Shown here in pieces: positions 1 through 64,000 of a DNA stretch of 64,000 nt (position 1 is its first letter; each line of letters starts with the position of its first letter). The stretch spans positions 1 to 64,000 of the forward strand of contig JAHQWK010000011.1 of the NCBI GenBank assembly GCA_029856145.1, given 5' to 3'. The translations under genes were made by a program, and so were the position numbers. The stretch comes from Promethearchaeia archaeon (GTDB lineage: Archaea > Asgardarchaeota > Lokiarchaeia > Sigyniarchaeales > SOKP01). The notes below the pieces were generated by a model. The model made no database searches and was not told the origin of the DNA. It saw only the letters and a program-made list of their open reading frames with translations.

Positions 1-140
1 GTTTCAAGGCATTTCAAATTTTCGATGCATTCGGGCACTCTTTTTAACTTATTAATACTCAGATTTAAGTTTTTCAGCGTCAGCAAGTCTCCAATTGAAT
101 TTGGAATCGTAGTTAAAGTTTTATTATTCAGATTTAAAAT
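1..140 (-). pseudogene. Leucine-rich repeat protein fragment (runs off window edge)
   Basis: Manual translation ILNLNNKTLTTIPNSIGDLLTLKNLNLSINKLKRVPECIENLKCLE matches the LxxLxLxxNxL..lP LRR consensus; in-frame ATG at 146-144 is followed at once by TAA (143-141). Confidence 0.7.
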
Positions 141-213
141 TTACATTTAATAATAATCTTATATAATATTCTAATTTAATATATTTTAAAATAGAATATA
201 TGAGGAAAAAAAT

Positions 214-420
214 ATGCCAGTTGTCCATGTAAATATGTGGAAAGGGATTTCAGAAGAAAAAGTAAAAGAAATAATTTCGGGAATAACTAAAGTGTTTATT
301 GATATGGATATCCCTGCTCGAGCAGTAGAAGTTATTGTTCATGAAATTCCTAAAAGTCATTGGGGAATAGAAGGCAAACCAGCTACAGAATCTCGCCCTG
401 ATGCACAACCACCTTTATAA
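214..420 (+). CDS. 4-oxalocrotonate tautomerase family protein
   Basis: N-terminal catalytic Pro (MPVVHV), 68 aa, WGIEG motif. Confidence 0.9.
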   Translation: MPVVHVNMWKGISEEKVKEIISGITKVFIDMDIPARAVEVIVHEIPKSHWGIEGKPATESRPDAQPPL

Positions 421-623
421 TATTATGCAATTCGATGTTGAAAAAACAGATGATATCAAAATATGACCATGAATGAGAATTTTGAAGTAAAAGTCTTTCT
501 CTTTGGAAATTGGGCACAAAATCTTTATCCTGGAGAATATATTGCAGGTTGACCCCCAAACTTTTAGGATTAGATTTTATAAGTACTATAGTTTAAATAA
601 AGAATTCTTTTAACTCTTAGTTC

Positions 624-1301
624 TTAGGTTGTATCATATTGTAAGATCCATTTCAAATTATCTTTAATATCAATGACGCCTTTAGTTAATTTGACTATTT
701 CTTTAACTGCATCATATTCACTCATTGATAATAGTGTTCCAGACAAAGTTACAATTCCATCTTCGACCTTCACATCAACCTTAGATGCTTCGATTCGAAC
801 AGAGTTTTGCATTGAGATGATTAGATTTTTAGCAATATCTTCATCAGATATTTTCTCTTTAGGAATAATAGAGATTTTATTTAATACAGAAAGCACTCCT
901 GTTATTTGAGAAGTCATTTTTTGAATCTTTTCACTTTTCCAATATGAATCCACTACACCCTCTAATATGACATTACCTTTATTAACAGATACTTGAACAT
1001 CATTGGAAACTATCTCTGAATTAGCCTCTAATAGGCAAAACATAGCCTCCCTTACATCTTGATCAGATGGTATTTCATTAGATTCCATAAACTTAACTTC
1101 AATATCATTAACCACTGATTTTATTCCAGGGACCAACTGTGTTTCAATTTCAGCCGTTATCTTTTCTGGATATGTAGAAACACAACCCTTCAAAGTTGCG
1201 ATTTCATCATTAACAGAAACTTCAATCTGTGATTCGTCTATGGTATTGTCCCAAGTTAATCGATCCCTAACCATCTTCTCAAGTTCTTTCATTTTATTCA
1301 C
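624..1301 (-). CDS. BON domain protein (three BON repeats)
   Basis: Three repeats of I.V.V..G.V.L.G.V....GV..V.N.I. Confidence 0.9.
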   Translation of the reverse strand: MNKMKELEKMVRDRLTWDNTIDESQIEVSVNDEIATLKGCVSTYPEKITAEIETQLVPGIKSVVNDIEVKFMESNEIPSDQDVREAMFCLLEANSEIVSNDVQVSVNKGNVILEGVVDSYWKSEKIQKMTSQITGVLSVLNKISIIPKEKISDEDIAKNLIISMQNSVRIEASKVDVKVEDGIVTLSGTLLSMSEYDAVKEIVKLTKGVIDIKDNLKWILQYDTT

Positions 1302-1508
1302 TTTTTCAAAATATTTCTATAAATTAAATGCTAAAAGTTATTAAAATTAAATCCTTTGATTATATTTAATCGGTTAGGGTTTAAAAATCTACTTTCTATA
1401 AAAATTCAATTAATAAATTGGGTTGAAATCAATTATATTTTTTGAATTTAAGGAGATTTAAAAGCTTTTAAAATCTTTCGGTATAATCTACATCAAATTT
1501 TTAAATAC

Positions 1509-1646
1509 TCAATCGCCTTCCAAGAATTTCTGATAATTCAGTTCGCATATTTTTTGATAGATAATATCTAAGTTTTCTCCAGTCTTAACAGATATTTCAT
1601 AATTCTTAGATAGATTATATTTCTTCACTAAAGCAATTCCTTGATC
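1509..1646 (-). pseudogene. C-terminal remnant of a Rab-like small GTPase
   Basis: Manual translation DQGIALVKKYNLSKNYEISVKTGENLDIIYQKICELNYQKFLEGD* contains a G5-like EISVKTGEN motif; TGA immediately upstream, no start. Confidence 0.75.
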
Positions 1647-1651
1647 TCAAT

Positions 1652-1924
1652 AAGAAATTTGGAACCTCACACTGTGCTATTCGATTCTTCGATGGGATTG
1701 AAGGGAAAGCAGAATATTTTAAATATGGTATTGAAGAACTCCAGAATCTCTCTAAGTTACGTTACAAAATCAGAATCGGTGCTAGTTTTTTTTCTGAAGA
1801 TGGAATGAAAATAAATATTAACAGAAATAATTACAAAATACAAGGATCGCTCAAATATAATGATTTGGTTCGATTTGAAAATTTTTTATTATCCATTCTA
1901 AGTACATTTTGGGTAATTACATAA
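1652..1924 (+). pseudogene. Start-less 3' fragment of an unknown gene
   Basis: About 90 open, protein-like codons (KKFGTSHCAIRFFDGIEGKAEYF...FWVIT*) with no start near the 5' end; abuts the GTPase remnant back-to-back. Confidence 0.4.
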
Positions 1925-1988
1925 CTAAATCATATATTTTATAATTTAAAATATCCAATCAAAATTTTTAGGAGAACTTTAACTTTAA

Positions 1989-2132
1989 TCTTTTAGAGAA
2001 AAACCTTATGAAGAAAAACAAAAAATTTTATCAAAGCAATTTAAATGGCTAGGACCAACAGGAGCTCATTTCTTTCTATGGTCAGTTGGAGAAAATGCCC
2101 CACCGTGTGAACAAGTTTTAAATCATAGATGA
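1989..2132 (+). pseudogene. 3' remnant of a DNA-3-methyladenine glycosylase I (Tag)-like gene
   Basis: SFREKPYEEKQKILSKQFKWLGPTGAHFFLWSVGENAPP* resembles the Tag C-terminal F.f.Gp...y.Fl.avG motif; stop upstream, no start. Confidence 0.6.
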
Positions 2133-2336
2133 TTTTTTATTTTTTTAAAAGTCATTAATTCTCGAAAAGTTTGGGGATCAGCATTCAGCAGTTTTTTAAA
2201 TAGTCATTTGATAGGCATCCTTTAAGGAGTGTACAAAATCAGCATTTGATAAAGCTGATATACTAGAAATGAATCCTATACCTAAAATATTAATCAATTA
2301 CAATTAATATTTAATTGCTTATAAAAAAGAAATAAT

Positions 2337-3347
2337 TTAACTAAAAATTGAATCACTATATTTTTGGAGAATCTCCCATTTTCCTTCTTTTCTAATTGTG
2401 GCTACTTGATGGGTTTTCATAACTCCTAAAATCTCATCAATACCACATTTTTCAGCAGCATAAGTACATAAGACAATCATCCGATAGTTTCCTACAACAT
2501 TATTTATTTCTTCTTCATACTCAGAAAAATCTTTCCAGTCTTTTCTTTCAATCCATGCCGTATTGCCGGTTACTCTGAGACCATTAAAACCTTGGGATAT
2601 TGCATAATTATATTTTTGAACCCACCCATCGAGAACTCTTTGGAAGTTGAATTCTCCATCTTTAAGATACCATTCTGTATAAGGAAAGATTTCTATTTGC
2701 CCTTTTTTCAAGAATTCATTAAAATTTTTTATTTCAGATTTTAACTTCTCTTTAGCTTCTTCCTCAGAAAGATCTTCTGAAGTAACCCAGACACAAAACT
2801 GATTGTTTTCTAACCCTTTTTTGATATAGGGTATTAATATATCCATGAGATCTTCTTTTTTTTGGTAAAAATAACACATATGCGTCCCCCATGGAAAATT
2901 GTAATTTAAGTCAATATCTAATTGTATCCCCTTTATATCCATTATAGCGTGATAATATTTAAGTAAAATTCCTTTTATTTCAAGAAATCTAGCAGTACTA
3001 TCCTCAGAAGAATTATAGAGCACCTTATATAAATTCTTAATATTTTTAAGTTCTTCTTTAAATTCTTTTAAAATCGATTGGAAAATTTTTGGAGATATCT
3101 GTTCATTGATAATTACCACAGAAATCATAAGTTCTTCATATTCCGTCCTCTCCGTTTTACTTGGTACTGTAAATTTTAAATTAGCTGTTTTAAAAGTTTC
3201 ATAGTCATAAATAAAGAAATTCTTTTCATCTAAATTTAGATGCTTAGGAATAGTTTTGAGGTCATTAAGTATAAAGTCTTCTGGAATTTTCAATACTTCT
3301 ATAGATCCCTTAATAATATTAAAATGACTAAGGATTAATACCCTCAA
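2337..3347 (-). CDS. Longin/uDENN-like N-terminal domain fused to a MEDS sensor domain
   Basis: C-terminal half has MEDS hallmarks (GTHMCYFY, GLENNQFCVWV, GLRVTGNTAW, LCTY); N-terminus resembles that of 31724..32524. Confidence 0.8.
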   Translation of the reverse strand: MRVLILSHFNIIKGSIEVLKIPEDFILNDLKTIPKHLNLDEKNFFIYDYETFKTANLKFTVPSKTERTEYEELMISVVIINEQISPKIFQSILKEFKEELKNIKNLYKVLYNSSEDSTARFLEIKGILLKYYHAIMDIKGIQLDIDLNYNFPWGTHMCYFYQKKEDLMDILIPYIKKGLENNQFCVWVTSEDLSEEEAKEKLKSEIKNFNEFLKKGQIEIFPYTEWYLKDGEFNFQRVLDGWVQKYNYAISQGFNGLRVTGNTAWIERKDWKDFSEYEEEINNVVGNYRMIVLCTYAAEKCGIDEILGVMKTHQVATIRKEGKWEILQKYSDSIFS

Positions 3348-3410
3348 ATTTAATCAGTCTTTTTGATAATTTCTAACATAATCTTAGAATTGTTGAATAA
3401 ATAGTTTTTT

Positions 3411-3881
3411 TTGTATTTAACAATTTATTTTTATTCGGCAATGCGTAAATTAGAAAGAATAATAATTTTAAAATTTAAAGTTTATCCTAATTATATTCAT
3501 AAATCTTATCTTAAGATTATACTTAAGCTTAAAATTAGGAGGGAATATCCTCTTCTAATAAAGGAATATTCATTTAAATTTAATATTCTCAAAATTGGAG
3601 TTGAGAAAGCAGAAGAAAAAGGAGTTGAAGCAATTAAATATTTGAAAAAACAGATGCTTCAACACATCAATAATACCGTGTATCAAAACCCCGAAGACCG
3701 AATTAGAGACGAACAATTAGCTTACAGGTTTTATGATCTTAAAAATCTAAAAAAAGAAATGAACTACTATAAAAATAAACTTATTGGAGTGCAAAACTGG
3801 CTTGAAAGCCTAAAAGAAGAACATATTTCGGCTGAAAGAGAAATCAATCAACTTAAAACAAAAATTGAGAGACTTAAATGA
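3411..3881 (+). CDS. Hypothetical coiled-coil protein (start uncertain, possibly a fragment)
   Basis: ORF; C-terminal heptad pattern; N-terminal part is AT-rich and low complexity. Confidence 0.4.
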   Translation: MYLTIYFYSAMRKLERIIILKFKVYPNYIHKSYLKIILKLKIRREYPLLIKEYSFKFNILKIGVEKAEEKGVEAIKYLKKQMLQHINNTVYQNPEDRIRDEQLAYRFYDLKNLKKEMNYYKNKLIGVQNWLESLKEEHISAEREINQLKTKIERLK

Positions 3882-4135
3882 GTATTAGCTCTAGATGAGA
3901 AAAATAAATAAACAAGATTAATGCTCACTAATTCTAGAATTGGTTTAATGTTAAGAATTTCAAATTAGATGTTCATATTCAATATATAATATATTAATTT
4001 TTTTTATATTAGAGAATTTTTCAAATGGGTATATATTGCTACAATAATCACCATAAACTTTATAAACCAATTTTATTTTGTATTATCCTAATCTAAATCT
4101 CTGATTTAGAAATCCAATAAAAAAAAAGGATAATT

Positions 4136-5659
4136 ATGAAAACAAGATTAAACGGTTTTAAAAAATTTAAAACTACGAAGATCTGCGTTTTAGCTATTTG
4201 TTTAACTTTTTTCACCGGTTATTTATTTTTAGATTTAGGTTCTTTGGAACATTTCAATAAACCTACTAATGATGCTGATTATCTTGGTGAATATGAATAT
4301 AAAGAACGTATTCCATTGACATCTGCTTATACTCTTGTGGATCCTATTAATATAAGTTCCCACGATGATTGGGGGCTTTATCCATTTATTACTGGTAATG
4401 GTTCGGATGTAAATCCATATATCATTGAAAATGTTGAAATTGAAGGGAACGGCGTAAAAACTATGAAAGTTGGAGACCGGAATTATTTGAATTATACAGA
4501 TAGAGGAATATATATTAATGCAAATGGAAGTTTTATTATTAAAAATTGCAAAATTTCTTCATTTTCTCTTGGCATATCCCTTGATATCTATATATCTCCA
4601 GAGCATAACCATACAATCGAAGAGGTAGAGATTGACAACTGTGGAATTGGGATTTATAACTATTGGTCGCACTTTAGAGTAAATATATCCAAGTGTAATA
4701 TTACAAATTGCAATTGGGTAACAGTTAAAGTTCCCGATGTTTTTGGAAGTCCACTTTTCTATGGTGGATTTGGTATTTGGGTAAAGGGAGACACTGGATC
4801 TATTATTGAATCTTGCCGAGTTGAGAATTGTTCAATTGGCCTGTTCGGTGGATATGAGGTTGATATTATTGGTAATCAATTAATCAATTGTGGTTTTTTA
4901 TTTGATATACAATTTATGTATGTCTATGAGGTTATTCTTGATAATACAGTAAATGGAAAGCCACTTGGATTATTTCTTCTCACTGATGATTTAGTTATAA
5001 CTTCACAGCAAGCTTCTCAGTATGGGCAATTAATATTTCAAGGATGTTCAAATCTTGGATTGTCCAACTTCCAGATTACCGAAGCTTGTAGTTTTGGATT
5101 AATGATAACCTCATGTAGTAATTCTATCTTACAAAATATAGTATGCGAAAATCAGAAGATTGGTTTTTTAATTAATACGGACTATATAACAGCAAATAAC
5201 TTACATACTAAGAATTGTGATGTAGGATTCTTAATAGGCAGAGCAAGACATAGTACTCTTAATAGACTCTTAACAGATAGTACAGATATACCAATATATA
5301 TAAATGAGCTATTAGATACAACTATTCAAATTGAAAAATCGACATGGTTTTATATTATAGATTTTTTAGCACTCCCGGAAATACAAATTAATTCATCAAT
5401 ATCTTCAGTGAATCTACCACGAATTAACTTAACTGCATTTGAACTTGAGGGATTTGCAATCCAACTAAATCATACAGGAACATATCTTATTAATGATATT
5501 GATCCACATTTTACATATATTTACTTTACAGTTGTTATCTTCGATCGCTATGCCTTACCAGCAATTCCAGGTTTTCTTTTAATAGGGTTTTATACAGCTC
5601 TTTTACTTGGAATAATAGCTTTAACTTTTGTGATTCAATATAAGAAAAGAAGAGTATAA
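4136..5659 (+). CDS. Secreted right-handed parallel beta-helix (NosD/CASH-like) surface protein with Loki-CTERM-like tail
   Basis: N-terminal hydrophobic helix; G.G+..+PYIIEN motif; repeated I.NC.I.N...GI units; C-terminal AIPGF-TM-KKRRV. Confidence 0.85.
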   Translation: MKTRLNGFKKFKTTKICVLAICLTFFTGYLFLDLGSLEHFNKPTNDADYLGEYEYKERIPLTSAYTLVDPINISSHDDWGLYPFITGNGSDVNPYIIENVEIEGNGVKTMKVGDRNYLNYTDRGIYINANGSFIIKNCKISSFSLGISLDIYISPEHNHTIEEVEIDNCGIGIYNYWSHFRVNISKCNITNCNWVTVKVPDVFGSPLFYGGFGIWVKGDTGSIIESCRVENCSIGLFGGYEVDIIGNQLINCGFLFDIQFMYVYEVILDNTVNGKPLGLFLLTDDLVITSQQASQYGQLIFQGCSNLGLSNFQITEACSFGLMITSCSNSILQNIVCENQKIGFLINTDYITANNLHTKNCDVGFLIGRARHSTLNRLLTDSTDIPIYINELLDTTIQIEKSTWFYIIDFLALPEIQINSSISSVNLPRINLTAFELEGFAIQLNHTGTYLINDIDPHFTYIYFTVVIFDRYALPAIPGFLLIGFYTALLLGIIALTFVIQYKKRRV

Positions 5660-5840
5660 TATCTCTAACTTAAAAAGCGTGAATTAATTTTTTTTTTCTA
5701 TTTTTTGTTATTTTTTTAATGAAATTTAAGAAATTGAGTATAGTCAAACATAATTAATATTTTATAACTTAATTCTTAGAAGTTCTATGAACTTGTTATA
5801 ACCATCTTAGCTGTACTATCTATAAGATTTTATACATAAC

Positions 5841-5930
5841 ACGAGAGTTTAGGAAATAATAAGAGGTGGTCGAAATATTCAACTCTATTTGGTGAGTGGA
5901 GCGATTAAAGATATGATTTCTCTGCTCTGA
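5841..5930 (+). pseudogene. Decayed copy of the 3' 30 codons of the acyl-CoA dehydrogenase at 13405..14667
   Basis: TRV*EIIRGGRNIQLYLVSGAIKDMISLL* aligns without gaps to AKVQEIIGGARNIQLYLVSRAIKDMISLL* (14578..14667). Confidence 0.9.
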
Positions 5931-6004
5931 ACATATTGTTTTAAGATTTATTTATTCATTCTTAAGATATAAATTTAAATTAAAAAAAAATTAAAAAGGA
6001 ATTT

Positions 6005-7123
6005 TTATCCAAATAATGGAAGTATAAGAGGTATTAGGGTGCCAACTATGAAGATCATAAATGAAAGGATTTTTGGCTTATATTTGCTAAATTTCTGTTT
6101 TCCGGAGTAATGGAGCACTTTCAAGTCTTTGGATGAGAGTTTTTTAATGATATCAACAATCTTGGGAAGTTGGTCCAATGCTAGTTTATAGCTAAGATAT
6201 TTCAAATTAAACCTGTTGAGTTTTGAGATTTTTTTCGTTGCTAATGAAATCTCTTTAAAGGTATCAGTCTTCAAAATATCATCTACTAATAGGCCTGAGA
6301 GAGCACTTTCGAACTCAGTTCTATATTTAGTGCTAATGTTATCAACAAAATTTTTGTCAGAGATAACATTTAGGGAAAATCCTTCTAATATTAGGGTTCT
6401 CTTCTTTATTATCAAGTCTAAAGTGTGGTTAAGCCAGCTATCGAAATCAATTAAGAGTTTCTCAAAAGATTCTTTTAAAGATTTGAGATCTCCATGAGTT
6501 TCGCTGATTCTATAAATCCAACCGAGGAAGAGATGTATCCCACCGTAATCGGTAATATAACTATGATGTTTATACGTAATATAAAAAGTCAAGCAAGCTG
6601 GAGCCCATCCTATTCCTGCAGCTGTATAAATTATGTTAAAAGAAGTTTCTTGCTCTCCTGTAAATGTTCTTATCAATACAACACCAGTGAGTAATGCTGC
6701 GACGAAGATAGAAGCCCATACAGCATAAGAAACCCAATTCCATTTATTTAAATCTTTCGCAATTAAAAAGAGAAGAAGTAAAATAAGTCCAATGGGTATA
6801 GCAAAAAGAAGTATCCGTACGACTAGTTCAATGCTAAGTCCTGCTAAATTAAAAACATATGCTTCAATACTAAAGCCGACAAAATACAGGGCAGATAACA
6901 AGATACTCAATATTAATAGCAAGTAAGAAATTCTGTAGTGTTTTGTTTTGTATTTGGTATAGTAATACTCCTTATGAAAGGTTGTAATTGGATCACGTCT
7001 AAATGTTTTGAATTGATGAAAATCTGGGGTTAAATTTTCCTTTCTATCCTTTACTTCATATTTTTCATATACTTCCATTAATTTTTCAATAGATTTTGGC
7101 ACATCTGAATTAGATTCCAACAT
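6005..7123 (-). CDS. Hypothetical multi-pass membrane protein
   Basis: 372 aa ORF, four N-terminal-half TM helices and a C-terminal TM. Confidence 0.75.
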   Translation of the reverse strand: MLESNSDVPKSIEKLMEVYEKYEVKDRKENLTPDFHQFKTFRRDPITTFHKEYYYTKYKTKHYRISYLLLILSILLSALYFVGFSIEAYVFNLAGLSIELVVRILLFAIPIGLILLLLFLIAKDLNKWNWVSYAVWASIFVAALLTGVVLIRTFTGEQETSFNIIYTAAGIGWAPACLTFYITYKHHSYITDYGGIHLFLGWIYRISETHGDLKSLKESFEKLLIDFDSWLNHTLDLIIKKRTLILEGFSLNVISDKNFVDNISTKYRTEFESALSGLLVDDILKTDTFKEISLATKKISKLNRFNLKYLSYKLALDQLPKIVDIIKKLSSKDLKVLHYSGKQKFSKYKPKILSFMIFIVGTLIPLILPLFG

Positions 7124-7370
7124 TTTAATAAAAGCCCTCTATTAATTTTTAAACATTCGAAATTAATATTAAATAATATATTTTGACATTTTTATATAAA
7201 TTTATTGGTTAATATGACCTTGAAAAGTAAATTCTGAAAAATTCTGTGAATTTAGCAAGTGAATTTGAAAAAATCAGAAAAGCATAGCTTAAATCTTTTG
7301 CATTACCTGATTTTCCATAATTTGCTGGGAAAAAAATGACAAGCTAGTTGATTTAAATATGAATATTATT

Positions 7371-7464
7371 ATGTGTAGCATTGCATTACTTTAATGCAAA
7401 AATTGCGCATCTCATCAATAGTTAGGAAAAGGGTTGTTGGTGGTTGTGTAATAGAACTGTTACA
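7371..7464 (+). promoter_or_regulatory. Candidate structured 5' leader (three hairpins) of the Rab-like GTPase gene
   Basis: Stems AUGUGUAG/UUGCGCAU plus UUGCAUUA/UAAUGCAA; CAUCAAUAGUU/GGUUGUUGGUG; UGUAAUA/UGUUACA; many G-U pairs valid only on the + strand. Confidence 0.55.
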
Positions 7465-7500
7465 TTATAAGATAATTAAAGGAGAGTAAATTGGATTGCT

Positions 7501-8040
7501 ATGTATGACTTGATTTTCAAGGTTGTTATTTTCGGAGACGCTGGTTCCGGTAAAACATCTTTAAGAAGAAGATTCATGACTAATGTATTTTTATCAGATT
7601 CTCGCAAGACTATCGGAGTTGATTTTGAAACGAAGGTCTTAAAATTGGATGGAAAGGAAATAAAGTTATTGATCTGGGACTTTGCCGGTGACGAAAGATT
7701 TCGCTACATGTTTCCTCAATACATATATGGTGCGATGGGGGGGATTTTACTGTATGATATAACAGATTATTCTTCTTTTTCTCATATTAGTGATTGGTTA
7801 TCAGTTATAAAAAGAACGAACCAAAGATTTCCAATTATTTTACTTGGTAGTAAATCAGATTTAGATGATTTTAGAGAAATCTCATGTAGCGAGGGAGTTG
7901 AAACTGCTAAATCGATTGGTCTGAATGGATTTATTGAATGTTCTAGCAAAACCGGTGAAAATGTGAAAGAAACATTCGCGGGATTAACTAAAATAATGGT
8001 AAATGGAATAAAATCCAAAGTATTAGAGTATAGTAAATGA
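7501..8040 (+). CDS. Rab-like small GTPase
   Basis: G1 GDAGSGKT, G2 TIGVDF, G3 WDFAG, G4 SKSD, G5 CSSKTG; no C-terminal prenylation Cys motif. Confidence 0.95.
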   Translation: MYDLIFKVVIFGDAGSGKTSLRRRFMTNVFLSDSRKTIGVDFETKVLKLDGKEIKLLIWDFAGDERFRYMFPQYIYGAMGGILLYDITDYSSFSHISDWLSVIKRTNQRFPIILLGSKSDLDDFREISCSEGVETAKSIGLNGFIECSSKTGENVKETFAGLTKIMVNGIKSKVLEYSK

Positions 8041-8433
8041 AAATCTATTTTATTATAACCACATTGTAATAGTTAAAATTGTTACCTCAAAGTAGTTTTT
8101 TTAAATGTCCTAAGGATTGATTTATCTTAAAAGATGTTATTTCTTCAGGAGTTAATAGAATATCACCATGTTCTTCAGCTTGTTTAATGTGAAGACGTAG
8201 CTAATAATATTGATTATTAGATAAACGATATTTTAATTTGTAAAGGATTCTTCAGCAGGCAATATAGTATCGACCTGTTCTTAAATAATTTTATAATATT
8301 ATAGAATAATTTTTTACCAAAAATTAAATTTTTTTAAAGATTTAGAAATCTGTTATTAAAAAAGGAAAATTTTTATATCCAATAAAAAAAGAAAATCAAA
8401 ACTAAACTTACTTGAAATAATAGTGTTAAAAAT

Positions 8434-10305
8434 ATGAAATGGCGCTATTTAGTAATTGGTATAGTGTTAGTAATTATCTTAATTTCACTATCTTTAGTCG
8501 AATTTTTTATAGTTAATTCGATCTATTGGAGTTTCTTAATTAGCGTAGGGGTGCTATTGAATTTTGCACATATTCTTACACATAAATTTAATTGGGAGTT
8601 AGATACTAAAAAAGTACTTTCCATCTATTTCACACTCTCCACAGCATTGATGGTAATAGAATTTATAATAACAGGAAGTTTTCTTTGGACTTTTTCTTTC
8701 ACAGTTATGTCGCTTTTTTTTGTAGGACATTATTTAACAAGTGGTTTTAATCTTGTTTTCAAGCAGTTTCACGTTAGAGAAATATATCGGGGCTTAATTA
8801 GCTTTTATTTGGCATTTGTTTATTTTTACATATTATTGTACATATTTCTTCAAACCATTAATCAAACCATTATTTTTATCGAATTTAGTTTTATTTTTTA
8901 TATTTCAATAGTTTTTATGATTTTACTAACAATAAACTCTTTAATAAGAATAGTCGCAGTTGCTTTTCATAGAAGAAGGTACGATATATTTCCAATTAAT
9001 AGGATAGAATATGCTGCATTATATTATTTAGGAAAGGTAGATGATAATCGCTTAAATTTTTTGGAATTAAAAGAGCAAATTAATGGAATATTTAACATTT
9101 TTATAGAAAGCGTTTATTTTGATGATAAAACAGCAAAATCTAGTATATATTATCTTTGTGCGCTTGGGTTTGCTGATATTAAAGATAATGACGTTTGCCT
9201 GAACGAGTTAGGTAAACAACAGGGGAAACAATGGAATGAAACATTGGATAACCAATTGAGGAAGTTCAATAAAATTTTAAATAGTAATAGTGTTTTGATA
9301 CGTTCATTTTCAGGGTTAATTATTCTGAGCCTTCTTAAAATCCTAATAGGCTTTTTCAATTCAGAATCATTATTCGCAGAAGGGTTCGAAAATTTACTTG
9401 ATTGTATCGCTGTAATTTTAATTGTAATAGGTATTAAAGTTAAAAAAGAAAAACTGGTAAACATAATCATTATAAGCTTAATGGCATTTACGGGAGGTTC
9501 TATTTTACTAAATTCAATTCTATCTTTATTTTATACCCCTGAACCTATTTCTAATGTAATATATATCGTGATAATCGCTCTAGTATCTATATTTTTAAAT
9601 ACATACTTACGTATTTTAAAGAATTTTGTAGGGAAAAAAAATAGGAACTCTTCACTAATCGCTAGTGCAATAGATTCAAAAGTAAATATTATATTATCAA
9701 TCAGTATAATTATAGGTGCCCTTTTGTCGAATCTCGGAACGTCTTTAGGAATAACATTTTTCCATTATTTTGATCCAATTATCGCAATTTTTGTATGTTT
9801 TCTCATATTTAAAGAAGTGATTGAAATAAGCCGTGATTTAATTACCTCGAAAGAAGAAGAAATTGAATTTGAGAAATTCCAAATGAAATATGAAAAAAAT
9901 TTCAAAGAATACATAACTAAGTGGATACTTTCTGTTTATAATGATAATTTAAATTTGGAATTCACACCTGAACATTTATCGGAATATTTTCAAAAATCTT
10001 TGAAACAAGGCGAAGAGGTTTACACAGAGTTTGCTTATTTTGGATTATATATATTTAAGGAAAAAGGGATAGTTTCTGTGATAAATGACTTACTTAATGA
10101 TAAGTCCTTATCACTATCAGAAAAAGGATTTCTTAACCTGACTAAAAGAGGAAGATACTTTTATGAACATCTCTATTCTAAAGAATTACTAAAAGACCTC
10201 AAAGATCCTTTTGATTTCTTTTTTGAACAGCAAATTAGTTTTGATAGTATAAAATTGAGAAAGCTTGAAATATTAGAAAATTTGCATTTAATTGATAGTA
10301 AATGA
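8434..10305 (+). CDS. Cation diffusion facilitator (CDF)-like transporter with extra N-terminal membrane domain and wHTH-like domains
   Basis: CDF-like TM block (SESLFAEGFENLLD, SSLIASAIDSKVN, FDPIIAI) flanked by helical segments ending in wing-like LNELGK and LTKRGR. Confidence 0.75.
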   Translation: MKWRYLVIGIVLVIILISLSLVEFFIVNSIYWSFLISVGVLLNFAHILTHKFNWELDTKKVLSIYFTLSTALMVIEFIITGSFLWTFSFTVMSLFFVGHYLTSGFNLVFKQFHVREIYRGLISFYLAFVYFYILLYIFLQTINQTIIFIEFSFIFYISIVFMILLTINSLIRIVAVAFHRRRYDIFPINRIEYAALYYLGKVDDNRLNFLELKEQINGIFNIFIESVYFDDKTAKSSIYYLCALGFADIKDNDVCLNELGKQQGKQWNETLDNQLRKFNKILNSNSVLIRSFSGLIILSLLKILIGFFNSESLFAEGFENLLDCIAVILIVIGIKVKKEKLVNIIIISLMAFTGGSILLNSILSLFYTPEPISNVIYIVIIALVSIFLNTYLRILKNFVGKKNRNSSLIASAIDSKVNIILSISIIIGALLSNLGTSLGITFFHYFDPIIAIFVCFLIFKEVIEISRDLITSKEEEIEFEKFQMKYEKNFKEYITKWILSVYNDNLNLEFTPEHLSEYFQKSLKQGEEVYTEFAYFGLYIFKEKGIVSVINDLLNDKSLSLSEKGFLNLTKRGRYFYEHLYSKELLKDLKDPFDFFFEQQISFDSIKLRKLEILENLHLIDSK

Positions 10306-10397
10306 TTCAAATTTATTGAAAAGAATGATGAAAAATTAAAAAGATTAAATTATCTTCCAATACTTGGAAAATTGAGCAGAAATAAAATTTTAGATAC

Positions 10398-11555
10398 TTA
10401 CACTTTACCTCCAGTTAGTATCTTCCCTACCATTTTGAGAGTGCCAAGGAAGCCTCTTTTTTTTATCATCATTTTCGTATACATTCTCCCGGAACTCTTT
10501 GGCGGCGTAACACTCTTTCCTTTTTTATAGAGTCTCATGGCTTTCATTCCACAGGTTGCGACGCAATTCCCACATCCAATACATCTATCCAAATTTACAA
10601 TCGCTTTGTCATTCTCTAGCACGATAGCGTCCATTTGGCATCGTTTCACACATGTTTCACATCCATTGCAGAGTTCTGGATTCGATTGAGCATAAAAGTT
10701 GGAAGAGTAATATTCGGTGGGCTTTGGAAACTTTTTAGCCATTGTTAAAACACCACAGCAACACCCGCAGCAGACACACATAAAAGAGGGATTTTGGCTA
10801 TTTTCAGGTTGTAGAACAAAGCCTTCCTTTTGATATTTTTTTAGAATTTCAAACATTTCTTCTTTAGAAACTTCTTTTCCTAATCCATCTTTAATTCTTC
10901 TAGCCGCTGCATCATTGAACATAACACAGCACCGACGAGTGCTTGAAAGTTCACAGGATTCTTCAAGGACATCCCGCTGCTCTCGGCATACACAGTTTAT
11001 TATTGCGATTTTATCAACCTTATTTCTGATTATATCTCGTATATTATCATAGGTACTGACAGTGTATTCCGGAGAAAGGCTTTTTTCTACAGGAATCGTA
11101 CGCATCTGCCCGGGTTTTGTTTTATTGTGAAATTCTTCATAAAACACACCAAGCGAGTAGTCTTTAGCGAGTTCTGCAAACTCTTTTGTAACCCTCCCTA
11201 ATTGATATTCAAAAATACCAATAGCCCATTGAGCTAGCCTATAGCGCCTCCTATTATGTTTTTTATCATATACCGAGCCTCCTCCCTGGATTGCTCCTTT
11301 TTCACTAAGATTGTTTAATATCTCTTCCAATCTTTCCTTGGATATTGAGATGCCATTTTTTGTAACTCGTTTATGAATCTTATCTAAAGGTTCCGGTAGA
11401 GCACTTAAATGGATGGTAATCGCAGCTTCCTCTGGTGTGAAAAGAAGTTTCAATATCTGAATCTCTAAACCAGATTCATGTACCGGGAAGCTGATGGGCA
11501 TACGTTCATCAATTTCTTTATGAAGCTTCTTATAAATCTCATTCTCACTTTGCAT
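10398..11555 (-). CDS. 4Fe-4S dicluster domain protein
   Basis: CVCR, CVCCGCCCG, and two CxxCxxCxxxC ferredoxin motifs. Confidence 0.9.
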   Translation of the reverse strand: MQSENEIYKKLHKEIDERMPISFPVHESGLEIQILKLLFTPEEAAITIHLSALPEPLDKIHKRVTKNGISISKERLEEILNNLSEKGAIQGGGSVYDKKHNRRRYRLAQWAIGIFEYQLGRVTKEFAELAKDYSLGVFYEEFHNKTKPGQMRTIPVEKSLSPEYTVSTYDNIRDIIRNKVDKIAIINCVCREQRDVLEESCELSSTRRCCVMFNDAAARRIKDGLGKEVSKEEMFEILKKYQKEGFVLQPENSQNPSFMCVCCGCCCGVLTMAKKFPKPTEYYSSNFYAQSNPELCNGCETCVKRCQMDAIVLENDKAIVNLDRCIGCGNCVATCGMKAMRLYKKGKSVTPPKSSGRMYTKMMIKKRGFLGTLKMVGKILTGGKV

Positions 11556-11722
11556 TAAATAATCCCTTTTATATTTTCAAATTCCTAATTAAAAGAATGA
11601 ATACTACAAAATAAAAAAAAATTTTTAATTCCAATTCTATTCTAACCTTAATTTTTTTATGGTAAGATCTGGTTGTTTTAATATCCTTATCAAATTAGAA
11701 TAGAAGGGTTTATAGTTGAGCT

Positions 11723-12241
11723 TTAAAGATTCAAAATAATATCTCCTGAACAATTTTCACGAGAATTTAGTAGGCATGTATCGATTTCAGGCTCAATTCT
11801 ATGTGTAATTCCTAGTGCATCCAACCAGCAACTGACGCGAAATATGACACCACATTCATATTGCTTGTGAACTCCAATCATTTCCATGCCTTTGTAGGCA
11901 AAGCATTGGTTCATTTCCCAATGCATCCGATTATTTTCAGGGAATGTATACTTAAAGTCCATGAAATCTCCTTTTAATATGCTAAAACCATTAGTAAAAA
12001 AAACTTTTAATTGTTCAAACGTTTCTATCTTTACATTTTCCCATCCCATTGCTTTTTGTATACTTTTCATTTCAATTGCTGAAAGTGTTTTAATAGCAGC
12101 TTTATTTAGTTTATTAGCAGCATCAATACCTAATTCACGGGCACAGTTATAAAACCATGAGCCATCGTGAGTCATCCAACATTTAACAAGAAGTTCTTTT
12201 AATTGCTTTTTATCAAGTTGATCAAATAACGTCATTACCAT
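11723..12241 (-). CDS. DUF6125-like uncharacterized protein
   Basis: WMTHDGSWF motif and conserved Cys residues (C-F-A-Y, ECG, C....C). Confidence 0.7.
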   Translation of the reverse strand: MVMTLFDQLDKKQLKELLVKCWMTHDGSWFYNCARELGIDAANKLNKAAIKTLSAIEMKSIQKAMGWENVKIETFEQLKVFFTNGFSILKGDFMDFKYTFPENNRMHWEMNQCFAYKGMEMIGVHKQYECGVIFRVSCWLDALGITHRIEPEIDTCLLNSRENCSGDIILNL

Positions 12242-12545
12242 AATAATTATGAAGTTGATTATATTTAAAAAAGGTTAAGAGATTGGAAGATTTAAAGGTA
12301 TAAATTCTATAAAAACGAAAATTATGCCTAATTAAAGATAATAGTATTATTAAAAATAGAGTTACTTTTTTAATTATTATTTTTTGATTTTAATTTTTTA
12401 AATTTTTAAGTTTATTATAAACTGAAATTATTGGGGATAAATATACCTAAAATATTTAATTAGTATAGTAATGACTTAAAAATATTTAAGTATAAAATTT
12501 ATTCATAAAAAAATTCTGGAAGGAATTTAAAAAAGAGATACTAGT

Positions 12546-13301
12546 ATGAGATTTTTCACACTTTCCGAGGTTAAGAATGAACTTAATCTGAGAAAGAATG
12601 AGGAAAAACCCAATATTAGTATAGTAGGTGAACTCAGTGTTGCTATTCAGTTTTTTAAGGCTTTTACTAATGGTTTTCAAGAAATTAAGTTTATTGAATG
12701 GAAACATAGAGAGGGTATAGATCTTACAATTAAATTCTTAAATAGGTCAGAAACTAAAGTTGAGGTTAAAAGTTCTCTCTTAAAAAAAGATTATCTTCAG
12801 AATATTTTAGTTTACGGTGTACCGATTAAAGAGAAGGATTTTTTTAATAGATTTGATTTATTAGCAATGGTAAATTTTAAAAATGATTTTGAAGTAGATC
12901 AATACTTTTATTTTCCTTTTGAAATTTTCGAAAAGATTAAACCAAATCCCTATTATATCTTACCCCAGACAATTCTCACGAATTTATATAAGGAATATCC
13001 ATTTCATAAAAATGATTTTTATAAGGAAATAATTATCCCGAAATCTGGTCAATATCCCAATTGGTTTGGTGAGAAAGAATTATGTCCTTTTATAAGAGAA
13101 TATCGTCTATCTCTCAAACACTTCTATGAGGAGGAAATTGTTAAAAAAAGAGAAATTATGAGTAATTTAGCATTAGTATATCAAAAAGCTTCCAAACTGA
13201 AGTCTAAAATATTCCAAGAAGTGCAAATTCATAATGATTATCCTGTAAATTATTGTTTGAACTGTTCAGAGAAATGTACTTATATTTTGAATAGTAGATG
13301 A
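12546..13301 (+). CDS. Putative PD-(D/E)XK restriction-endonuclease-like nuclease
   Basis: GE...GIDL...VEVKSS catalytic signature; C-terminal CxxCxxxC. Confidence 0.6.
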   Translation: MRFFTLSEVKNELNLRKNEEKPNISIVGELSVAIQFFKAFTNGFQEIKFIEWKHREGIDLTIKFLNRSETKVEVKSSLLKKDYLQNILVYGVPIKEKDFFNRFDLLAMVNFKNDFEVDQYFYFPFEIFEKIKPNPYYILPQTILTNLYKEYPFHKNDFYKEIIIPKSGQYPNWFGEKELCPFIREYRLSLKHFYEEEIVKKREIMSNLALVYQKASKLKSKIFQEVQIHNDYPVNYCLNCSEKCTYILNSR

Positions 13302-13404
13302 AAATATCTTAGACTAATTTATTATTCTTGCTAAATACCAATTAATTTATTTCTATTAATTATTATATTATCTTAATCATGTTAGAATGGAAGGTGATAA
13401 ATGA

Positions 13405-14667
13405 ATGAAAATGATTACGGGAGTGGATATTTTAGATGAAGAGATAAAGGATAAATTAAGGTCAGAAAATATTTATAAAATTTTCAATAATTTCATTTTT
13501 CCACTTATAACGGAGGAGGAACGGGATTTTTTGGAGGAACTAGAGCAATTTCTACTTAAGGAAATTGAGTCTAAAATGAATTTAAATGAAGAAGTTTATG
13601 AGCTTTTTCCAATCCTCGGGAAGAAAAACTATATTCAGCGATTAAATCCTTATGGAGATTCTGAAAGGTATAGCATGCGTTATGAAATGCTTTTAGCCAT
13701 GGCAACCTCGATTATTGATCCCGAATTAGATTTGGCACGAGTGGTCACAGGGGTAATCTTTGCCAATCCATTGTTTCAATTTGGCAGGGGAGATCGAATT
13801 TCAGAAATTTTAAATGAAATAATAACAGGCAAAAAGATTGGTTGTATTTGTATTACGGAGAGAAAGCATGGTTCTGATGCGGTTAATATGGAAACTAAAG
13901 TCACCGATCAAGGAGATCATTTAATTTTCACTGGAGAGAAATTATATACGACTAATGGTCCAGTGGCAGATTATTTTATAGTATATGGAGTCTCAGATGT
14001 CTCAGATCCACGAGGAACAATGTATCAAGCAATCGCAGAAAGAGGACATGAAGGATTGATAACTAATAGACTTGGTGTTCAATCAGTTCCACGAGTACAA
14101 ATTGGGCAAACTCTTTTCAATTCTGTGAAAATTCCAAGGGAAAATATTCTTGGCGACAAAGGTCAAGGCTATAAGAATTTATTTTCTGGACTTGTAGCTG
14201 AAAGGTGTTCTATCATTGGGTCTAGTTTAGGAATTGCATGGTTAACTGCAGTTACCGGTCTTATTTATACAAACCTAAGGGTTCAATTTGGCCGACCGCT
14301 ATACGATTTTCAAGGAGTTTCGCTTCCTCAAACCCAGAATTTTACTGAACTTATGGCCGCTACAGAACTTGGTTTTAAGTCAGCTTCTGAGTATAACAAG
14401 ACAGTTGAACGTAAACATTTCGATCAGCAAAAATTCATTAAATATAATGCCGCATTTAGTTCAGGTACTAAATATCTTGCTTCACACTTGGCTCATAAAA
14501 TTTCTTATGAAACGCAACAATTATGTGGTGGTATTGCGTTTACAGATAACCTGCGAATTGATAAAGCATTAGAAGTTGCGAAAGTTCAGGAAATAATAGG
14601 AGGGGCTCGAAATATTCAGCTTTATTTGGTTAGCCGCGCTATTAAAGATATGATTTCTCTATTATAA
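13405..14667 (+). CDS. Acyl-CoA dehydrogenase family protein
   Basis: ITERKHGSDA, GEKLYTTNG, RVQFGRPL, QLCGG motifs. Confidence 0.95.
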   Translation: MKMITGVDILDEEIKDKLRSENIYKIFNNFIFPLITEEERDFLEELEQFLLKEIESKMNLNEEVYELFPILGKKNYIQRLNPYGDSERYSMRYEMLLAMATSIIDPELDLARVVTGVIFANPLFQFGRGDRISEILNEIITGKKIGCICITERKHGSDAVNMETKVTDQGDHLIFTGEKLYTTNGPVADYFIVYGVSDVSDPRGTMYQAIAERGHEGLITNRLGVQSVPRVQIGQTLFNSVKIPRENILGDKGQGYKNLFSGLVAERCSIIGSSLGIAWLTAVTGLIYTNLRVQFGRPLYDFQGVSLPQTQNFTELMAATELGFKSASEYNKTVERKHFDQQKFIKYNAAFSSGTKYLASHLAHKISYETQQLCGGIAFTDNLRIDKALEVAKVQEIIGGARNIQLYLVSRAIKDMISLL

Positions 14668-14720
14668 TTGAAATAAAAGGTATAATAAATGATTTCGAAA
14701 TAGCGAGAAAAGTTTTACAA

Positions 14721-14795
14721 TTGGAGCGAATAATAATCTTAATAGACAATAGCAACATTTTCCAGGGTTTTAGGAAATATAATAATTTAAATTAG
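14721..14795 (+). pseudogene. 5' remnant of a NYN-domain gene
   Basis: TTG start then ERIIILIDNSNIFQGFRKYNNLN*, versus IERIMIFIDNSNIFKGFQKYN in the intact gene (from 27574). Confidence 0.85.
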
Positions 14796-14898
14796 ATAAA
14801 TTCAAGATTATTCGGTTTTAATTTGTAAATCCTTTTAAATATGGTAGAATAAAAGAATAATAGTACAAGAGGAAGAAATCGAATGTTAAAAACGTTAT

Positions 14899-15810
14899 AT
14901 GGTGAGGAAAATGATAATTGATACGCATTGTCATGTTTGGGATGAGGAATCCATATCTGAAGAGCTTCGAGGTATTCTTAATGCGACAGCGGAGAAACAT
15001 AAGTTTGATTTGAGTCTAATTTTGAATGCTACTCCAGAAAGATTAATAAAAGAAATGGATGAGGCGGAAATAGACAAGGCAGTAATACTTGCTTTAGATT
15101 ATGAGTATGTTTTCCGAGGACATTTGAGTTACAAGGAATATAATGATAAGGTTGCAGGGTATGTAAAGGATTTTCCCGATAGATTAATTGGCCTTGCTGG
15201 TATTGATCCAAGAAGAGGAAAAGAAGCCATTCAAGAGCTTGAGAGGTGTATAGGAGAACTGGGATTCGCAGGAGTCAAACTATGGCCTTTAATGGGATTT
15301 TATCCTGATGATCCCAAATTTTACCCTTTCTACGAGCGCATAGAAGAGCTTGGAGCCGTAATTTTATGCCATACTGGTTCTGGTCCGCAAAAGACGTATC
15401 TTAAATATTGTAGACCAGCATACGTAGATACGGTTGCTGTAGATTTTCCCAAAATCAAAATTATGATGGCACATATGGGTGATCCATGGACAAACGAGGC
15501 TATAACAGTAGCAGCAAAAAATCCTAATGTGTATATTGATATTTCGGCATGGGAAGCAGTTTTTAAATTTACTCCATTTACTTTTATCGAAACGCTGGTT
15601 CAGGCAAAGATGACATGTGGAATAGACAAAATTTTATTTGGTACAGATTGGCCTTTACTTTCTCCAATATTATCGCTAGAACACTGGGTAAAAGGGATTA
15701 AAAAAATGGAATTACCGGCACCGCTTAAATCAAGGGGGTTACCTGAATTTAATGAAGAGGAAAAAAACAAAATTCTTGGAGGAAATGCAGCAAAAATATT
15801 TGATTTATGA
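14899..15810 (+). CDS. Amidohydrolase family protein (Amidohydro_2)
   Basis: IDTHCH, GVKL, CHTG, AHMG, LFGTDWP motifs. Confidence 0.93.
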   Translation: MVRKMIIDTHCHVWDEESISEELRGILNATAEKHKFDLSLILNATPERLIKEMDEAEIDKAVILALDYEYVFRGHLSYKEYNDKVAGYVKDFPDRLIGLAGIDPRRGKEAIQELERCIGELGFAGVKLWPLMGFYPDDPKFYPFYERIEELGAVILCHTGSGPQKTYLKYCRPAYVDTVAVDFPKIKIMMAHMGDPWTNEAITVAAKNPNVYIDISAWEAVFKFTPFTFIETLVQAKMTCGIDKILFGTDWPLLSPILSLEHWVKGIKKMELPAPLKSRGLPEFNEEEKNKILGGNAAKIFDL

Positions 15811-15926
15811 ATATCATTATAGTAAAGATAATATTGCCTATTATCCGCTATAATTTTATCTTAAATTCTTGTAAATTATTTAGAGGTCCAGCTCGCGGAG
15901 TTGTACCATTTTTCAAAAATCGATGA

Positions 15927-16133
15927 TCACTTCTTTTTTAATACTAGCATACGATTCTTGCATACATTATCATGCCATTGCTTATCTTTACGAAGTTCCT
16001 TAATAATATTCATGCACATAAATTCCTTGTAATCACTGTATTTCTCTGGTAATTCGATCTCCAATAATGGCATTCTTTTTACAACCTTTCTTTTTGGTCT
16101 ATCATTTTCACATACGCTACATTTTACTTCCAT
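15927..16133 (-). CDS. Small putative Zn-ribbon protein
   Basis: CSVC plus two distal Cys; AGGTGG SD-like sequence before the ATG. Confidence 0.7.
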   Translation of the reverse strand: MEVKCSVCENDRPKRKVVKRMPLLEIELPEKYSDYKEFMCMNIIKELRKDKQWHDNVCKNRMLVLKKK

Positions 16134-16153
16134 TTTTCCACCTTTTTTTAAAA

Positions 16154-16218
16154 TATCCTAACGTCCATTCTGTATTAGGACACGCTTTTCTTAACACGAA
16201 TTTCAAATGTTTAAGAAA
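16154..16218 (-). promoter_or_regulatory. Candidate two-hairpin 5' leader of 15927..16133
   Basis: Minus-strand stems UUUCUUAA(A)CAU/GUGUUAAGAAA and UGUCCUAAU/GUUAGGAUA with G-U pairs. Confidence 0.45.
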
Positions 16219-16517
16219 TATTTTACAGTAATTAAAAAAAATGGTAAATACAAACATTTAAACTTTTTAGTTAATTATCAAGATTTTAATTTAAATAATT
16301 ATTTAGAAATCTCTAAAATTTTAAACCCTTTCACTCTTTTCTCTTAAAATACCTCAATTTAACCCAATTACACTAAAAATAACCAAGATATTTTCTAACA
16401 GAATTTTGAAGTGTATTTTTCATAATACCAAGGTTTATTAAATTTAAAAATATATCTTATATGCTTGAACAGAGATATTTCAAAGTTTCAAGCATAAAAT
16501 TAAAATTTGGTGAAAGT

Positions 16518-16658
16518 ATGTCTAATAGAAATTATGGCGATAGAACGATGCACAAAGCCACATGTGCCGATTGTGGAAACGAGTGCGAAGTTCCATTTAA
16601 GCCTACGGAAGGCAGACCTGTTTATTGTCGAGAGTGTTATAAAAAGCATAGAAGATAA
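16518..16658 (+). CDS. CxxC-x17-CxxC zinc-ribbon protein
   Basis: MHKATCADCGNECEVPFKPTEGRPVYCRECY is the canonical family motif; start taken at ATG 16518 after GGTGA. Confidence 0.93.
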   Translation: MSNRNYGDRTMHKATCADCGNECEVPFKPTEGRPVYCRECYKKHRR

Positions 16659-16675
16659 GTAATTCTATTTTTTCT

Positions 16676-16706
16676 AAGTTTTGGTAACAACCAAAAACTT
16701 TTTTTC
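16676..16706 (+). terminator. Hairpin plus T-tract terminator candidate
   Basis: AAGTTTTGGT-aaca-ACCAAAAACTT followed by T runs, just after the CxxC-x17-CxxC gene. Confidence 0.5.
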
Positions 16707-16818
16707 TAACTTATCGAGTAATGATTTATTTTTTTTTCATTTTTTTTTTTCATTTTTTGACTTATATATAAAAGACTTATAACATTAACAAACTCAATAT
16801 ATTTGAGATCATTATTTT

Positions 16819-17046
16819 ATGAGCAACAGGGATAAATCAAACGCAATATCACAAATGATAGAGGGATTGAAAGAGATTAAACAAGAAGAGAAAATAATAG
16901 TGCCTAATTGTGAATTCTGTGGAAAGAGCATTGTGGGTAGTAAGTGGAATAAGGAGTATCATCATATTAATATATGTCAAGAACCAATAAAACGATTTTT
17001 TTGTTCCCGTCAATGTAAATTAAAATGGGTTTTTAAAAATTTTTGA
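16819..17046 (+). CDS. Small treble-clef (TRASH/MYM-like) zinc-finger protein
   Basis: CEFCG...FFCSRQC. Confidence 0.75.
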   Translation: MSNRDKSNAISQMIEGLKEIKQEEKIIVPNCEFCGKSIVGSKWNKEYHHINICQEPIKRFFCSRQCKLKWVFKNF

Positions 17047-17172
17047 TTTTATTTTTTTGATATTGCTTGATATTCAGGGGTATTGTTGGTTATAGTTCCA
17101 ATGTATGAAAAGTATAAAACGCTAAAAACGGAAATCCCAAGTTATTTATGACCTCAATTATTTAAATTATTA

Positions 17173-17880
17173 ATGAAGACAAAAACGGAAAAAGACGACG
17201 ATGAGTCGTGCCAATCCACTAATAATCCCAGCGAGTGGAAGGGAAGAACAATAGAAATTGATGACGCTGGGACTGGAGATCTTGTCGGAGATACCTTCAT
17301 TGGCTTTCGAGACACGGAAACCGGAAAGATAACATTTCAATCAGTTCCCGTAGGGCTCTATAATGAGGACAATAAGGACGATGATCTCCCGAATAAACAT
17401 ATAGTAAAAGTTGTAATCAAAGCTCTTAGAGAGCTTAAACACGGTAAGGGAGATAGGATACTTCTATGTAGGGGTAATTGTTTCGATCTTGTTAGAGAAT
17501 ATTTTAATGAGAATAATATTTACTACGAACCTGCAATTATTGAAGGAAAACTCCAAGATGCCGTGGAAGGTAGATTTATTCAACACCTTAGAAAACTAGG
17601 AGTTAAATCTATGAATCTTACCAAGGAATCTGGTATACAAAGATATTTTATTCTATTCAATTGGGTATGCCGAGATTTTCCAAATCGTGAACGCTTTGTT
17701 AAAACGGGCTTTCCATCTTGGAAAAAGAAATGGCAAAAGATTGCAATGAAGAGATACCAAAATTCTAAGGAAACTAAAACTCGTAAAAGAGAAGAAATCA
17801 AGCGAAGAGCAAATATGATATATAATCTTATGCTTGAGAAACCTATCTCTGTAAGTAAAACTATCTCTAAGAGTCAATAA
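17173..17880 (+). CDS. Uncharacterized RNase H-like fold protein
   Basis: IEIDDAGTGDLVG resembles the RNase HII N-terminal GxDEAGRG motif. Confidence 0.6.
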   Translation: MKTKTEKDDDESCQSTNNPSEWKGRTIEIDDAGTGDLVGDTFIGFRDTETGKITFQSVPVGLYNEDNKDDDLPNKHIVKVVIKALRELKHGKGDRILLCRGNCFDLVREYFNENNIYYEPAIIEGKLQDAVEGRFIQHLRKLGVKSMNLTKESGIQRYFILFNWVCRDFPNRERFVKTGFPSWKKKWQKIAMKRYQNSKETKTRKREEIKRRANMIYNLMLEKPISVSKTISKSQ

Positions 17881-18095
17881 ATTATACAAACTTTATTGTT
17901 TTTTTTTTAATATTGTAAATAGAAATAAAGAATGATAACATTAGCTTTACTAATTAATTTAGCTATAGTTGCTTGGCTTAAATTAAGAAATTTTAGTCAA
18001 ACATCATTGAATGTGAAATATATATAGTTAGATTTTTTTGTCAATATATGGGAGAGCAAAAATATCAAATGTAAATGTTCCTTTATAGTGAAAAG

Positions 18096-18617
18096 ATGTC
18101 AAGCTATAAATTAAAAGTATTACTAACAGGCGCTGCAACAGTAGATAAGACCAGTTTAATTCAGAGATTCATTAAAAATAGGTTTCAAGCAAATTACAAG
18201 CTAACTGTAGGGGTTGACATTCTCACGAAAGATGTTGAATTTAGACAAGGAGAAACTGCTACTTTAAGTATTTGGGATATAGGAGACCAACAACGTTTTA
18301 AGTTTATTCGCAGTACATTTTATAAAGGATCGGCTGGAGCTTTATTAGTTTTTGATTTAACACGAGAACAGACATACACTGAAATAAGAAAATGGTTTAC
18401 AGAAATAAAAAAATTTACAGGTTCTATTCCTTTTGTTTTAATCGGAAATAATATTCATTTACATAAATTGATAGATAAAGCAATTATCCAAAAAGAGGCT
18501 CGTGAATTTGCATGAAATGAGGGAGGGACATATATTGAAACATCTCCAACCAGTATTGATGTTATTGAAGGGGAGGTTCGTAAGTTTACTCGTAGAATTA
18601 TAGAATCAAGAACATAA
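18096..18617 (+). pseudogene. Degenerate Rab-like GTPase with in-frame TGA at 18513-18515
   Basis: G1 GAATVDKT, G3 WDIGD, G4 GNNIH; frame continues past TGA as NEGGTYIETSPTSIDVIEGEVRKFTRRIIESRT*. Confidence 0.8.
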
Positions 18618-18706
18618 GACTTATTGAAGTTGATAGAAAAAATATTATTTTAGTTATAGATAATACCTGGATGGTTCAAGTATGATAATGATGTAATTAT
18701 TATAAC

Positions 18707-19369
18707 CTATACCCATACAGTAGTATCTTGAGGCATAAGCGAATTATGGGTTATAAACAAGGTAAAACAGAAAATAATGCGTCTATCTGTCTCTTTATCA
18801 AGGAATTTCAAAGTTATCATATCTTGCTTTTTACTGGAGGATTGAATTTCGGCAACGGTTTTCCCTGTTGATATCTCTATTATTGGGGCTGAACCTCCCT
18901 TATTCTTTGTCCAAATGCTTGTATCTTTATATTTAGCTTTATATAACTTATTCTCTTCTGGATCTTTTAGAGAAAATTTTGGGTGTGCAATTGATGCTCC
19001 TTGTTGTAACTTCCCAATTATAATTCCTTCAGGATCTTTTATCCAATTAAGATAACTCGCACAAACTGTTCCATCTACTCTTTGAATTTCGGTATGTGAA
19101 TGATTAAACTTTCCTTTTTTATATTCTTTTTTAATTTTTATTATTTTGCCAATTACTTGTCTCTTTTCATTCCAGAATTCAGTACTTTCCAGTTCCCAAA
19201 AGTCTCTTTTTATTATGTAAAAATTACGGTTGATATTAAATAATCCACTATCCTTATTATTTATCGTACCTTCATTAGCTTCGATACTTGAATGTAATTT
19301 GCTTCCACATGCCACACAAAAATTTTGATTTAGTGTTTTTATCTCTTCTCCACAATTAGTGCAATGCAA
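18707..19369 (-). CDS. Zinc-ribbon protein with LURP-one/scramblase-like beta domain
   Basis: N-terminal CTNCG...FCVACG; beta-rich body with G..VAEI pattern and C-terminal D.R hydrophobic helix. Confidence 0.6.
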   Translation of the reverse strand: MHCTNCGEEIKTLNQNFCVACGSKLHSSIEANEGTINNKDSGLFNINRNFYIIKRDFWELESTEFWNEKRQVIGKIIKIKKEYKKGKFNHSHTEIQRVDGTVCASYLNWIKDPEGIIIGKLQQGASIAHPKFSLKDPEENKLYKAKYKDTSIWTKNKGGSAPIIEISTGKTVAEIQSSSKKQDMITLKFLDKETDRRIIFCFTLFITHNSLMPQDTTVWV

Positions 19370-19663
19370 TTAAAATACCTTAATTTTTAGTAAAAATAGA
19401 TTTCAATTCTAAATTACATTATGAAACATTAATTTATGAAGTTAAAGATTAAAAAGAATCGAAAGATAGGTGATTATTTCTTAAAATAATAGGAGAATTT
19501 CCAGACCGATTTTAGGATTAATGGAAAATTTTGTAAGAAAAAAGAATAAGTAGAAACTTTTGGAAAAAATCGTCAAAGAGTTTATATTTTTAATAAACAT
19601 AATTGAGAAATTAAGATTCAATGATTTAAAAATGTAAAAATTTGAAGAATAAAAAAGAGAGAT

Positions 19664-20797
19664 ATGATGAGAAAGATTTATTCTGAGTCAAAAAAAATTG
19701 GGAAAATAGAGATTAAGAATAGATTTGTAAGATCAGCTACGGGTGAGCGTATAGCTTCTGAAGATGGAAGGGTTACAGATGAGCTTATAGAATTTTATAA
19801 AGTTCTAGCCGAAGGGGGTGTTGGATTAATAATCACTGGAGTTACCTATGTTCATGAGAACGGTAAAGGAATTCCAAATCAATTAGCGATTGATAGGGAT
19901 GATTTGATTCCTGGTTTGAGAAAATTAACTGAAATTGTTCACAAATATGGTGAAGGTTGCAAAATCGTGGTGCAACTTCATCATTCTGGTCGTCAGTCAA
20001 TGGTTTTAGATAATCCCATGGCTCCTTCTGCTGTTTTTGAACCAACATTTCATGTAAAGCCAAGAGAAATGACAAAGGAGGATATAGTAGATACAGTGGA
20101 AGCTTTTGTTGAAGCAGCAAGAAGGGCAGAAGAAGCCCGTTTCGATGCAATTCAACTTCATGCAGCGCATGGTTATCTCCTAAGTCAATTTCTCTCACCC
20201 TACACTAATAAAAGAACAGATGAATATGGTGGTACTATAGAAAATCGAGTTAGAATTATTGAAGAAATTTATAAGAAAACTGTTGAAAATGTAGGACCGG
20301 ATTTTCCTATATTGATAAAGATGAATGTTGATGATTTCTTAGAAGGTGGAATAAATTTAGATGAATCTATGCAGATTGCAGAAATTCTATCAAAAATGGG
20401 ATTCGCCGCTATAGAAACTAGCGGATGTATGTGGGAAGTTATTTTGCGTACTAAAAAAGAACTTGGATGGCATCCTGCATTCAATCCTGAAGCACGCATA
20501 AATATTGATTCAAAGGAAAAAGAAGCTTATCATCTACCATATGCGAAAGAAATAAAGAAGGTCATCAATACACCACTAATTTTAGTTGGAGGCATAAGAT
20601 CTCTTGATATTATTGAAAATATATTAAATGAAGGAAATGCAGATTTCATTGGATTATGTAGACCTCTAATCCGAGAACCAGATCTTCCAAATAAATGGCT
20701 GAAAGGAACTGGAGAAATAACTTGTGAATGTATTTCATGCAATGGGTGCACCGGTAGCTTATTATCCGGAAGCCTTCGTTGTACTCAGAAAAAATGA
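19664..20797 (+). CDS. NADH:flavin oxidoreductase (Old Yellow Enzyme family)
   Basis: KNRFVRSAT, QLHAAHGYLLSQFLSP, NKRTDEYGG, CISCNGC. Confidence 0.95.
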   Translation: MMRKIYSESKKIGKIEIKNRFVRSATGERIASEDGRVTDELIEFYKVLAEGGVGLIITGVTYVHENGKGIPNQLAIDRDDLIPGLRKLTEIVHKYGEGCKIVVQLHHSGRQSMVLDNPMAPSAVFEPTFHVKPREMTKEDIVDTVEAFVEAARRAEEARFDAIQLHAAHGYLLSQFLSPYTNKRTDEYGGTIENRVRIIEEIYKKTVENVGPDFPILIKMNVDDFLEGGINLDESMQIAEILSKMGFAAIETSGCMWEVILRTKKELGWHPAFNPEARINIDSKEKEAYHLPYAKEIKKVINTPLILVGGIRSLDIIENILNEGNADFIGLCRPLIREPDLPNKWLKGTGEITCECISCNGCTGSLLSGSLRCTQKK

Positions 20798-20961
20798 ATA
20801 GAATCTATATTTAAAGTGAATATTATGATTATTAAATTGTTTATCTAATTCTATTCCACAATTATTATTATATTTTAAAATGGGATTCGCGGCTCATGTT
20901 TATTGTCAAACACAAAACGGTGTAAATTTTTATAAAATAATAATCCCCCCTTTGAAATTTC

Positions 20962-21921
20962 TTAAATGAAATAATAAATATTTCCATTAAATTTTTCTAA
21001 AAGCACCATTTCAGCATTTAAAAGGATCTGTAATTTTTTCTCAAGCAAATCTACCGTGACTTTATCTTGTTGATTAAATAACCTATTTTTAATTGCTTTG
21101 GCTGTATACTTATGCCTATTTTCTTTTAGGAATTGGATTAAGCGGGAATCAATATCATTTATTTTGATGAGATTTAAACTCAATTGTTCCCTTTTAAACA
21201 GGTTCCATGCCCCATTATATTTGCCGTTTTGACCTCTTTGTTTTAAATAGGCATAAGTTTCTACTACATTTTCTTTTCTTAGTTTATTATATATGAATTT
21301 ACCCAAATAATAAATTGAGATAAAAATTTCTGGAGTTTTGATGTTACAAAACAAGAAAATAAGTATATGCCATATTACAATAATAAAATAAGTAAGAACA
21401 GAGTCGTGAACAATCGACCAAGGATTTCCAAGATGGTATAAATAAACTTGTATGGCTATACGGAATATATTGAAAATATAAATTAAAATCAGTGAAGCAA
21501 TAATATTTATTGTTTTTCTCCATATAATATCCTCTTTCGTCTTAGCATCTTGTGAGTGAGGTATAAAAATATTTATCGCTGTAAAAATACTCATTGAAGT
21601 TATATAAGTACAGCCATTATTAATATAAGTCCTTACGCTACCTGGAATGTCAATATGCCAAGGGAAATAATTTTCTGGTAAAAATAAAGCTTCTGCTTCA
21701 ACATTAAATAATAAATTCATAAGAAAAACTGAGTGCTTAGTAATTATTTCGTGTAACCAATTATTTTCTCTTATCCCAAAAAACTGAATCATAAGAATAG
21801 CTAATAAAAAAGTACCAACAGGAAATATGATCAGGGATTTAGTCGAAAAACTATATTTTTTCCCTCTAAATTCAATAAATAAACTTTCTTGTTTTGTATT
21901 TTTAGCTTTTATTTCATTCAT
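20962..21921 (-). CDS. Archaeosortase/exosortase family transpeptidase (archaeosortase H-like) with C-terminal wHTH-like domain
   Basis: Multi-TM protein with Cys (INNGCT), Arg (NIFRI) and His (WSIVHD) in archaeosortase triad contexts. Confidence 0.8.
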   Translation of the reverse strand: MNEIKAKNTKQESLFIEFRGKKYSFSTKSLIIFPVGTFLLAILMIQFFGIRENNWLHEIITKHSVFLMNLLFNVEAEALFLPENYFPWHIDIPGSVRTYINNGCTYITSMSIFTAINIFIPHSQDAKTKEDIIWRKTINIIASLILIYIFNIFRIAIQVYLYHLGNPWSIVHDSVLTYFIIVIWHILIFLFCNIKTPEIFISIYYLGKFIYNKLRKENVVETYAYLKQRGQNGKYNGAWNLFKREQLSLNLIKINDIDSRLIQFLKENRHKYTAKAIKNRLFNQQDKVTVDLLEKKLQILLNAEMVLLEKFNGNIYYFI

Positions 21922-22081
21922 TTTAATTTTTCTTTAATTCACCTGCATTTTTAAAAGAAGATTGAAACCTAAGTAAAATCTAGATCATATCGTTCTAAAA
22001 GAAGATGTTGTTAATAAAGCATTAGGATTTTTTAATCTTTAATCATAATAGACTGTTTGTAGTATTTCTTTAGACTTTATT

Positions 22082-22849
22082 TTAAACATTGTTAATATTA
22101 TCATCTATTACTTCCTCAATGATTTGGGAAATTTTTTTCATATCAGTAATAATATGTGGAAACTGGGCGCTATATTTTCCAGTTAAGCATGCTTGAATTA
22201 CATTAGTACCCAGTTTTTCGGCAATATTCAAGTAATAAGGTTTATCATCAATAAAAATTGCCTGTTTTGGTTTAATCTCTAAATCTTTAAAAATAGCTCT
22301 ATAGAAAGCATCATCAACTTTAAGAATATTGATTAAATCTGGACCATATAGTTTTTTAAAGAAATGGTCAATCCCTATAGCTTCTAAATAGTTCTTTAAT
22401 TCAATTGATTCTGTTCCTGAAGCAGTATATAAGTTGTAGCCTTTATTATATAACATTTTAATACTTTCAATCACTCCAGGAAATGCTGCTTTGACTCTGG
22501 TAGCTACAAAACGAGCCGCATTATAATATATCGCCTTATAAATCTTTTTCTCAGGACGTTCAATTCCTACAAAATCAAACATTTCATTTATCCATTTTTT
22601 AATAAACCAACTTATGAACTTTTCATGAGATTTATCTCTATTATCATATAATAATTTCGGAACATCATCACCACCAAAATCTTTAATTAACTCAACATTT
22701 GCCTTCCCCCATAATTCAGGTTCTCCACCAAATATAGGTGAAAAATATTCACCGACTAATCGTTGCCATTGTCTTCCTCGGATCCTATTATCATTGAGTG
22801 TATCACCATCATCAAAAAATATAAAAATTTCAGAATTGTTTATTGACAT
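22082..22849 (-). CDS. HAD-superfamily hydrolase
   Basis: FFDDGDTL motif I, TASG motif II, IFIDD motif IV. Confidence 0.88.
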   Translation of the reverse strand: MSINNSEIFIFFDDGDTLNDNRIRGRQWQRLVGEYFSPIFGGEPELWGKANVELIKDFGGDDVPKLLYDNRDKSHEKFISWFIKKWINEMFDFVGIERPEKKIYKAIYYNAARFVATRVKAAFPGVIESIKMLYNKGYNLYTASGTESIELKNYLEAIGIDHFFKKLYGPDLINILKVDDAFYRAIFKDLEIKPKQAIFIDDKPYYLNIAEKLGTNVIQACLTGKYSAQFPHIITDMKKISQIIEEVIDDNINNV

Positions 22850-23009
22850 ATTAATAGATTTGAAAATCGAGATTAAAATAATCTAAAAATGTTGAAAATT
22901 AATCATATTGCAAAATTTTAATAGCTTTCCTTTTTCAGATTTCTAGTAAATCCTAAAATTAAAAATTGATTGTGAGTTTTATTTTTAAATGCACTTCTAA
23001 GGCAGAATT

Positions 23010-23861
23010 ATGAAGTTATTATATGTAACAGATATACATGGAATTGAATGGAAACACAATAAAATTTTCGATTTAGCAAGTTCATTAAAGCCTGATGTAG
23101 TAATAAACGGGGGGGATATGCTCACATTTAGAGGAAATCTATTACATCAAGATAGGTTTATTACTGGGTTTCTTGATGAGTATTTTTCGAGATTTGAGTC
23201 AATGAAAATATATTATTTAGGCTTATTAGGAAATGATGATTTGGGTATATTTGATGACTTATTTCAAAAAACGTGCGATAAATATTCTTATGTAGCTAAT
23301 ATGGCTCAGAAGAGATTCCAGATTGAAGGTAGTAAATATGAGTTTATAGGGATGAACTGGGTAACCGATTTGCCTTTTGGTTTAAAGGACAGAGCGCGTA
23401 AAGATACTAAGGATTTTGAGTTTCCAAAACAGATCGGAAAACAATACATTTCTACTCCAAATGGATTCAAAAAACTTGAAGATTGGTCCTCGTATGCGGA
23501 GGCTCTCCCCACAATCGAAGATGAGATTAGAAATCTAGTAAAGCCTTCCGATATGAACAATACAGTCTATATTTTTCATAATCCCCCGGCTAATTTAGAT
23601 CTTGATGTATGCCATGACGGTCGAAAGGTGGGGTCAAAAGCAGAATATGTTTTTCTTAAAGAAAATCAGCCAAAACTCTCACTTCATGGGCATATTCACG
23701 AATCTCCTGACATTTCAGGTAAATGGTATTCTCAATTAGGTAAAACGACATGTATTCAGCCAGGTCAATCTAATCAGCATGAAAATCATTTAATCTATGC
23801 TTTGATTGACCTAGAAACTATGAATATTGAACGGAAAATAATTAAAAAGGAAAGTAAATAA
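23010..23861 (+). CDS. Calcineurin-like metallophosphoesterase
   Basis: TDIHG, GGD, GNDD, HNPP, HGHIHE. Confidence 0.92.
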   Translation: MKLLYVTDIHGIEWKHNKIFDLASSLKPDVVINGGDMLTFRGNLLHQDRFITGFLDEYFSRFESMKIYYLGLLGNDDLGIFDDLFQKTCDKYSYVANMAQKRFQIEGSKYEFIGMNWVTDLPFGLKDRARKDTKDFEFPKQIGKQYISTPNGFKKLEDWSSYAEALPTIEDEIRNLVKPSDMNNTVYIFHNPPANLDLDVCHDGRKVGSKAEYVFLKENQPKLSLHGHIHESPDISGKWYSQLGKTTCIQPGQSNQHENHLIYALIDLETMNIERKIIKKESK

Positions 23862-23903
23862 GAGAAAAGAAAAAAAAGTTAAATATTTAATAAAAATATC
23901 AAT

Positions 23904-24179
23904 TTATAGTTTTTGAGAGTCCTTGACTGATAAGTAGCAATTTAATTGAATTTGTAAAAACTTATAAGCATCATCCTTAATGAATTTTCTATTAGTTCCA
24001 TTTGAGTACACTCTATAAGTCTTTCCAGACGCACTTAAATTATCTTCTGAAGCTACTTCTTTTAGTTTAGGAGGCATATCAATTTCAATGTAAAGTTTAT
24101 TATCCTTTAGTTGATATCTCATTTGGTTATCAACATTAGAAAACTCATCCTCTATTAAATCAACCATATTATTTTTCAA
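23904..24179 (-). CDS. Small hypothetical protein with SASGKT motif
   Basis: ORF; K.YIEID...SASGKT pattern; start may be ATG at 24167. Confidence 0.7.
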   Translation of the reverse strand: MKNNMVDLIEDEFSNVDNQMRYQLKDNKLYIEIDMPPKLKEVASEDNLSASGKTYRVYSNGTNRKFIKDDAYKFLQIQLNCYLSVKDSQKL

Positions 24180-24187
24180 CTCAATTT

Positions 24188-24249
24188 TTGAGGGGATACA
24201 AAAATCCTTTTCGCACCTCTCAAGAAACGTTAGATATATCTAATGTTTC
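24188..24249 (-). promoter_or_regulatory. Near-perfect 26 bp palindrome plus G-U-rich hairpin upstream of 23904..24179
   Basis: GAAACGTTAGATATATCTAATGTTTC (24224-24249); minus-strand stem GGUGCGAAAA/UUUUUGUAUC closed by UUGAG/CUCAA. Confidence 0.55.
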
Positions 24250-24329
24250 ATTGTTATTAAAGCTGTATGATAATGCTTATTTCCCGTTCTGTAAATGATT
24301 TCATTTTTCAATATTTAAGAAAAATTGTT

Positions 24330-24465
24330 ATAGATAATAGCAATATTTTCAATTACAATGGTAATGGTGTCTGGAGATAGCAATTTTGTACTTGGCGTAA
24401 AGAAAGTTAGAGAATTGGATAAGATTGTGGAAATTTAGCTATTTAGATATTCTTTAGAAAATATG
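24330..24465 (+). pseudogene. Internally deleted NYN-domain pseudogene
   Basis: IDNSNIF, then a frameshift to TMVMVSGDSNFVLGVKKVRELDKIVEI*LFRYSLENM, versus TAVLVSGDGDFVPVVKKVKELGKNVEIWAFRYSLANA in the intact gene. Confidence 0.85.
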
Positions 24466-24687
24466 CGTATGATTATGTCTAAATCTATCAAACCATTTTG
24501 TATCTGAATTGATAATATAACCAAAACTCATTAGATTTCACATTAGAATTATTTACTTTTTAAAGTTATGGGTATATTTCTCCCCAATAATACTGTATAA
24601 AAATGAAATTAAAACAGAATTAAATAATATTTTATGTTTATATCAAATGAAGAATATCAAATTATTTAGAGTTTAAGAGGGTTATAA

Positions 24688-26157
24688 ATGGAACAAAAAT
24701 CGAACTCAATTAGATTAACCTTATTAGGAGGCGTTGATGAAGTTGGCGGAAATACAGTCCTATTGGAGGATAAGAGCTATGATGTTAGGCTTTTTATAGA
24801 TTTTGGTATTAAGATTAGGAATTATCTTAATATATATGAACGTGGCCAGTATCCTTCAGGTGTTGAAGAACTCATTCAAGCTAATTTATTACCTGCTGAG
24901 GAAAGGATTTCTATCCAAAATTTATATTTAACTGAATTAAAACTTGAAAAAGTCATTGCTTCAAAACCTTCCAATTTAGATGGAATTTTAATATCTCACC
25001 CTCACAAGGATCATTATTTTGGCTTGTCTTTTGTAAATCGGACAATTCCTATCTATACTGGAGTAGTTACGAAGAGAATCATTCGAGCTTTTTGTAAATC
25101 AGAAAGATCTACAATTATAAATAATTTTAACAATTTAAATTGGCACACATTTCGAACGGGGAACATTTTAGACATCAAAGGAATGAAAATTACTCCGTTT
25201 CATGTAGATCATTCAGTTCCGGCGGCATATGGATTCATTATCTATACTTCAGCTGGACCAGTAGTGTATACCGGAGATTTTCGAAGGCACGGTCCTTTAT
25301 CGAATATGACAGAGGAATTTTTAGAGGAGGTTAAAACGCATAATACTGTTTTAACGAGTTGTGAACTAGAACCGGAGCAACAGGAACTAATTTCAGAAGG
25401 AGTAAAAGTTTTAATATGCGAAGGCACCAAAATTTCTAAAGGCATTGTTGAATCAGAGCAAAATGTCGAAGAAAATTTAGAAAAAATTTTCATAAACAAT
25501 CCTTTTGATTTTATATTAGTTAAATATGATCGAATTGATTGGGACAGGTTTAGAACGTTTTCAAATATAGCAAAAAAATATGGGTGGAAGTATATCATAA
25601 CGGAGAAGGATGCATATTTCTATTATCTCTTGAATAAAAAAGCGATTCATGAAACAATGAAAGATCCGAATATTCTTAGTGATGATCATATTTATATTTT
25701 AAAAAGAGGGTCTGCAAATTACAAATGGCAGGATAAAGTTAGGCAAGTTATATATAGACGTAATAAAGGAAACAGATTTCTTAATCATCGTGATTTAAAG
25801 AGTTTGGAGGGTAAATTTCTTGTCTATGTAACTCGTTTACATAATGGATTAATAAGAAATTTAGATTTTTCTAAAAGGGGTTTGTTTATATCTTCGAGTG
25901 TTGACCCCTATTCGGAAGAATTTTATGATAATACAAATAATATTCGTAATCGACTAAAACCTTATGGGATTCCTTCATATCGAGTTCATGCATCGGGTCA
26001 TGCAACACCGCACGATATTATTAATTTCATTGAAGAAATTAAACCTAAATTCTTGATTCCAATTCATACGGAAAATCCAGATTTTTTCGAAAAGTTATTT
26101 CAGAGTTCTGATATTAAAGTACTTTTACCAAATAAAAATGACTCAATCGAATTCTAA
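24688..26157 (+). CDS. MBL-fold / beta-CASP RNase J-like hydrolase
   Basis: GGVDEVGGN, SHPHKDH, VDHS, YTGDFR, HASGH, PIHTE. Confidence 0.9.
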   Translation: MEQKSNSIRLTLLGGVDEVGGNTVLLEDKSYDVRLFIDFGIKIRNYLNIYERGQYPSGVEELIQANLLPAEERISIQNLYLTELKLEKVIASKPSNLDGILISHPHKDHYFGLSFVNRTIPIYTGVVTKRIIRAFCKSERSTIINNFNNLNWHTFRTGNILDIKGMKITPFHVDHSVPAAYGFIIYTSAGPVVYTGDFRRHGPLSNMTEEFLEEVKTHNTVLTSCELEPEQQELISEGVKVLICEGTKISKGIVESEQNVEENLEKIFINNPFDFILVKYDRIDWDRFRTFSNIAKKYGWKYIITEKDAYFYYLLNKKAIHETMKDPNILSDDHIYILKRGSANYKWQDKVRQVIYRRNKGNRFLNHRDLKSLEGKFLVYVTRLHNGLIRNLDFSKRGLFISSSVDPYSEEFYDNTNNIRNRLKPYGIPSYRVHASGHATPHDIINFIEEIKPKFLIPIHTENPDFFEKLFQSSDIKVLLPNKNDSIEF

Positions 26158-26291
26158 GCTAAAAAGAAGTATAATTTAATTGTAGTGTTATAATTGTAAA
26201 TTAAAAGATTGAAATAATTATTACCATTATCTTAAATCAAAATTCTTGGACCGTATGAGAATTAATAAACGTTAATTCTGCTATATAAATT

Positions 26292-26834
26292 GTGAATGAT
26301 TTGATGAGAGAGGTTTATATTTTTGACATTGATGGGTGCGTTATGCCTCCAATCTTCACGAATTTTAATAACAGTGAACCAAGAAAAAATATCGTCAAAG
26401 AAGTCATTAAGAATGGAAATCATGTAAAATTGTTTCCGAGTTTTATTGAATTTTATCAAAAACACTGTACTCAGGCAGAATCAATATTTTTTATAACAGG
26501 CAGAAAGTACGGTGAATTTGGCAAGCTAACTGAGAATCAATTACAAATCTTAACCGATTTTAAAGATTTTCATGTTATATATTATCCTGAAAGAAAATTA
26601 CATAAAATTCAAAAATATTTTGCTTGGAAGGTAAAAGAAATAAAAGAAATTATCAAAAATACTATTAAAAGTAAGAATTCTAATAAAAATTCTAAGGAAA
26701 AGGTCAAGTTCAATATTTTCGATGACATGAACGATTATTTTTCGAGAATTAAACAATTTGAAGATAGATATGGGGTTCATATTTACTCAAGATCAATAAA
26801 TGACGAGAGAAATTGGGATGATGAAAACTATTAA
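26292..26834 (+). CDS. HAD-like hydrolase/phosphatase
   Basis: FDIDGC, ITGR, K, FDD motifs. Confidence 0.8.
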   Translation: MNDLMREVYIFDIDGCVMPPIFTNFNNSEPRKNIVKEVIKNGNHVKLFPSFIEFYQKHCTQAESIFFITGRKYGEFGKLTENQLQILTDFKDFHVIYYPERKLHKIQKYFAWKVKEIKEIIKNTIKSKNSNKNSKEKVKFNIFDDMNDYFSRIKQFEDRYGVHIYSRSINDERNWDDENY

Positions 26835-26885
26835 AAAAGAGGATTGAAAAGCGTGAGATTAAGAAAGAATAAAACAAATTTTAGC

Positions 26886-27186
26886 CTATATATAAAAGGC
26901 TTATAACATTAACATAAACAAACTCTTTACATTTGAGATTATTATTCTACGAGCGACATAGAGTAATTAGATGCAATATCGCATATGATAAAGGGATTAA
27001 ATGATATTAGACAAACAGAGAAAGGCAATAATGCCTAATTGCGAATTCTGTGGTAAGGACATTAAGGGTACTAAGTGGAATAAGGAATATCATCATATTA
27101 ATATATGCCAAAAACCACCAAAACGGTTTTTTTGTTCCCGTCAATGTAAATTAAGATGGGTTTTTAAAAATGTTTGATTTTATTTT
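26886..27186 (+). repeat. Diverged ~300 bp duplicate of 16761..17055 (upstream region plus Zn-finger gene)
   Basis: Colinear similarity from TATATAAAAG.CTTATAACATTAACA through TGATTTTATTTT; ATG>ACG, an early TAA and a +1 frameshift in the 5' half; residual ORF 27031..27177. Confidence 0.9.
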
Positions 27187-27216
27187 ATCGATAATTTGGT
27201 GATAATAAATAAAATT

Positions 27217-28071
27217 ATGGCAGAAAAAGATTTTAACCCATTAACAAGTCAATTTGGAATAGCTGGTACTAGGTATGACCTTCAAATGGGTATAATTAAT
27301 GACAAATGGGCTATTCGAATATTGAAAGAAAAGAACATGGTTAATTGCAATATTTTTAAAGATATTGGATTAGGCAAACTTCCAGAGGGAAATCAAATCG
27401 TCAATTGGGTTCTCAACGCTGTTGCAATACCCATTAATCCGCGCCAAATATGGAAAACGGTTCAAATTTTACTGAATCAGGCAGCCAAAAATAGAGAAAA
27501 GAAGAAAGTAATAGTTCCAATAAAAGAAGCCAGGGAAAAAGAATTGGAAAAAACTGATAAAAAAGAATCTAATATTGAACGGATAATGATTTTCATTGAC
27601 AATAGCAACATTTTTAAGGGCTTTCAGAAGTATAATGTCAAGGCGGACTATGAAAAGCTGAAAAACATCATTACGAGAGGGCGAGAATTGCAGAGCATAT
27701 TCTTATATGAAGGCGTCGTGTATCCTATGAGCCCAGAGAAGAAGAAATGGTATAATGAATTGAGCAATCGAAGTAGTTATGTGATTAAAGCGAGTTTTGA
27801 TAAGATAGCATCAAGTGGCGTCATTGAAAAGAAAGTTGACATTAACATCGCGATTGATATCATTTCTCTTGCGTATGAAAATGCGTATGATACGGCGGTG
27901 TTGGTATCTGGAGACGGTGATTTTGTTCCTGTTGTAAAGAAAGTTAAAGAATTGGGTAAAAATGTGGAAATATGGGCGTTTAGATATTCACTAGCTAATG
28001 CTTTAAGTGAAGAACTCAAGCCGGGAAATATCTATTTTCTCGATGAAATCTTGAGTAAATTAAATATATAA
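27217..28071 (+). CDS. NYN (LabA/DUF88, PIN-like) domain protein with an unrelated N-terminal domain
   Basis: FIDNSN, EKKVDINIAID, LVSGDGDFVP, GKNVEIW. Confidence 0.92.
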   Translation: MAEKDFNPLTSQFGIAGTRYDLQMGIINDKWAIRILKEKNMVNCNIFKDIGLGKLPEGNQIVNWVLNAVAIPINPRQIWKTVQILLNQAAKNREKKKVIVPIKEAREKELEKTDKKESNIERIMIFIDNSNIFKGFQKYNVKADYEKLKNIITRGRELQSIFLYEGVVYPMSPEKKKWYNELSNRSSYVIKASFDKIASSGVIEKKVDINIAIDIISLAYENAYDTAVLVSGDGDFVPVVKKVKELGKNVEIWAFRYSLANALSEELKPGNIYFLDEILSKLNI

Positions 28072-28073
28072 GA

Positions 28074-28499
28074 TTATTCTTCTTTTTTTATCATTTCTAG
28101 TTCTGATTCGATGCCCAGTAGATTCGCAACTTCGACTAATGCTTTCCATTCTGAATGAACGTTCTGAGCTTCTCTTACTTTACCCTGTGATACTAAGAGT
28201 TTATGTAAATTGGCTTTTGCATCCACAAGTCTAACAAACATTGCCAATTTATCACCAGTATCTTCAGAATTTACATAAGTCCTTAGAGCATCAATCATTT
28301 GCATATCTGGTTTTGAGGTAGTACCTAATGTCTTTAAGGTATCCCTGATTTCAAACAATATTCTTTGATTGTCTTCAAGTAATTTTAGTTGGATTAGGCA
28401 AATATTAATAGTATCAGAATAGGTTTCACTTCCACTTTTTTCTTTGATATCGTCTAACTTATTTTTAACAACATTATTTATTTCTATTGTTGGACTCAT
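28074..28499 (-). CDS. Hypothetical protein with RHH/antitoxin-like N-terminus
   Basis: TIEI...VKNKLDDIK....ETYSDTI pattern. Confidence 0.6.
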   Translation of the reverse strand: MSPTIEINNVVKNKLDDIKEKSGSETYSDTINICLIQLKLLEDNQRILFEIRDTLKTLGTTSKPDMQMIDALRTYVNSEDTGDKLAMFVRLVDAKANLHKLLVSQGKVREAQNVHSEWKALVEVANLLGIESELEMIKKEE

Positions 28500-28704
28500 C
28501 TTCCTATATAAATATGGGAAATGAATTATTTAAATTTTAATATCTATTATTTCGATGATATCTTGAGTAATATAAAAATTTATTAATACCGATTAATAGT
28601 GAACTAATAGCGAGTATAAGAAATATTGAAAAAATCTATATGAGAGAAGTACCTAGAATTAATTTGGAGCTAAAAATTTTACAATTTAGAGTGAATTTTT
28701 AACT

Positions 28705-29100
28705 GTGATGGTTGAAGAAAATAATACTTTAGAGAAGTTGGAAACTATCTTAAAAAGATTATTATCAAATAATCGTGATATAACAGTTGCGGTAATCACA
28801 TCAATGGAGGGCCTCCCTATTCTCTCAATATTACCCCGAGGATATAATGAAACTAGAATTTCTGCCATGGTTGCTACATTGCTTTCTATATCCGAAAGGA
28901 CTGTCATAGATATGGAAATTGGCGAATTCCAACAGATATATATCAAAGGACTTGATGGATATTTATTAGTTTTTGATGCTGAGCCAGCTGTGTTGGCAGT
29001 TTCAACTAGGGTAAAAGTGAAATTGGGGCTAGTTTATTTTGAGTGTGAGCGTGTTTCGCAAGAAATATCAAAGATTTTGAAAGAGAGAAATAAAGACTGA
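28705..29100 (+). CDS. Roadblock/LC7 domain protein
   Basis: VITSMEGLPILS, RISAMVATLLS, QIYIKGLDGY, KLGLV. Confidence 0.93.
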   Translation: MMVEENNTLEKLETILKRLLSNNRDITVAVITSMEGLPILSILPRGYNETRISAMVATLLSISERTVIDMEIGEFQQIYIKGLDGYLLVFDAEPAVLAVSTRVKVKLGLVYFECERVSQEISKILKERNKD

Positions 29101-29124
29101 TAATATTACTTTTATTAGAAGATA

Positions 29125-29157
29125 AAAAAGAATCCCTCCTGGAGGGCGAGGAGGGCC
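29125..29157 (-). terminator. GC-rich hairpin followed by U-tract on the minus strand
   Basis: CCCTCCT-cgccctcc-AGGAGGG-attcTTTTTT. Confidence 0.5.
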
Positions 29158-29248
29158 AAAAAAAGAATGATAGCGATTTTCCTCAAAGTTAAGTCTCAAT
29201 CCTAATATTTCATGATGCTATTGAACTTTTTTACATCTCTACTCGACA

Positions 29249-29303
29249 ATCAATAGAAAAGGATATAGAGATAAAATAATTGATCAATAGAAAAGTATAT
29301 AGA
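29249..29303 (+). promoter_or_regulatory. Tandem 21 bp direct repeat containing BRE/TATA-like elements
   Basis: ATCAATAGAAAAGGATATAGA (29249) and ATCAATAGAAAAGTATATAGA (29283), one mismatch. Confidence 0.55.
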
Positions 29304-29429
29304 TGATAGTCTCTATAAGATGTTTGTAGCAGAGGTTGAATTTTTGGGCGAGTAAATATTCTACACTGTAAATATGTGTAGATGCTTCGAGTACCAATAT
29401 ATATTTCAATTAATATGGAATAAATCGAA

Positions 29430-29681
29430 ATGGATTACATTACAGATGTAGATGAGATCAAACATTTGGTTTGTTTAAAATGTGGTTGGGGTCTACCACT
29501 TGTTCCTAGAGATAGGTTTTTGGAATTTGAGATGGAATTTAGAAAACAACATGAAACACATCCTTTAACAGTACTAACGACTTCTGAATTACATGATTTA
29601 GCAGAAAAACGTGCTGAATTACGAAAATACGTAAAATCTTCGAAAAGCTGGGCTGAGGTAAATAAAAACTGGGTAATTTGA
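29430..29681 (+). CDS. Small putative Zn-binding protein (CxxC...HxxH)
   Basis: CLKCG and HETH. Confidence 0.75.
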   Translation: MDYITDVDEIKHLVCLKCGWGLPLVPRDRFLEFEMEFRKQHETHPLTVLTTSELHDLAEKRAELRKYVKSSKSWAEVNKNWVI

Positions 29682-29847
29682 AGAAATAAAGTCCATTGAT
29701 TAATTAGGAATAAATTGTGAATTCCTTTATTTCCTATGAAAAAGAAGGCAACATATAAGATTTATATTCCTAAATTACCTTATAAAAAACGAGGCATTAG
29801 GTTTTTAGAAAAAAGAATTAAAATCAAACATAAAATTAAAATCAATA

Positions 29848-30462
29848 ATGAAGATAATCTCAAAATTTTTAAGAATTTGGCAAAAGAAGGGATTCAGAAA
29901 AGAAAAAAAGTCAATCAAAAAAAGGAAGATTATCTTTAAACCTCCATATAATTATGACTATACATTTAAAATTGTTTTATTGGGTGATCCTGAAGTAGGA
30001 AAGGCAAATATAACTCAAAAATTATGCTATAATCTTTTTAATCCTTCAGAACGGTTAGTTATTGGGGTTGATTTTCATGTTAAAAAAGTAGAAGTAAAAG
30101 GAAAAAAGATAAATATGCAAATCTGGGATATTGCAGGTGAACAAAGATTCAGTTTTCTCATACCAACATATTGTTTAGGCGCAAGCGCCGTAATGATCAT
30201 TTATGATATTACAAATTCTAAAACTGTGGATAAAATGGATAATTGGGTTGAAATTATAAGAGAAAAAGCGGGTAAGATTCCAATTATATTAATTGGTAAT
30301 AAACTTGATTTGGAAAAATCTCGCGAGATATCTAGAGAACATGGAATAAAAATTGCACAAGAATATAACTTATCTGGATTTAAAGAAATATCTACTAAAA
30401 CTGGGGTAAATTTAGAGAAAACGTTCGAAGGTCTTTCAGAATTGATAATGAATCGTTATTGA
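29848..30462 (+). CDS. Rab-like small GTPase with basic N-terminal extension
   Basis: GDPEVGKA, IGVDF, WDIAG, NKLD, ISTKTG. Confidence 0.92.
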   Translation: MKIISKFLRIWQKKGFRKEKKSIKKRKIIFKPPYNYDYTFKIVLLGDPEVGKANITQKLCYNLFNPSERLVIGVDFHVKKVEVKGKKINMQIWDIAGEQRFSFLIPTYCLGASAVMIIYDITNSKTVDKMDNWVEIIREKAGKIPIILIGNKLDLEKSREISREHGIKIAQEYNLSGFKEISTKTGVNLEKTFEGLSELIMNRY

Positions 30463-30752
30463 TTTTAGATAACTCCTTTTTTCCTCTTTATCATTTATGT
30501 TTTCTCTTATTTCTATAAATGGCTGCTATGATTTAAATTTCCTCAAACCTTAACTAATAAATCAATAGACTAATTGGGAAAAATTATACCTTAATACTTC
30601 TTAATTATTGAATATTCTTAATTAAATATAACAATTTTATTAAAAATATGATTAAGATATTATTAAGTACCTTCAGATTAATGATGGTATTTTTATTAGT
30701 CAATTCTATTAAATTAAATGCAGCTAAGCTCGCATATCAAAGGAGGCATTAA

Positions 30753-31424
30753 ATGACCAACTTTACAATTGAGCTAATTTTAGCTTATATTATTTTAATA
30801 CCATTTATTATAGCAAATATTATCTTAACGATGGGTTCATTATACCAAAAGAAAACTGCGAAATTTCTTCAAAAAACCTTAAAAGTTGAGGAAAAGTATA
30901 AAAGTTCTCAAAATACCATATTTAACCTTGTTAATTTGATTATTTGGATAGTTGTTGGCATTATTAATGTATTATCTTTAGAAAATCCAATTTCATTAGG
31001 AGCAATTCTAGTTTTTTTAGCATTTCGAAATGGAGTTAGCCTTAGTAAACGTTTTATTTTTGGAATTCATGATATAAAACTTATGAAATTACATACGTCG
31101 GATAATAAAATTACCAAAATCTTCTCCCGAGTCATTAAAATCAGAATTATAATCGAATTAATGTTTTTATTATGTTGGGGAATATTATATAGATACCTAA
31201 ATGTAACAGTCAAATCAAACTTTAATATTGATGTAAATATATTAGTAATAATTCTTTGGGGCCTAGGGTTTGTTTATGGAATAATTTTCTCATTTATTCA
31301 GAGTAGCATTTCAAAACAATTTTTGCTTAAGAGTGAAATTGGAATAGTCTTATTACTTTCAGGAGAACTTGTTAAAGAAAAGATCAAGAAAAAAATACCT
31401 TTTCAGAAATTTTTCAAGGAATAA
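30753..31424 (+). CDS. Hypothetical membrane protein
   Basis: About five hydrophobic helices; GGAGG SD upstream. Confidence 0.8.
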   Translation: MTNFTIELILAYIILIPFIIANIILTMGSLYQKKTAKFLQKTLKVEEKYKSSQNTIFNLVNLIIWIVVGIINVLSLENPISLGAILVFLAFRNGVSLSKRFIFGIHDIKLMKLHTSDNKITKIFSRVIKIRIIIELMFLLCWGILYRYLNVTVKSNFNIDVNILVIILWGLGFVYGIIFSFIQSSISKQFLLKSEIGIVLLLSGELVKEKIKKKIPFQKFFKE

Positions 31425-31723
31425 AATTACTTATTTAAAGTCGATTTAAACAAATGAAATTTACTATTAAAGCAAAGTCCTAAAGATAATCAGAAATTGT
31501 TAAAAATTTTGAAAGGAATTACTGCAATATATTATGTTATTTCTTATTGGTATGCATTTAATTCCTCGATCTAGCGACAAAATGAAATAAATTCAATATG
31601 GTCCTTCAGTTCAATAATTTGATCAAAATGATATAAAAAAAATCAGATGTATAAATTAAAAATGTGAAATTTATATGCTGAGATATACATATACTTCTTA
31701 GAGTAAACGACTATGGAGTGTAG

Positions 31724-32524
31724 ATGAAGTTGATCGTTATATTATCATATTTTCATACTAAAATAGGGCCATCAATATTTTATTCATTTCCGAAGAAGCA
31801 GTTGGATAAAGAAATATCAACTAGAATATATGATATTATGGATCACCCTAAGAAGGAAGAATTCTTGACTCAATCTTTCGAAAATTTAAAGTTATTAAAC
31901 TATTATTTTCAGATTGACTCAGATTGGGCAAGAGGTTCCAATGAAATGTTGATGCTCTCACTAATGACTACTCCGCAAATTTCTCCTGAAATTGAAGAGA
32001 CTATTTCTAATATGTGTAAGAAATTTTCAGAAAAGATGCAATCAAATGAGGATATTTTTAAAGGGTTCCACATAAAGGAATTAAACAATTATGATGATAG
32101 TGATAAAGAACGTATTAGAAAAAACAAAATCTTAATTAAAAGTTGGGTACAGGAGTTATATTGGGAAATTTTAGAAGTTATAAGAAAAATATCGGAAGAA
32201 GAGAAAATAACATTGCTATTAGATGACCGGTATATATTTGAATCCTTAGAAAAAATGTCAAGAGAAGTGAAGAAAATCAGTAAAGAGATAAATTTAGGAG
32301 AGGATTCCCTAAAATCGAACTCTGATATCAGAGATGCTATTTCAAATTTAAACAATATACTTGATGATTTATATGAAGGGTACATAGAAAAAATGACAGA
32401 ACTTAACATCGAGGAAGAAAATGGCTTATTTTCTCCAGGAGAAGAATTGGAAACAGATGTTCAAAATAGCAAAAAAAAGTTACTTCGAGCTTTAATAGGA
32501 GAATTTAATGGAAAAGAAGAATAA
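31724..32524 (+). CDS. Longin/uDENN-like domain protein with acidic helical tail
   Basis: LSYFHTKIGPSIFYSFP (F...GP start typical of uDENN/NPR2-type longins), ARG..E.LMLS. Confidence 0.65.
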   Translation: MKLIVILSYFHTKIGPSIFYSFPKKQLDKEISTRIYDIMDHPKKEEFLTQSFENLKLLNYYFQIDSDWARGSNEMLMLSLMTTPQISPEIEETISNMCKKFSEKMQSNEDIFKGFHIKELNNYDDSDKERIRKNKILIKSWVQELYWEILEVIRKISEEEKITLLLDDRYIFESLEKMSREVKKISKEINLGEDSLKSNSDIRDAISNLNNILDDLYEGYIEKMTELNIEEENGLFSPGEELETDVQNSKKKLLRALIGEFNGKEE

Positions 32525-32538
32525 AAGAGAAAAAACTA

Positions 32539-34308
32539 TTAATCATTCATTTGATATGCGTCTTTTAAGGAATGTACAATGTTCCAGACTTTTGTAAATC
32601 TCTTTTCATCAACATTCGGCTTTTTTATCATCTTTAAGCACCATTCCATTTGTTCAGGAGTTGTGCTTGATTTATGATATAAGTTTAATGCATATTTAGA
32701 AAAATCTCTCACGAGAAAATCAAAAATTTGATCTAACGTATCTTCATCAATTTTATAGATTGGAGTGTTTTCAATGATGAGATGTGCATATACGATCAAA
32801 GCAAAGATCTCACCAATTCCAGAGAGCATAAAATCCATATCTTTTTGTTGTTCAGGGCTTGGAGTCGCCTTTGTCCCAAGAAGGTTAAACATTTTGATTT
32901 GTTCCAAGAAAATTTTAACATTGGGGAGATCAAATTTCTCGAATGCAGGTTTCCAATCATGAAACTTAACACGGCCTAATCCTCGAGTTGGTCCTTGATT
33001 AAAAAGAAAATCATCATTTTCAGCTTGATCTTGTCTAGGAACATCTTCATATTTTTTATGATTCATCAAGAAATTTAGCATAAATTTCAAAATTAAGGCG
33101 ATGTTAACATGAACAGTGCCCTCGAGTTTTGGTAATGCTCGGATATCTCTTGCGGCACTCTCGAAGTACATATCTTTTTCAAATCCTTTTGCTGCGATAA
33201 CATCCCATAAGAGATTGATTACTTCTTCACCTTGAGTTGTTGTTTTCATTTTCATTACAGGAGCATAGAGCAGGTAGCGTCGGTCTTTATTAGAAGCTAA
33301 ACGCATATAATCAGCTGTCCTTAATCCAAATAATTTCATTGCGACTAAACGTGTATAAGCATCTACAAAATTCTGTTTAACATGTTGAAAATCAGTAACA
33401 TACATATTATAGAGTCTACGATATGCCGCATGATGAATAGCTTCATAAAAGGCGTGAGTACAAATCCCAATTGAAGCCCATCCTAGATTATATTTACCGA
33501 TATTGACAGTATTGAGTGATGAATGCCAAGCATTCTCTCCTTTAGAAAGAATATCCTCTTCAGTTATAGGATAATCATGAAGTGCGAAATTTGATACATA
33601 ATTTTGACTATCGCAGACATTTTTTATCAGATCATAATTTTTGTGCTTATAATTTGCTACAAAAAAGACATATTGATCTTTATTTTTCATGTCATATGGA
33701 GGGATATTTCCATCCTTATCAGCAAGTTTACCAAAATTTGAAACCATCTCAGCTTCATTTCCATTTCCGATATAATACTTTTCTCCATTAGCTCTATAAG
33801 TTCCATCTTCTTGAGGGGTAAGGGCCATCTCAGTTCCATAGATATCAGCACCATGAGCTTGTTCTGAGAGGCCAAATGCAAAAATTGCTCCTTCTCTAAG
33901 TAATTGAGCTGCTTTCTTCTTTGGAATTTCATTCTTACTCATCCAAATAGGACCAAGTCCTAAGATAGAGACTTGCCAAGTATACCAATAAGAAAGCCCA
34001 TAAAATGCGAGAATTTCATTAAATTCACAAATTCGCCAAGTATCCCATCGATAATTTTCATTATCACCATAAGGAGCGGGTGTCAATAACTGAGCAAATA
34101 TTTTATTATTCTTTTGAAACTCAAGAAAATCTGAATACCACACTCTATTGTGATCATCTTCTTTAAGTTTTACTTTCCCTTTATTTTCAAAAAATTCGAT
34201 AGTTTTAAGCATTATTTCTTTTGAACGATCGTCGGGATAATAACGAATGTGACTTTTAGGATTTAATAGAATTGTCATATAATCATCTCTAAGATTTTTA
34301 TTATTCAA
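32539..34308 (-). CDS. Acyl-CoA dehydrogenase family protein
   Basis: FGLSEQAHGAD, GEKYYIGNG, LPKLEGT; start may be ATG at 34278. Confidence 0.93.
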   Translation of the reverse strand: MNNKNLRDDYMTILLNPKSHIRYYPDDRSKEIMLKTIEFFENKGKVKLKEDDHNRVWYSDFLEFQKNNKIFAQLLTPAPYGDNENYRWDTWRICEFNEILAFYGLSYWYTWQVSILGLGPIWMSKNEIPKKKAAQLLREGAIFAFGLSEQAHGADIYGTEMALTPQEDGTYRANGEKYYIGNGNEAEMVSNFGKLADKDGNIPPYDMKNKDQYVFFVANYKHKNYDLIKNVCDSQNYVSNFALHDYPITEEDILSKGENAWHSSLNTVNIGKYNLGWASIGICTHAFYEAIHHAAYRRLYNMYVTDFQHVKQNFVDAYTRLVAMKLFGLRTADYMRLASNKDRRYLLYAPVMKMKTTTQGEEVINLLWDVIAAKGFEKDMYFESAARDIRALPKLEGTVHVNIALILKFMLNFLMNHKKYEDVPRQDQAENDDFLFNQGPTRGLGRVKFHDWKPAFEKFDLPNVKIFLEQIKMFNLLGTKATPSPEQQKDMDFMLSGIGEIFALIVYAHLIIENTPIYKIDEDTLDQIFDFLVRDFSKYALNLYHKSSTTPEQMEWCLKMIKKPNVDEKRFTKVWNIVHSLKDAYQMND

Positions 34309-34878
34309 TTAATTTTAATAATTTTCCGTATTTTGGAAAAAGATTACAAAACTTTTTTTAATGAATAACTTTTACTGGAGATTTAATTTTTTTCAATTTT
34401 ACTTGATATTCTGAGCAAACTTTATATTCAGGAAAATTACATGAATACTGATTTAGTGGAAGATTACAAATGCGTGAAAAAGGGCATTCAAGTAAATTAT
34501 TAGGTATAGTGGGTTCCAAATTCCTCAACCTCGAATAGTTTTGTTATAAAAAAAAAAATTTCTTCATGTTTATACTTTGTGCTTACTTTTTATTAATTTA
34601 TTAACATATTAAAAAGATGTAATGTAATTGATGAGATCACGGCCGGAGCTCGACCACATAAAGTTTTTAACAATCTAATTAAGAAAGTTCTGAAAAGGAT
34701 TTACTAATTCTAACATGAATAAGTTTTAATTGATATTATTAAAATGCTATTCAGATGAATAATCAGGTAAATAATCCCTATGGACAGGTTTGGTTATACT
34801 ATCTAGAAAGATTTTTGTATTTAAATCAATGAAATGTAAAATGAATTAATGTCAAAGAATGCATTAATTCTGATTGAG

Positions 34879-35727
34879 CTATTCATGTGGCAAAATAACC
34901 ACTAAAGTCATAATAAGGATAATTCCACATAAGAATACTAAGGCTTGAATGATCGATTTCTTTAGGTTCTTTTCTTTTATTAGTTCAGGCATGAGCTCTG
35001 TACTTGCTAAGTATAAAAATCCACCACCAGAAAAGGCTAGAAAAAAGAAATTAAACAATTCGATTTGTTCTGACAAAAAATAAGCAAATAATCCACCGAT
35101 TAGTGCGACAAGAGCACTTCCAAAGTTAAATAGAAGAGCTTTCTTTTTAGAAAACCCTCCATATAGAAGGATTCCGAAATCACCAATCTCCTGTGGTAAT
35201 TCATGGAATAAAACTGCAAGTGTGACTATTACACCATTCCCAAATCCACTTATGAATGCAACCATTATAATAATACCATCTAAGAAATTATGTAATCCAT
35301 CACCAATTAAATTAAGAAGTGCAAAGTTTTTTATCTTTTCACCTTTTCCTACGACTTTATCAATACCTTCGGTAAGATTGTCATAGCAAACTAATTGACC
35401 TTCTTTTTCATGAGCATGTCCATGAAACCAATAAATAAATCGTTCTATAATAAAGAATATTATAAATCCGAAAATAATTATAGCGAAAAGAAGACTTTCA
35501 ACTAACCCCGCTCCTCCTGCGTTTAATTCTTCAAAATGATGAAGAGATTCTGGAATTAAATCAAATAAAGCCGTAGCAAGGATTGTACCTGTAGCAAATG
35601 CTACAAGAATGAATAATATCTTATCTAAAGTTTTTTCTCTGAGTGAAATCATAAAGACTCCCATTAAACTTAAAAAGCTGATGATTAATATCATTAAAAA
35701 ACCTAGTAATGCCTCCAAACTTATCAA
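34879..35727 (-). CDS. ZIP family metal transporter
   Basis: GDGLHNFLDG, HELPQEIGDF, His-containing loop. Confidence 0.95.
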   Translation of the reverse strand: MISLEALLGFLMILIISFLSLMGVFMISLREKTLDKILFILVAFATGTILATALFDLIPESLHHFEELNAGGAGLVESLLFAIIIFGFIIFFIIERFIYWFHGHAHEKEGQLVCYDNLTEGIDKVVGKGEKIKNFALLNLIGDGLHNFLDGIIIMVAFISGFGNGVIVTLAVLFHELPQEIGDFGILLYGGFSKKKALLFNFGSALVALIGGLFAYFLSEQIELFNFFFLAFSGGGFLYLASTELMPELIKEKNLKKSIIQALVFLCGIILIMTLVVILPHE

Positions 35728-35895
35728 GACTCTTTTTATTTTATTTTCTAATGGTATATCATAGATTTATTATAAATAAAAATGTTGTGAGTAAATTCTA
35801 TAATAAATTACTATTTTAATCTAAGCTCAATAGTTTAAACTATAAATTTCCCAAATTCATTATTTTAATTACATTGAAATTTTGTATAAAAAGAT

Positions 35896-36738
35896 TTGAT
35901 CGATTTGTATATTGATTGTCATGCACACCTATTTTTCAGTCCTATTCCTCTAGAAGCTATTGATGAGGATATTACAGGTGAGATCCCCACTCCTACTATG
36001 GAGTTTATAAGTAAAATGATTTCGAGTGCAAAGGAAAAAGCAGTAAGCCATATTGTTGGGGTTATAAGTAACCCTAATGATTTTCCTAGTTATCGATTAC
36101 AGTTGGAGTTTGAAAATATTATACATGTTATTGGAATTCAAAGGGGTAAAGCGCTTGAAGAACATTCACACTTGATTTCACTATTAAATAAAGAAATTGA
36201 AAGAAAAATGCCTCACGCGATAGGTGAGATTGGATTGGATTATGGATATGGATTTGATAATTTAAATAACCGTGAAAGAGAGACGTTAAAAAAAGGACAA
36301 CAGGAATTATTTAGGAAACAAATACGATTAGCAAAAGATTTTGATTTACCTATTGTCGTTCATGCTGGTTATGGTATGGATAAAGATATTGTAGAAATTT
36401 TAAAGCAAGAACAAGCTCAGGATGTGGGGGGTCAAATCCATGGGTATATGTCTAAAAACGAGTATGTATCCGAAGTACTTGATATGGGGTTTTTCATTTC
36501 TTTTGGATATATACACACCATAGAGGAAGAATTAAAAGAAATAATTGAAATAACCCCATTGGAACGAATTCTTATTGAAACAGATTCTCCATATCATTTG
36601 ATAGATTCCCCCAAACGATTTATTCTTCCTGAAGACGTTTATTTAATAACTGATGAGATTGCTCACTTAAAGGGAATTAAGCCCGAGGTTTTTGCTAATC
36701 AGATCATGAAAAATGCCAGAGATCTTTTTAGATTCTGA
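35896..36738 (+). CDS. TatD family hydrolase
   Basis: DCHAH, IGEIGLDY, PIVVH, IETDSPY. Confidence 0.93.
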   Translation: MIDLYIDCHAHLFFSPIPLEAIDEDITGEIPTPTMEFISKMISSAKEKAVSHIVGVISNPNDFPSYRLQLEFENIIHVIGIQRGKALEEHSHLISLLNKEIERKMPHAIGEIGLDYGYGFDNLNNRERETLKKGQQELFRKQIRLAKDFDLPIVVHAGYGMDKDIVEILKQEQAQDVGGQIHGYMSKNEYVSEVLDMGFFISFGYIHTIEEELKEIIEITPLERILIETDSPYHLIDSPKRFILPEDVYLITDEIAHLKGIKPEVFANQIMKNARDLFRF

Positions 36739-36889
36739 ATTGATGTTAATACTTAATATTAGATCAACATTTATGAGTCATCCATTTCTCAGAATGGATC
36801 AATTAAGGAAGAATTAAAATTCTAATCAATTTATTATGGATAGTATCCTATTTTTTTATTAATTTGAATTTTAATATTTAGAATAAAAA

Positions 36890-37171
36890 ATGTATTGTCA
36901 AAATTGTGGTTCTGAAATCGACCAGAACGCTATGGTGTGTCCCTATTGTGGGCAGGTGAACAGTAGTTCTGATATTATAAGGAAAAAGGACATTAAGATC
37001 GAAGAAATGGAACAAAAGATAGCAAAATTAGAGGAAATTGTTAAAGAAGGGTCGAGATCAACAACTAAAAAAGCCGGAATAAAAATTTTTCAGCCGTGGA
37101 TTTTTATTTTTCCTATAGTATTTCTTATATTATTTTTCACGTTATTTATAATATTAGTAACCATTAGATAG
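36890..37171 (+). CDS. Zinc-ribbon tail-anchored membrane protein
   Basis: CQNCG...CPYCG, coiled coil, C-terminal TM. Confidence 0.8.
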   Translation: MYCQNCGSEIDQNAMVCPYCGQVNSSSDIIRKKDIKIEEMEQKIAKLEEIVKEGSRSTTKKAGIKIFQPWIFIFPIVFLILFFTLFIILVTIR

Positions 37172-37243
37172 TAAAATTAAAAAGCTCAGATAATTATGAA
37201 TTTAGTTTGATTTTATTTGAAAAGAAAAAAAAGAAATAATAAT

Positions 37244-37804
37244 TTAAAAATTTCTTGTAATAAAGCCGAAAACGATAAATAGGAGCAAACCCGAAAGAAG
37301 ATTTATTATTCCGTAAATGTAGTAAGCTCTTATAAATTTTTGACTTAAGAACATTAGATCTGTCATATACCAACTCGCTAATCCTCCGATCCCCCATATG
37401 GTTATGTCAGTTATTATGTTTGGAGCACTATCAAATTGAGTTTTCATACCAACAAAAATTAGGAGAGTATTTTCTACAATTTCCCATATTCCTGCAATGG
37501 CAAGTGTAATTACCCAATAAATAACCAATTTATGAAAGCTAGGTGGATTGATTGGTGCTTGCGGATTACCGGATAGATTTTTTGCTATAAAACCGATAGT
37601 GAAAACTACAACGAAGAGAGAAACTCCCCAAAGGAGATGTGCCAATGTGTAAAAATCAAATGAGGCAATTGATATAGAAGTATCATCCATAGCTATTAGA
37701 GGATAGCCAAATACTGCTGCAACAATAGGAGTTACGATCAAAATAACGATAAATCCCAGCATTATTAAGAGAGGTATAAACCTTTTTGGTATAATTATAA
37801 CCAC
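37244..37804 (-). CDS. Membrane protein with H...WE..EN...D motif (putative intramembrane metal-binding family)
   Basis: TLAHLLWG, WEIVEN, NIITDI. Confidence 0.65.
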   Translation of the reverse strand: MVIIIPKRFIPLLIMLGFIVILIVTPIVAAVFGYPLIAMDDTSISIASFDFYTLAHLLWGVSLFVVVFTIGFIAKNLSGNPQAPINPPSFHKLVIYWVITLAIAGIWEIVENTLLIFVGMKTQFDSAPNIITDITIWGIGGLASWYMTDLMFLSQKFIRAYYIYGIINLLSGLLLFIVFGFITRNF

Positions 37805-37982
37805 CTTATTATTTCATTTTAATTTGAATTTCAATTTAGGTAACTTCAAATAAGAAACCTTGTAATATATAGATTACATTTTAACATTAATAAGGTGAGG
37901 ATACAAGAAATAATAATTCCTTAGAGAAAAAAAAGTAATTAATTAAAAAAGATATAAGATAACATAGTTTTATAATTTGATT

Positions 37983-38969
37983 TTATTTGGATTTATCTGA
38001 TTCCTTACTATTTTCTTCTGTTTCAGCAGCTCTTCTTTCACGTATTTCTTCCTTAATTTTTTTTATTGTTATTCCTTTAAGTCTAATGAATTGATTAATG
38101 AATATAACTGTGGAGATAAGAATTCCAACTAAATAAAACAGTTGAATGGTCCAGAAAAACGGTTCGATTGAGGTATAAAATACAAGATCGAAGGCATAAG
38201 ACAAACATGAGATTGTAGTGATCCAAATCATAGAGATAAGTAAAGCGATTCTCTCATAAAACTTTGGTTCACCTTTATCAAAAATAATTATTTTTAACCA
38301 AAAAATTATGCAAATAAATGCTAGTGGTGTAAAGATAAGTGAACCTATGGCAATTGGGATAAGTAAATACACGGCAAATCGATTTCTCCAAATATCTAAG
38401 ACCTCTCCTAACGTCATTTGATCTTGAATTTGGACTTTAGCATACTTACCTCTCCAGCTAAAGTAACTTTTCTTCATTTTTCGTCCTAATTTTTTTGCTC
38501 CACTTTTAATACGTTTTATTACCCCCGTGTCTACAGCTTCTTGAAATTCTTCTCTAATTAAAGGAATTATATATAATGAGAGCATTAAAGAGATAAGACC
38601 GTAAATAAATATAAGAAGATCAAACCAATACTGTATGCCTGTTGGAGAAGTTGCGGGAGGCAAATTTGAAACTATGCTGTAAATAGAATAACCTATGAAA
38701 ATACCTGGAACTATCACCTGAACAATTATAAGGATCTGAACATGTTTTTTACTAAATTTTTCTGTAAAGCGATTTAAAAGCCATAAAATACCATTTGCAA
38801 CAGTTAATATTAAGCCAAAACCAGAAAGAACCTTCATAGTCCAAAAGAAAATTAAGAAAGTAAAATTCAGTTCAATAAATCCAAAGATAAGTTCTAGTAT
38901 CATAAAAATTGTAGTCGCAACTAAGCCGATTATATAAAATATATCGAATTTTTTGAGATTAAGATTCAT
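37983..38969 (-). CDS. Hypothetical multi-pass membrane protein
   Basis: About seven TM helices. Confidence 0.8.
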   Translation of the reverse strand: MNLNLKKFDIFYIIGLVATTIFMILELIFGFIELNFTFLIFFWTMKVLSGFGLILTVANGILWLLNRFTEKFSKKHVQILIIVQVIVPGIFIGYSIYSIVSNLPPATSPTGIQYWFDLLIFIYGLISLMLSLYIIPLIREEFQEAVDTGVIKRIKSGAKKLGRKMKKSYFSWRGKYAKVQIQDQMTLGEVLDIWRNRFAVYLLIPIAIGSLIFTPLAFICIIFWLKIIIFDKGEPKFYERIALLISMIWITTISCLSYAFDLVFYTSIEPFFWTIQLFYLVGILISTVIFINQFIRLKGITIKKIKEEIRERRAAETEENSKESDKSK

Positions 38970-39056
38970 AAATATAATAAATTACTATGAACCTTAATAA
39001 TATTCGTGTTTCCAGAGTTCAAGTAATAATATTTCTGATTAAAGCAATTATAAGTT

Positions 39057-39536
39057 TTAGAAGTGAACCATAAAGGGGTTTTTTCTTTTTTCAGTATACT
39101 GTTGATGATATTCTTCTGCTTCCCAAAATTCCGAAGCAGGTACTATTTGTGTAATAATGGGATTCTTAAAACGTTTAGCTGCTTCTAAAATTGCTTTAGA
39201 TCTCTCTGCTTTTTCTTTTTGGTCTGCATTCAAATAAAAAATTGCTGATCGATATTGTGAGCCAACATCAGGACCTTGGCGATTAAGCGTGGTGGGGTCA
39301 TGAATTGACCAGAAAACCTCTAAAAGCTCATCATATGATACAATAGAAGGATCAAATGTAATTTCTATAGCTTCTGCATGACCAGATTTATGAGAACATA
39401 CCGCTTTATACGTTGGATTCTCAAATTTTCCTCCAGTATATCCTACACGAGTAGAAATAACGCCTTTTACCTTTCTAAAATTAGCCTCAACACCCCAAAA
39501 ACAACCTGCTGCAAAAATTGCTTTTTTAGCTTCCAT
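39057..39536 (-). CDS. msrA: Peptide-methionine (S)-S-oxide reductase
   Basis: AAGCFWG, HDPTTLNRQGPD.G.QYRS, AEEYHQQY. Confidence 0.97.
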   Translation of the reverse strand: MEAKKAIFAAGCFWGVEANFRKVKGVISTRVGYTGGKFENPTYKAVCSHKSGHAEAIEITFDPSIVSYDELLEVFWSIHDPTTLNRQGPDVGSQYRSAIFYLNADQKEKAERSKAILEAAKRFKNPIITQIVPASEFWEAEEYHQQYTEKRKNPFMVHF

Positions 39537-39689
39537 AGTTATTAATAAAGAAATTTGATAAGTTAAACATAGGGTTAATTTTCTATAAACATGAGTTCAA
39601 TAATTTGTTATTTTTATAATCATACTAAGGCAAATGCTTTAATCTCTATAAAGCGTGGATTATAATACTTACATTGACTTTTGAAATGT

Positions 39690-40079
39690 ATGGAATCAAA
39701 ACAAACTGAAGATAAATGGAAAAAAAAGTTAACTAAAGAACAATATAGAGTTCTCCGCGAAAAGGGAACTGAAGCGCCATTTACAGGAAAATTTGTAAGT
39801 AATCATGAAAAGGGAGTTTATAAATGTGCTGGTTGTGGTGCTCCTTTATTTTCTTCTGACGAGAAGTTCAATTCTGGTACAGGATGGCCGAGTTTTTATA
39901 AGCCAATGAATAAAGACAATATTGATAAAAAGGAAGATAGAAGTCATGGTATGATCCGTACTGAAGTTTTATGTAAAGATTGTGGTGGGCATTTAGGGCA
40001 TGTGTTTGATGATGTTCCAGAAAATAAGGGTTGTAGATATTGTATTAACTCCATCTCGTTAGATTTCGAGAAAAAGTAG
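39690..40079 (+). CDS. msrB: Peptide-methionine (R)-S-oxide reductase
   Basis: [26 protein letters not shown], two CxxC. Confidence 0.97.
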
Positions 40080-40087
40080 ATATCAAA

Positions 40088-40738
40088 ATGATGTCATATA
40101 GAATTATGCCCAAAAAAGATTTGAGTGCCGAACAAAAGTACAGAAAATACTTTCATAATGGTGATAGAAGAGAAATTTTCAGACTTTTGGTTGAAAAATA
40201 TGGAGTAGAAAGTGCTATATATCCTGGAAGTTATATAGATATTGCCCCCTCATTTTATATTCCGATAACTGTGTATATTGACTCTTTCAAAAAAACCAAT
40301 AAATTTTTTGAAGCTAATGATATTATGGATTTTGTTTCTAGTAATCGAGAATATACTAAAACACCAATAATACGATATCATTACTCTGATTATAATATGG
40401 ATTTTGGAGAAAAAGTTGAAAATTTTGATTTATTAATATCATTGTACGCTGGTTTTGTGTCTGAAAGCTGTAAGAAATATCTTAAAAAGGATGGTATTCT
40501 ATTAGCAAATAATAGCCATGGAGATGCAGGTATAGCATATTTAGATGATGATTTTGAATTAATGGCAGCAATTTACAAAAGTAATGGTCAATATCGGTTA
40601 ACCGAGAAGAATTTAGACAAATATTTCATTCCAAAAAAACAAGAATTGAAAATTACCAAAGATTATCTAAAGAAAATTAATCGAGGAGTAGGATATACGA
40701 AAACTTCAAGTGCTTATGTATTTAAAAAAATAAAATAA
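40088..40738 (+). CDS. Uncharacterized SAM-methyltransferase-like protein
   Basis: YPGSYID, FDLLISLYAGF, LKKDGILLANNSHGDA. Confidence 0.65.
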   Translation: MMSYRIMPKKDLSAEQKYRKYFHNGDRREIFRLLVEKYGVESAIYPGSYIDIAPSFYIPITVYIDSFKKTNKFFEANDIMDFVSSNREYTKTPIIRYHYSDYNMDFGEKVENFDLLISLYAGFVSESCKKYLKKDGILLANNSHGDAGIAYLDDDFELMAAIYKSNGQYRLTEKNLDKYFIPKKQELKITKDYLKKINRGVGYTKTSSAYVFKKIK

Positions 40739-40755
40739 ATAGAATAACTAAGATA

Positions 40756-41316
40756 ATGAGCTTAGAAAAGATAAAAGAGACATTAGGTGAAAAATTTAGT
40801 CGAGATACTGACTTTTTGGACTCAGTAATTAATAATTTAAATTTAGATAAAAAATCAAAAATCTTAGATGTTGGCACTGGATGGGGATTAATGGCAATTA
40901 CACTTGCCCTCCATGGATATAATGTTATTACCGGTGAACCTGAGAATGCGAAATGGGCAGATTGGAAAACAAGAGCAAAATTAGTGAATGCAGAGGATAA
41001 AATTACATTCAAACCATTTTATGCTGAGAATTTACCATTTGAGGAGGATTCTTTTGATGCCATATTTCTCTATACTTCACTTCATCATATTGAGGATAAA
41101 ATTGGTGCTATTAATGAAATGCTACGCGTTATGAAGCTTGATAGCTATTTGATTATAATTGAATTGACGGAGAGGGGAGTGGAACAAATTAGAAAACGCC
41201 ACATTCATCATCCTGATGCTGTTAATTCTAAAGATCTTCTCGAAAAATTTAATCTTGAAGTATCTACAAAAGAAAGTAGATATTTAAATGCTTATATCTG
41301 TAAAACTAAGCATTAA
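40756..41316 (+). CDS. Class I SAM-dependent methyltransferase
   Basis: ILDVGTGWG, LPFEEDSFD, LHHI, EMLRV. Confidence 0.92.
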   Translation: MSLEKIKETLGEKFSRDTDFLDSVINNLNLDKKSKILDVGTGWGLMAITLALHGYNVITGEPENAKWADWKTRAKLVNAEDKITFKPFYAENLPFEEDSFDAIFLYTSLHHIEDKIGAINEMLRVMKLDSYLIIIELTERGVEQIRKRHIHHPDAVNSKDLLEKFNLEVSTKESRYLNAYICKTKH

Positions 41317-42305
41317 ATAGAATTATTTTTATTTAATAATTCATCTCTTTTACGACGGTAATATATTATAGGGTTATCACCTTGAATTAGTTTTTCTCCC
41401 ATTTTTAACTGAGTTTTAATTGGTTGTTGTGTGACAACAACATCTCTATCTTGATGGAGGATAACAATATTAAATTTGTTAGCTAACCAGTTAACAAGTG
41501 ATTTTAAAATTGGAATTCTTAGAAATTTTTGATAGAACCTCATATAAAATTTAGTGTGTTTCTCATCAATAGGTACAAAAGCAATAAAGATGCGAACTTT
41601 TTCTCCAAGGAAGTTCTGCCAAATATGAGGAAATTTAAAATGGAGGTGGAAAACCTTCATTTCTTCAGTAAATTCTTCAGGTTTTAAAGTTTTAGTCTTT
41701 CCATCATCTTTCTGATTATAAACCCAAAAAATAAACTCATTTCCGTCCTCAGAAGGTTCAACTAATGGTCCATGAACGAGAGTTTGTTTACCTCGACCAA
41801 TAGTATTATGATGGACATAAGGTAAATGAATAACATCAAGTTGATTTTCGATAGCACGACTATAATGAACAGGCCATATTTCCGTGTGAGTTTTATATGA
41901 GAATTTTTTATCAATATCTTGAAAAAAGGGTAAAGGGGGGTATTCTGATTGAATTTCTCCCCACCATATCCAGATGAAATCATGTTTTTCTCGCGTAGGA
42001 TAAGAGATAACTTTAAATTGTTCAGGTACAGGAGTGTTTTTTCCATATGCCGGTATTCTTGTACATCGTCCCGATTTATCATATCTTAAACCATGAAATG
42101 GACATTTAACTTTTTCGCCTTTATCGCATATTTTTCCTATACTTAGCATCGCTCCTCGATGGGCACATTTATCTCTTAAACAAATTACATCTCCATTTTT
42201 TCTACGCCAAAAGACTAATTTTTCCCCAAATCGAGTTACTCCCATTAGTTTACCTTTTAAGACTTCTTTTGATTCCAAAACGGCATACCACTGATTCCTA
42301 ATCAT
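41313..42305 (-). CDS. Rieske non-heme iron oxygenase alpha subunit (VanA-like)
   Basis: Rieske CAHRG...CPFHG; mononuclear Fe motif ENQLDVIHLPYVH; distal QD. Confidence 0.93.
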   Translation of the reverse strand: MIRNQWYAVLESKEVLKGKLMGVTRFGEKLVFWRRKNGDVICLRDKCAHRGAMLSIGKICDKGEKVKCPFHGLRYDKSGRCTRIPAYGKNTPVPEQFKVISYPTREKHDFIWIWWGEIQSEYPPLPFFQDIDKKFSYKTHTEIWPVHYSRAIENQLDVIHLPYVHHNTIGRGKQTLVHGPLVEPSEDGNEFIFWVYNQKDDGKTKTLKPEEFTEEMKVFHLHFKFPHIWQNFLGEKVRIFIAFVPIDEKHTKFYMRFYQKFLRIPILKSLVNWLANKFNIVILHQDRDVVVTQQPIKTQLKMGEKLIQGDNPIIYYRRKRDELLNKNNSI

Positions 42306-42449
42306 GTTTAATCGATATTTAAAATTAAAAATAATATTAGTTTGTTCGTTTAATATTTTATAAATTAATTTCTTAAATCTTAAATCCGTTATATATGAAA
42401 AAATATTAAAGCCAAAAGGTTAATTTCTAATTACAATTTTAAATGTTAT

Positions 42450-43433
42450 TTGATAAAGAACTATTATCTAATTTTTAAAATTTTAGTTTTAACTTGCGTA
42501 ATCTGTCTATGTGGTTTTATTCTGTATAGTTTCTTTTATAATAATCTTTATTATCCTACTGAATCCCTAGTAGTCTCAATTAGTTGGATGATCACTATTA
42601 GTAATTTTATTTTATTTTTCTATGTATTGATATTTCTAATTAACTTTAGGACGTATATTATTATTTTTAGCATAGTTGCAATATTAGGAACACCAGCATG
42701 GATAATAATTTATGCTCTAGAAACTTTTATAGTTGGATTTTGGTTCCCATTTTTGACAATTATAAGACATCTTTCTGCTATTCTCTGCTTTTCCATTTTA
42801 TCACCAGGGTTAACCTTAATTGTTATAAATTATATTAAAAATAATTCAAATAGATTTCAATCGAGAAAGTTATTTCATAATTATCATATTCATGAGGGAT
42901 TTGTGGGGATAATCTCCATTTTAATTTCCATTATTCTAATAATAACACGATATGCACTTATACAATATGAGGTTTTTCGTCAAGAATTAAGGATTTTCTT
43001 GGCAATAGATATGGTTCTTCTTTATCTATTTCTTTTTTTTGGAAGTTTTTTAATTTTTAGAGATTGGAGGGATTTAGTTCAATTTAAAATCATCCAGAAA
43101 CGGGAACTTGTAGATACTATTTATTCTTCCTCAACTTTTTACCCTCTTACTTCTGATTCTGTTAACTTCTTTAAATCCCCTAAGATAATATTATATCCAT
43201 TTGGAATTTTACTCAGTAGCATAGCTGTAAATATTTTTATTCATGGAACCGATTTTTTCCCTGAAGAACTATTTACATTAAATCATGAAACACTTGTTTT
43301 AATTGGAATCATACTTAGCTTTTTTGCTGGAGGAATAGTAGGTTTAGACTGGTATAGATTATTTGCAAAACTATATCCCGAATTATATCAAAATTTCGAG
43401 CAGGTCTTAGAAAACCTTAGAAAGAATACCTAA
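42450..43433 (+). CDS. Hypothetical multi-pass membrane protein with YHIHE motif
   Basis: About eight TM helices; YHIHEGFVG and RDW.D. Confidence 0.75.
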   Translation: MIKNYYLIFKILVLTCVICLCGFILYSFFYNNLYYPTESLVVSISWMITISNFILFFYVLIFLINFRTYIIIFSIVAILGTPAWIIIYALETFIVGFWFPFLTIIRHLSAILCFSILSPGLTLIVINYIKNNSNRFQSRKLFHNYHIHEGFVGIISILISIILIITRYALIQYEVFRQELRIFLAIDMVLLYLFLFFGSFLIFRDWRDLVQFKIIQKRELVDTIYSSSTFYPLTSDSVNFFKSPKIILYPFGILLSSIAVNIFIHGTDFFPEELFTLNHETLVLIGIILSFFAGGIVGLDWYRLFAKLYPELYQNFEQVLENLRKNT

Positions 43434-43879
43434 ACTAAATCTCTTATAGATCTTTTCTGTATCAACTTTATAAGTTTTTTACTGAAAAATCCTGTTGCAA
43501 TGACATCAGAGAATTCTAATCTGTCAATGTATAATCTTAGACTTTTAATCTTATAATTCTGATAATCCAAGACTTCTGCAACCTTAACACTTAATTCTTT
43601 ACCTTGATTAAAACTTACATGTATTATGAATTCTTCAAAAAAAATGTTCTTTTCAACCATTATAACAATTGGTTCAAATTTAATTGTATCAAACAAAGTA
43701 AAGAACCAATTGAGCCAATCTTTTAATTTTTCTTTTCCTTTAATTTTTAACCCAAATATCTCAATTTCACAATCTTGCGAAAAATATGGGATGAGTTTAT
43801 CTATATCCTGTAATTCTAAATCATTATCAAGTTCTTCTGCAAGTTTAAGAATTTTATTCTTAATTTGATCTTCATTCAT
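43430..43879 (-). CDS. NTF2-like/SnoaL family protein
   Basis: FSQDC....G...G; KIKSLRLYID. Confidence 0.85.
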   Translation of the reverse strand: MNEDQIKNKILKLAEELDNDLELQDIDKLIPYFSQDCEIEIFGLKIKGKEKLKDWLNWFFTLFDTIKFEPIVIMVEKNIFFEEFIIHVSFNQGKELSVKVAEVLDYQNYKIKSLRLYIDRLEFSDVIATGFFSKKLIKLIQKRSIRDLV

Positions 43880-43974
43880 ATGATATCATTTCTTTTGATA
43901 CTAAATAAATATTAAACTTAAGAATTACATCTGTAATTAAAAATCTATTCATCTATTATTCATGAAATCGAACG

Positions 43975-44256
43975 TTAGCTAGTATTCCATTCCGAAAATC
44001 CAAGAATACTTCCACAGAAAGGACAATACCACATTTTTTTTCTGCGGGTATATTCTCCCTTAAATCCTTGGAATTTTTGATGCCTTTTTTTATCTATCTT
44101 TGTAGCATAGAAATCATATATATGTAGTTCTTTTTTACAATAAGGACATTTTGGCTTAATATGAGGGGCTGAATTGAAATTATATCCACAGTTAGAACAA
44201 ATTTGTATAGAAATATCAAGCTCTTTTCCGCATTCCCAACAACCTTTATTAAACAT
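43975..44256 (-). CDS. Multi-zinc-ribbon protein
   Basis: Four CxxC pairs in 93 aa. Confidence 0.8.
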   Translation of the reverse strand: MFNKGCWECGKELDISIQICSNCGYNFNSAPHIKPKCPYCKKELHIYDFYATKIDKKRHQKFQGFKGEYTRRKKMWYCPFCGSILGFSEWNTS

Positions 44257-44447
44257 AGGTTAATCAATTATGACTATAAATTATTGAACTTCCAATTATT
44301 ATTATTAAAAATTAAGCTACATTTATTTATATAGATTTCAATTATTATTTTATAAAGAAAAAGATCACCTTACAAATTTGTAATATTAAACATTTTTAAC
44401 CAAGAAAACTGTATTTAAATTAAAACAAAGAATTTCTCAAAATCAAA

Positions 44448-44843
44448 ATGTCCGATGAAGAACTTAGAGATCAAATTAATAAAATAGCAGTTCAAATAGA
44501 AAAAATTGAACAAGTAGCAAAACAAAAAGAATCTTATATCTCAAATAAGCTTAGTGGAGAATTTGATCCAAAAATCAGTGAAATTGAAGGAAAGATGCGA
44601 CAACAAAAGTCCATCTTAAATGATCTTAATATGCAAATTGATGTTTTAACATCAAAAAAGAAAGAATTGATTCCTATTGTAAAGAACTTGGAAAACGAAT
44701 GGAATAATCTAAAAAAAGAGAGAGAGAAATCTTTAAATTTAAACTTAAAAGCAATTGAAAAAGAAAAGAAAACCAAAACGAAAGATATAGACCGACAAAT
44801 AAAAGCACTAGAAAAAGAATTAAAATCATTAGAGACTAAGTGA
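44448..44843 (+). CDS. Coiled-coil hypothetical protein
   Basis: Continuous heptad pattern, K/E rich. Confidence 0.75.
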   Translation: MSDEELRDQINKIAVQIEKIEQVAKQKESYISNKLSGEFDPKISEIEGKMRQQKSILNDLNMQIDVLTSKKKELIPIVKNLENEWNNLKKEREKSLNLNLKAIEKEKKTKTKDIDRQIKALEKELKSLETK

Positions 44844-45010
44844 TTAAAGAATTCTAAATCTTTTTATATAGATAGATTCCTAGGGCTGATTGTATTTTTT
44901 AGACATTTTAAATAAATAATTAAATTCAAACTTCTATTAGAGTTCAATATTTCAAACTATAGATAAATAGGTTTCATATAAAGAAATATAATAAACAGAT
45001 TTAGATAATT

Positions 45011-45799
45011 ATGAACAATACAATCTATTTTTTCTCTGGAACAGGCAATTCTTTAAAGATTGCTAGAGATCTTGCTGAGAAGTTAGAAAATACTGAACTC
45101 ATGCCAATTGCTAAACTATGGCAAAAAAGAAGTATAGAATCAATAAGTGAAAAAATTGGATTCATTTTTCCATTATATTATTCTGGTCTGCCAAAAATAG
45201 TCCATGATTTTATAGACAAATTGAATATAAGTAGAACGAATTATGTTTTTACAGTTGTTACAAGTACAGGGGATATAAATGAACAATCTTTACAGCAGTG
45301 GGATAAGCTTCTCAAGAAAAAGTCAAAAAAATTAAATGCAGGATTTTATGTCAATATGCCTAATAATTATATCATTGGATTTAATGTTCATTCAAAGGAG
45401 CGTCAGAAAGAATTTTTTGAAAATGCGATTAAACAAATAAAAAATATGTCTGAAATAATAAATAATCAGGAAGACAATATTACTCAAGAGATTCTTGAGA
45501 AAGATGTAAGCCGGAGTGCAAAAATTAATAAAAATTTTCGAGATTCTGTAAATGAGAGTGATAAAGCTTTTACCGTAAGTGAGAATTGCAATAGCTGTGG
45601 TATATGTGAGAATGTTTGTCCTGTTGATAATATTATTCTGATAAGTGGGATACCAGAATGGCAACATAAATGTCAACAATGCTTAGCGTGTATCAATTTC
45701 TGTCCTGAAAAAGCAATTCAATATGGAAAACAAACTCAGAAAACACAGAGGTACCATCATCCTGAAATTTCAATTGAAGAGATAGCAAAACAGAAATGA
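45011..45799 (+). CDS. EFR1 family flavodoxin-ferredoxin fusion
   Basis: YFFSGTGNS, MPNNY, two 4Fe-4S motifs, RYHHP. Confidence 0.93.
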   Translation: MNNTIYFFSGTGNSLKIARDLAEKLENTELMPIAKLWQKRSIESISEKIGFIFPLYYSGLPKIVHDFIDKLNISRTNYVFTVVTSTGDINEQSLQQWDKLLKKKSKKLNAGFYVNMPNNYIIGFNVHSKERQKEFFENAIKQIKNMSEIINNQEDNITQEILEKDVSRSAKINKNFRDSVNESDKAFTVSENCNSCGICENVCPVDNIILISGIPEWQHKCQQCLACINFCPEKAIQYGKQTQKTQRYHHPEISIEEIAKQK

Positions 45800-45853
45800 G
45801 ACTTTTAAATTATTAAAAAACATTTTTTAAGTATATCTTAATCAAGTTGTGAT

Positions 45854-46594
45854 ATGAATAATCATTTTGGGACTTATGGAGATAATTTCCAACTAAAATC
45901 TAAATATATTAGAGGAAATTTGCCTCGTCATCAATTAAACTGGGTAGAAAAACCTAAAATTTTTAAGACATATCCGAATGCTTTAAAAATAGTAAAATTA
46001 CCTGATCCTGAGTTTAATAAGGATATACAATTTTGGAATGTAATTTTAAATAGGCAATCTACTCGAAAGTTTAGAAATGAGCCTATAACCCTTTCAGACC
46101 TAAGTTCCTTATTATTTGGAATGACTGGTTTAACGCGTATTTTTCCACAATATGCCTTTAGGACAGTACCATCTGCGGGTGGTTTATATCCAATTGAAGT
46201 ATATCCTACAATAAATAATGTTGAAAATCTGGAAAAAGGGATTTATCATTATAACATTTCAAAACACCACCTTGAATTGTTAAAAGAAGGTGATTTTCGA
46301 ACGGAGATTGCTAAAGGATGTTTAGATCAACAAATAGCCTTTAATTCAGCAGTTAATTTTGTATGGACTGTGATTATCGAAAGATCAAGGTGGAAATATC
46401 TTCAAAGATGTTATCGTTATATCTATATGGATGCGGGACATATAGGTCAGAACTTTTATTTAGTTGCTGAGGCATTAGGTTTAGGCGCATGTACTATAGG
46501 TGCCATATATGATGATGAAATTAATAATTTATTAGATATTGATGGTATTCAAGAAACAGCACTTTATGTTGGTGTAATAGGAAAAAAAATTTAG
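45854..46594 (+). CDS. SagB/ThcOx family dehydrogenase (nitroreductase fold)
   Basis: RQSTRKF, RTVPSAGGLYP, KY..R.YRY, DAGHIGQN. Confidence 0.93.
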   Translation: MNNHFGTYGDNFQLKSKYIRGNLPRHQLNWVEKPKIFKTYPNALKIVKLPDPEFNKDIQFWNVILNRQSTRKFRNEPITLSDLSSLLFGMTGLTRIFPQYAFRTVPSAGGLYPIEVYPTINNVENLEKGIYHYNISKHHLELLKEGDFRTEIAKGCLDQQIAFNSAVNFVWTVIIERSRWKYLQRCYRYIYMDAGHIGQNFYLVAEALGLGACTIGAIYDDEINNLLDIDGIQETALYVGVIGKKI

Positions 46595-47400
46595 TAGAAG
46601 AAGATTAAATCTATAATTATAATTGTAAAAGCTGCTCCAAGTGCAATACCAATATCAAGCCAATTAACAGTTTTTGTTTCAGAATGGGATATTCGGTCCA
46701 AGTATGGAAAAACAGGTTTATAAATAGCCATTAATATTATTGTAAATCCTGTAGCAGAAATAAGAGCAATCAACCTATTAAAAAGTACACTTGGATCGAA
46801 GATTGATACGTATATCACCGAAGTTATAAAGTATAGGGAAAATCCTAAAGAAACCGTAATCAATTTCCAAACTGAATGATGATTAGATATATTTTCTAAT
46901 GGTAATAGCAAGAGTAAGAATATACTCCCAATAGTAATAAATAAAATACCAAGAATTCCTATAATGATTGATGGTATTCCCCCAATGATAATTACTTTGC
47001 CCCAATCAGTTAAGAGTGGGAGTTCTATAAGACTTATAAAAGTCGCTACACCCTCTGCCATAAATGTCGTTCCTGCACACATAAGTAACGGTAAGATTTT
47101 AGGATTGCATTTATACCATACTGAAAGACTTACAATAGAAGAACATAATATATTAAAAAGTGGTCCCATAGCCACAGTAAATGGCATTACTTCTGGAATA
47201 AGTGGACCACCGTCGCAATGTGATAATGCAAAAGGGTGAACATATATTCTTATATCAGATGCACCTACTATTGAAAGAGCAATAGCATGTCCTGTCTCAT
47301 GAAATGTAAGTCCTAAGCAATAACTAAAGGTGTATGCTCCTAGTACTAATAGGATAGATTTTAGGGTAGAAAGGTTAAATATTCTTGAAATTTTAGACAA
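46591..47400 (-). CDS. M50-like membrane metallopeptidase
   Basis: HETGH, AMGPLFN, TDW. Confidence 0.75.
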   Translation of the reverse strand: MSKISRIFNLSTLKSILLVLGAYTFSYCLGLTFHETGHAIALSIVGASDIRIYVHPFALSHCDGGPLIPEVMPFTVAMGPLFNILCSSIVSLSVWYKCNPKILPLLMCAGTTFMAEGVATFISLIELPLLTDWGKVIIIGGIPSIIIGILGILFITIGSIFLLLLLPLENISNHHSVWKLITVSLGFSLYFITSVIYVSIFDPSVLFNRLIALISATGFTIILMAIYKPVFPYLDRISHSETKTVNWLDIGIALGAAFTIIIIDLIFFY

Positions 47401-47582
47401 AAAATTTTCCTTTTTTGATTTTAGCTTGAATTATTAAGTTCAATTAATCAATATTGAAGTTAATCTAATTCGAATATTGTTAAATGCTAAAATTTTATTA
47501 TTAATAAGAAAATGGGAGTTTAAAATTTAATTATCTAATTTTATAAAACTATTTTACATCTAAAATTTAATAATTAAATAAC

Positions 47583-48059
47583 ATGAAAGATTTGGAAAAG
47601 GAAGTTAGGACAATATTAAGAAAACAGAATTGGTTAGTCTTAAGTACTTCGGATAATAATAATGTACCTCACAGTTCTGTTGTAGTTTACCAGAGTGATG
47701 GCTATGTGATTTATTGCATGACAGGTAAGAATACAGTTAAGGCAAGAAATATCAGAAATAATAGTAAAGTGTCTGTGACCTTACCATTCAGAAAGAATTT
47801 TCTCCACAAGATTGTACCAGCACCACCTGCTGAATTACATTTTACAGCGGAAGCAGAAATTAAACCTTTCGAAGATGAGGAAGCCAGAAATATCTTTTCT
47901 AAATACTTAAAATATCAAGAAAATATAGAAAACCAAGAAGAAAATATTTGGATCAAAATAACACCATCGGGGAGAATAATAACTTATGGTGTTGGGATAC
48001 CACTCTTTAAAATGAGAAATCCAGAAAAAGCAAGGAATTTAGTTGAATTAAAATCATGA
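47583..48059 (+). CDS. Pyridoxamine 5'-phosphate oxidase-like FMN-binding split-barrel protein
   Basis: LVLSTS....PHS, T...TVKARNIRNNSKVS. Confidence 0.88.
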   Translation: MKDLEKEVRTILRKQNWLVLSTSDNNNVPHSSVVVYQSDGYVIYCMTGKNTVKARNIRNNSKVSVTLPFRKNFLHKIVPAPPAELHFTAEAEIKPFEDEEARNIFSKYLKYQENIENQEENIWIKITPSGRIITYGVGIPLFKMRNPEKARNLVELKS

Positions 48060-48095
48060 AAACAAGCTATAAATTTTAATAGAAAAGGATAACTT

Positions 48096-49340
48096 ATGTC
48101 GGAAAAAAAAATAAAACCATTAAATATAATTACTGATGGGATGAATCCGGTTATAAAGAAACATATAGAAGGTGTGTACTATGCATCAACTCTAATTAGT
48201 GGAATGGTTTGGTTTGAAACCGGCGAAGGAGCTGTAGTAATAGACACATTAATAAACATTCCCTCAGCAGAGAAAGTTTTAAATAGTATTCATGAAAAGA
48301 TTAAATTCATCATATACACTCATGGTCATGCAGATCACGTAGGTGGAGCAAAAGTCTTTATTGCAGATAATCCAGAGATCATAGCAAATAAATATTTACC
48401 AGAAAGGTTTGATAGATATAAATTTCTTGAACCATATAGAAATCTAATTGCTGGTATGCAATTTAATGTCCCATCAACTATATTTGGAAAAGGTGTTAAA
48501 AATTATGTATATCCCACAAAGATATTTTTAGGAGATTACACATTTAAGCTAGGAAAATATACGTTTGAGCTTCACACTGGACGTGGTGAAACTGATGATG
48601 CCGTTTGGGTATATATCCCTGAGCTTAATACTGCTATTATTGGTGATTTTATAATGGGTCCTTGGTTTCCAAATATTGGTAATCCATGGAAGCCTACTCG
48701 ATTTGCATTAGATTGGGTAAAAGAATTAGAAAGAATCCGCTTATTAGAACCAGAGTATATTTTCTGTAGTGGAGGAGGATATTTATTTAAGGGAGAACAA
48801 GCAAAAAAGGCTATGAATGATAACATTGAAGTAATCCGATCATTACATGATCAAGTGGTAGAATTGATCAATGAAGGAATGCATATTACAGAGATGATTC
48901 ACACTGTAAAAGTTCCAAAGCATTTAAACAATAGTCCTTTTCTAAAACAAAACTATTCTCGGCCAGAATTTTTTGTTTATAATGTGTACCGATGGTATCA
49001 TGGTTATTATGATCACAATCCCGCACATCTCATACCAAGACCAGAAAGGGAAGTTATGAAAGAAATTTATAGTCTCATTGGTTCTAAAGAAAAACTCATA
49101 AATCGTGTTAACAAACTTTTCGAACAGAAACAAGAACAGTTAGCTCTCCAAGTATTAGATGTTTTAATTCAGTCTGAACCAGAAGATATCGAGGCATTAA
49201 AACTAAGGATGAAATTAGTTAAAATTTTAGCTCAGGATGACACTTGTGTAATGAGTAAAAATGCCTATTTTTACAGTACCAAAGAAGATAAAAAAACTAT
49301 TCGTCAAATTCGAAAAAAATCAAAGGATTTCCCTTCCTAA
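48096..49340 (+). CDS. MBL-fold alkyl/aryl-sulfatase-like hydrolase
   Basis: THGHADHVGG, GETDD, FPNIGNP, YRWYHGYYDHNPAHL. Confidence 0.88.
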   Translation: MSEKKIKPLNIITDGMNPVIKKHIEGVYYASTLISGMVWFETGEGAVVIDTLINIPSAEKVLNSIHEKIKFIIYTHGHADHVGGAKVFIADNPEIIANKYLPERFDRYKFLEPYRNLIAGMQFNVPSTIFGKGVKNYVYPTKIFLGDYTFKLGKYTFELHTGRGETDDAVWVYIPELNTAIIGDFIMGPWFPNIGNPWKPTRFALDWVKELERIRLLEPEYIFCSGGGYLFKGEQAKKAMNDNIEVIRSLHDQVVELINEGMHITEMIHTVKVPKHLNNSPFLKQNYSRPEFFVYNVYRWYHGYYDHNPAHLIPRPEREVMKEIYSLIGSKEKLINRVNKLFEQKQEQLALQVLDVLIQSEPEDIEALKLRMKLVKILAQDDTCVMSKNAYFYSTKEDKKTIRQIRKKSKDFPS

Positions 49341-49430
49341 ATGGTTTACTTCAAAAATCCATTTTAAGGAATGATATTGAAAAGTACATAAATAGAAAAA
49401 ATTTTATAGGGATAAAAAAAAGTAATAATT

Positions 49431-50033
49431 ATGGAAGACCCGGAAGAAATGGAGCCCTCCGAGAAAAAATCAGAAATAGAGGGATATCATGATTTAAAGA
49501 AAAATGATTTTTCCATTCAAATTGAAGAAGAAAAGGATGGTACACAATCTTTTTATGTAAAGTCTGAGGATTTTTTTCAAAAGGTTGGACATGCTTTGAA
49601 AAACGTAGTTAATTATCTTAAATTCAAATTTCATAAAGTTTTTTTTAAAAAAGACACAGAAGAACAACATTATAAAATGTCAAAAAAACTTTATAATCAG
49701 CAAGAAAGGTTAGAAAAAAAATTAAAAAAGGTCGCAAAATCGTTAGAAAAAACTCATGAACTTGCAAGTCAAATTAAAGATGATACATCACAGATAAAGT
49801 TGGATATTGAAACTGTTGCGGTTATATTAGAATATCAAATGGATAGAATTTCAGATAAGATTGATGAGGTTGAAAACTACATGAGGGAGCATTTGGGTTC
49901 AAACTGGCTTCAAATTAAAAACAATTGGACACAATTTAAGGATGGAGAGATTTCTAGGGGTGAGTTTGCGAAATTAGCTTTAAAAAAGTTAGGAAAGATT
50001 TTTCTTGGTATTTTTGTTAGTACATCATCTTAA
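49431..50033 (+). CDS. Hypothetical coiled-coil protein
   Basis: ORF; amphipathic C-terminal helix. Confidence 0.75.
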   Translation: MEDPEEMEPSEKKSEIEGYHDLKKNDFSIQIEEEKDGTQSFYVKSEDFFQKVGHALKNVVNYLKFKFHKVFFKKDTEEQHYKMSKKLYNQQERLEKKLKKVAKSLEKTHELASQIKDDTSQIKLDIETVAVILEYQMDRISDKIDEVENYMREHLGSNWLQIKNNWTQFKDGEISRGEFAKLALKKLGKIFLGIFVSTSS

Positions 50034-50168
50034 TCTGGGCAATTAAATTTCAATCAAAGCTACTGATCATTATTCTTTTTTTGGATTATATAAAAATTAG
50101 ATTAATTAACAAAGAATGAATTAGATCTAATGAAAATGAGAATAATGTTTTGAATTAAAATCTTAAAA

Positions 50169-50384
50169 GTGGTTATCATAGTTAAAAAAGGAATTCTTGA
50201 AAAGTTAAAAGATAAGAAAGTCTCTGTGTATGTGAGAGATGTAGTAGAAAGAAACTGGTTTTCAGGGGCGTTTAAAGGCATTACTGATGATAGTATTGAA
50301 ATACGAGAAAAAACAGATTATTCTGAATGTCGTTATTATATTTCCCTAAAAGAAATTGTTGTTGTTTCAGAAAGTTTAATGTAA
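50169..50384 (+). CDS. Small Sm/LSm-like beta-barrel protein
   Basis: L..L.+K.V.V......F.G....I.D..I.I...YISL.EI..V pattern. Confidence 0.55.
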   Translation: MVIIVKKGILEKLKDKKVSVYVRDVVERNWFSGAFKGITDDSIEIREKTDYSECRYYISLKEIVVVSESLM

Positions 50385-50404
50385 GTGCTAAATAAAATTA
50401 TTCT

Positions 50405-51115
50405 TTATTTTTTCCACCATTGTGGGACTTCTACAGTTATAAATTTATCAATATCGAAGAGTAAAATTTGTCCATTTTGGAAGGAAAAAGCGAGACCACC
50501 TAAGAAATTGACCCATATCTCATCAGGTAGAAGATTAAACCACCCAAATCTAAGTCCCATAATAGGGATTTCATGAGTAATATGAAGATCTATACAGTTT
50601 CTTGGAGCTTCACGAATTAAATTCCATATAATCTTCGCAGAATTTATTGAATAGGAAGATAATGATTGAGCTTTATCATGTGGAAAGGCATCTGTTATCC
50701 AATTTTGAACATATTTAATCAAATCTCCATCCTCAATCTGTTTTAGGAAAAAATTTCGATCTAATCCAATATTATATAGAGGATCTAGAGTTCCCTTAAG
50801 TTCTGCCTTTCCACCAATTATTTTGAAACCTTCAATTATATCCTCAGCGGTTTCTTGGCATCTTGGGGCATGACTAGTGAATATTCGAATTGGTCTTTCA
50901 ACAGGGAGTTTTTCACCGAATCTTTTTGCTATTTGATGACCATTTGGAGTCAATAATAGTTCTTGCGGCTCCCAAACAGATTTTACTTCATTTTTTTCAG
51001 AGTGTCTGAGTAAAAGAATAATCTTTGCATTTTCTGGAAATTTAACTAATCCTTCTATCAATTTACGTGTGTGAATAGTCCAATCCAATTCTTCCCAAAT
51101 ATTTTGAATGTTCAT
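50405..51115 (-). CDS. Histidine phosphatase family protein
   Basis: LLRHSE, LTPNG, RCQETA, ITHE. Confidence 0.9.
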   Translation of the reverse strand: MNIQNIWEELDWTIHTRKLIEGLVKFPENAKIILLLRHSEKNEVKSVWEPQELLLTPNGHQIAKRFGEKLPVERPIRIFTSHAPRCQETAEDIIEGFKIIGGKAELKGTLDPLYNIGLDRNFFLKQIEDGDLIKYVQNWITDAFPHDKAQSLSSYSINSAKIIWNLIREAPRNCIDLHITHEIPIMGLRFGWFNLLPDEIWVNFLGGLAFSFQNGQILLFDIDKFITVEVPQWWKK

Positions 51116-51144
51116 AGTGTTTTAATAAATAAATGAAAAATTAT

Positions 51145-52035
51145 TTAAAACCATTTAACTTTAAGAGGTTTTCGTGCGGGGATTCTATAATAGCGAGCTT
51201 TTGGATATCCTATTGCTAATGTATATCCCGCAATATGTTTTAAAGGGAGCTTTACGATTTTAGCGACCGGTCTCATAACATTGAAAAAAGCAGTAATATA
51301 TCCCAGCGAACAAGTTCCTAATCCTAATGTTTCAGCAGCTAACATTATTTGACAAGCAGCTAAGGTACAATTTTCTATCGGAGATAATGCATCTTTAGGT
51401 GAATGAATAATAATAATTTCGGCATCCCTACGCCAAACTTCAATACCTTTCCTTATCATTTTTAAAAATAGTTTAAATGCGGGGATAAGTCCTTCAAGTC
51501 TCTTTATGAAACGTGGGGGAAAAGCTGTTTCTAAAGTATTTCTACCTTGAGGATCTTCAAAATTCCTAACAAGATTCTTAACTTGATTCGTAGATTCTTC
51601 AGATAACTTCTTAAGTGTTTCTCGATTTTGAACAACTGTAAAATAAACTTTTTCTTGATTCCATGCCGTAGCAGAATATCTGCCTGCGATGTTTAGAATT
51701 TTCTCAATTAATTCTTTTGGAACTGGTTTATTAGTAAATTGCCTTCGAGACCTTCTAACTTGAAAAAGATTTCCTAGAAATTCAAACGATGGAAAATTCT
51801 CTTTAGTAGGAATCTCCCTAAGAATCTCATCTTTATGAAGCTTGAGTGTAATTGCATTAACTGGGCAAACAGCAGCACATTTTCCACATTCAATACAATA
51901 ATCATCTGCTTTTTTATCTAAACATAAGATATCTGAATCAAAATAATAAAATCGACATTCATTTACACAAGCTTCACATTTAGTACAGGAATCTATATCT
52001 ACAATTATTTTAGAATTCTCTAATATACTCATCAT
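51145..52035 (-). CDS. Nitroreductase family protein with N-terminal ferredoxin
   Basis: CTKCEAC, CIECGKCAAVCP, RRSRRQF, LGLGTC, IGYP. Confidence 0.93.
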   Translation of the reverse strand: MMSILENSKIIVDIDSCTKCEACVNECRFYYFDSDILCLDKKADDYCIECGKCAAVCPVNAITLKLHKDEILREIPTKENFPSFEFLGNLFQVRRSRRQFTNKPVPKELIEKILNIAGRYSATAWNQEKVYFTVVQNRETLKKLSEESTNQVKNLVRNFEDPQGRNTLETAFPPRFIKRLEGLIPAFKLFLKMIRKGIEVWRRDAEIIIIHSPKDALSPIENCTLAACQIMLAAETLGLGTCSLGYITAFFNVMRPVAKIVKLPLKHIAGYTLAIGYPKARYYRIPARKPLKVKWF

Positions 52036-52208
52036 TTATCTAAATTAAAGGTTTTTTTTAATAAATCAATAAAAGAATCAAATTCTATTAATTTTTTTAT
52101 ATCTTTTTTAAACACTAATGTCATTTACCTATAAGCTGAAAGTTTAAAATAAGAACTCTTTTATTTATATTAAAGAAAACTAACAAAAATTAAGGGTTTT
52201 AAATAACT

Positions 52209-52592
52209 ATGATAAAATCAATTTTAGTATGTGATTCTCAAGGCTATCCATTCTATTCTAAGAAATTAGAACAAGATTTGGGTGAAATAGATCCAACAAT
52301 TTTTAGTGGTTTAATATCAGCTATAGGAGTAATAGGAAAAAAATTATTTAAAGAGGATATTGCAACTATTTCTTATGGTGAAAAATATGAGATCGTTATC
52401 ATTACAAAGGAATTATTCGGGAATGAAAAATCGATTTATTTTGTTTTTGTAATTGAAGGAAAAAAAGATCTTAAATTAATGAGACGATTGAGCACCAACA
52501 TTTTCATTGAAACCAAATATGTTTTAAAAGATCCGTCTGCTGCTAAATTGGATATTAAAGAAAAAGTAGATAAAATATTAATAAATCTATAA
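52209..52592 (+). CDS. Longin-like domain protein
   Basis: I.V.DSQGYPFYS, DPTIFSGLISAI pattern typical of archaeal longin-like domains. Confidence 0.7.
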   Translation: MIKSILVCDSQGYPFYSKKLEQDLGEIDPTIFSGLISAIGVIGKKLFKEDIATISYGEKYEIVIITKELFGNEKSIYFVFVIEGKKDLKLMRRLSTNIFIETKYVLKDPSAAKLDIKEKVDKILINL

Positions 52593-52649
52593 AAGAAGAA
52601 TCTACTGAAGCAAAATTAATAAAAAAAAATTTTAATTATTAATAATGTT

Positions 52650-52943
52650 TTAACCTAAAACTTTTAAGGCATCTCTAGCACTAATTAGAACTTCTAATTT
52701 CGCTTCAACATTATTATGGTCTAAAAATGGCCTAAACATTTTTGAGATTTCAACAATTGCATCATCTCCATGTTCTTTTTCTATAAAAACAATATTGTAA
52801 TGTTTTATACCACGTTTACCTACTGCTGTTTGGAAGGTTAACCATTTTTTTACATATGAAGGGGGTTTCCCCATTTTTTTCACGAGTTCTAGTAGTTCTG
52901 CCACCTTCGAAGAAGGATACCAAAGAATAAAATTAAGAATCAA
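52650..52943 (-). CDS. Small hypothetical protein (ferredoxin-like alpha/beta fold suspected)
   Basis: ORF with AGGAG SD; WYP...P.YVK...GIK. Confidence 0.7.
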   Translation of the reverse strand: MILNFILWYPSSKVAELLELVKKMGKPPSYVKKWLTFQTAVGKRGIKHYNIVFIEKEHGDDAIVEISKMFRPFLDHNNVEAKLEVLISARDALKVLG

Positions 52944-53144
52944 ACTATCATCAACTCCTTTTTAATACTCTAATTCATTGGATTCAAAATTGGTAGTGAA
53001 ACTATTGATTATTAATATTTAAAATTTTACATTTATGTAGTATTGATTGATTTAGTAAAAATATAAGATATAAGCATATTTACGCCTATGAGAGAATATT
53101 TATAAAGAAAAAGGATTAAATCATAAGTAATTATAAAAATTAAA

Positions 53145-53354
53145 GTGTATAGAGTTATGACGGAATTTAAAGTACTTACTTACATTATGCCATTAAAAGA
53201 GGCTAAAAGGGATTTTCACCCTCATGAATTTGAAAAAATGGTAAATCAACATCTTCAAGAAGGGTGGAAAGTCATAAACTGTGATGGTATTTTTTTAGGA
53301 GGCGTCAGCCCTACAAATGGTATACACTATTGGGCATATTTAGTAAAAGATTGA
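53145..53354 (+). CDS. DUF4177-like small protein
   Basis: EFKV...N..L.EGW.V. Confidence 0.7.
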   Translation: MYRVMTEFKVLTYIMPLKEAKRDFHPHEFEKMVNQHLQEGWKVINCDGIFLGGVSPTNGIHYWAYLVKD

Positions 53355-53521
53355 ATTCAGATAAAATTTCATTTTTTTTTTATTTTTGAATAGAAATACT
53401 TCAATCTTTATTTCGATTTTTTGTAGTTTTGGATTTAAAATTTGTATTAATATGAAAATATTTATTAGCAAATTATTTCATAAATTTATCAATATTCGAA
53501 AAAAACAATTATGGAAAAATC

Positions 53522-54766
53522 ATGAATGTTAGAGACATCAAAGGGCGTCCAAAATTCGAATCAGGTCAATTTTTAGGTTATTTTTTATGGAAGCAATCGG
53601 ATGGGTTTCATCTAAGATGGACCACCAAAAAAGGAAAAAACCACAACTTTCAAGGAAAGATAGCCTATCAAACTAAACTAAGAATTACCAGAATAGCTGT
53701 ACCCAAAACTGGGCTTAAAATATATGAAACTGAAGAAAAAATGATTCAATGGAATATTCCAAAAGAAGGAAAAGCAAATGGAATAGATTTCATTACCCCT
53801 GGAAATTTCACATTAGAATTGAGAATAGATAAAAAAAAAATTAAACCAAAAACAATATTTTTGGGACCTGAAATGAAAAATCCAGAGAGTAACCCTTTCA
53901 ATATTATTCAAATAATTGAAGAAAAAATATTAGAAAAAGAGATAAAAAGAAAATTAGAAAAAAAAATAAAAGGACCGTTAAGAGAAATCGAACCGAAAGC
54001 AATTTATGAATCTGTCTCAGAACCTGTACCGGTATACGAACCAGAACCAGTATATGAGCCAGAACCAGTATACGAACCTGAGCCAGAACCAGCACCAGTT
54101 TATGAACCTGAACCTGAACCAGTATACGAACCTGAGCCAGAGCCAGAACCAGTTTATGAACCTGAACCAATATATGAACCTGAGCCAGAGCCAGAACCAG
54201 TTTATGAACCTGAACCAGAGCCAGTATATGAACCTGAACCAGAACCAGTATATGAACCTGAGCCAGAGCCAGTATATGAACCTGAACCAGAACCAGTATA
54301 CGAACCTGAGCCAGAGCCAGTATATGAACCTGAACCTGAACCAGTATATGAACCTGAGCCAGAGCCAGTATATGAACCTGAACCTGAACCAGTATATGAA
54401 CCTGAGCCAGAGCCAGTATATGAACCTGAACCTGAACCAGTATACGAACCTGAACCAGAGCCAGTATATGAACCTGAACCTGAACCAGTATACGAACCAG
54501 AACCAGAACCAGTATATGAACCAGAACCAGAATCCGTATATAAACCTGAACCAGAACCAATATATGAACCTGAACCAGTATACGAACCAGAACCAGAACC
54601 AGAACCAGAATATGAACCAGAACCAGAACCAGAACCAGTATACGAACCAGAACCAGAGCCATTTTATGAACCTGAACCAGAATATGAATCTCTTCCAGAA
54701 CAAAAACCAGAAGAAATTAAAGACAATGAAGAAAAAAAAAGCGAAAAAAAATCTGAAGAAGAATAA
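53522..54766 (+). CDS. Protein with beta-rich N-terminal domain and long Glu-Pro-Tyr repeat tail
   Basis: Globular first ~130 aa, then about 28 (EP)nVY-type units. Confidence 0.85.
54020..54690 (+). repeat. Coding tandem repeat, mainly 24 bp unit (EPEPEPVY) with 18 and 30 bp variants
   Basis: GAACCTGA[AG]CC[AT]GA[AG]CCAGTATA[TC] repeated; variation mostly at third codon positions of the EP frame. Confidence 0.97.
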
Positions 54767-54845
54767 AAACTCTTTATTATTTATTTTTATTATTTTATTG
54801 ATTTAAAAGGGAAAATTTAAAAGAATTTTAGAGATAACTTCTTCT

Positions 54846-55292
54846 ATGAGTCATTATCTTTTGGATTTAACACTGTTTTTTATAATAAATAGTGCTAATA
54901 TCATAATAAGTGCTATTTTCATAACAAGGGTTAAAAAACCAGGATTTGAACATATTTTGGGTATTTTATACTTGGTACTAGGCATTCCCACTTTAATAAT
55001 CGCAATTACAAACATTCTATTTCAACGAGAATGGTGGTTTTGGATATTTCCATCGCTTTTTCTGATCTTTATTGTTTTTGAACTTATTATTGATTATATT
55101 AAAAAAATTGAGTTTCGCAATCCTCGAAACAAAAGGATATTAGTTCCATATTTAATTCTATATTATATTAGCATAATATTAATGTGGGGTTTAACTTGGA
55201 CATTAGGAATTTCATATGGAGCAATTACAGGGATTACTTACTTCTTACAATTAGGATGTTCAATTTATGCGGGCAAACATGGAGTAGGATAA
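54846..55292 (+). CDS. Hypothetical membrane protein
   Basis: About five TM helices; ELIIDYI.KIEFR. Confidence 0.8.
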   Translation: MSHYLLDLTLFFIINSANIIISAIFITRVKKPGFEHILGILYLVLGIPTLIIAITNILFQREWWFWIFPSLFLIFIVFELIIDYIKKIEFRNPRNKRILVPYLILYYISIILMWGLTWTLGISYGAITGITYFLQLGCSIYAGKHGVG

Positions 55293-55343
55293 TAAATATT
55301 TTCATCTAAAATTTTATTTAAAAAAAGATCTTTACTTGATGAT

Positions 55344-55850
55344 TTATTCTTCCCATATATATGTAGAATCACAAAAATGATCGCCTTTCATCAAAGATTT
55401 TGTGCGTACTAATTTAAGATTAGGATGGAAAGCTTTAGCCATGGCAAAATCTGGATAACAGCACATAGCATGGCCAATATCAGACGCACCCAATTCTAAG
55501 AAGGTTTTTGCCCAAAGACATTCGGTAAATCTGAAAGCTAATTTATTTGGTGTATCCTCTACTATTTTAAATTTTAAACAGTTTTGCATATATTCTGTGC
55601 TGATTTGTTCTTTATAAATTTCTTTAAATTCCTCAAAATTGGTAATAGGGTTAGAATTTTTTAGTTGCCTTACAATTAGTTCAATACCTTTTTTTTCCCA
55701 GAGCTTCTTAATGATATTTAAAGCTTTCTTTTCGTCCATAAGTGGGGTTAATATTCTTATAATCTCAACTATTCCATTAAATCGTGTTCTAAAATAATCC
55801 TCATAAGAAATTCCAAATTTATTTTTAGATTTATCATATTTTTTTGACAT
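55344..55850 (-). CDS. L-2-amino-thiazoline-4-carboxylic acid hydrolase family protein
   Basis: TECLWA, CCYPD, RTKSLMKGDHFCD. Confidence 0.88.
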   Translation of the reverse strand: MSKKYDKSKNKFGISYEDYFRTRFNGIVEIIRILTPLMDEKKALNIIKKLWEKKGIELIVRQLKNSNPITNFEEFKEIYKEQISTEYMQNCLKFKIVEDTPNKLAFRFTECLWAKTFLELGASDIGHAMCCYPDFAMAKAFHPNLKLVRTKSLMKGDHFCDSTYIWEE

Positions 55851-56149
55851 TTTCTATTCCTTCTATGTAAATTTTGTTCTGATAATTCCGTTCTCCTTAT
55901 TGATTTAATTGTAATAAGAATATTTATTTTATACGATTAAGATTTTTAGGTCTATTACCACTTAAAAAAAAATATCAAGAAGAAATACAAATTAAATAAT
56001 CTAAAGGATTTATTAATTATTTCTTCTCAAAAATTTTATTAAGTATTACTATAAAACGACAATGAATTATACTTTTTTGTAATAGTTAAATAGAATTTGA
56101 AATATATTAACTTAATAATTTAAAAAAAATAAAAATTAGAGTATTTAAA

Positions 56150-58882
56150 ATGCGAATTCCAGATAAAAAGAATACAGTTAAGTTAGCGACTGTAATGGTT
56201 ATGGCGGCAATAATCATGACAATCTTTTCAATTCCACTGATAAGTATAATAGCTCCGCTTGGAGATATTCTCTTTCCGGGGAGTGGTGTATGGAATGTTC
56301 CAGGTGAAGTTCCGCAACAGGAAACGCTTTATATCCCTGGGCTAAATAGTTCCGTAACAATTTATCGTGATGAATGGGGAGTCCCTCATATCTATGCATC
56401 TAATGAAGAGGATGTAAGTTTCGCTTTAGGTTACGTCCATGCTCAAGATAGACTATTTCAAATGGATTTAGCTCGGCGCAATATAAGGGGTAAACTTTCT
56501 GAAGTAGTAGGAGAAATGGCTATAGAAGAAGATAAATATAATCTTGCTATGGGAATGGAATATTGGGCAAATAAAAGTTTGTATGATCTTATTCAAATGA
56601 AAGAAGATGGAAAATCTAATCTTATAGATCTTATAAATTCCTATGCTGATGGAGTAAATTATTATATTTGTGCCCACCAAAATGAATTGCCAATAGAATA
56701 TGCAATACTAGGATTTGAGCCTGCAAGATGGACTGCTTTAGATACACTGTGTTTTATTAAATATATGAGTAAAATGCTTACCTGGGGGTATGACGATTTA
56801 TACAGATTACAGACTTTAGAAGCTTTGGGTTCTGCTGATTATACCGAATTGATGTCTATGACAACATATGGCCAGATTCCTATATGTCCTAATTATGGTG
56901 AATTTGATGATAGTTCAGAACTCTCATTCAATGGTGGTCCATTAAAAATTAGCTCAAAGGTTATACAAACTATTTCTAGCTTTCTAAAAAGTGTAGAGTC
57001 AATCCCATCAGAAAAAGCTTTAATGGATCTTAAAGAAGAAAATGCGATAGGTTCTAATAATTGGGTTGTTGATGGTGTAAAAAGCAGTACTGGGAAACCA
57101 ATTTTATGTAATGATATGCATCTAGCTTGGAATATGCCTGGAATATGGTATGAAGCACACCTAGTTGCTGAAAGTACTGGTTTAAATGTATATGGGTTTA
57201 CTCTCGCGGGGGGAAATGTTGTTGTGGTGGGACATAATGAGCACGTTGCTTGGGGATTTACAAATACAGGGTACGATGTTATGGATTGGTACTACTATGA
57301 AGAAGTAGATTCTGATCATTATATTCATAACGGGATATTAAAAGAGTATACAAAAAGAACTTATAATATAAAAATAAAGGATGAAGGAACTCAAACGTTA
57401 ACAGTCAAAAATACAGTACATGGCCCTGTTCTCAATGATTTTCTAGGTGGAGCCGTTCCTGACTCTTTAGATGCTGGAAATATTGTATTGGCTCCTAAAT
57501 GGACAGGAAATAATATAACTTATGAATTTTTAGCCTTATATGGATATAATCATGCAGAAAATAGAGCTGACTTCAATCAATCCTCTACTTACTTTCACTG
57601 CCCTGCTCAGAATCATGTATACGCGGATATTGATGGGAACATTGCTATTAGACCTACAGGATTAGTACCCATAAGGGATGATAATCTAATTGAATCTTGG
57701 CATTTCGGTAATGGTACATTACCATATAATGGAACGAAGGGTGAAGGGGAGTGGATTGGGTATATCCCTTTTGAAGAATTACCAAATACAGAAAATCCAT
57801 CTCAACACTATTTGGCATCGGCAAATCAAATAGCAGTGGGTCCTAATTATACAAAATATGCTCTTCAAAACAGTTATGCTACTGGCTATCGAGCCAGACG
57901 GATTAATGAATTAATTAAAAATGCTCCAGATGGAACCATTGGTATAGAAAAGATGAAAGAAATACAACTTGATGTCAAATCAACACCCGCAAGAGCTTTA
58001 ATACCGTATCTTATTAATACAACTGAAGCATTACCTACTCCTCAAAAAACACCTATAGTACTAGATATCTTAACTCAATTAAAAAATTGGGATTATGATA
58101 TGGATAAAGATTTAGCAGCGCCGACTATCTATCGTAAGTGGAGGGATTATTATATGGATTATACCTTTAATGATGAAATGCAAGCTGTTGGAGCACCGAT
58201 GCAACCACCATTGAATGTTTTGGAAAAATTAACTCGAGATGAACCCGAATCAGATTGGTTTGATGATATTAACACTATTAAAATTGAAAATAGAACCCAT
58301 ATCATGATTAGAGCCCTAAATTCTACAATTGATTCTCTTTTAGGATTTTATGGTACGGATGAAGTAAGTACATGGAGATGGGGAGAAATGCACCAATATC
58401 TTTATCCTCACATAGCAGGATTAGAAAGTTTCGATAAAGGTCCATTTGAGGGAGATGGCGAAGGGTATACTGTCAATCCATCAGGGTCGAGTATAAGAGG
58501 TGGAGTGGGTTATGCGCGGTCGGGTGCTTCTGAACGAATGATAGTTGATTTTAGCGATTTACAGAATTCATTGAGTGTGATCCCATCTGGGCAGAGAGCC
58601 ATTGCAAATTCCAAACATTATTCAGATCAGTTAGAACTATTCTTAGAAGGTAAATATCATAAGCAATATTTCTACACTACTGCAGAAGTTTTTCCACAGA
58701 GTCATATTGAATCTCAAATTAGGATTTTTGCTACAGAAGACCCTTCTTTTATAATTATTTTGACAACATCCCTAATCGTAGGATTCTCAGTAGGTATTGT
58801 AGTTAGTGTAGTTGGCTGGTACAAAAGAGAGCTAATTAGTTCAAAATTTAAAGAATTAAAAAGGAGATTCAGAGGTGAATAG
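56150..58882 (+). CDS. Penicillin acylase family Ntn-hydrolase, doubly membrane-anchored
   Basis: RDEWGVPHIYA, GYVHAQDRLFQMD, GSNNWVV (Ser nucleophile), NDMHL; N- and C-terminal TM helices. Confidence 0.95.
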   Translation: MRIPDKKNTVKLATVMVMAAIIMTIFSIPLISIIAPLGDILFPGSGVWNVPGEVPQQETLYIPGLNSSVTIYRDEWGVPHIYASNEEDVSFALGYVHAQDRLFQMDLARRNIRGKLSEVVGEMAIEEDKYNLAMGMEYWANKSLYDLIQMKEDGKSNLIDLINSYADGVNYYICAHQNELPIEYAILGFEPARWTALDTLCFIKYMSKMLTWGYDDLYRLQTLEALGSADYTELMSMTTYGQIPICPNYGEFDDSSELSFNGGPLKISSKVIQTISSFLKSVESIPSEKALMDLKEENAIGSNNWVVDGVKSSTGKPILCNDMHLAWNMPGIWYEAHLVAESTGLNVYGFTLAGGNVVVVGHNEHVAWGFTNTGYDVMDWYYYEEVDSDHYIHNGILKEYTKRTYNIKIKDEGTQTLTVKNTVHGPVLNDFLGGAVPDSLDAGNIVLAPKWTGNNITYEFLALYGYNHAENRADFNQSSTYFHCPAQNHVYADIDGNIAIRPTGLVPIRDDNLIESWHFGNGTLPYNGTKGEGEWIGYIPFEELPNTENPSQHYLASANQIAVGPNYTKYALQNSYATGYRARRINELIKNAPDGTIGIEKMKEIQLDVKSTPARALIPYLINTTEALPTPQKTPIVLDILTQLKNWDYDMDKDLAAPTIYRKWRDYYMDYTFNDEMQAVGAPMQPPLNVLEKLTRDEPESDWFDDINTIKIENRTHIMIRALNSTIDSLLGFYGTDEVSTWRWGEMHQYLYPHIAGLESFDKGPFEGDGEGYTVNPSGSSIRGGVGYARSGASERMIVDFSDLQNSLSVIPSGQRAIANSKHYSDQLELFLEGKYHKQYFYTTAEVFPQSHIESQIRIFATEDPSFIIILTTSLIVGFSVGIVVSVVGWYKRELISSKFKELKRRFRGE

Positions 58883-59351
58883 AATGAAGCTTAAAGAGAT
58901 TAAAATCAATATAAGTCCTGAAACTAGAAACTTTTTAATTTCGTTTATAATTACAGCAATCATTACATTCATTCTGACATACGTTCCAATCTGGCAATTA
59001 ATCATAATTCCAGGTATAGTCGGAGGTCTCCTTAATAAAACAATGAGATGTGGAATATATAGTGGTGTTCTTGGAGTTTCAATAGTATGGCTTTTCTACA
59101 TGATTTATAAAATGATAGCAAAAGATGCCTATACACATTTAGATCAATTTGCTGGATTAATCTTCGGTGGGTTAGGCTATGGTTGGATTATTTTCATCTT
59201 GATATTATTATTAGGAGTTTTGTTTGGTGCTTTAGGTGGGGCAATAGGGAGTGGGGTCATGATATTGCTAAGACCTCGACTTGAGAGAGGATCAACAAAA
59301 AGCGTAGAAACAAAAAATTCCACTACTGGTGGAGGAAATATTAAAAAATAA
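58875..59351 (+). CDS. Gly-rich membrane protein, translationally coupled to the acylase
   Basis: 8 nt overlap with upstream gene; GALGGAIG helix-packing motif. Confidence 0.8.
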   Translation: MNRMKLKEIKINISPETRNFLISFIITAIITFILTYVPIWQLIIIPGIVGGLLNKTMRCGIYSGVLGVSIVWLFYMIYKMIAKDAYTHLDQFAGLIFGGLGYGWIIFILILLLGVLFGALGGAIGSGVMILLRPRLERGSTKSVETKNSTTGGGNIKK

Positions 59352-59384
59352 AAAATTTTTTTTTTTGTTTATTTAATTTCTTAC

Positions 59385-60722
59385 TTATTTAATTTTATAT
59401 TGACTTTTCAAGAAATTTATGATATAGTCTTTAACTTTATCACGGTCAGGTAAGCTAGCAACCATACCATATATAGCAGCATCTCCATCAGTAGATTCTC
59501 CAGGGTGTTCAACTACTTCAGTAACAGTTTTTCTGAGATCTTTCAAGAATGTATCAACTATCTCAGCATGGTGAGGATTAACCATCATATGTAGAGCATT
59601 TGGGAATTGAATTCGGTCTAAATGCCAACCCTTCTTATCCAAAAGATCTCCTAAATAATAAACATCGATTTTATCAGATGTAAAAGAAAAAACGCTCATC
59701 ACTGGTTTTCCAATAATGTATAGCTTGGGTATTTGGTTTATTCCTTTAATTAACTTCTCTGAAGCATCCATAACAATTTTTGCTAAATTTAAATACCCAT
59801 TCATCCCTAAATGTTTCATAGCAGCCCATGCCGCTGCGATTGCCCCTCCAGGACGTGTTCCTCTCATAGATGGGGAAATATAGATACCCCCTGACCAATC
59901 TGTATATACAGAAAATTGATGTTTCCAAACCCGTTCTTTTCGATAAAGGATTGTGGATGCTCCTTTTGCTCCATAACCGTACTTATGAACATCGGCACTA
60001 ATAGATGTCACACCAGGGACAGAGAAATCGAATGCGGGAACTTCATAACCAAGCTTCTTAACGAAGGGTAACATGAATCCTCCAAGGCAACCATCAACAT
60101 GTAATCCAATACCATATTCTTGAGCAATTTCTCCAAGTTCTGAGATTGGATCTACAACACCTCTCGGAAAATCACAGGCTGAACCAACAAGAAGTATTGT
60201 ATTCTCATTAATTGCATTTTCCATAGCTTTTACATCCGCTTGATGTGAACTTTGATCTACTGGGACTCTTGTTGATTTTACATTAAAATAATCGGCTCCT
60301 TTATCAAAAGCAGGATGTGCTGAGCTAGGTAAAATCATTTCTGGCTCTTTAATGCGGGGAAACTTCTCTTTTGCCCAATCTCTATATGTTTTTATCGCCA
60401 TTAAGATGCTTTCAGTACCTCCTGATGTCATGCTTCCACAGCATCTTTTATCTCCATTAAATAGGTCAACGGTCATAGAGATAACTTCTATTTCAAATTT
60501 CTTTAAACTAGGAAAGGCAATTGGACTTAATGCATTCTTCGAGAAAAACATGGTATATGCTTTTTTAAGCATTTCAGTATGCTCATCTGTGGCATGATAA
60601 ACTAAACTCCAAACTTTTCCATCCCTCCAATTTATATCATCTTTACGTATATTTTCCATCTCTTTCAAGAGATCTATTTCAAGGATTCCGTTCTCTGGTA
60701 AAATTACTTTAGGTCTTACCAT
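59385..60722 (-). CDS. Sphingosine-1-phosphate lyase-like PLP-dependent enzyme
   Basis: TSGGTESILMA.KTYRD, AHPAFDKG, HVDGCLGGF, SISADVHKYGY, G+RPG..IA.AWA. Confidence 0.88.
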   Translation of the reverse strand: MVRPKVILPENGILEIDLLKEMENIRKDDINWRDGKVWSLVYHATDEHTEMLKKAYTMFFSKNALSPIAFPSLKKFEIEVISMTVDLFNGDKRCCGSMTSGGTESILMAIKTYRDWAKEKFPRIKEPEMILPSSAHPAFDKGADYFNVKSTRVPVDQSSHQADVKAMENAINENTILLVGSACDFPRGVVDPISELGEIAQEYGIGLHVDGCLGGFMLPFVKKLGYEVPAFDFSVPGVTSISADVHKYGYGAKGASTILYRKERVWKHQFSVYTDWSGGIYISPSMRGTRPGGAIAAAWAAMKHLGMNGYLNLAKIVMDASEKLIKGINQIPKLYIIGKPVMSVFSFTSDKIDVYYLGDLLDKKGWHLDRIQFPNALHMMVNPHHAEIVDTFLKDLRKTVTEVVEHPGESTDGDAAIYGMVASLPDRDKVKDYIINFLKSQYKIK

Positions 60723-60795
60723 TTTATTTTCACAAATAATTATGATTTTTTATTTAATATGTTATATCAATTGTTATATAATAATTATTTTAACC

Positions 60796-61953
60796 CTAAA
60801 GAGATTTTAATGGATAAACTCCAAATTTATTTGTTGTTTCAATCATCCATTTTATTCGTTCAGGTGACATCATAGGGTGAAAATTTGCTGGGGAAACCAT
60901 GAATCCCCCGCCATATCCCATTGCCTTAATAGCATTTTTAACTGCTTGTTCTACTTCCTCTTTTGTAGCATCTACTAAAATATGTCTTGTATCAATATTT
61001 CCAGATAAGCAGAGTTTATCTCCTACTTTCTTTTTTACATAATAAGGATCAACAAAAGGGGGCTCTAGACATTGAAGACCATCAAACCCTGAATTTACAA
61101 TAAATTCTAAAAGAGTAGTCACATCTCCATCGGTATGTAAGATATATTTGCCGCCCCAATCATGGATTTGTTCTGAAACTTCTTGAAAGCGTGGAAGGAG
61201 ATATTTATCGAAATATTTTGGATGAATCATTGGTCCTCCTTTATGGGCAATATCCCCACCCTCAAGAAAGATTTTAGCGCCACATTCGTGATACGCTTTG
61301 AAAACTGTTAATGTAAAGTCTGTGCAAAAGCGGAAACGTTCTTCAATTAATTTAGGATCATTTTTTAATGCACGTGCAAAATAAGCCATTCCCATTCCTT
61401 GCCAGACGGGTGGAAAGACTGATGTTAGGGCGTTTTGAGTAAAAATACAAATCTCATCTTTAATATCTCGACACTTTCTTAAGACTCCTTTGTAAAATTT
61501 CTTAGCCCTTCTGTATTCCTCTTTCAAATCTGGTTTAGGGTATGCTTCCCAATCTTCTCTATTTTTAATATATCCACCATAATAATCGGGATATGGATTT
61601 CCATCTATATTTCTTACTTTATGCCTCTTCCCAAATATGTCTGTCATCTCAGTTTGACTTTCGAGGATGAATGGAATATATTGGATACCGACTCCATCAA
61701 AACCTAATTCATAACCTGCGCGGACTGCTTTTGTAAAAACAGTAATTTCAATATCATCAAGAATTTGATTAATTTTTTCAACCCATTCATCTGGATATTT
61801 TCTTTCCATCTCATCAAAGACATCAAATGCGGTTCTCTCTGGTTTTCCTAAAATCTGATCAGCAACATTTCCATCAATATTTATTGTATGAGTTGGGATT
61901 CTGTCTGGCTCTTCAAGATTTAAAGCAGCCCATATTCGATCAAAACTATTCAT
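60796..61953 (-). CDS. Uroporphyrinogen decarboxylase / MtaA-CmuA family protein
   Basis: EPDRIP, HTDG, LSGNID, GGGFMVSPA. Confidence 0.88.
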   Translation of the reverse strand: MNSFDRIWAALNLEEPDRIPTHTINIDGNVADQILGKPERTAFDVFDEMERKYPDEWVEKINQILDDIEITVFTKAVRAGYELGFDGVGIQYIPFILESQTEMTDIFGKRHKVRNIDGNPYPDYYGGYIKNREDWEAYPKPDLKEEYRRAKKFYKGVLRKCRDIKDEICIFTQNALTSVFPPVWQGMGMAYFARALKNDPKLIEERFRFCTDFTLTVFKAYHECGAKIFLEGGDIAHKGGPMIHPKYFDKYLLPRFQEVSEQIHDWGGKYILHTDGDVTTLLEFIVNSGFDGLQCLEPPFVDPYYVKKKVGDKLCLSGNIDTRHILVDATKEEVEQAVKNAIKAMGYGGGFMVSPANFHPMMSPERIKWMIETTNKFGVYPLKSL

Positions 61954-62093
61954 GTTATTAATTTCGATATTGGAATATTTAATTATTTTATTATTATTAA
62001 ACTAAAATAATTTAGAATTGTTAGGGGATATTAGCGAAATTATTTAATGCATATCAAGGAAGAATAGAAAAAAAAAGAAAAAATGGAGTCAAT

Positions 62094-63695
62094 TTAATTA
62101 TATTTTAACCGCTTTTTAACTAGGATCACAGAAGTAATACCAATAATTAGACTGAATATTAATAGATTGTATCCTGAGATTTGAGGTTGTGTTGATTGTA
62201 TAGATACAGTTATATAAATACAATTAGAAGTACTATTACCGAAATTATTAAAAGCTACAGCTCTAAAGTAATAGACACCGTCATTATAATTGCTTATTGG
62301 AAGAGAATATACATCAGTTTCATCTGCTTTAATCGTTAAGCTGCCGTTAATTTCTGTTATGTAACTTGAATACTCATAAATAGAATAATTCCTAGCCCGT
62401 GGTGAAACTGACCAACTTAAAGTAAATTCACCATCATCGTCAATAGTACCAGAAGGAGGGGATAATTGAAAACCACCAGGAGACTCAATTGAAAGTTTTA
62501 TCAAATATAAATCGTAAAAAGGACCTATTCTGTAATTACCTGTAATATATATCTTATCAGACGAGTCTATGATTAGATCAAAACAAAAGTGTTGATAAGT
62601 GGGAGATCTTTCCCAGGTTTTATACCAAAGAAGATTTCCTTTTGAATCATATTTTACTAAAGAAATATTTAAACCGAGAGCATATCCTCCTAAATAAATA
62701 TTATCAGCAGAATCAACAGCAATTCCACGCACCTCATCATCTGCAATAGTACCCCAAGTTCGATTCCAATACCAATTTCCATCAGAGTCATATTTTACAA
62801 CAATATAGTCCTTTTGCATCGCACCATAGCTTTGTGTATATCCAGATGCATACACATTGGCTTTAGAATCTAAAGCGACGCCCCATGCTTCATCAGGATC
62901 AGATCCTCCCCAAGTTCTGTTCCATAAATAATCTCCAGAATTATCAAATTTTACTAATAATAAATCATTTTCAAGCCCGACGGGTTTATTTACACCTGAA
63001 ACGTAAATATTATTAGAAGAATCTAAGACGATATCACGACCAGCTTGATAACCAGGTTTATCATGTGCTGAACTCCATTGTAAGTGCCCTGAACTATTAT
63101 ATTTTAATAAAAGAATTGAAGTTGAAGTTGTGAATGTTTGTCCTACAACATAAATCATATTTTGAGAATCAATCGTTAAAGCCCAAGCACCATCATATAA
63201 ACCACTGTCATAAGAGCTTTTCCATTCTAAATCGCCATTACTATTAAATTTAAGAAGAAGAACATCAAAATTAGGATAAGAAGTCCCATTAGCTGCAGCG
63301 ACATAGATATAACCTAAGGAATCCACAGCTACATCATAACCATATTCATAAACACCACCATCCCACGTAATATTCCATTGCTGTTTTCCATTAGGATTAT
63401 ACTTAATTAATATAACATCATAATCAACCGAACCATTATATCCTACAACATAAATATCTCCAGTAGTTTCATATATAGCAACACTTTGTCCATATTCGTT
63501 ATCACCTTTATCCCAAGTAACATTCCAATCTTCAATAAGTGATAATTTTAGGTTGCTTGAATCATTTTCAATATTTGCTTGACTATCTATTATTTTATCT
63601 GATGAGTATATAAAAAGATTAGAACTGGTAATAGTTATCGAAGTCAAGAATACAAGAAGAAATATTATAGGAAATTTGTTATTTTTTATTTTCAT
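62094..63695 (-). CDS. Secreted SBBP-type beta-propeller surface protein with Loki-CTERM-like tail
   Basis: Seven A.DS..NIYV.G....L.KYD..G...W repeats, FnIII-like module, C-terminal ISGY-TM-KKRLK. Confidence 0.9.
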   Translation of the reverse strand: MKIKNNKFPIIFLLVFLTSITITSSNLFIYSSDKIIDSQANIENDSSNLKLSLIEDWNVTWDKGDNEYGQSVAIYETTGDIYVVGYNGSVDYDVILIKYNPNGKQQWNITWDGGVYEYGYDVAVDSLGYIYVAAANGTSYPNFDVLLLKFNSNGDLEWKSSYDSGLYDGAWALTIDSQNMIYVVGQTFTTSTSILLLKYNSSGHLQWSSAHDKPGYQAGRDIVLDSSNNIYVSGVNKPVGLENDLLLVKFDNSGDYLWNRTWGGSDPDEAWGVALDSKANVYASGYTQSYGAMQKDYIVVKYDSDGNWYWNRTWGTIADDEVRGIAVDSADNIYLGGYALGLNISLVKYDSKGNLLWYKTWERSPTYQHFCFDLIIDSSDKIYITGNYRIGPFYDLYLIKLSIESPGGFQLSPPSGTIDDDGEFTLSWSVSPRARNYSIYEYSSYITEINGSLTIKADETDVYSLPISNYNDGVYYFRAVAFNNFGNSTSNCIYITVSIQSTQPQISGYNLLIFSLIIGITSVILVKKRLKYN

Positions 63696-63824
63696 TTTAA
63701 GATCACTTAATTTATCTTATAGAATATTATTAGACAAACAAATTGAGATAAAGAATTCTAGAATGTGGTTGTATATATATTTAACTTTTATCTGTTGAGA
63801 AAAATTAGAAAAAGAATATGAGTC

Positions 63825-64000
63825 TTAGTTACTTTTCTCTATTTCCTGGATGAAGGAATTAATTTTATCTATATGATTATTATTCTTAATTTCCTTTCTA
63901 TTAATTTCTAAAGTGAATAATGGTTCTTTCTCATATAAAATTGCCATGCTTTCAAACGTTTTGAAGCCTTTATCTCCTCCCTCAGTACAAAAAAATGCAA
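63825..64000 (-). CDS. Flavodoxin family protein, 3' part (runs off window)
   Basis: Manual translation AFFCTEGGDKGFKTFESMAILYEKEPLFTLEI...IEKSN*. Confidence 0.75.
   Translation of the reverse strand, partial: AFFCTEGGDKGFKTFESMAILYEKEPLFTLEINRKEIKNNNHIDKINSFIQEIEKSN

Follow-up and report, generated by a model that had tools for sequence, protein, structure and literature searches.

A eukaryote-like longin domain fused to a prokaryotic sensor-type MEDS domain in Lokiarchaeia, a putative regulator of Arf-related GTPases

A Lokiarchaeial (Asgard) gene in the 64-kb window analyzed here, which is the start of a contig in a 3.55-Mb genome, encodes a fusion of a eukaryote-like longin domain of the type that switches GTPases off (NPRL2/folliculin type) with MEDS, a prokaryotic sensor-type domain. 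We favor, tentatively and as a prospect somewhat short of even, a reading in which the protein is a MEDS-gated GAP subunit that acts together with a second longin on an Arf-related or Rag-type GTPase in trans. The fusion is real but it belongs to a published class (Liu 2020; Traffic 2025), and with MEDS a promiscuous family has merely exchanged its partner once more. The gene and its two domains are as follows.

2337..3347, minus strand: longin-MEDS fusion gene, TTG start, 336 aa, stand-alone and without conserved neighbors
2937..3347, minus strand: longin of the NPRL2/FLCN/SMCR8 (GAP-type) class, residues 1-137, assigned with AlphaFold2, Foldseek, VIA and the Atlas search
2364..2912, minus strand: MEDS domain, residues about 146-328, with a KaiC/FlaH (RecA-superfamily) fold lacking Walker A

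The open reading frame and its fusion to MEDS had been described exactly by a first-pass annotation of this DNA, and the match to PF14417 spans residues 155-314 and the entire profile (positions 1-161 of 161; E 1.6e-47, 161.8 bits against a cut-off of 29.8). The annotation had also noted the lack of a kinase or HTH output, and indeed no kinase, HTH or P-loop was found in the 336-aa protein, whose chain stops about 20 residues past MEDS. The longin fold that it had proposed for the N-terminal region holds as well. An AlphaFold2 model of residues 1-137 from a 130-row alignment (pLDDT 93.4, pTM 0.88) has the b-b-a-b-b-b-a-a topology of the longin superfamily, its best Foldseek matches are the NPRL2/Npr2 chains of GATOR1 and SEA (E 1e-5), and all nine significant matches (ranks 1-9) are chains of GATOR1, SEA or folliculin complexes. 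VIA, which is independent of Foldseek, placed it next to a Lokiarchaeal longin (8yqg; Z 12.8, rmsd 3.2, 130 residues aligned), FLCN (6nzd; Z 12.7, rmsd 2.6, 132 aligned) and NPRL2 (8fw5; Z 12.0, rmsd 3.1, 131 aligned), with the longins of CPLANE, Sec22/SNARE, adaptins, TRAPP and DENND at Z 9-10.5 (DENND1A 9.2), so that both methods rank NPRL2 and FLCN ahead of the other longins as structural neighbors. The Atlas search returned Promethearchaeota clusters at TM 0.83-0.88, Asgard longin-Arf clusters at 0.78-0.83 and NPRL2 at 0.74. PDB sequence profiles touch NPRL2 weakly and in the first hairpin only (E 0.13-0.5); FliG matches in that profile search were attributed to chance, and a Pfam Folliculin_C match to the longin (E 0.01-0.06) fell below the cut-off and was set aside. 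The NPR2 Pfam family gave no match in 81 genomes, where a control was equally silent.

The GAP longins FLCN, NPRL2 and SMCR8 are marked by a Gly-Pro (GP) motif before beta2 and by an arginine finger; the GP motif is absent from the longins of DENND, TRAPP and adaptins, both features are present in some Asgard longins, and a GAP role for Asgard longins has been raised as a possibility (PMC12290439). The corresponding elements of the fusion are the following.

3303..3323, minus strand: beta1-beta2 hairpin, Phe9...Gly14-Ser15, with the family form Phe-x4-Gly-Pro and Pro changed to Ser here
3147..3149, minus strand: Arg67, candidate arginine finger in the beta4-beta5 loop

Conservation of the hairpin is nearly complete across the family (Phe9 in 124/130, Gly14 in 125/130 and Pro15 in 122/130 members), and Pro15 is present in 19 of 21 orthologs; the window's copy has Ser15 and retains Phe9 and Gly14. 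The motif aligns with FHPTLGP of NPRL2 and has the same spacing as Phe10...Pro16 of FLCN, in which the F10D exchange abolishes GAP activity (PMC9473554). The beta4-beta5 loop contains a conserved arginine, Arg67, that is kept in 122/130 family members and in all 25 orthologs, where it is the sole invariant of the eight positions of loop 63-70 (35 of 137 positions are invariant domain-wide). Phe9, Gly14 and Arg67 are retained by all orthologs even though neighboring loop residues vary, while Gly68, which follows the arginine in 118/130 members of the family, is missing in the whole MEDS clade (25/25). Asgard proteins scoring above the Pfam Folliculin cut-off have an ARG motif with which Arg67 aligns. 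By topology and such intermediates, rather than by direct residue-level alignment, Arg67 appears to be the counterpart of FLCN Arg164, which sits in a similar LARG motif.

From the hairpin, the loop Arg67 and the lack of a DENN body, we infer that the longin belongs to the GAP class and would have GAP rather than GEF activity. The annotation had called the domain uDENN/DENN-like and had proposed nucleotide-exchange assays, and this part is not supported, since no cDENN or dDENN follows the longin and the Gly-Pro hairpin with the loop arginine is the GAP-longin signature (PMC12290439). Its observation that the N-terminus parallels that of the product of 31724..32524 in the same window was borne out.

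31724..32173, plus strand: longin domain of a paralog from a different subclade; its F/GP/RG motifs are intact and a helical region follows it

The two N-termini are 27% identical over 139 aa (BLASTP, pairwise E 6e-06), phmmer recovers the pair at E 2.6e-4 among the 3910 ORFs of the genome, one family profile matches the fusion and its paralog at E 3e-38 and 7e-46, and the quoted motifs LS.F....G and N..F....S...R...E.LM.S are present. By sequence, then, the product of 31724-32524 is a homolog of the fusion's longin, without evidence of linkage. An iterated profile finds six members of this longin family in the genome, and their partners are MEDS, ArfR-longin-PAS-PAS-GAF-HATPase, PAS-GAF-PAS, a receiver with a zinc ribbon, and helical tails in two cases. 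Among 1.84 billion representatives searched, 541 relatives came up.

These relatives bear on the identity of the client. A GTPase stands directly behind the longin in 45 of 150 family representatives, and in all nine of the fused GTPases that were scored Pfam ranks Arf far above Ras. This points to Arf-related clients, with Rag-type ones possible by analogy, rather than to Rab. Longin-bearing Asgard Arfs have been reported, and the native regulators of Asgard AArf are stated to be unknown (PMC11914678). About 20 of these chains also contain a second longin, in which a Trp is invariant and mostly part of a Trp-Asp pair, like the essential W33-D34 of C9orf72; a longin-GTPase-second longin chain hence holds all parts of the C9orf72-SMCR8-ARF1 complex (PMC8213707) in one polypeptide.

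Three loci elsewhere in the genome belong beside these observations. The nearest in-genome Arf partner is found in the 1123-aa longin-ArfR-longin-PAS-PAS-GAF-HATPase protein of contig C6 (7742-11113), whose second longin has a C9orf72-like Trp-Asp and whose relatives resemble a C9orf72-SMCR8-ARF complex condensed into one chain; here, however, Phe and Gly-Pro are lost from the first longin, and no switch-II Gln is present in the GTPase (DIPGK). On contig C9 (29008-29919) a response regulator has a Trp-type longin as its output, a candidate for a partner longin that phosphorylation would control. A longin-PAS-GAF-PAS paralog on contig C2 (148922-152559) has intact F/GP/RG motifs and lies tail-to-tail with two GTPase genes; for testing GAP activity it is better suited than the MEDS fusion.

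The Rab-like target proposed in the annotation was not upheld, given the Arf-type fusions and the chance occurrence of the Rab genes in the window. The genome has 89 small-GTPase matches, dozens of them Rab-like, so that about 1.6 are expected per 64 kb and the Poisson chance of at least three is about 0.2; the window's three Rab-like genes (7501, 18075 and 29848) lie 4-27 kb from the fusion. Linkage to these genes and to the Roadblock gene at 28705 was therefore rejected, as they are distant, unconserved and expected by density. The product of one of them, 18075-18515 (plus strand), is a 146-aa Rab-like GTPase with altered P-loop and G4 motifs and without G5, and looks truncated. A DENN-like exchange factor or effector that relays a ligand signal to Rab-like GTPases, for example those of the window, could draw on the longin folds of DENND1, Mon1-Ccz1 and TRAPP (Z 9-9.6) and on the many Rab-like GTPases of the genome, but with no DENN body, a GP motif that DENND, TRAPP and adaptin longins lack (PMC12290439), Arf-type GTPases in nine of nine scored fusions, and Rab genes that are not conserved neighbors and whose number is within chance, we regard it as decidedly improbable.

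The second half of the protein has the fold of FlaH (Z 15.2) and KaiC (Z about 14). Full-length modeling relied on a shallow alignment of 25 close orthologs and left residues 1-40 under pLDDT 50, so this model was used for MEDS only. The Walker A motif GxxxxGK[ST] of active KaiC/RecA ATPases is absent from the MEDS of the window and of one ortholog (P0009). MEDS is predicted to bind a small hydrocarbon-derived ligand, and no report of a MEDS ligand was found in the literature searched. Direct ligand sensing, as the annotation had it, thus stays unproven for a domain with a KaiC/RecA fold that lacks Walker A; what stands of its wider proposal is the link between a prokaryotic input and small-GTPase control, which is plausible, whereas the DENN/exchange, Rab and ligand-sensing specifics do not. 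At 49-59% identity, the closest MEDS domains are those of Lokiarchaeial MEDS-PAS histidine kinases, which are likely the donors. MEDS has been listed as an inactivated KaiC, "MEDS (iKaiC)" (PMC5847659), and together with the fold and the lack of a reported ligand this would suit an inactive KaiC-like module for interaction or oligomerization, in place of a ligand sensor, through which the longin is clustered or a further RecA-fold protein is bound. Such a role is rather improbable: no true KaiC was found in the 97%-complete genome, whose four PF06745 matches are RadA/RadB-like, and the donor MEDS occupies the sensor position of kinases. It can, moreover, coexist with gating of a GAP by MEDS.

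The fusion is not an assembly artifact, as 26 clusters share its architecture at 66-99% identity and a constant length of 331-336 aa and intact copies are present in 10 other genomes, one genome having two. Its homologs are labeled Promethearchaeota/Lokiarchaeota, including Loki_b32. Four orthologs at 66-79% identity (P0016, P0019, P0022 and P0026) are labeled Thorarchaeota or Hodarchaeota by NCBI, which may reflect wrong binning or gene transfer from one Asgard group to another. Of 25 genomes searched within the genus, 6 have the fusion, and among 300 GTDB genomes drawn from across the phylum it turned up in one Lokiarchaeial family only; it is recent and its distribution is patchy. A quickly built tree (146 columns) unites the MEDS longins in a single clade with support 100 and a long stem of 0.97, placed weakly (support 83) among or next to longin-ArfR proteins, and MEDS starts at about residue 147-150, where sister proteins start a GTPase or PAS. 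Crude, simple Nei-Gojobori estimates from six A+T-rich genes give dN/dS values of 0.28 for MEDS and 0.42 for the longin, indicating purifying selection on both halves that is stronger on MEDS.

The surroundings of the gene are not shared. Downstream, at a distance of about 1 kb, lies a BON-domain gene, and on the other side a divergent coiled-coil ORF, and no conserved neighbors were found at the ortholog loci in ten other genomes, each of which has different ones. One upstream segment does travel with it.

3348..3510, minus strand: A+T-rich upstream region that travels with the gene, 83-90% identical over 83-212 nt at 7 other loci

This is probably the fusion gene's own promoter. The listed start of the divergent ORF (3411-3881, plus strand) overlaps this region, and translation of that ORF probably begins further in. 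On the strand of the MEDS gene, and about 700 bp downstream of it, lies a Rab-like GTPase C-terminal remnant (1509-1646, minus strand; 42% over 48 aa to C9:430021, E 8e-5), whose frame is broken upstream by stops and which is absent beside the orthologs of the MEDS gene. A 47-aa coding-like fragment at 1989-2132 (plus strand), without a Pfam match, is probably another pseudogene relic and recalls the C-terminus of DNA-3-methyladenine glycosylase I. Farther off, the product of 53522-54766 (plus strand) contains a long tandem array of an E/P/V/Y-rich peptide, across which both strands have open frames.

Patchiness within one family, variable genomic position and the longin dN/dS of 0.42 are what a nearly neutral product of domain shuffling without integrated function would leave behind. 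Its intact form and constant length across more than 25 clusters, with identities reaching as low as about 71%, the two copies in one genome, the conserved upstream region and dN/dS values well below 1 in both halves make this explanation very improbable.

In the mechanism that we favor, a GAP-class longin of the large longin-ArfR/longin-PAS family was joined to the MEDS of a MEDS-PAS histidine kinase, MEDS taking the slot where sister proteins carry an Arf-related GTPase or PAS, and the product, made recently in one Lokiarchaeial family, would be a stand-alone cytoplasmic regulator. Its longin would pair with a second longin, for instance the Trp-Asp type of this genome, into the two-longin cradle of C9orf72-SMCR8, FLCN-FNIP and GATOR1; Arg67, supplied in trans, would make an Arf-related or Rag-like GTPase hydrolyze GTP faster, and MEDS would gate the longin by binding a small molecule or by a change of oligomeric state. 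The architecture, both folds, the conserved motifs, the tie of the family to Arf-like GTPases, the origin and the distribution rest on the data, while GAP activity, dimer partner, client GTPase and MEDS input are proposals. This GAP reading draws on a fold closest to NPRL2/FLCN, motifs that are near-invariant in 130 members, Arf-type fusions in 45 of 150 representatives, purifying selection on both halves and the lack of another output domain. It is weakened by the long stem, by the loss of Gly68 and, in this copy, of Pro15 (replaced by Ser), by a C6 Arf without the switch-II Gln, by a conserved neighborhood that holds neither a GTPase nor a partner longin, and by the absence of the fusion from most of the genus genomes searched. 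A narrower form, a minimal two-domain GAP whose MEDS binds a C1 or hydrocarbon-derived metabolite that a syntrophic partner might supply, and directly controls an SMCR8/FLCN-type arginine finger acting on an Arf-related GTPase, is unlikely.

Some of the same observations suit a non-catalytic role, in which the longin does no more than dimerize with its paralogs, so that longin-PAS-GAF-(pseudo)kinase proteins receive the input of MEDS in trans, or acts as a pseudo-GAP that titrates active subunits, the output being two-component-like signaling or inhibition and not catalysis. The long stem, the loss of Gly68 in the clade and of Pro15 in this copy, new invariant residues on helix 2 (S85-Q90) and the HATPase domain that ends 16 of the 150 family representatives are consistent with this, and Liu et al. 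(bioRxiv 10.1101/2020.10.19.343400) read such longins as regulators of two-component systems. On the other hand, Arg67, Phe9 and Gly14 persist in all orthologs amid varying loop neighbors, while seemingly non-catalytic paralogs (the C6 clade) drop Phe, Gly and sometimes Arg. We consider this docking role a credible alternative, on balance doubtful.

If the GAP mechanism holds, the nutrient-responsive GAPs GATOR1, folliculin and C9orf72-SMCR8 have archaeal counterparts that are wired directly to prokaryotic sensor domains, and a small soluble protein becomes available for two questions: which GAPs serve Asgard Arf-related GTPases natively (PMC11914678), and what MEDS binds. The metabolite-gated form, if true, would be a one-step link from sensor to GTPase without a phosphorelay, and the smallest construct for a first native Asgard Arf GAP and a first MEDS ligand. 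Being lineage-restricted, with no linked GTPase gene and with partly eroded motifs, the fusion is a weaker test case than its paralogs; the longin-ArfR-longin fusions, by contrast, carry the client in the same chain.

Among known systems, FLCN, NPRL2 and SMCR8 (6nzd, 7t3b, 6lt0; PMC8213707, PMC9473554) and the Asgard GP-motif relatives (PMC12290439) share with the fusion the longin fold, Phe-x4-Gly-(Pro) and the beta4-beta5 Arg. Unlike the three eukaryotic proteins, to which it is 11-18% identical, the fusion has no DENN or NPRL2 C-terminal domains, it has Ser for Pro in this copy and a clade-wide loss of the Gly after Arg, and its GAP activity is putative. DENND1 Rab GEFs (3tw8, 6ekk) also contain a longin fold in their uDENN module (Z 9.2), but the fusion lacks cDENN/dDENN, has GAP-type motifs and comes from a family tied to Arf-type GTPases. 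With PF14417 proteins, namely DcmR-type regulators and the MEDS-PAS kinases of methanogens and Lokiarchaeia, it shares a full-length MEDS of RecA/KaiC fold without a P-loop; unlike in these, MEDS is C-terminal and is joined to a longin, not to HisKA/HATPase, REC, HTH or anti-sigma domains. MEDS is not named as a longin partner in the texts of PMC12290439 and PMC11914678, nor does the word occur in the main text of Liu et al. The closest precedent is nevertheless the class in Fig. 5c of that preprint, in which an N-terminal NPRL2-like longin is combined with a prokaryotic signaling domain. The fusion, an NPRL2-like longin with a two-component-signaling domain in an Asgard genome, has this composition, and differs from the fusions depicted there in having an input domain only, without kinase, receiver or GTPase. 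The class as presented there is expanded and shuffled in Lokiarchaeia, and the six paralogs of the present genome fit that picture.
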